This document shows positions 1 to 64,000 of a stretch of 64,000 bases of DNA, piece by piece (position 1 is the stretch's first letter; the number at the start of each line of letters is the position of its first letter). The translations under genes and the position numbers were made by a program. Below the pieces are notes generated by a model. The model was not told the origin of the DNA and ran no database searches. It saw nothing but the letters and a program-made list of their open reading frames with translations. Origin of the DNA: the human T2T-CHM13v2.0 reference genome, Homo sapiens; the NCBI RefSeq assembly GCF_009914755.1, contig NC_060926.1, one strand, 5' to 3'.

Positions 1-481
1 ACATTTTATAACTAATCCCATCTAAATTTATTTTGTCACTGTTTGAGACTATGTTTTATAGCTAACTCACCCATTAGAATATAGTTTTTTTTTTTAAATT
101 AGATATTTTATAGGAGCTAAAAATGAATTTTTAGGAACTAAAAGTGATTATTTGGTCGTATCTACTTTTTTTTCAGGCTGACCTTGTTGGTTTCACATTA
201 AATGTTGCAAAACTTTAACATTTCAACTTGGAGTTATTCTTTTGTTAAAAGAGTATAATACTGTTTTTGAGAGAATATGATATGATTCCACGCAATTCAC
301 ATCTGTGTTGCAGTTAGATTTAATTATTTGGACTGGGAAGCCCCATATTAAAGCACATGCTGGGCTTAGAACATGATGACAATCAAGGAATTTACCCTCT
401 TACTTGTTTTGCTGTAGTTCAGTACTTTTCCTTCTAAGAAATTTTTATTGGAAACACATTTTTTAAAAAATAGTGAAAACT

Positions 482-987
<506 letters not shown>

Positions 988-1224
988 TCATTGTGTGACT
1001 TCCCCCAACCCTTGGGGTATATCCTTTCAGGCTTTTTTCCTTCTCCTTCTATTAATGAACAGACAATATTTAAATTAGCATTATTAGCAGTGACTAGTAT
1101 TCATATTCTACTTGCAATAATTTTTTTTTAAGAAATGATCAGGATGTAGTTAGATTTTTTTTATAGTTTATTCAGAATATTTCTCTGTTCGTATCCAGCC
1201 CCTTGACTGTTGCCCTAAATTTAA

Positions 1225-1593
<369 letters not shown>

Positions 1594-1790
1594 CAGCAAT
1601 ATAGTACTTTTTAGAAAGATTTGTAGATTAGAGTCCCAGTATACATTGCGGCCCCAACCCATGCCTGCTTTGGAAAACATATTTTCTCTGTGCTAGTATA
1701 GTCATGGCACATCAGCCTATATATCCTCATGTTCAGCAAGTGCACGTTAACTGCTTTTGAAATTATTATTATAATAAATCTGTTACTCAG

Positions 1791-2005
1791 GTGCTCTCAT
1801 CAGATGTTCCTTCAGGTACAGAAACTGAGGAGGAAGATGACGGCATGAATGACATGAATCACGAGGTCATGTCATTAATATGGAGTGAAGATTTAAGGGT
1901 GCAGGATGTGCGAAGGCTTCTTCAGAGTGCGCATCCTGTCCGTGTCAACGTAGTGCAGTACCCAGAGCTCAGTGACCACGAGTTCATCGAGGAAAAGGAA
2001 AACAG
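1791..2005 (+). pseudogene. ANAPC1P4: ANAPC1-like exon (VLSSDVPSG...EEKEN)
   Basis: ctcag|GTG acceptor, AACAG|gtgaa donor; ORF track 1791..2009. Confidence 0.92.
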
Positions 2006-4284
2006 GTGAAAGAAAACACGTGTACTATCTCTTGTCACGTTTCATTGTTACATTTGTGTCTTGTTTATATTTGTTTTTCCTTCAAGTTTTTAGCATTTAA
2101 AACCCTAAAGAGATTTAAAAGATACTTTCAAGTGAAAATATGCCCTGTGTTTTAAGTTTTCATCCAACTTTAACAAACCACGTGTGTTAGCAAAATGTCT
2201 TTGGCTTTTGAGGACATAATTGTTGTATTTCATACCGTCCTCCTCTTGAAATACATATAACAGTTTACTCTTTAGAAAAGGTGAATGTAAAACTATTTTG
2301 CCTGATAGTTACCTTAAGAATTTACAAACAAAGAAAACACTGGACTTGTTTTTCTGTGTCTTGATCAGGAATAGATTTTGAGGTTAGTGGGGTTTTTAGT
2401 GTAGTTTAAACTTATATCAGTATTTTTTTTTTGGATATGATAGATAATACTCCAAATAAAAATAGATAAGCCTTTCTTCTGCCACTCCCCTGCACAGGAT
2501 ACATCCCTTGATACATTATAAGACTCACGTGCCTATGACATTCCAGAGCTATTCTCTTGGGACACTTCTGTTTTAAAATTCTCTCCTGTTCTTTTATCTG
2601 CTTGTCTCTATCATCTATCATTCATCTGTCACTGTTTTCTAGTTCTCTTTACTTTTTTTATGGTACTGTTTTGAGGGGAACCGTCACCCACACTTAGCCA
2701 CAGGCTGCTGAAGATCTGAATTAGTTGTGATTTCCCTATTAACTGTTTCCTCTCCACATGTACCCAGTTATTAGTCACCTGTGAATAAAAAGATGGAGTG
2801 ACAGAAGTTGAGTTTAGAGCATAGGATTTATGAGCATGGCCTCTAGAGCCAGGCATGGCCATGCTGTGCTGGGTGACTTTGGTTAAATTACTTTACCTCT
2901 TGTTGCCTCAGTTTCTTCATTTGTAAAAGTAGGCATACTTCATGGGATGGTGCTGTGTATCAAGTGAATTATTTTTACATAGCACTTAGAATACTGCTCA
3001 ATACATAGTAAAGCTCAGTGCAGTCAGCCATTATTATTAGTAGAGTTCATTGATTCTAAGATGCAAGTTTTTTCACTTTTTAATATCTCTGAAATCAGTT
3101 GTGTATTTTAGTGAACAGGCGTCATAGTTTAATTGGCAGTGCTTTTTCTTTCTTAGTTTCTCATGAAATAATGATACATCTTATCAGTGGCATCTTATAT
3201 TCAGGGGATATAATATTGTTCTCATTATAATTTTGTTACTTGCGCAAAGTTGAAGTGAATTATGTGTAAGATTTCCTCTAAAAAAATTCTATGGGTTGCA
3301 ACAGACTCTTGGCTTTGAATTTTCCTGATCCCAAATTAATGTTGCGGTTGTGTTCCCAGAGAATCTTTAAGACAGCAAAATTTTTCTTTCCAGTTAGCTA
3401 GAAAAGCAGTTATGTGTGTCCAGTTAAGGAGGGAGTATGCTTATGAATAGCTTTGTCTGCAGAGAAAATGTTTGTCAGTTGTCAGCCTCTGAAGGGATAT
3501 TTCTGTGTCTTCAGATATAGCTTGTATAGGTGTTTCTTAGTTATAAATGCCCTACTTCCAAAATTTCTGTTAGTTTTTTTTAAGTGGCTATATGGAATGT
3601 TAAGCTATTTTAACATAGGAAGAAGTTGAAGAGTGGTGTATGAATTTCACAGTAGAGCCAACAGAAACCATTTTAACCTTGAACATACCTGATACATAAT
3701 GGTATTAGTCCTATAAATCTAGCCATCATGTAAGTGAAACCAATCTGTATTTCCCTTGGAGACACCATGAAATCCATTCACCTCTAACACAAGGACCTTG
3801 TTTCTTTTCTTGTGTACAGGCCACAGAAATGGTACTTCTGAGGCTGTATTGGCAAAAGGGATGGGAGGAGGATCCCACATGTACTGAGGACAGCTAGACT
3901 GAAATTAACACAGTGATAAAAACCCCAAAAGTACTGTATTTTCCTTTGAGAAGGTTAGCATCCATCGGAGTGGAATTTTAAATTTCTTTTTTTTTTTTGA
4001 ATGCCTAGAGAGAGTCGGCTTGGTTTATAGGCCAGGTGGTTTTCATTCAATGTAAATATGAAACAAAACAGAGGAAATATGTCTCTCCCTAAGAGTGTAA
4101 TAGGAACAAGAATATTAAAATGAAAATAATCATGTTTGGGTAGTTCACTCACATCTGTGTATGAATTTACTTTGAGACAACTTCATCTTATACAGTACAC
4201 CTTCTTTTGAAATACTTACAGATGATATTTCAATTGCTCTTTGCTTTAAACATTTTCACATGTTGGTTTTTACTTTAATTACAG

Positions 4285-4403
4285 ATTGCTCCAATTGTGT
4301 CAGCGAACTATGGCTCTTCCTGTAGGACGAGGAATGTTTACCTTGTTTTCGTACCATCCTGTTCCAACAGAGCCATTGCCTATTCCTAAATTGAATCTGA
4401 CTG
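4285..4403 (+). pseudogene. ANAPC1P4: ANAPC1-like exon (LLQLCQRTMALPVGRGMFTLFSYHPVPTEPLPIPKLNLT)
   Basis: ttacag|A acceptor, CTG|gtatg donor; 119 nt, phases match neighbours. Confidence 0.92.
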
Positions 4404-6927
4404 GTATGTTAAATTCTGGGCTCAATGAGAAAGGAAAATGATTAAGTACATGCATTAAGTGTAGTTCTTTAAATTAGTTAAAACAAAAGAAATGCTCCCT
4501 CTATCCCCAGTGATTTAAAATTTTCCTAATAGCTGCTGTAGTGGTTATCAAAGCTCAAATGCCATGTGAAACTAAACTTTGAGAGAAGCAGAATATAGTT
4601 CATTACTCATTTTTGCTTTTTAATGAGGTGATTTCAAGATCTAAAAAGTCACTTGGAGAAGTTCAGAAAGATATTATTGATAACGATGAGACTTGAATTT
4701 TAAATAATCTTAAGTTTAATATGTAAAAATATTTAGTTTTAAAATGTCTTACGTCATAGTTTAAACAGATGATCATTGTATAAATCAAGAAATGTACTAA
4801 GCAAAAAGAGAAACAATGGTCACTTGCAGTACTCCCACTCTTCTGCATCACTCCTTTTAACATTTTAGTATATATGTTTACTAAGTTTATTTCCACATAT
4901 TTATAATTTTATATTTGTTTAATTATCAGAAAATTTATATCTATTTTAGATTTTTTTAAAAATTTACAGTGAACATCCTTTTATATCTAGCAAATAAATG
5001 TATGTGTTTATAATTATGTGTATGTATTGTATACATGTGTTTTTAATCAATACACTCATTTTTATTTGCTTCAGAGTATTTCATTCAGCGGATATACCAT
5101 AGTTTATAGAAGCAGCCTGGTATTGTTGGAAATTACAGTTTTTTGGTATTATAAACATTGTTGGGGCGTATTCGTCCTGTGTATTTAGGCTAAATGCTTA
5201 GAAGTAGAACTCTTAGGACAGCAAGATGAATGGTTTTAAGGAACATGTCAAATTGCCTTTCTGGCTGGCACAAGTTTTTATTTCTGCCATATATAACTGT
5301 AGTTATAGTCTTGATTACAATGAATTTTATAGTGCATGTCCCCCTAATGCTGATTTGAATGTGTTCTAAAGGTGACAATTACATAGTTGAAATTATCACT
5401 GAAACTCTATTATAGTATATATGGTTTTGTGAAACCTATACAAAATGTATGTATAATGTTTGTTGTAGTAGTGTATAGTATATGTGGTAGCATATAATGT
5501 ATAATTTAATATATGATAAATAGTACATAATATATGCAAACATAATTATACAGTATTTTAAATTGCATACTTTAAAAAATCCAGAGTTCCACTCAGATTT
5601 GTGAAAAGCTTGTGCTTTGAGCAGCATGCAGGAAATGAGATTGACTAAGTGAAAGAACACATTCCCATCTCCATACCATGCTTATTCTGAGCCCTAATCT
5701 CACTGAGGGACATAGTGAGCAGAGTGGCTTTTAATATTTAAATTGTCTCAGAGGTAAAGCACCTATGGCAAAATTTTAACAATTATTGATTCTTGATGGA
5801 AGGCATGGTATATAGATGTTCATTTTAGTAGTCTTTCCAACTGTTTATATGAAAGATTTCATATACTAAGTGCAGATTAAAAAGAAAATCTAATGCAAAA
5901 TTGGCAAATGTTAAAATGTATTCAATCTGGGTGATTTAGCACTCAAGTGATACTTGGGTGGGTTTAAAAAATATATACATGCATCTTTTTTTCTGAATAC
6001 ATTTAATTGAATTTGCATGATTTAAAATGTGTTTATGACATTAATCCAACATTTTATTCTTTTAGTCATTCTGGTAGGCCAAAAAGAAAGGTTATCCTCT
6101 TAATTTAGGAAAGAATATTTTCTTAAATAGTTGTTTAACCCACACTGATGTGGCCTGTTGTACTTTTGTATGTTGTTATTCTCATTGAAGAAAATTTACC
6201 TTACCCTTTGCATTTTATTTTCTCTCGTGTATAAATATTATGTCTCTTGCATATGATGAATGAATGTTTCAGAAAGGTCACTCAGTTTTTTCATATTGAT
6301 ATGTCTGCCTTTTTTGAGAAAGTACAAGTGTAACTTATGAACTTATTACTCATTGTGGTGCTAACACTAGCAGTTGAGTTAGCTTTTAGGTACAAAAAGC
6401 ATATAGTAAAGACAAATAAGTCTTACTTTGTGCTTTGTGTGTGTATGTGTACATGCTACAAATAAGACACTTTGCATCTACTTAAAATTATTTTACATAA
6501 CATCTTAGAACTCTTTAAAAATGGTATTTTTAAAGCTGCAGTGAAATGGATAACTTTATGCAGTAATTAAAATATTTATGTTAATTATTTTATCCGTGAC
6601 TTAAGACAATATTCAAAATATATTTAAAAAGATTCAATGTTTGCTGTGTATAATGTAGATCAAAAAGAAAAGAATCAAGAAAAAATTCGTAGGGAACATA
6701 TAGCATTGTGAACATATAATTTACATTGTTCTTAAATAAATGGACCGTAAAAGTATAATCTGGTGAATGCCCTTTTGAAGTTCACTGGGTGACTCAAGTC
6801 TATAAAAGGATGCTTTTTACAAAACTATCTCTAAGCATTTTAAACAATAGCATATAATTAGATATCTATATCTGTATGTATATATAGAGAGAGAGAGAAA
6901 AAAAGAGAGCAAAGGGGGCATATATAG

Positions 6928-7441
<514 letters not shown>

Positions 7442-7920
7442 TTTTGTCTTTTCTTAAGATGTCATTTTTCCTTAATGTCTAGGGGAAAATAAAGGATAGA
7501 ACATTTGAAATTAACATCAGTGTCATCAGATGTTGGGATTTATAACTTGTATAGTTTAACAGTGATGTTAGTCTTCATTTTGGTTTTTAAGCTCTCTGTT
7601 TGAAAGAAAAAATGAGTGATTATCCCAGTCATCTCTGTATAATGTTAAATTGGTATCAGTTATCTCATTATATAGCCTCATACATTTTAACAAAAAGGAC
7701 AATGAACTGTTTAGACAGTGAAGGTTTTTCCAGTTCCATTAAGTTTGACTCACATGTACAAAAGTTTTAAGTGGTCATAGAGACCTAACGTTCCAGGCAT
7801 TATGGGGTTAATGGTTTTGAATGTAGAAAACGTAACTAATCTTAGTCTCAAAGATCTAAATTTAACAATCTTGGTTTTGTGGATTTTTATTCTCTCAATG
7901 TTCTTCGTTTGGCTGGATAG

Positions 7921-8192
7921 GGCGTGCCCCTCCTCGGAACACAACAGTAGACCTTAATAGTGGAAACATCGATGTGCCTCCCAACATGACAAGCTGGGCC
8001 AGCTTTCATAATGGTGTGGCTGCTGGCCTGAAGATAGCTCCTGCCTCCCAGATCGACTCAGCTTGGATTGTTTACAATAAGCCCAAGCATGCTGAGTTGG
8101 CCAATGAGTATGCTGGCTTTCTCATGGCTCTGGGTTTGAATGGGCACCTTACCAAGCTGGCGACTCTCAATATCCATGACTACTTGACCAAG
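7921..8192 (+). pseudogene. ANAPC1P4: ANAPC1-like exon (RAPPRNTTVDL...NIHDYLTK)
   Basis: gatag|GG acceptor, AAG|gtgag donor; ORF track 7974..8312. Confidence 0.92.
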
Positions 8193-8395
8193 GTGAGACC
8201 TGTGCTCCCAGTGCCTGGCTTTGTGCCTTGGCTGGCTATTGTAGTAGCTCCTAATTGCTCTATTTGCTCTTCTTTCTTCATTCTTGTACTTCTAAGTCCA
8301 TTTGTCTCATAGTACATGGAATAATCTTTCTAAAGCATAAATCAGAGTATGTCACTTCCCTGGTCAAAGCCATTTAATTAATGATCTCCCATTGC

Positions 8396-12958
<4,563 letters not shown>

Positions 12959-13049
12959 CCACTCTTCTTGCTCCCCCACACTCTAACCATACAGATTGGC
13001 TATTTTAGCTCTCTGGCAAACTAAACTCTTTCACTTCACAGCGTTATTT

Positions 13050-13920
13050 TTTTTTTAAGGAATCTTTATTTATATAAATATATAAAATTCACATACCATA
13101 CAATTCACTGTTTAAAGTGTGTGGTACAGTGGTTTTTAGTACATTCACAGAGTTGTGCATCCATCACCACTGTTAATTTTAGAACATCTTTTCACCCCAT
13201 AAAGGAACCTTGTACCCACTAGTGGTGACTCCCCATTCCTCTACCTCACCCCCCCACCTTCACTTCACTTCCTGCCAACCACTAATCTACTTTCCGTGTC
13301 TGTGGGTTTGCCTTTTCTGGACCTTTCATATGAACGGAGTCATACAAAATATGGTATTTTAGGATGGGCTTCTTTCACTTAGCCTGATAATTTTAGGGTT
13401 CATCCGTGTTGTACCATCTATCAGCAATACATTCCTTTTTATTGTTGAATAAATGTTTTATTTTATGAATGTACATTTTATTCATAAGTTGATGAATATT
13501 TGGGTTATTTGTACTTTTTAGCTATTACGAATAATACTGCTATGAACATTTGTATACATGTTTTTGTGCGGATGTATGTTTTCATTACTCAAGAGTAATG
13601 AAGTAATGGTAAGTAGTGGTACATACTTAGGAGTGGAATTGCTGGGTTATATGGTAACTCTGTTAAACTTTTTGAGGAACTGTAAACTGTTTTCCATAAT
13701 GACTGCACCATTATACAACCCCATCAGCAATACATGAGAGTTCCAATCTCTCCATATTTTTGCCAACACTTGTTATATTGTGTTGAGTCCAGCCTCATTC
13801 TTTTGAATGTGTCCTTCCACTTGTCCCAGCACTGTTTTTTGAAGACTGCCCTTTACCTGTTGAATTGTCTTGGCACCCTTGTGGTCAGTTGATGTTAATG
13901 TGAGGGTTCATTTCTGAATC
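13050..13920 (-). mobile_element. Old L1 (L1MB-like) 3' fragment
   Basis: cacagagttgtgcatccatcaccac, ccactaatctacttt, ggagtggaattgctgggt motifs. Confidence 0.75.
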
Positions 13921-14376
13921 GCCTCAGAGCCATTTATTTACATGCTGTTTTATCACCTGAAACAGTCTTCCTCACCTTCTAAACTTGAGTGTCCTCTTTC
14001 TTGCCACTGTTCCTGGCTAATTTGTTTTCATCCTTCAGGTCCTAATATAAATTTCTTTGTATAATCTTTAGAGATTTCATCCCTAATAATCCTCTAGTCC
14101 CTCCCAATCTAAATTAAGCTATTTTAAAATACTCTTTCATAATACTTTGTACTTTCTTATTGTACTACTTTTTAATAATATATTTGTTTATGTTTTTTAA
14201 TTTAACACTTTTTTTCCTATTAAGTCATTAGGTCCATGAGAGCAAGGACCATGTTTGTTTAGTTTACTGCTGTATTCTCAGTGCCTCTCACCTTGCCTGT
14301 CAACATAAAAGTACTTCTTGAAAGTGGCAGGCAGTATTTTATTTTAAACTATGTATTTGTTTTGTTTCTATCTTAG

Positions 14377-14611
14377 GGCCATGAAATGACAAGCATTGGA
14401 CTGCTACTTGGTGTTTCTGCTGCAAAACTAGGCACCATGGATATGTCTATTACTCGGCTTCTTAGCATTCGCATTCCTGCTCTCTTACCCCCAACGTCCA
14501 CAGAGCTGGATGTTCCTCACAATGTCCAAGTGGCTGCAGTGGTTGGCATTGGCCTTGTATATCAAGGGACAGCTCACAGACATACTGCAGAAGTCCTGTT
14601 GGCTGAGATAG
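14377..14611 (+). pseudogene. ANAPC1P4: ANAPC1-like exon, PC-repeat region (GHEMTSIGLLLG...VLLAEI)
   Basis: tcttag|GGC acceptor, ATAG|gtatg donor; ORF track 14386..14667. Confidence 0.92.
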
Positions 14612-15851
14612 GTATGGGATTAATAGTGCTGAATCTTCATAGGCATGTACTCTCCACTCCACATTAACCCAATTAAAAGTGATAGTAAAATTATAAAAAT
14701 TAAGGAAAGACAATGGTAGCTTTTGTGAGCAAAGAATGATCTAGTACTAATTAAAAAAAACAACAAAACTCTAAGTAATGTTATCCAAGGCTAATGTAAC
14801 TGCAGGTTATTAACCTCCATGTTTATTTGCTAGCTCATTACTGAATTCCAGTGGTCACATTTAATGAGGTACCTGTGGTTTTAATCAGCTATGAGTATGC
14901 TGTTTATCCTGCTTTACCAGCAGTGTCTAGCAGTGGCCTGCACTTAAAACTCAGAGTAGATTGTTTTGGTCCCTGAGAGACACTAAACTAAACACATCAC
15001 AGTGTTTACTGTGTTGGATAACAGCACTTCCAATAGAAGTCAAGTAATGGACTCCTGCTTTCCTCCTTTACATGCTGGTGGGTATGTTGGTGATGAACCT
15101 GGAAATGGTAAGGTCCACACACTCACTTTAGTGAACATTGTCTCTGTTTTTTATTGGCTCCAAACTTTTTGGAAATCTTAATGTGTTGTCATCTTTTTCT
15201 GCCAAATGGAAATGCTATTGGCATTATTAATATGCTCAACAATTTAGTTACATACTTATATGTCCTATTCAAGATCTTTTCTATATGGATTTGTGAATAT
15301 ATTGTTAAAGATGTATTATTCTTTAGTATCATTGTATCAGATAGCTATTGCCACAGTGATGCTACATACATACAGGCATAGCATTGGCCCAGGCAGCTCT
15401 GCTTTAGGCTGTAGATGTGTAGCCGGCTGTTCTGCTGCCGTTCTGCCTCACCTGCCTCATTCTGGGACCCAGGCTGGAGGGTGTGTTTCTCTCGTGGTGT
15501 TGATAGAAACCTAGGAGAGAACCAGTGAAGATTGGGACCCATAATTTAGTCTACTATAATGATAAATAAAATTATTCCCAAAGTTGAAATGTTTTGGCTA
15601 TCACAATACATGGTAGCATAAGTCAGAGATCTGAAAAACGCTTATTCTGAAAATATTCAACACTGGTTGTTAAAGCATGTTCATCTGCAAAGTAGTCTAC
15701 CCTTCTTTGGCTATATCATGATGATGTCTAATGGTGTCATTGCACAGTCTCACAGCTGCGGCATACCTCTTTCACACTGTATATAGAAGATTTCATCTTT
15801 AATTCATATGTATATGCCTTTTTATATAATTACTGTCAGAATGTACATTAA

Positions 15852-16148
<297 letters not shown>

Positions 16149-16308
16149 AAAAATTGTTTTTATAGATCATTGTTATAAATGGGTTTTAAAACACATTTTG
16201 TATAATATTCATTGAGTTGATGGTCTGTAAAATGCCTTTTTTTAACTTTTAGAACCTTTTAGATTGTTTCTAATAATCCTTTGTTGTTATGTATAAACAT
16301 TACACTGA

Positions 16309-16646
<338 letters not shown>

Positions 16647-17008
16647 TTTTTCTTTTTTTTTAAATTGCATTTTTTTCCTATAGGGATAAAATTTCAGGAA
16701 TGTGAACATTTTTTCAGAGGGAAGGGTTTTAATACATAGTACATTTTATCGTTTTCAACAAGGTAGTGTTAGAGTTATAGGGTGCTTTTAAAAGTATGAA
16801 TTTTGTATCCAGTCAGACTTCTAGGATCAGTACACAGAAATTCTACCATAGTAGGGCTCATTATTATATACACTCGAAATAAATGTCTAAACATAGTATT
16901 TAACAGCTTAACAACGTAAGTAAGTGACCTCCTTATTCATTATCATCATTCGAACATGTTTCACCACATGTGATGTGTGGATTTGAAAGTAATGAAAACA
17001 AAATGTAA

Positions 17009-17308
<300 letters not shown>

Positions 17309-17663
17309 GAGATGTTTTAAAAAAAATAATAAAACTTTTTTTTGAATACTCTTACCTTTTTTCCTTTAAAATTTTTTTCTACTACTTGGTAATTTTTTTG
17401 ATAAGACTCAAAGTTTCACAGTATTTCAATATCATTGCTTATAAAGACTTAAATTGGCAATTTAAAAAGAACTATTTTGGGCCCTTTTTTTTTGGTAGGT
17501 AAACCTACAGTTGTGGACATCATTTATTATAGTGTCATAACTTTCTGAATAGTTATATCCCATTCATATCTCCAGTGCAACTTGCTAGAAAGTTAACTCT
17601 AAGATTTTTATGAGATGAGATTTTGAGAAGCTAGTTTGAACTGTGTTGCTTTTCTTTTTACAG

Positions 17664-17755
17664 GACGGCCTCCTGGTCCTGAAATGGAATACTGCACTGA
17701 CAGAAAGTCATACTCCTTAGCTGCTGGCTTGGCCCTGGGCATGGTCTGCTTGGGG
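17664..17755 (+). pseudogene. ANAPC1P4: ANAPC1-like exon (RPPGPEMEYCTDRKSYSLAAGLALGMVCLG)
   Basis: ttacag|GA acceptor, GGG|gtaag donor. Confidence 0.92.
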
Positions 17756-18364
17756 GTAAGCATAGCCTATGCCTTCCCATGCTTCAGTTAGGACATCTAC
17801 ATGTTGAGACAAATAACGTTGACACCTAAACCTGAATATTGTCCCTTACTACGACTTAATCTTCTGCCCAGCTCTCTTGTCTTTTTGGATATTTTTCAAG
17901 GTACCAGATTTGCAAATTGAGAGAAACTGTGGTCAAGAGTGAGACTTTAAGATTTCTTTTCCTCCAGCTTACAGTGTTCATGAACAAACTAAAGGGAATA
18001 AAGTTTTTTTTAAAGTGTTCAAGACATAGAATGAATAAGTGACAGCCCACTATGACTGAAAACAGAGAATAGTGAAAATGTATATGATCAGGAGCCTTAA
18101 GAGTCTATAGTAGCTGCTTGAAACAAACCCTAACCCCCTTTTGCCATAGTGATGTTCACTGTGTATCCCAGAATGTTGTCCCAGTAGCATCTTCCTTGTG
18201 ACAAAATGCAGTATCAGATTGACCCATCTTTAACTCCATCCAAGAGATGTGTACAGAATTACCAGAAATGTTTCATTAAATGATTGTTTCACTTGAAATG
18301 TGGTTCCCCTTGAAAAACCACCAATACATTCTTATGGTCAAACTAAATGATATAAAGAAAGTTA

Positions 18365-18616
<252 letters not shown>

Positions 18617-18743
18617 TTATAGTGGAAGGAATTTTTTCTCATGTGTGTTCTGAAAATCCACCTCGTGGTTGACCATCTGTTAGGGCCTTGAATTCACATT
18701 GGCACGTGAGCTAAAGAGGCTGGTGGTATAATGGAAAATAATC

Positions 18744-19081
<338 letters not shown>

Positions 19082-19707
19082 CTAACTAGTGAGTCAAGTC
19101 ATTTAACTACATTATTGTCTATTGCTTAATCAGCTTCATGGATTGTTGAACCAGATGGCCGTGTTTTATATATAGCCCTGCAACTTACTATAATAGCTGT
19201 ATAACCTTGGGCTTAATCCCTCTTTGCCACACTTTCCTTATTTATAAAATAGGGTTTTAATAGTAGCTATTTGATATGGCTGTTCATTCATGTTAAACAC
19301 ACAGAATAGTGCCTGACACAGAGCATGCATTTAATAAATTACTATTATTATCATAGTTATTGTTGGAAAAGTTCTTAAGTACAATAATGAAAGTATTCAG
19401 ATATTTACAGTTCAGGTTTCAATTATATAACTAATATTTTTCTTTATTGTTAAATGTAACTAACTCTAAAGCTCTTATGTATTTTAAGACAGTACTTAAA
19501 GTTGAACATTCATGTATTAAAACTTTTATGAGAATTATTAATATTTATTAACTCATGATTAATGTTTGCTTTAAGTTGGAAATAAAAAAAACAAAACCCG
19601 AAATAACCTGCTTTGAAGTTAGTTCATTTTTATATTTGTTATGGGTATGTGTTATGGATCTTCCTCCATAAAATTTCTTTTCACTCGTCTGTTATTGTCT
19701 TTTCCAG

Positions 19708-19842
19708 CATGGCAGCAATTTGATAGGTATGTCTGATCTCAATGTGCCTGAGCAGCTCTATCAGTACATGGTTGGAGGACATAGGCGCTTTCAAACAGGA
19801 ATGCATAGGGAGAAACATAAATCACCAAGTTATCAAATCAAA
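19708..19842 (+). pseudogene. ANAPC1P4: ANAPC1-like exon (HGSNLIGMSDLNVPEQ...SYQIK)
   Basis: tttccag|CAT acceptor, AAA|gtaagt donor; 45 codons. Confidence 0.92.
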
Positions 19843-20012
19843 GTAAGTACACAGCAAAGTAATAGATCAAAAGTCTGGAAGCTGGGAAGTTAATTGGAAA
19901 ATACTAGTGTTCATCCTGACATTGGTAAATATGTTAATTTTAAGCATACTTATCAGAGGAATTTTATAAAAATTTAGAACTCTTTTACATGCATAAACTC
20001 TTCTTTCAATAG

Positions 20013-20095
20013 GAAGGAGATACCATAAATGTGGATGTGACTTGTCCAGGTGCTACTCTAGCTTTGGCTATGATCTACTTAAAAACCAATAACAG
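20013..20095 (+). pseudogene. ANAPC1P4: Last ANAPC1-like exon present (EGDTINVDVTCPGATLALAMIYLKTNN)
   Basis: caatag|GAA acceptor, AACAG|gtatt donor (phase 2). Confidence 0.92.
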
Positions 20096-20989
20096 GTATT
20101 TCTACCCACTCACCCTTCCTCCCACGGTGATAGTGTGATATCCTCTCTGACCTTGGTTGTAAAATTCAGTTATCTCATGTGTTTCTTTCCCCTGTGCTGG
20201 ATTAAGCTGATTTTCGTTCTTTCAAGTACTGTAAGTTTTTGAAAGAAAACTGGCAGTATTTGAAGTTATAAAGATTTTACCTAGAAATAATGTATTTGGC
20301 TATTTTAATTGTATTTGACAATATAGTTTTCAATTTCTGTTCATTTCTGTTTTGTAGTTGATGTCAGTAACACCCAAACAATGCCCATGTTTGTTTTCAT
20401 TAATTTAGCATATTGCTGTGAGGACTGGTTAAGCCAGAAATACTTATCATTAGTGTGATCTTGGCTACCATGTAAAACAATGGTTTTTGCCTACTTCAAG
20501 AGCTTTTGTAATTACCAAACCGTCTACCTTCCTAACTTGCTATATTAATGCTGATGCTTGAAAGTAAGATCTTTGGCATTTATGCTTACACGTTGCATGA
20601 AGAGTAAGTTGAGTACAACATGTTATGCCATGTATTAAGTCTATTAATTAAAAACAAATTCTAAGATTCAAGGAGCTTTTCAGTGTTCCACATTTCTCCC
20701 TTTAGAAAAAGTAAATGTGTGCAGAATTAACAAAGTGTTTAAAAATAGATATTTATTATTTTACTATTTGGATGAATGTGTAGGGCAGTGCTTCCTTGGC
20801 ACTGGGGATATTTCATTGAGCAAAACTAAAAATATCTTCCCTCATGGAGTTTATGTTATAGTAAGACATACGTGTACCTCTATAATAACTATTACGTTAG
20901 AAGGTATAAAGTATTGTGAAAAATATATAGAGCAGTAGTGGAGTGGGAAGAAATGTTTTGAAATAGAGCTTGAGATTCTTGATTGTCTT

Positions 20990-21260
20990 GCCCTCTACTT
21001 GAACAGTGTCTTCTAGGAAGCCCAGACACATGGAGAAGTTCTGAGTGTTTTGGCCGATAGTCCCAGATGAGGTTCCAGCAACAGCTGGGATCACCCATGA
21101 GATGTGAGTGAGGAAGGCTTTGAGATGGTTTCAGCCCTAGCCACCACTGACCTCATAAGAGACCACAAGAATGAGAATCACCTGGCCAAGCCCAGCAGAC
21201 CTTCAGAATTCAGAAATAAAATAATTCATCTTATTTTAAGCCACTGTGTTTTGGTTTGAT
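20990..21260 (+). mobile_element. MaLR LTR fragment (MLT1-type)
   Basis: atgtgagtgaggaag, cctggccaagcccagc, ttttaagccactg motifs. Confidence 0.6.
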
Positions 21261-21659
21261 TCATCCCATAGCAAAAGGCAACTTCAGCAGGCCCTTTCTG
21301 AGGCTCTGGAGGGGCCCTGGCAATGTATCCATTTGGTCATTTGCTTTTGACAAAAGCAGACATTTTAGCTGTAATTGGCTAAAATTCTGATCTCTTTCTG
21401 CCCTCATGTTGGGTGGTGGTGGAGTGGATGTGGGCATTTTGAGGATCCAGCAAAAGAAGAATTGAGTTGAGTCATTGAGTTTGGGTTCCATGGGATTTAT
21501 TTATGTGGTATGGAGTCATTTCTGTGTATTTTATTGCTAGCTGTCCCTGTGTAAAACAGATTCAGAATAGTCTTCACCTCCCTCGTGCTGATTTACCTGG
21601 TGGTGTAATGTAAATATGCAAGACCATAGATTACATCACGATTGTGTCACATGACATGT

Positions 21660-21990
21660 GCATTTGCAGGAACATGGATGGAGCTGGAGGCCATTATTCT
21701 CAGCAAACTAACACAAGAACAGAAAACCAAATATCGCATGTTCTCACTTATAAGTGGGAGCTAAATGATGAGAACACATGGACACATCGAGGGGAACAAC
21801 ACACACTGGGGCCCATCAGGGTTGGAGGATGGGAAGAGAGACAGCATCAGGAAAAATAACTAATGAGTACTAGGCTTAATACCTGGGTGATGAAATAATC
21901 TGCACAACAAACCCCCATGACACATGTTTACCTATGTAACAACCCTGCACTTTTATCCCTGAACTTAAAATAAAAGTTGAATAAGAAAAA
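21660..21990 (+). mobile_element. L1PA-type 3' end
   Basis: acatggatggagctggaggccattattctcagcaaactaac...aataaaagtt. Confidence 0.88.
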
Positions 21991-22766
21991 TAGAAATGTA
22001 CAAAGCTAGAAAAGAGTGTAGCTCATCCCATCTGGGAATTATTCCAAATCTTACAGTTCATACATAAAAATAGTTTGATAAAGATTTTCCTAAGTGTGCC
22101 AAGAATCCTGAAAACTTATCTTCCATTATCGATCCTGAGCTATGAAGCCAGAAGAAAAATTTAAATCTATCAATAATAAAATACTAGAGCCAAAATAGTT
22201 TATTATTCTCTTCTCTCATAGACTATGATATTACAACATTATTGAAGAGGCAATCAAAGAATATGCAGGCAAAAATGTTGGGAAAGGAGTATTACAGAGA
22301 TAGGTCAGGAATTTGTTTAATTAAAATTGCTATTTTACTGAGTTTTACATATGTTTAGTGGTAGCGGTAGCTAGAGTAGACTTTGCTGGAGTCTGGGCCA
22401 TTGAGATTGGTATTATTAAGGTTATGTTGGCCTCATTTGCTCTTACCTTCTGGCATACACAGGATACATCTCACTTGATTTCTCACAAGTCTTTGGTACC
22501 CATGACCACTCCCACCTTTTTACAATTTTCACTTTTGCTGGCTTCTCTGGACTCACACTGTCAATTTTCCCCTCTGGCTAACTGTTCTCAGTCATCTCTA
22601 CAGAATTCTCTTCTTCTGGGTCCTTGTGTTGTTGAGGGCTTTATCCTAGGGCTTATTTTTTTCTCTCTGAGCAAGCTTGTCCACCCCCATTGCTTCAGTC
22701 CCACCTATCTGCTGACAACTGCTGATTCCACATCTCCAGCTCAGACCTCTTTCCTAGGCTCTACAC

Positions 22767-22980
22767 CAGGAATTGGCAAACTTTTTCTGTAAAGCGATGA
22801 TAACAAATATTTTATCGGCTTGCTGGTCATTGTACTGTCTCTGTCACATCTGCTCAACTCTGCTAAGGTGGTGCAAATATAGCCACAGAAAATAGTAAAA
22901 GAATGGGTGTGGCCATGTTCCAATAAAACTTGATTTATAAAAATAAGCCTGCTTCATGGGCTATAGTTTGCCAACTCCTG
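22767..22980. mobile_element. MER58A-like hAT DNA transposon relic within L2-like sequence
   Basis: TIRs caggaattggcaaact / agtttgccaactcctg. Confidence 0.8.
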
Positions 22981-23509
22981 TTCTAAACCAGAATATTCAA
23001 CTCCCTTCTGGAAATTTCCACTTGGGTTTTCTCAAGTTCCTAAACATAACATTGTCCCCAGGCAATTTCATCTTATTCTCTCCTATGCATTCCTTCTTAA
23101 TGAATGATCCACTGTCCACCAGATGTCCAAGCCAGAAATTCAGGCAGCATACTTGATTTCATTCCCCACATTCAATGAGTCACAAAATCATGTCAATTCT
23201 ACTTTCTCAACATCCCCCTAATCCATTCTTTTTTCTCTTTCTCCACTGCCTTCTTTCACCCCCTCTCATCTCTCACCTCCTATGACCTCCTCACTGTGCT
23301 GCAATCAGAGGGATCAAGCCACCCTTGGATTTTAAAAGCCTTCAGTAACAGTAGTCCCTGCCTTTCTTTGGCTGAAGTCTAAACTTCTTGAAACAGAGTG
23401 AGAAGCCTGCGCAATTGGACCATTTCCCCATGTTAGCCAAATTCCTCTCATCTGTCTGCTCCTCCTGCCTCTGGGACCCTGCACATATATTTCTTCTGCT
23501 TAAAGAATG

Positions 23510-23951
23510 TGTAGCAGGTGAAGCAACTATCTGAGGCCAGTATACCATGGGCAGTAAGAAGAATTTACCAAGACAGTTGTAGATAAAGGCAGATTTATTG
23601 AAGAAAGTATGAAAATATGTTGCAAGGCAGCAACAGGCAGGCCAGCAAGAGAGGAACTGAATGCCAAGAGACAAAGGCTTGCTGGGGGTTTTATAGGATG
23701 TTGCTTTTGCTGCGTGCTGAAGAGAGCTTTGTGCAGTACTGATAACACCAAGGTTGCAGTGGGATAACCTGCATTTTTCCATCAGCTGAGGGCCTGATGG
23801 TAGCTGGGCACAGGAAGATTGTGAGCTATTTGTGCAGGAGGGCTATGGTCCTGGACCATGAAGAAAGGCAAACTTACAGCTTATCTGCTTTCTCTTTCTT
23901 TTTTCCTCAGTGTCACCAGCCTGATTCCTTTTGCCTAATTAGGACTCCACA
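23510..23951 (-). mobile_element. Solo LTR (ERVL-type)
   Basis: TG...CA ends, near-TSD gaatg/gaatt, TATA and AATAAA on - strand. Confidence 0.65.
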
Positions 23952-25440
23952 GAATTATTCTCCTTTCTCATCCTTCCAGCTGTCTTCTAAGTCTCAACTT
24001 GGATGTTACTTCCTCTGGGAAATGTCTCCTCACCTCTCAAGACTGTCTCTCTGTGCACCACTACAACAAATGGGACCTGGGCCACTTCACTTTTACAATT
24101 CCAGTTTACAGACCTGCATTGCCCCAAACCCATGAGACCAAAAACTCCCTGAGGGCAAAGATGGCCTCTTATTTACTCTTGATTCCCCAGCACCTAGCAC
24201 AGCACTAAACACTGTACCCACTGAAAGAACATCTGAAGGATGAGAGTTTATAGCAAAAGTGGTTTCCACTGACATTCCCTTCTCTCTTCCCCAACTTTGG
24301 ATTGAGGAGCCCAGGAGCTGGTCAGGTGGCAAGATAAGATGAGAAAGGAGAAGTCATTACTTGGGGCCTCTGTTTTGCTGGTGTTTTGCTGGTGTGTGGA
24401 GATGGTGGGTTTCCCTTGAATACCTGGGAGGCAGGAGCAGGCATGAACTACTCCAGCCTCTGGGTTCTGGACCCACATGGAGGGCTGCTGCTCTCTGGCA
24501 CCCATCAGTCCTTAACCATCTGGTCTCCAGCCAGGGAAGGAGTGTGGTGGTGGAGAAGCCTCTCTGTCCCACCCACTCATCCCAGGAGCTCACGAGAATC
24601 AGCCAAAGTCCGAGTTCTGCACCCTGAGTTAGGAACTCTATAACTTTAGACTTTCCCTGAAATTTGGGAATTCTCTTAACTAGTATGAAAGCAGTTACAT
24701 CATCCTAGGTCCTCCTAAAATAGACACATGTATCCAAATATAGGCACATGTGTTGCAAACATAACATGTATACATATATAAATATATACATATAATTTTT
24801 GTTTTGAAATAAGTATAAACACAACAAGTTACAAATATAGTACTGAGAGATCCTTGTGCCTATGGCCCCGCCTCCCTCAGGCAGTATCTTACATAACTAT
24901 AGTTCATGATTACAACTGGAAAGTTGCCATTGGCACAATATCAGAAACTAGTCTGCAGACCTTGCTCAGATTTCACCAGGTTTTTTGTGCACTCATTTGC
25001 TTTCCTGAAAATATTTTAAGGTTTTTCTACATGACTTATCTCCCTGACATACTGTGAGATAAGATTTTTTTTTTCTCTGAATGAGCTTAGAGAACAATCA
25101 ATGTGAGAGATGGGAAGGATGATTTGGTGCAACTCTGTTTTATCCATGGTGAGTCTGGACCTCAGAGCAGAAGGACCCTCGTCTCTCCTCTGGGGAGTCC
25201 TGGTGCCACCTCAGTGCAGGCTGCTAAGTTATCCGGGTCTGACTTTCTTCTTCTCTGCTAATATTTGTCTTAAGCATGTAACACAGCCATGCTTATTAAT
25301 GATGAGGAGACAGCCAATGAAAATTAATTTTTTCAAAGATGAATAGATATCTAGATTTTTTCAAGCACAACTCAATTAAGAAAATATCACCTCACTGAGC
25401 CCCAAATGAGTTAGGTCTCACTGAGAAAGTGTCTCCTAGT

Positions 25441-25770
25441 GCCAGGCAAAGTGCCTCATATTTGTAATCCCAGCACTTCTGGAGACTGAGATAGGAGGAT
25501 CTCATGAGCCCAGGAGTTCAAGACCAGCCTGGGTAACATGGCAAAACCCTGTCCCTACAGAAAATACAAAAAAAAAAAAAAAATAGCTGTGCATGGTGGC
25601 GTGCACCTGTGGTCCCAGCTACTCTGGAGTCTGAGGTGGGAGAATCGCTTGAATCCAGGAGGTTAAGGCTACAGTGAGCTGTGTTTGTACCACCGCACTC
25701 CAGCCTGGGTGACAGAGCCAGCCTCTGTTTCCAAAAAAAAAAAAAGAAAGAAAGAAAGAAAGGAAAGGAA
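25441..25770 (+). mobile_element. AluJ-like with (GAAA)n tail
   Basis: Alu consensus. Confidence 0.88.
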
Positions 25771-26521
25771 AATGCCCCCTAGTGGATTACGTTTTAACCA
25801 CTGTGCTAACTTGAGAGATAGCCTGCTATCTCTTTACGGGACATGAGGGCTGATAAGCACCTCATTGCATGGTCCTGGGGACTGATGAACAAAGGCTAAC
25901 ATGTGGAAAAGAGCAACTAAAGAAAGAAGAGCCACCTCCAGGTTAATTAGTAGAAGTCTCCTCGCTGATATGCTCTCATACACTAAAACAGCAGTAAAAA
26001 CAACCTGCACATTGGCATCGAGGGCACAGATAAACTTGCCGAGGACCCTTACCACGACAGAGGGATGCTTTATATGAATCCTTAGTAGATTAATTAAGTT
26101 CTTGCTATTTCCAGTTGGAAATGATACTGTCCTCTTAGGGCTATTCAGAGAAGTTCATCTTGATGAAGTGAGCTGTCCTAGAATGGCAGTTCCCGGGCAG
26201 CAGAGCCTGGGCTCAAGGAAGGTGGAAAGAGGGGGTGGCGAGGAGCTGCCAGGTGCAAATGTCAGGCCAGCAATGCAGTCCAGCTTGCATGGACGTGCAT
26301 CACCTAGGAAGTTGTGACTTGGCTGCATTTTCCACTTCAGGTGAGATGGAAGGGTGAACTCTACCTCACCTCCTGGTGAGGTTGATGTTTCCTGGTGTTT
26401 ATAACTTTCTTTGTAAATACTTGCAAGGAATTTACCATTTTAATGCTGGAAGAGACGTCTATTCCTTCATAAGAGGACCTGAGTGGATCTTGATTGCAGG
26501 CCTTATGCTGGGCAGAGCTAA

Positions 26522-26936
<415 letters not shown>

Positions 26937-26998
26937 TAGTTCCTTTAGCATGGAGAGGCTGGGGAAGGTTACAGACTGATTTGTACTCTTTAGACATA

Positions 26999-28019
26999 TA
27001 GTTGATCATTGAACAACACACGTCTGAACTGTTACACACAGATTTTTTTCAATAAATGTGTTAGAAAATGTTTTGGAGTTTTGCAACAATTTGAAAAAAC
27101 TCAAAGACAAACCATGCAGCTAGAAATATCAACAAAAATAGAAAAAGTTAAGTATGTCATGAATGCATAAAATGTATGTAGATACCTAGTCTATTTTATT
27201 ATTTACTACCATAAAATATAACAAAACTATTGCAAAAGTTAAAATTTAGTAAAACTTATGTACACACTCACAGATCGTATATGGTGCTATTCTCAGTTGA
27301 GAGAAGTGTATACAAACATCAAGATGCAGTATTAAATTGTAACTGCATAAATTTAACCGTAGTGCATACCACAGTACGGTAATAAGTTCATAGCCTCCTC
27401 CTGTTGCTGTTGCAATGAGCTCAGGTGTTGCAAGTATCCACTTAAAACGTTCTGTGATACTCAACATTCCATCATGAGCAGGTCATCCCCAGTGAATTGC
27501 GCATCCCAGTAAAAAGTGCCCTCTCCCTGTTCACGTGTATTTTTCATCCTGTTTCGCGCTGTACTGTAAACCTTGAATAACACCATGGGATCCACATGAA
27601 GTGGCACTAGTGATGCTGGAAGTGCTCCCAACAAGCAGAGAAAAGTCATGACATTTGACATTACAAGAAAAACTTGATTTGCTTGATATGTAACAGAGAC
27701 TGAGGTCTGTAGCTGGGGTTGCTTCCATTTCAGACAGATGATTCATCTTGTAAACAGGCGGTGTAAACTTACTGTATGGATAAATACATAACAGTACCAT
27801 AGATGTATTTTCTCCTTAGAAACGTTTCCTTTTCTCTAGCTTACTTTATTGTAAGAATACAGTATATAATACATATAACATACAAAATACATGTTATTAA
27901 CTGTTGCTGGTCAACAGCAGGCTATCAGTAGTTAAGTTTGGGGGAATCAGAATTATACCTGGATTTTCTACTGTGTACGGTCAGTGTGCCAAGCCCCCAA
28001 GTTGTTCAAGGGTCAACTG
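26999..28019. mobile_element. Tigger2-family (Tigger2b-like) non-autonomous DNA transposon
   Basis: TIRs agttgatcattgaacaac / gttgttcaagggtcaactg, TA flanks, about 1 kb. Confidence 0.8.
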
Positions 28020-30023
28020 TAATCCTAAAAGAATCTAATACAATATTGTACACAGTAAGTGGTCAGTAAATAAGGAATTGAACTAAATAAGAATACATAA
28101 ATCTCAGAATATGTGCAACCTGATCGTAGTACACAGAGATCTCTCTCTATATCTCTTTTCTCAGTTCATGCCATTATTTCAGGTAGAAAGCACCTTATTT
28201 TGAATTAGTTGTCTTTAGAGCAAAAATCCGTCTAAGAGTGCAGTGTGGTTTCCTATGCACAATCTGGAATAGTCCATTGCTTCATGCCTACCCTGGACAT
28301 GAAGGGCCGTGCCACAGTGGAAGTCTCTATGCATCCACCCCTGTCTATACCTGAGCAACTCATTCCTCTTTGCTGCTCTCTTACAGGCTACAGAGTGCGG
28401 TGGCGCCAGCACAGAACTCTGCTCAATGTCCCTCTGTGCTTTCACGATGCTGATGGATTATGAAGGTAGGGAAGAATGTACAGCCAGGAGGCCATTAGGA
28501 GGGCAACTAATTTATAAAATCGCATTTGTAGAATTTAATGCATCCAACACCTACCAGGGGAAAGGTGGGCAAAAGCTATACCAACACCACCCAAGTCAAA
28601 ACCAAAACAACAGGAAAAGAAAATTATGTGGATGTAGAATTTCTGATAACATCATTCCCAAGATGCCTTATCCAAGAGGAACTGCTACAATAATATTTTA
28701 AGTGGAAATAAATACATGCTGGAAGCATTATATATTAGTAGACTTTGTTTTTTTTTTTCCCCAAAGTACTTTCTCAAGCACATCAACATAAGCCCCCTAA
28801 GAGACATTTCACATTAAAAATAAAACGTCTGCCCACTGCTGGTTTCTCAATTTGCCTCCACCTTCTGTCCCCTTTAATGAACTGGGCCACGAGGTGAGTC
28901 AGAGAGGATAAAGGGAGTGGTAAGAATTTGAGGAGAGAAGAGAGTGAGGCTAGAATAGGAAATCAGGAAATGCGATTCGGTCCCCCTGTTCCTCACATGG
29001 GGCCACCCTCTTGTTGCCCAGTGTGGTTTCTTCTTGAGGGTTCTGCATGATTCCTCAATCCCAGGGAATTCCACAGGATGTTCCACCCAAGACCATTGGG
29101 CTCCCACCTCTACTCTTTTGCCAGTTAATGAATAGGCAGGAATTTCACTGCCTGGAAAGAGGAACAATGCTTTCTGGTCCTTATTTCACATCTAAAATAG
29201 AGAGGTCAATTGATTTATTGCTAAATATCTTTGAACACTAAAATAGAAGTTTTACAACATATATACTACCTGGTTGCTCTAGACTTAAGCCAGGGAAAAG
29301 TACAGATTCAACATTTAAAATTGAGATAGACGCTTTCCACTTAGTGCTACCAGTCTTGCTTTATTTCATGAGAATGAGAATATAATAATATGCCATACGT
29401 TCATTTGGGGGAAAGATTGATGTCTTATAATTTATAATTACAGAAAACATGTGAGTTCACTGGGAATAAAGAAATTTTGAAGATAATAAGATACTTTCAC
29501 TTATGTCGTAATTTCTATGTCATTTGGTGTAGGATGTGGAGATATTAACATTTACACCTAACTTAAGTTTGTCATCCAGGACCTGAAAGGGTTTTGTCTA
29601 TCAGCTGCACCCCTGGGTAGCGACACAACCTTGGGGAAGGCCTCAGCCCCATCCCTCGTACAGCAGGAATGAGAACAGCACTGCCTGTTGGGAAGCTTGA
29701 GGGAGGCTATGGACGTGCAGCGCTTGGCAGAGGGTCTCGTCATGGAAGGTTCCAGCAAATGTGAGATACTTTTCTGATTTCATTTTCTCCAAAAGAAAGG
29801 GAATAAAAGAAGAGGGGAGGAAATAAGACTAATTGTGAGAGATAAAGTACAAAGGTGAGGGAAGGAGTAAGGAGACATGAAGGCAGCGTGGAGCAGCTGA
29901 GGGGGGAGATTGCTTTCACCACTTCCCAGCATCTATTGCAGATTCCACCCTCAATCATTTTGTAAGGACCCTTTATTCAAGGTCATGTTTGAACCCTGCT
30001 GAGCCAGTGGCGTGGGTGTCTGA

Positions 30024-30036
30024 GAGAATCATTAAC
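30024..30036 (-). promoter_or_regulatory. HNF1-like site in PLG-type promoter/5' UTR
   Basis: Reverse complement GTTAATGATTCTC matches HNF1 GTTAATNATT, about 100 nt upstream of the ATG; an HNF1 site is known at this position in PLG/LPA. Confidence 0.65.
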
Positions 30037-30137
30037 TTAATTTGACTATCTGGTCTGTGGATGCGTTTACTCTCATGTAAGTCAACAACATCCTGGGATT
30101 GGGACACACTTTCTGGGCACTGCTGGCCAGTCCCAAA

Positions 30138-35616
<5,479 letters not shown>

Positions 35617-38600
35617 AGTGAGTACATTTTCTTCCTCCTCCTCCTACTGTCCTCCCCATCCTCCCACTCTTCCTCTTTCTCTATTCTATCTTTAATTTAT
35701 GAGACCAGAGGAGGAAGGCGCTATGGTGTTGTAAAATTGAATTCTGAGTTAGGACAGGATTTGATTACTAACTAACCATGTCAGCTTGAGTATATTACTT
35801 CACCTCCTAGATTTAATTTTTTTTTGTTCAAAAAATGAAAGGATTAGATTTACAAAATCACTTCTACCTCTATGACCCTGAAAATAAGATTTTTAAAATA
35901 TTATTTTATATTTAACAAGGAGATGGGAAGTCTAAGCATTCCTTTTGGTCTTGGCTTCTTATTCTGCAGGGTGACCATGGTCCTTGGGCCCTAACATCTG
36001 GACGAAGCCTTGTAAAACAGAAATACTGAGGTGTTTTAATCCTCAGAAACATTTAGATTGGGACACAAATCTTATTTTTTACTCTTAAATTTTTCACATT
36101 TTGGGGGACATGGTCTATATTTTTCTCAGATTTCTGATATGTTGTCTTTTAAAAATGTGTAAAAGTTACAGTTCCTTTTCTATAGTTTATTTTAAAATGT
36201 GGGTCAATAGTCCCACTGCTTAGAATAAGAGGCACACAGGATTTCAATAGAAATTGCATGCCTTTTTAGATGTGCGAATGTTTCATTAAGCGTATGAATA
36301 TTTGAAGAGATGTATGACACTTTAAAAACTGTTTCCTCTACTGTGTTGGTGGCCAGGTATTAAGACTGTTAATAATAACAATTTAGCTCTCCAAATATCC
36401 TGCATCACAGGTGTTAAAGAGGACTGGAAACACCTTAGTTCTTGTATTCTTGAGGATGATTTGCCATATTGTGTCTAGTATCACGGCAAAACTCCAAGTA
36501 GCATTTTAAATAGTATTTATTTGGGTTGGAATTATTTCTATGCATTGACTCATCTTCCTGGGTTTCATTAGCTGTACGCATTGTACTTTCTTCCTTACCA
36601 CTATTTATCTCGAATTCTTGAGATTAAAGTACAGATGAAATCTAAACTTTATCTGGTAAAGTTATTAGTTCTTACAAGTAGCAAGCAAACGGTAAACTAA
36701 ATAGGATGACCTAATTGTACCAGATTTAAAAAAAAAAACAAAAAACCCTGATTCTCCTGATTCTCTCTACAAAATGCTAACATTTAAATATGTCATTTGT
36801 AAATTGTTAACCAGAAGGAACATGGGAATGACTGTAGGTTGAGTTTGAAGTGTGAAGTTTGAAGGCTTAGTTTGCTTGTTTTCAAAGTGACAGAAGGGAG
36901 CAAAAGGTTATATAAACTCCGGTGGGTACATACAGTTGCTGTGGGATATTGACCTGCTGCTAACTTACCTGCCAGGGTTTTTCCAGGAACAGTCAGTGTT
37001 AGATCACGTTTACTTCTGCCACTTGCCACCAGCCACACTGCCTTCACCGAGTCCAAGACCCTATCACCACTGGTTGGGGCTACTTGTAGCTGTACACCTG
37101 ATCTCGAAGAAATATAACTTCCCTGTTTAAAGCCCTTCCTAGTGCCCTTAAAATAAGACCCAAAGACTTCCCAAATGTGCCAGGGCCCGGCATTATTTAC
37201 GTAACCCCCGGCTGCTGTTTGCTTGGCTTGCTAAACTTTTCTACAAAGTTTCTGGCCTTACTTCTGTTCCTTCACCACCCCAAGCACACGCCCTCCTGCC
37301 TGGGACCCTCTTCACCTTTGTCCTGCTGTGCCAGCTCCTTCTTATCGCCTAGGTGTCAGCTCAATCATCACCTCCTTTGCAAATCTTCCTTGACCCCTAG
37401 ACCTCCCTTTCACAAAGTACCTTGAGTTTACACTTTGATGAGTGTCTTATGTCTACTGTAATACTATGTCCCAATGAAGATGTACTGGCAATCATAATAG
37501 GTAGTATTGGGTTAAAAGCATTAGTTTGCTGTAGGTACGTTAGGAGTACTCCCCATGTGATTGATCAGTGAATTTAAAAATGGCTAAAGTGGGTAACCTT
37601 AAATGATGGTGCAAATATACCTTAAACATTTTATATTTTCATTGAAAACACAAGTGTACTTGACACCTCTTGATGTAGAGCAGAGGCTTTTTTTCTTCGA
37701 ATATGGGGTCACCAGTAGAAGGTCTCTGGTGCATTTCCTGCATAAACTATGCTCTAGTGCAACATCTACAATAATTACTTTCCTTATTTTTGAAGTGGAC
37801 CATATCTCGACATTTATTAATCAATCTGCATGTGTAAAACCTTTAGATTTTTATGAATTCCTCCTCAAGCTTTATAGTCAACTATATGAGTGGATTGCCC
37901 TCTGTGGATCTGATAGCAATTTTTTAAATGATTCACGTTTCAACTTGTTAAAAACATTTAATTTAGTTAAAAACCAAACAAAAAAGAGCTTTGTTTCTTT
38001 TCACATTCATTTCTCAGTTTAGATCATCTTTAATTAAATATAAATGTAAGAAAGTTGGAAAATGCAAAGAAACGACTCGTTGTAAGCACATAACTCACGT
38101 GGGGGGAACAGACATGGGTGGGCACACTAGCAAACACCTGCCAGCTGCATGTGGACCCAGGTGGGCACCGGACTGTTTTAAACACAGGAGAGGGCCCATT
38201 GTCTAACTGGTGAGTTGGTTGAGTGGAAGCTGGTTGAGAACTTTTACTGCAAACCATTTACAGTAGACCACAATTTTATAGTCCTGTTTGGCACTTTTTC
38301 ATATCACTGGGAGCCTGAAGAAATAGAAGTGGGTTGGATCTCTTTCAGCCTCGGAAAAGCCTGCCATTCCCCCATCTAAAAACCCTTTCCCCATTCTCTT
38401 ACTCTGTCTCATCATGTATGTAACATGTATCCATGTATCATCATTAAGTGATCTCATTTTATATTGTTTACTTGAATATTTCCTGTAACCCCCCTGTCTG
38501 ATTCCACTAGAATGTGAGCTCTATGATGGCCAAGCCTCTGGCTGCACTGTGCCCCGTGTGTCCCCAGCATCCTGGTGGGGCTCAATACACAGAGAGCTCA

Positions 38601-38802
38601 TAAGTAGCATTTGAATACATGAATCAAAGTATGGAATGGCCCAGTTTACTGCAGCCTTTTTGCAGGTGCAAAAGATGATCTTTTAGAAAGCAGAAACAGG
38701 GGGTCTGGTGCATGAGATCTTTTTCTCAATGTGACTGTGCTGTGCAGACCTTCACGTGGTGTCTTGTGAAAGACTTTGACCACTGTGTGGACTTTCCTTC
38801 AG

Positions 38803-38917
38803 TGTATCTTTCAGAGTGCAAGACTGGGAATGGAAAGAACTACAGAGGGACGATGTCCAAAACAAAAAATGGCATCACCTGTCAAAAATGGAGTTCCACT
38901 TCTCCCCGCAGACCTAG
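38803..38917 (+). pseudogene. PLG exon 4 relic (kringle 1 N-half: [34 protein letters not shown])
   Basis: ttcag|TG acceptor, weak donor AG|gtcaga; lies after the stop codon. Confidence 0.9.
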
Positions 38918-38954
38918 GTCAGACTTTTCCTTTCATCTTTGTGTTCATCTACTG

Positions 38955-39255
38955 TAAAGTGTCCGTCTGTGTCTGTGAGGGATTGGTTCCAGGACCCCTG
39001 TGGCTACCAAAATCCATGCTTCTCAAGTCCCTTATGTAAAATGGTGCAGTATTTGCATATAACCTACATACCTTCTCTTGTGCAATCCCTAATATAATGT
39101 AAATGCTATGTAATCGTTGTTATACTGTATTGTTTTTATTTGTATTATGTTTTATTGTCATATTGTTATTTTCTCTCATCTTTTTCAAGTCTTTTCCATC
39201 CACAGTTGGTTGAATTTGTGGATGTGGAACCCATGGATACAGAGGGCCAACTGTA
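38955..39255. mobile_element. MER2 (Tigger-related) DNA transposon relic
   Basis: ggattggttccaggacccc...gatacagagggccaactgta. Confidence 0.78.
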
Positions 39256-39374
39256 TTTAGGATAATTTCATCACTTTTAATTCAAACCAGAATATGTGAA
39301 TAAGCAGACAGAAAGAATCTTTTTGATGTCGATGTTCAACTATTTTTGGCACCATAGTAGAACATGGTTGCTTT

Positions 39375-57065
<17,691 letters not shown>

Positions 57066-57984
57066 CTGCAACATGTTGTTCCAAGAATTAATTTTCAAAA
57101 TCATACATTACAGATGAAGATTCTAAATAAGAAAAATCTAAATATAAATATCTTACTATGTGATATTTTATAGGTCTGCTTTCTTTGCCATTCATCTATT
57201 CAACATACCTCAATCAACAGATTATATGTTGTAGGTGACACAAATAAAACAGTATCTCTGTTGTAAAGCATGTAATCTAACTGAATACAAGCCCTATGAG
57301 TCCCAGTTCTGAAATTTGTCAGAATTGTGTTTATAGACAGTTTTATTACACATCTTCTTCCCATCTATTAATATTCCAAGATTTTATGTCATTTCACGTA
57401 TAAGGAAAGCATTAACATTTACTGGTCACGTATCATGTTCCCTCATAAGAATCTTCTATCAGGCGGGGTAGGTATCATTATTCAAACTTTACAGACGATG
57501 AAACAGGCTCACAGTTGACAGGTAATTTTTTCAGAAATCACAAAGTCAAATTGGCTTCTGGAGTCTGCTGCTCTATCATGATGCCTCCGTGTCACCACTA
57601 TTAACTTTGCCTGAAGGAACCATGACTTGCAGTTTCTACCCCATGTGGTCAGTGACCATGAATACAAATGACCCTTACTCCAGGTGATTCTGAAGTTTCA
57701 GGAAGATGACAGATTCCCCCTAAATTTTGAACAGTAATATTAATTACAGGTAATAAAATATACCAAAACATCACTACAAAAATTTAGCATTACTTCATCA
57801 AGAGGAATAAACTGAAACTGTCAGTTTCTTGGAAGGGTGAGAGGATAGTTTATCCTGCTTTCTAATACCCACCACCTATTTGTGACTATAAACTTCCCAC
57901 CACTTATTTATGGTTCAAGCCTAGGGCAAGAGCTAGCATTTTATTTTAAAAAAGATTTGTTTAATAATTTTTCCATTTGGACAG

Positions 57985-58420
57985 TGTGATGGTTAATACT
58001 GGGTGTCAACTTGATTGGATTAAAGGATGCAAAGTATTAATCCTGAGTGTTGTCTGTGAGGGTGTTGCCAAAGGAGATTAACATTTGAGTCAGTGGGCTG
58101 GGGAAGGCAGACCCACCCTTAACCTGGTAGGTGCCATCTAATCAGCTGCCAGCGAATATAAAGCAGGCAGAAAAACCTGAAAAGGCGAGACTGGCCTAGC
58201 CTCCCAACCTACATCTTTCTCCTGTGCTGGATGCTTCCTGCCCTTGAACATCAGACTCCTAGTTCTTCAGTTTTGGAACTTGGACTGGCTCTCGTTGCTC
58301 CTCAGTCTGCAGATGGCCTAGTGATCGTGTAAGGTAATACTTAATAAGCATCCATCCATCCATCTCATCCATCCATCCAACCATCCAATTAGCTCTGTCC
58401 CTCTAGAGAACCCTAATACA
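57985..58420 (+). mobile_element. MLT2A-type (HERV-L) solo LTR
   Basis: tgtgatggttaatact...ctctagagaaccctaataca; near-TSD gacag/aacag; internal (CCAT)n. Confidence 0.88.
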
Positions 58421-58550
58421 AACAGGTAGTGGAATATTGAAAGAAATTTTATTGGAGCAGCCCAAAAAAGCATATGTACCTTAGAGTAATAGTAATTAAA
58501 TAAGACAGTGAAATTAAAGAAGAAGAACATATTTAGACAGAGTAACAGAC

Positions 58551-58746
58551 CAAGTTTAGTTTCGGGAGAATTAAGCAGCTGCTCTAAAGACTGTGTGTAT
58601 GTGCTGGCGGAAGACACAGACTCCGTAATCAGTTGTCTCCATGCCTTCTCCCTCTTCCCGGGTTACAGTGTGCATGTCTAGAAGCGGGAGGTCTGTGTTT
58701 CTCCTTTCTCGAAGGTTCTTCAAAGATTGCTGAGAGGAAACTGGGC
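58551..58746 (-). pseudogene. Frameshifted GCC2-derived exon (GPVSSQQSLKNLRERRNTDLPLLDMHTVTREEGEGMETTD / TESVSSASTYTQSLEQLLNSPETKL)
   Basis: Intact AG/GT but 196 nt for a phase 1-1 exon; extra base at 58627-58628. Confidence 0.85.
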
Positions 58747-58921
58747 CTATTAGATTTTTTTTAAAGGTTAAGTGTGAGATTGTTCAAAATCTATTGATTC
58801 GGCCTTACAGAGATACACAATAAAATGAAAATATCAAATGATAAGAGTAGAGGAATTAAGTAACTATAAGTGAAAGGTGTATGAAGAATTGCTAAAACAT
58901 TTCCTAAAATTTAGTCATCAA

Positions 58922-59229
58922 GGCCAGGCGTGGTGGCTCAAATCTGTAATCCTAGCAGTTTGGGAGGCTAAGGTGGGTGGATCACGAGGTCAGCAAGTTC
59001 AAGACCAGCCTGGCCAAGATGGTGAAACCCTATCTCTACTAAAAATACAAAAATTAGCCAGGCACGGTGGCAGGTGCCTGTAATCCCAGCTGCTGGGGAG
59101 GCTGAGGCAGAGAATTGCTGGAAGCCAGGAGGCGGAGGTTGCAGTGAGCCAAGATCATGCCACTGCACTCCAGCCTGGCGACAGAGCGAGACTCCAGCTC
59201 AAAAAAACAAACAAACAAACAAAAAAAAA
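58922..59229 (+). mobile_element. Alu with TSD ttagtcatcaa
   Basis: Alu consensus. Confidence 0.92.
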
Positions 59230-59533
59230 CTTAGTCATCAAACTTTTAACTACGTTAGTCATTTTAATAGCAGCTATAAATTAATTGCTACTAGCTAAGA
59301 TAAACTGTTAGATAACACAGCTCATAATATAGTACTACTTATTTTTTATTAATTTAGAGTAGAGGGCCAAACTACTGCTAAATACTGGCCAAAATTAAAA
59401 GACTAGATTCTAGCAATTTTTCAGGATTAGGTATTTCAGATTGCGGCATACTTCTTGAAACACACTTGCCGAAATCTGCTTGGTAGACATCCTCAATCAC
59501 TGCCCTTATACCTTTACCTCTGCAGCTTCTTAA

Positions 59534-59935
<402 letters not shown>

Positions 59936-60640
59936 CTAAACTGTAAAGTTTATCGGGCCCTTTGACATGTATTGGTTTATTGACTCCCAAAAATCTGAAG
60001 TTCAGAGAAATTTAATGACTTTGCCCAAGGTCTCATAACTGAGTTAGAAACCAGAATTGTAATCTAGATTTTTAAACTTCAGATTTCATTTATTTTGCAT
60101 TTCATTAAATTGCCTTAGTCCTGACTGCCCTTTCTAAAGCATTTTCCTGGGTTTCTGGTAAGCTGACTGCTTATTCCACTGCTGATTGCTAGATTACAAT
60201 CTCTTGTGCGACCTTTGCCCTGGCTGATTACTTCCTTTGTTGATTCTTTGGCATATGTTAAATTCTTCTGAAGTTGCTTTTTTACCCTAATAAGTGACCG
60301 ATAGCTGCTAATGCTCCAGTGACAATATTTCCCATGGGAAACCAAAACACCATCAACTTGCTACTAAAATACTGCATCATCATGGCTGACATTTTTCCAT
60401 TTCTTCCTGGAAGCAGAATGGAAGATACTGGGTACGGCTGAACTAAAACTCCAACTAATTGTAAATATGAAAGCAAAGAAGCTATATTGGTTATGCAATT
60501 CTACACATTCAGTGCTGCTTGAGTGTTTCTAAGTTCCTTGCTCTAGCTAATGTTTCTATTTAAAAAGTAGACAAATTTGATGACTAACAACGGAGAACAC
60601 GAAACAAATCTGGTGAATACCAGAATTAAGACATGTGTCA

Positions 60641-60726
60641 GCCAGGCGCAGTGGCTCATGCCTGTAATCCCAGCACTTTGGGAGGCCGAGGCGGGTGGAT
60701 CACGAGGTCAGGAGACCGAGACTATC
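60641..60726 (+). mobile_element. Alu 5' fragment cut off at the fusion breakpoint
   Basis: First ~85 nt of an AluY/Sc-like element only. Confidence 0.88.
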
Positions 60727-60761
60727 TGAGGGAGAATCTTCAGGTTTTTTCTTCTCTTTTG
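60724..60761 (-). pseudogene. Truncated RANBP2 exon ([13 protein letters not shown]) fused to an Alu
   Basis: gttacag|CA AAA GAG AAG AAA AAA CCT GAA GAT TCT CCC TCA GAT, then Alu sequence. Confidence 0.85.
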
Positions 60762-61849
60762 CTGTAACACCAGTCAAAAAAATTGACAAAGATAAGGTAT
60801 TAAGTATTGACGTTAATACTCTACCTGAAAATAAAAACCATGGAACCTATCTATAGGTTAAAACAGCATACTGATAAAAAACACATATACTTTGATGCAG
60901 AGATGTACGATAATCATGAATTAGAATTAGCATCCTGATTTAGTTTTCTACCAAAAACCCTAAGTGAACACAGAATCTATTTAAAACGAAAGAAAACAAA
61001 AAAATCTTGTGTTTACTTAATAGTCATTGAAAAGAATTACTACAAATTTCTAGAATTTAAAAAGGTTAAAAATTTTAAAGTGTTGCCTAACTATACTTAG
61101 CATACAATAGTTTACCAAAATATCCATGCATTTGCAGCAATTGAAAAAAATCTTAAAACATAAGCAAGTATTAGTATACATATGAAACTAATCCAAAGCC
61201 AACTGTGATTAGTTCCTGTAAGGAAAGTTAACAATTGCCAAGAATGGAAGGTGACTAGAGTTGCATCTAGTTTGCCTGTGTTCAAGCATGATACTAGATA
61301 AAATTAAATAAAAACTGTTACTCTATGGGTAGCTAACACTATAAAATCTAAGACCATTCATATGGCTGAAAACAACCCATCCCCAGCCACCATCAATGCA
61401 AAGGGCAAAAAATTAGAAACAGAAAAAACTTCTATATGCAACCTGTTCTGATCTATTAATGTAAAGAACAACTTCTGGCTAAAGGAGTTTAATAAAGTAA
61501 GCCAGTTATGAAGCATGCCATGTATACCAACTGGTGACAGGGAAACATTCTGAGAGCTATGGTGTCCAATATGGTAGCCTAGCCACATTCTATTAAAACC
61601 TCACAAGGTGGCTAGTCCAAATCAAGACATGCTAACAGTAAGTGTAAACACACACACTGGATTTTGAAGACTTGGTGAAAAACAATAATGTAAAATATCA
61701 TTAATTTTTATATTAATTAGAAGTTAAAATGATATTTTGGACATAATGAGTTAAATCAAATCTATCGATAAAGTTACTTTCATCTGTTTCCCTTTTTAAC
61801 TGTTTCTTTTTATTCTTTTTAATATGGCTACTAGAAAATTTATTTATTT

Positions 61850-62006
61850 ATGTATTTATTTGAGATGCGGTCTTGCTTTGTCACCCAGAGCTGGAGTGCA
61901 GTGATGTGATCATAGTTCACTGAAGCCTGGAACTTGTGGGCTCAAGTGATCCCTCTGCCTCAGCCTCCCAAGTAACTGGGATTATAGGCACAAGCCATTG
62001 CACCAA
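61850..62006 (-). mobile_element. Alu monomer (FRAM/right arm) within a MER3-like hAT relic (about 61555-62065)
   Basis: Alu right-arm motifs; tgtccaatatggtagcc...ctattggatgacactgctct flanks. Confidence 0.7.
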
Positions 62007-63141
62007 ATGACAATTTTAAATTACATACACAGGTTATATTTTATTTCTATTGGATGACACTGCTCTGCAGAACCAGTGCCCTTCCTTTTACAATGTTAAA
62101 TTTGTCCCTCTCCTTCATTATAAACGAAAACCTAGTATCATTTCCTAGCTAGGAGAAATAACAGTACACCGTAAGATACAGATTCTTGTTCCACTTCTGC
62201 TATTACTCAGTAAAGACCTCTTGGGTAAATCAGATAGCCTCTCTTGGCCTCAGTTTACTCATGTCTAAAGTCTTCATTTCTAAGGTCCCTTGGGACAATG
62301 ACATTATCAGATTCAAAACAGAATAAGGCTCTATGTTCTACAGTAGTGTATAGGCACATTCGTTCTTAGGTCAGGGATTCCTAACCTAGAGCTCACAGAA
62401 ACTGTACGCAAGTATACATCCACTTTTAAGTTAACACTTTTCACATTTCTCAAAGACCGTATCTTTAAAATAAAAGATTAAGAGCTACCTTAGCTGGTAA
62501 TAAAACTGGTATACTTAAAAAAAAATCAGAGATTGTTATTTTATCATTGTACTTGTTTGGCATGGCTAAGATGTGTTACTGGTCACTAAGGGTGAGGTTT
62601 CACTTCCCTAACCTGTTCTTGAAGGCCTTCAACAGATCCCACTTCTTGTTCCACTCTAGTAGCCACACTTCTAAAAATGATCTGTGCAACATATATAATA
62701 TGCAAGCTGTAGAATGCTGGCTGTTAAAAATGGGGTCCATTTTCAAATACAACATTTTTCTAAACCATGCACAAAAGAACAGCCCTACAGGGACACTCTT
62801 CCATACTGTATACATGCCGTTGCCACTACATGTGAATACTGGCAGACGTTAGTGGCTAAAGATAAACATTAGATAAAACATAGGTCTTCACTGAGCAGAC
62901 CTGAAATAGCAGAGCAATGAAGTACATTACAAATCAGCATCCCAGTACATTTTAAAAAACAAACCAACAAGGGTGTCATGCCACCAGTCAAAAGGTACTT
63001 TGCTTAAACTGGCATTCTTTAACATTCATGTTGTAGTGGTAAGTACTTCATTTCATACAGCCACAGTTATTAATACTTTCCTAAGGGCTACCAGCTGCTA
63101 AAAACTGCTGTTATCTCATACTGAGAATGCTAGTTCTATAC

Positions 63142-63219
63142 CTTTGCTCTCAGGCTGTGAGGAAGGGGTGCTAGTCCAAAAGGCCATGGGATTAGATTTA
63201 AAAAGGCTAAAATTAAATC
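63142..63219 (-). CDS. RGPD2: 78-nt in-frame RANBP2-derived cassette exon (GFNFSLFKSNPMAFWTSTPSSQPESK)
   Basis: ttttctag|GA acceptor, AAAG|gtatag donor, phase 1-1, no stop; peptide recalled from RANBP2 alternative isoforms. Confidence 0.7.
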
Positions 63220-63429
63220 CTAGAAAATAAAGAATATTTCATTTTTTAACATTTTAGGAAACAAAATGAATATGCTTTTAAAACATAAAAAGCCAGAATC
63301 CCTCAATTTATACCACCAATCTGACTGTCTTACATATTCATTTATCCCTGTAGTTTCATTCTTTGCTCATTTAATACATGAGCAAGACTGACATACAACA
63401 CATAAAATGAGAACATCTCAATATCATGG

Positions 63430-63743
63430 TTTTTTTTGTTTTTTTGTTTTTTTTTTTTTTTTTGGAGACAAAGTCTCACTCAGTCAGGCTGGAGTGCAGT
63501 GGCATGATTTCAGCTCACTGCTACCTCCATCTCCTGTGCTCAAGCGATCCACCTGCCTCAACCTCCTGAGTAGCTGCTAATTATAGGCACGCACCACCAC
63601 GCCCGGCTCATTTTTGTATTTTCAGTAGAAACAGGGTTTCACCACATTGGCCAGGCTGGTCTCGAACTCCTGAGCTCAAGTGATCTGCCCACCTCAACCT
63701 CCCAAAGTGCTGGCATTCTAGGAGTGAGCCACCGTGCCCAGCC
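63430..63743 (-). mobile_element. Alu with TSD tcaatatcatg
   Basis: Alu consensus, flanking repeat. Confidence 0.9.
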
Positions 63744-64000
63744 TCAATATCATGTTTTCTGAGTGACAAAAGAAACAGAACAAATGAAAATGAACACTTT
63801 AAAAAAAGACTCACGTTAATGCGCATGATTCAAGCATGAGTCCGTACACTGTACCAAGTTCTTTTGCTCTGCCCTAGCATGATAGAAGTATCTTCCAGTT
63901 ACTGAAATGTCTTTAACTAAGTTCTCTTGCTCTTTGAAACCTCACCGTGAACTTATTAAGGGAGAAAAAAAATTGCTCAAATATTTTGGGGGTGTTCACA

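What the first reader, a model, noticed from the sequence alone, without database searches (positions are those of the whole stretch)
60641..60764. RANBP2-GCC2 fusion breakpoint readable at base level: a RANBP2 exon cut and welded to an Alu
Seen: on - strand an intact acceptor opens [13 protein letters not shown], then the sequence switches at about 60724 (shared GAT) into an Alu that is itself truncated there. The frame continues SLGLLTS and stops at 60700-60702. Lower coordinates carry GCC2 exons, higher coordinates carry RANBP2 sequence. Known: RGPD genes are RANBP2-GCC2 chimeras and this peptide follows ...TPEK in RANBP2 (recalled). Inference: this is the founding microhomology junction of the family, and use of the surviving acceptor would give a GRIP-less RGPD isoform with an Alu-encoded tail.
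Basis: partly seen in the sequence, partly recalled or inferred. Interest (0 to 1): 0.8.

Follow-up and report, generated by a model that had tools for sequence, protein, structure and literature searches.

The report
RANBP2–GCC2 fusion junction of RGPD2
This is the exact spot where a piece of the nuclear-pore gene RANBP2 was joined to a piece of the Golgi gene GCC2 to create the ape-specific RGPD gene family; the reading is correct, but the fusion itself has long been known.

Summary
On the − strand an intact RANBP2 acceptor (AG 60763-60762) opens an exon at 60761. It encodes (A)[12 protein letters not shown]. At GAT 60726-60724 the sequence switches into the first ~86 nt of an Alu, and the frame ends SLGLLTS-TGA (60702-60700).

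A search of the window's own genome splits the region exactly there:
- 60724 upward matches the RANBP2 locus.
- 60726 downward matches a GCC2 intron, where the same Alu is full length.
- The only overlap is GAT, with no inserted bases.

All 7 of 7 RGPD copies in this genome are identical across the junction. Substitution divergence from the parents is equal on both sides (2.22% and 2.43%).

The cut falls after RanBP2 D2629, within about 3 residues of where the crystallised SUMO-E3 fragments begin.

The two parental breakpoints lie ~278 kb apart on the same strand, joined head to tail. This is the signature of a tandem duplication or a backward template switch, but it is not proof.

The predicted GRIP-less isoform is in frame. 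Its exon (59886-60761) is already in the RefSeq models.

Verdict: real, correctly read, and a base-level refinement of a known fusion. Whether the junction is already in print could not be checked, because Ciccarelli 2005 is not held.

The parts
60727..64000 (-). RANBP2 intron-20-derived sequence. The exon-20 donor lies just outside the window, at window-equivalent 64106.
   Evidence: window 64000..60724 matches C2:109229101-109232345; 72 substitutions in 3236 aligned bases; no long − strand ORF in this stretch; donor position.
60762..60785 (-). Intact RANBP2 exon-21 acceptor: pyrimidine tract plus AG at 60763-60762.
   Evidence: identical to the RANBP2 acceptor region; 60761-60781 is identical in all 7 RGPD copies, and one copy (110.952 Mb) has a C at 60782. 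The upper end of RefSeq exon 59886-60761 sits here (hub table).
60724..60761 (-). 38-nt remnant of the RANBP2 exon that encodes residues 2617-2673. Only codons up to D2629 survive.
   Evidence: the parental exon is L027 2308-2477 (170 nt). It is 100% identical to PDB 7r5j residues 2618-2673.
60724..60726 (.). GAT (− strand) shared by both parents. This is the junction microhomology.
   Evidence: query overlap 325-327; three-way alignment.
60641..60726 (+). First ~86 nt of an Alu, lying antisense to the gene. It is cut at its 3' side by the junction.
   Evidence: Metazoa_SRP sub-threshold match from 60641 (+); full dimer at the homologous place in GCC2; the GCC2 Alu continues past the break.
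60700..60702 (-). TGA stop in the Alu, ending the 7-residue tail SLGLLTS.
   Evidence: Conserved in 7 of 7 copies.
59886..60761 (-). Annotated alternative exon that uses the surviving acceptor. It is probably a terminal exon.
   Evidence: Hub table; no GT after 59886 (GC instead); 59886 lies inside a second Alu (59652-59935, −), and AATAAA at 59981-59976 is about 90 nt upstream of the annotated end.
42145..60723 (-). GCC2-derived block: the intron carrying the Alu, the Rab_bind exon 56926-57065 and the GRIP exon 54153-54348.
   Evidence: four collinear blocks; 445 substitutions in 18323 aligned bases; Pfam.

Best explanation
Window 60724-60726 is the single RANBP2|GCC2 junction that created the RGPD chimera.

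What was joined. A break inside the RANBP2 exon that follows exon 20, right after codon D2629, was joined to a break about 86 nt into an antisense Alu in a GCC2 intron. The joint is non-homologous: 3 bp of shared sequence and no filler. It was made once, before the family multiplied.

Consequences.
- The cut RANBP2 exon kept its acceptor but lost its donor. The main transcript therefore skips it and splices exon 20 to the GCC2 Rab-binding and GRIP exons.
- When the acceptor is used, the remnant becomes a terminal exon. The protein then ends with 12 RANBP2 residues plus 7 Alu-encoded residues and has no GRIP domain.

What is inferred rather than shown. The parental breakpoints lie ~278 kb apart on the same strand, and the distal one (RANBP2) is joined to the proximal one (GCC2). 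This points to a head-to-tail tandem duplication or a backward replication template switch.
For: Shown:
- Exact split of homology at GAT.
- Kilobase-scale collinearity of each flank with one parent only.
- The Alu is whole in GCC2 and truncated in RGPD2.
- 7 of 7 RGPD copies are identical from 60761 to 60700.
- Substitution divergence is 2.22% ± 0.26 on the RANBP2 side and 2.43% ± 0.11 on the GCC2 side.
- RANBP2 residue numbering, and the crystallised E3 fragments 3uin_D and 1z5s_D, which start at query residues 12-14.
- Frame and phase.
- Rab_bind and GRIP domains downstream.
- Exon 59886-60761 is present in RefSeq models (hub table).

From papers, passages only:
- RGPD is a RANBP2+GCC2 fusion formed less than 15 mya. 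It is absent from macaque, marmoset and owl monkey. RGPD2 is the one copy syntenic among African apes.
- The gibbon has one copy.
Against: - No ape genome could be searched, so 'before the family multiplied' rests on human copies and on the papers.
- Three bases of microhomology arise by chance at about 5% of junctions, so a microhomology-dependent mechanism is not shown.
- No RGPD copy lies between GCC2 and RANBP2 today. The copies sit at 86.996, 87.790, 106.880, 108.337, 110.303, 110.952 and 112.811 Mb.
- The longest GCC2 3' flank I traced, at the 112.8-Mb copy, ends about 37 kb past the junction. There is no further match of at least 93% identity and 300 bp to the parental stretches held. 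The tandem-duplication geometry therefore has no independent support.
- Gene conversion among copies, reported as extensive between RGPD1 and RGPD2, could make the junctions look more uniform than their history.
Confidence: 0.92

Rival explanations
1. The present junction is a secondary deletion junction. A larger duplication first placed a RANBP2 copy upstream of a GCC2 copy. A later deletion, running from the RANBP2 exon to the GCC2 Alu, then fused them.
For: - The 2005 paper's title speaks of 'complex genomic rearrangements' (reference list seen; the paper itself is not held).
- RGPD2 carries at least one other deletion relative to RANBP2: 3.24 kb, C2:109223485-109226726.
- No RGPD copy lies between the parents today.
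Against: - It needs two events where one suffices.
- A deletion would leave the same head-to-tail junction, so nothing here separates the two readings.
- The equal divergence of both flanks fits either.
Confidence: 0.2
2. Alu-Alu non-allelic homologous recombination made the fusion.
For: One side of the junction is an Alu.
Against: - The RANBP2 side is coding exon with no Alu at the break. Past the junction the parental sequence continues into the codons for DDVLIVYELTPT....
- The parents share only 3 bp at the joint.
Confidence: 0.01
3. An Alu retrotransposed into a RANBP2-derived exon. On this reading the spot is not a gene-gene breakpoint.
For: An Alu abuts exon sequence.
Against: - The Alu keeps its 5' end and lacks its 3' half and A-tail, which is the opposite of a retrotransposition product.
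- Beyond the Alu's 5' end the sequence stays collinear with the GCC2 locus for 18.5 kb.
- The same Alu sits at the homologous GCC2 position.
Confidence: 0.01
4. Assembly artefact or a private rearrangement of this one copy.
For: None found.
Against: Seven separate loci in a telomere-to-telomere assembly carry the same junction.
Confidence: 0.005

Closest known systems
[quoted passage not shown] Ciccarelli et al. 2005 (not readable here); Mao et al. 2023 preprint (passages).
   Same: It is this family. The window holds RGPD2. The 5' part comes from RANBP2 and the 3' part from GCC2 with its GRIP domain. There are seven human copies.
   Different: Nothing differs in kind. What is added is the base-level joint: the exon codon, the Alu position, the 3-bp overlap and the ~278-kb head-to-tail geometry. 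I found this in none of the papers I could open or search.
Fusion genes made at tandem-duplication junctions (5' part of the distal gene joined to 3' part of the proximal gene).
   Same: Same orientation and order: the distal RANBP2 5' part is joined to the proximal GCC2 3' part on one strand. Intact parents remain.
   Different: No copy sits between the parents today. The tandem state is inferred, not seen.
Segmental-duplication and CNV junctions with short microhomology (end joining, or replicative template switching of the FoSTeS/MMBIR type; named from general knowledge).
   Same: Blunt joint, 3-bp overlap, no filler, one end in an Alu.
   Different: A single junction with 3 bp cannot tell these mechanisms apart, and cannot exclude chance overlap.
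Alu exonisation giving Alu-encoded protein tails.
   Same: An antisense Alu fragment supplies 7 codons and the stop of an annotated alternative exon.
   Different: The splice site is not Alu-derived. It is the inherited RANBP2 acceptor, and the Alu came with the rearrangement rather than by insertion.

Membership tests
RGPD chimera junction | The 5' flank derives from RANBP2 | tested here: met
   window 64000..60724 matches C2:109229101-109232345; the exon-20 end ...FKTPEK is conserved.
RGPD chimera junction | The 3' flank derives from GCC2 and encodes the GRIP domain | tested here: met
   (collinear to C2:108953975-108979230). GRIP PF01465 at E 3.7e-17 and Rab_bind PF16704 at E 1.1e-24.
RGPD chimera junction | The same junction is present in all paralogs | tested here: met
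   7 of 7 copies in this genome have no difference from 60761 to 60700.
RGPD chimera junction | The junction is shared by ape orthologs and absent in monkeys | not testable with these tools
   No primate genomes are held. Passages report the family in apes only, but do not describe the junction.
Non-homologous or microhomology-mediated junction | No extended homology between the parents at the break; a few shared bases; no long insertion | tested here: met
   only GAT is shared, with 0 inserted bases. Chance of 3 bp or more is 0.051, so the overlap itself is weak evidence.
Alu-Alu NAHR junction | Alu elements at both parental breakpoints, recombined in register | tested here: not met
   the RANBP2 side is coding exon.
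Alu retrotransposition | 3' end with A-tail retained; flanks continuous with one locus | tested here: not met
   the 5' ~86 nt are kept and the 3' part is missing. The flanks belong to two loci.
Tandem-duplication fusion gene | Head-to-tail joint of a distal to a proximal point on one strand | tested here: met
   C2:109232345 is joined to C2:108953975. Both parental matches are on the same strand relative to the window.
Tandem-duplication fusion gene | The chimera lies between the two intact parents, with the intervening genes duplicated alongside | tested here: inconclusive
   - No copy lies between 108.95 and 109.23 Mb.
- The GCC2 3' flank is carried by the copies at 110.33, 110.92 and 112.78 Mb.
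- At 112.77 Mb it ends about 37 kb past the junction.
- Own-genome searches with more distal stretches did not even list the query's own place, so they say nothing.
GRIP-less RGPD isoform with Alu-encoded tail | In-frame use of acceptor 60761 after exon 20 | tested here: met
   (phase 1 on both sides; the tail ends at TGA 60702-60700). The exon is in the RefSeq models (hub table).
GRIP-less RGPD isoform with Alu-encoded tail | Transcript and protein evidence | not testable with these tools
   No RNA data are held. The hub table does not say whether the model is curated or predicted.

The most novel reading that the evidence does not exclude
The RGPD family was founded by one simple ~278-kb head-to-tail duplication, joined through a 3-bp overlap between a RANBP2 coding exon and a GCC2 intronic Alu, rather than by a chain of complex rearrangements. 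The inherited constitutive RANBP2 acceptor, with the Alu-borne stop, has been kept unchanged in all seven paralogs because the GRIP-less, non-Golgi RGPD protein it produces is functional.
Probability: 0.2. Interest if true: 0.45.

Novelty: already known. Interest (0 to 1): 0.3.

Why it matters
RGPD is one of the core duplicons around which ape chromosome 2 was repeatedly restructured. Its copies flank the NPHP1 deletion and inversion region.

Knowing the exact joint gives three things:
- **A marker.** It is a 1-bp-resolution diagnostic for any RGPD copy in any ape assembly or read set, against RANBP2 and GCC2.
- **A test.** It allows a clean check of whether all ape copies descend from one event.
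- **A definition.** It states precisely what RGPD lost. The cut falls within about 3 residues of the start of the crystallised SUMO-E3 fragment, so nothing of that module is present even in the remnant exon.

It does not change what is known about the family.

Tried and rejected
- **Key paper not held.** Reading Ciccarelli 2005 failed by DOI and by PMC id. Desgraupes 2023 is also not held. I therefore cannot say whether the base-level junction is already printed there.
- **Full-text searches.** Five searches aimed at a description of the junction found none: 'rgpd, ranbp2, gcc2, breakpoint'; the 2005 title with ranbp2 and gcc2; '... exon 20'; 'ranbp2, gcc2, rgp, alu'; 'rgpd, chimeric gene, ranbp2, microhomology'. 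A sixth search for RGPD isoforms gave nothing useful. PMC4292720 had only expression tables.
- **Testing the tandem-duplication idea.**
  - Own-genome searches with stretches 46 kb and 146 kb distal to the GCC2 break returned only interspersed repeats. They did not list the query's own place, so they are uninformative.
  - A stretch near the RANBP2 5' side hit two places, at 86.94 and 87.97 Mb. I did not follow these up.
  - A 20-kb fetch at the 112.8-Mb copy showed no further paralogy.
- **Alu subfamily** was not determined. No Alu library is on hand, and consensus sequences from memory are not to be used.
- **Exon 58213-58317** was considered as a GCC2 coding exon. It has stops in all three frames.

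Full report
**What is in the sequence**

Read on the − strand, a pyrimidine tract and AG (60763-60762) precede an exon that starts at 60761. That base is the upper end of the RefSeq exon 59886-60761 listed in the hub's table. With one base carried over from the preceding exon, the frame reads (A)[12 protein letters not shown]. It then reads SLGLLTS and stops at TGA 60702-60700.

**Where the two halves come from**

A DNA search of the window's own genome with 60400-61100 gave seven full-length matches at 99-100% identity. These are on contig 2 at 86.996, 87.790 (the window itself), 106.880, 108.337, 110.303, 110.952 and 112.811 Mb.

It also gave two half matches:
- C2:109231968-109232345 covers query 325-701 (97%, E 3.1e-179).
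- C2:108953975-108954300 covers query 3-327 (95%, E 5.1e-144).

The halves overlap only at query 325-327, which is window 60724-60726.

In the three-way alignment the window follows the first locus without a mismatch over the 77 nt shown, up to GAT. From GAT onward it follows the second locus. The two parents share nothing else at the joint, and no bases are inserted.

Over longer distances:
- Window 64000..60724 is collinear with C2:109229101-109232345.
- Window 60726..42145 is collinear with C2:108953975-108979230, in four blocks.

**Identifying the parents**

*First locus: RANBP2.*
- The cut exon is 170 nt in the parent (L027 2308-2477).
- Its translation is identical to residues 2618-2673 of the 3224-residue 'E3 SUMO-protein ligase RanBP2' in PDB 7r5j.
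- Upstream, a 1732-codon open frame ends ...FKTPEK + G|gtaagt.

*Second locus: GCC2.*
- The name comes from the hub's annotation of the family.
- The downstream exons at 56926-57065 and 54153-54348 encode Pfam Rab_bind (E 1.1e-24) and GRIP (E 3.7e-17).

**The Alu**

Rfam's Metazoa_SRP model gives the sub-threshold matches typical of Alu elements.
- In the window the match is at 60641-60758 (+).
- At the homologous GCC2 site there are two adjacent matches (L009 1472-1586 and 1306-1452, − strand), i.e. a complete dimer.

In GCC2 the element continues past the break. In RGPD2 only its first ~86 nt survive, lying antisense to the gene.

This pattern excludes two alternatives:
- **Retrotransposition into the exon.** The 5' end is kept, the 3' half and A-tail are missing, and the flank beyond the 5' end is GCC2 intron.
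- **Alu-Alu recombination.** The RANBP2 side is coding sequence.

I could not assign the Alu subfamily.

**Is it the family's junction?**

- All 7 of 7 copies in this genome are identical from 60761 to 60700. Across the 341 nt compared, they show seven single-base differences in all.
- Substitution divergence from the parents is 72/3236 = 2.22% on the RANBP2 side and 445/18323 = 2.43% on the GCC2 side. These values are indistinguishable, as expected if both halves left their parents together.
- Passages of Mao et al. date the fusion to less than 15 mya. They report no RGPD in macaque, marmoset or owl monkey, and call RGPD2 the only copy syntenic among African apes. Passages in PMC12882164 give one copy in gibbon.
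- I could not look at any ape sequence, so 'founding' remains a well-supported inference.

**How it was made**

- The joint is non-homologous, with a 3-bp overlap. Such an overlap of 3 bp or more is expected by chance at 5.1% of random joints. It is therefore compatible with end joining or replicative template switching but does not prove a microhomology-driven mechanism.
- The parental points are 278,370 bp apart on the same strand, and the distal one (RANBP2) is joined to the proximal one (GCC2). That is the head-to-tail signature of a tandem duplication or a backward template switch. Such an event would leave both parents intact and create exactly this kind of chimera.
- Independent support is lacking. 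No copy lies between the parents now.
- The GCC2 3' flank continues beyond the RGPD2 boundary in the copies at 110.33, 110.92 and 112.78 Mb. In the longest one it ends about 37 kb past the junction.
- A two-step history, with a larger duplication followed by a deletion, would leave the same joint.

**What it does to the gene**

- The break falls after D2629. The crystallised RanBP2 E3 fragments (3uin_D, 1z5s_D) begin at query residues 12-14 of the exon translation, within about 3 residues of the cut. No part of that module survives.
- The names IR1 and SUMO-interacting motif for this stretch are recalled, not tested.
- The remnant has an acceptor identical to the functional RANBP2 one, but no donor. 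The main transcript therefore passes over it to the GCC2 exon at 57065. That exon needs the same phase: N + 371 nt = 124 open codons.
- The RGPD2 exon-20 donor is conserved at window-equivalent 64106.
- This exon is already in RefSeq's models (hub table).
- Its annotated 3' end (59886) lies inside a second Alu, without a GT, and about 90 nt past the nearest AATAAA. The true poly(A) site is open.

**Novelty**

The fusion is textbook for this field, and the alternative exon is annotated. The base-level joint appears in none of the papers I could open or search. The primary paper (Ciccarelli 2005) and a 2023 review are not held, and their supplements could bear on this.

I rate the finding as correct, neat and useful as a marker, but already known in kind.

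Noticed in passing
window 37943-42145: Homology to the GCC2 locus stops at 42145. The last RGPD2 coding exon (39375-39409, encoding ...[15 protein letters not shown]) therefore lies outside the GCC2-derived block, in sequence that overlaps PLGLB2's last exon. The C-terminus of RGPD2 is not GCC2-derived.
   Followed up: partly
window-equivalent ~66375 (outside the window; L034): RGPD2 lacks 3.24 kb present in RANBP2 (C2:109223485-109226726). In the parent, that stretch covers the 3' end of the preceding intron and the first ~2.9 kb of the long exon-20 open frame, which starts at 109223844. This is a second family-shaping deletion. A 779-codon frame remains open up to the donor.
   Followed up: partly
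window 47284-47289: 6.2 kb of the GCC2 locus (C2:108967884-108974063) has no counterpart in RGPD2. Whether this is a deletion in RGPD2 or an insertion in GCC2 was not resolved.
   Followed up: no
window 61129-63219 (−): Another annotated alternative exon inside RANBP2-intron-20-derived sequence. It has a good acceptor and no donor. In phase 1 it would add a 33-residue tail and stop, giving a second possible GRIP-less isoform.
   Followed up: partly
window 58213-58317 and 56140-56245 (−): These annotated cassette exons have AG/GT sites but stops in all three frames. They are non-coding or 'poison' exons within the GCC2-derived intron sequence.
   Followed up: partly
C2:87972983-87976413 and C2:86944070-86947505 (outside the window): A 3.4-kb stretch from near the RANBP2 5' side (C2:109175812-109179248) has 96% copies at these two places. 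They lie ~180 kb from the RGPD2 junction and ~50 kb from the 86.996-Mb junction. The 87.97-Mb copy lies inside RGPD2's long annotated span. Collinearity was not worked out.
   Followed up: no
RANBP2 locus, L027 2345-2353: In the parent the break lies at the first unit of a GAT GAT GAT run, which encodes DDD. Only the first GAT survives in RGPD.
   Followed up: no
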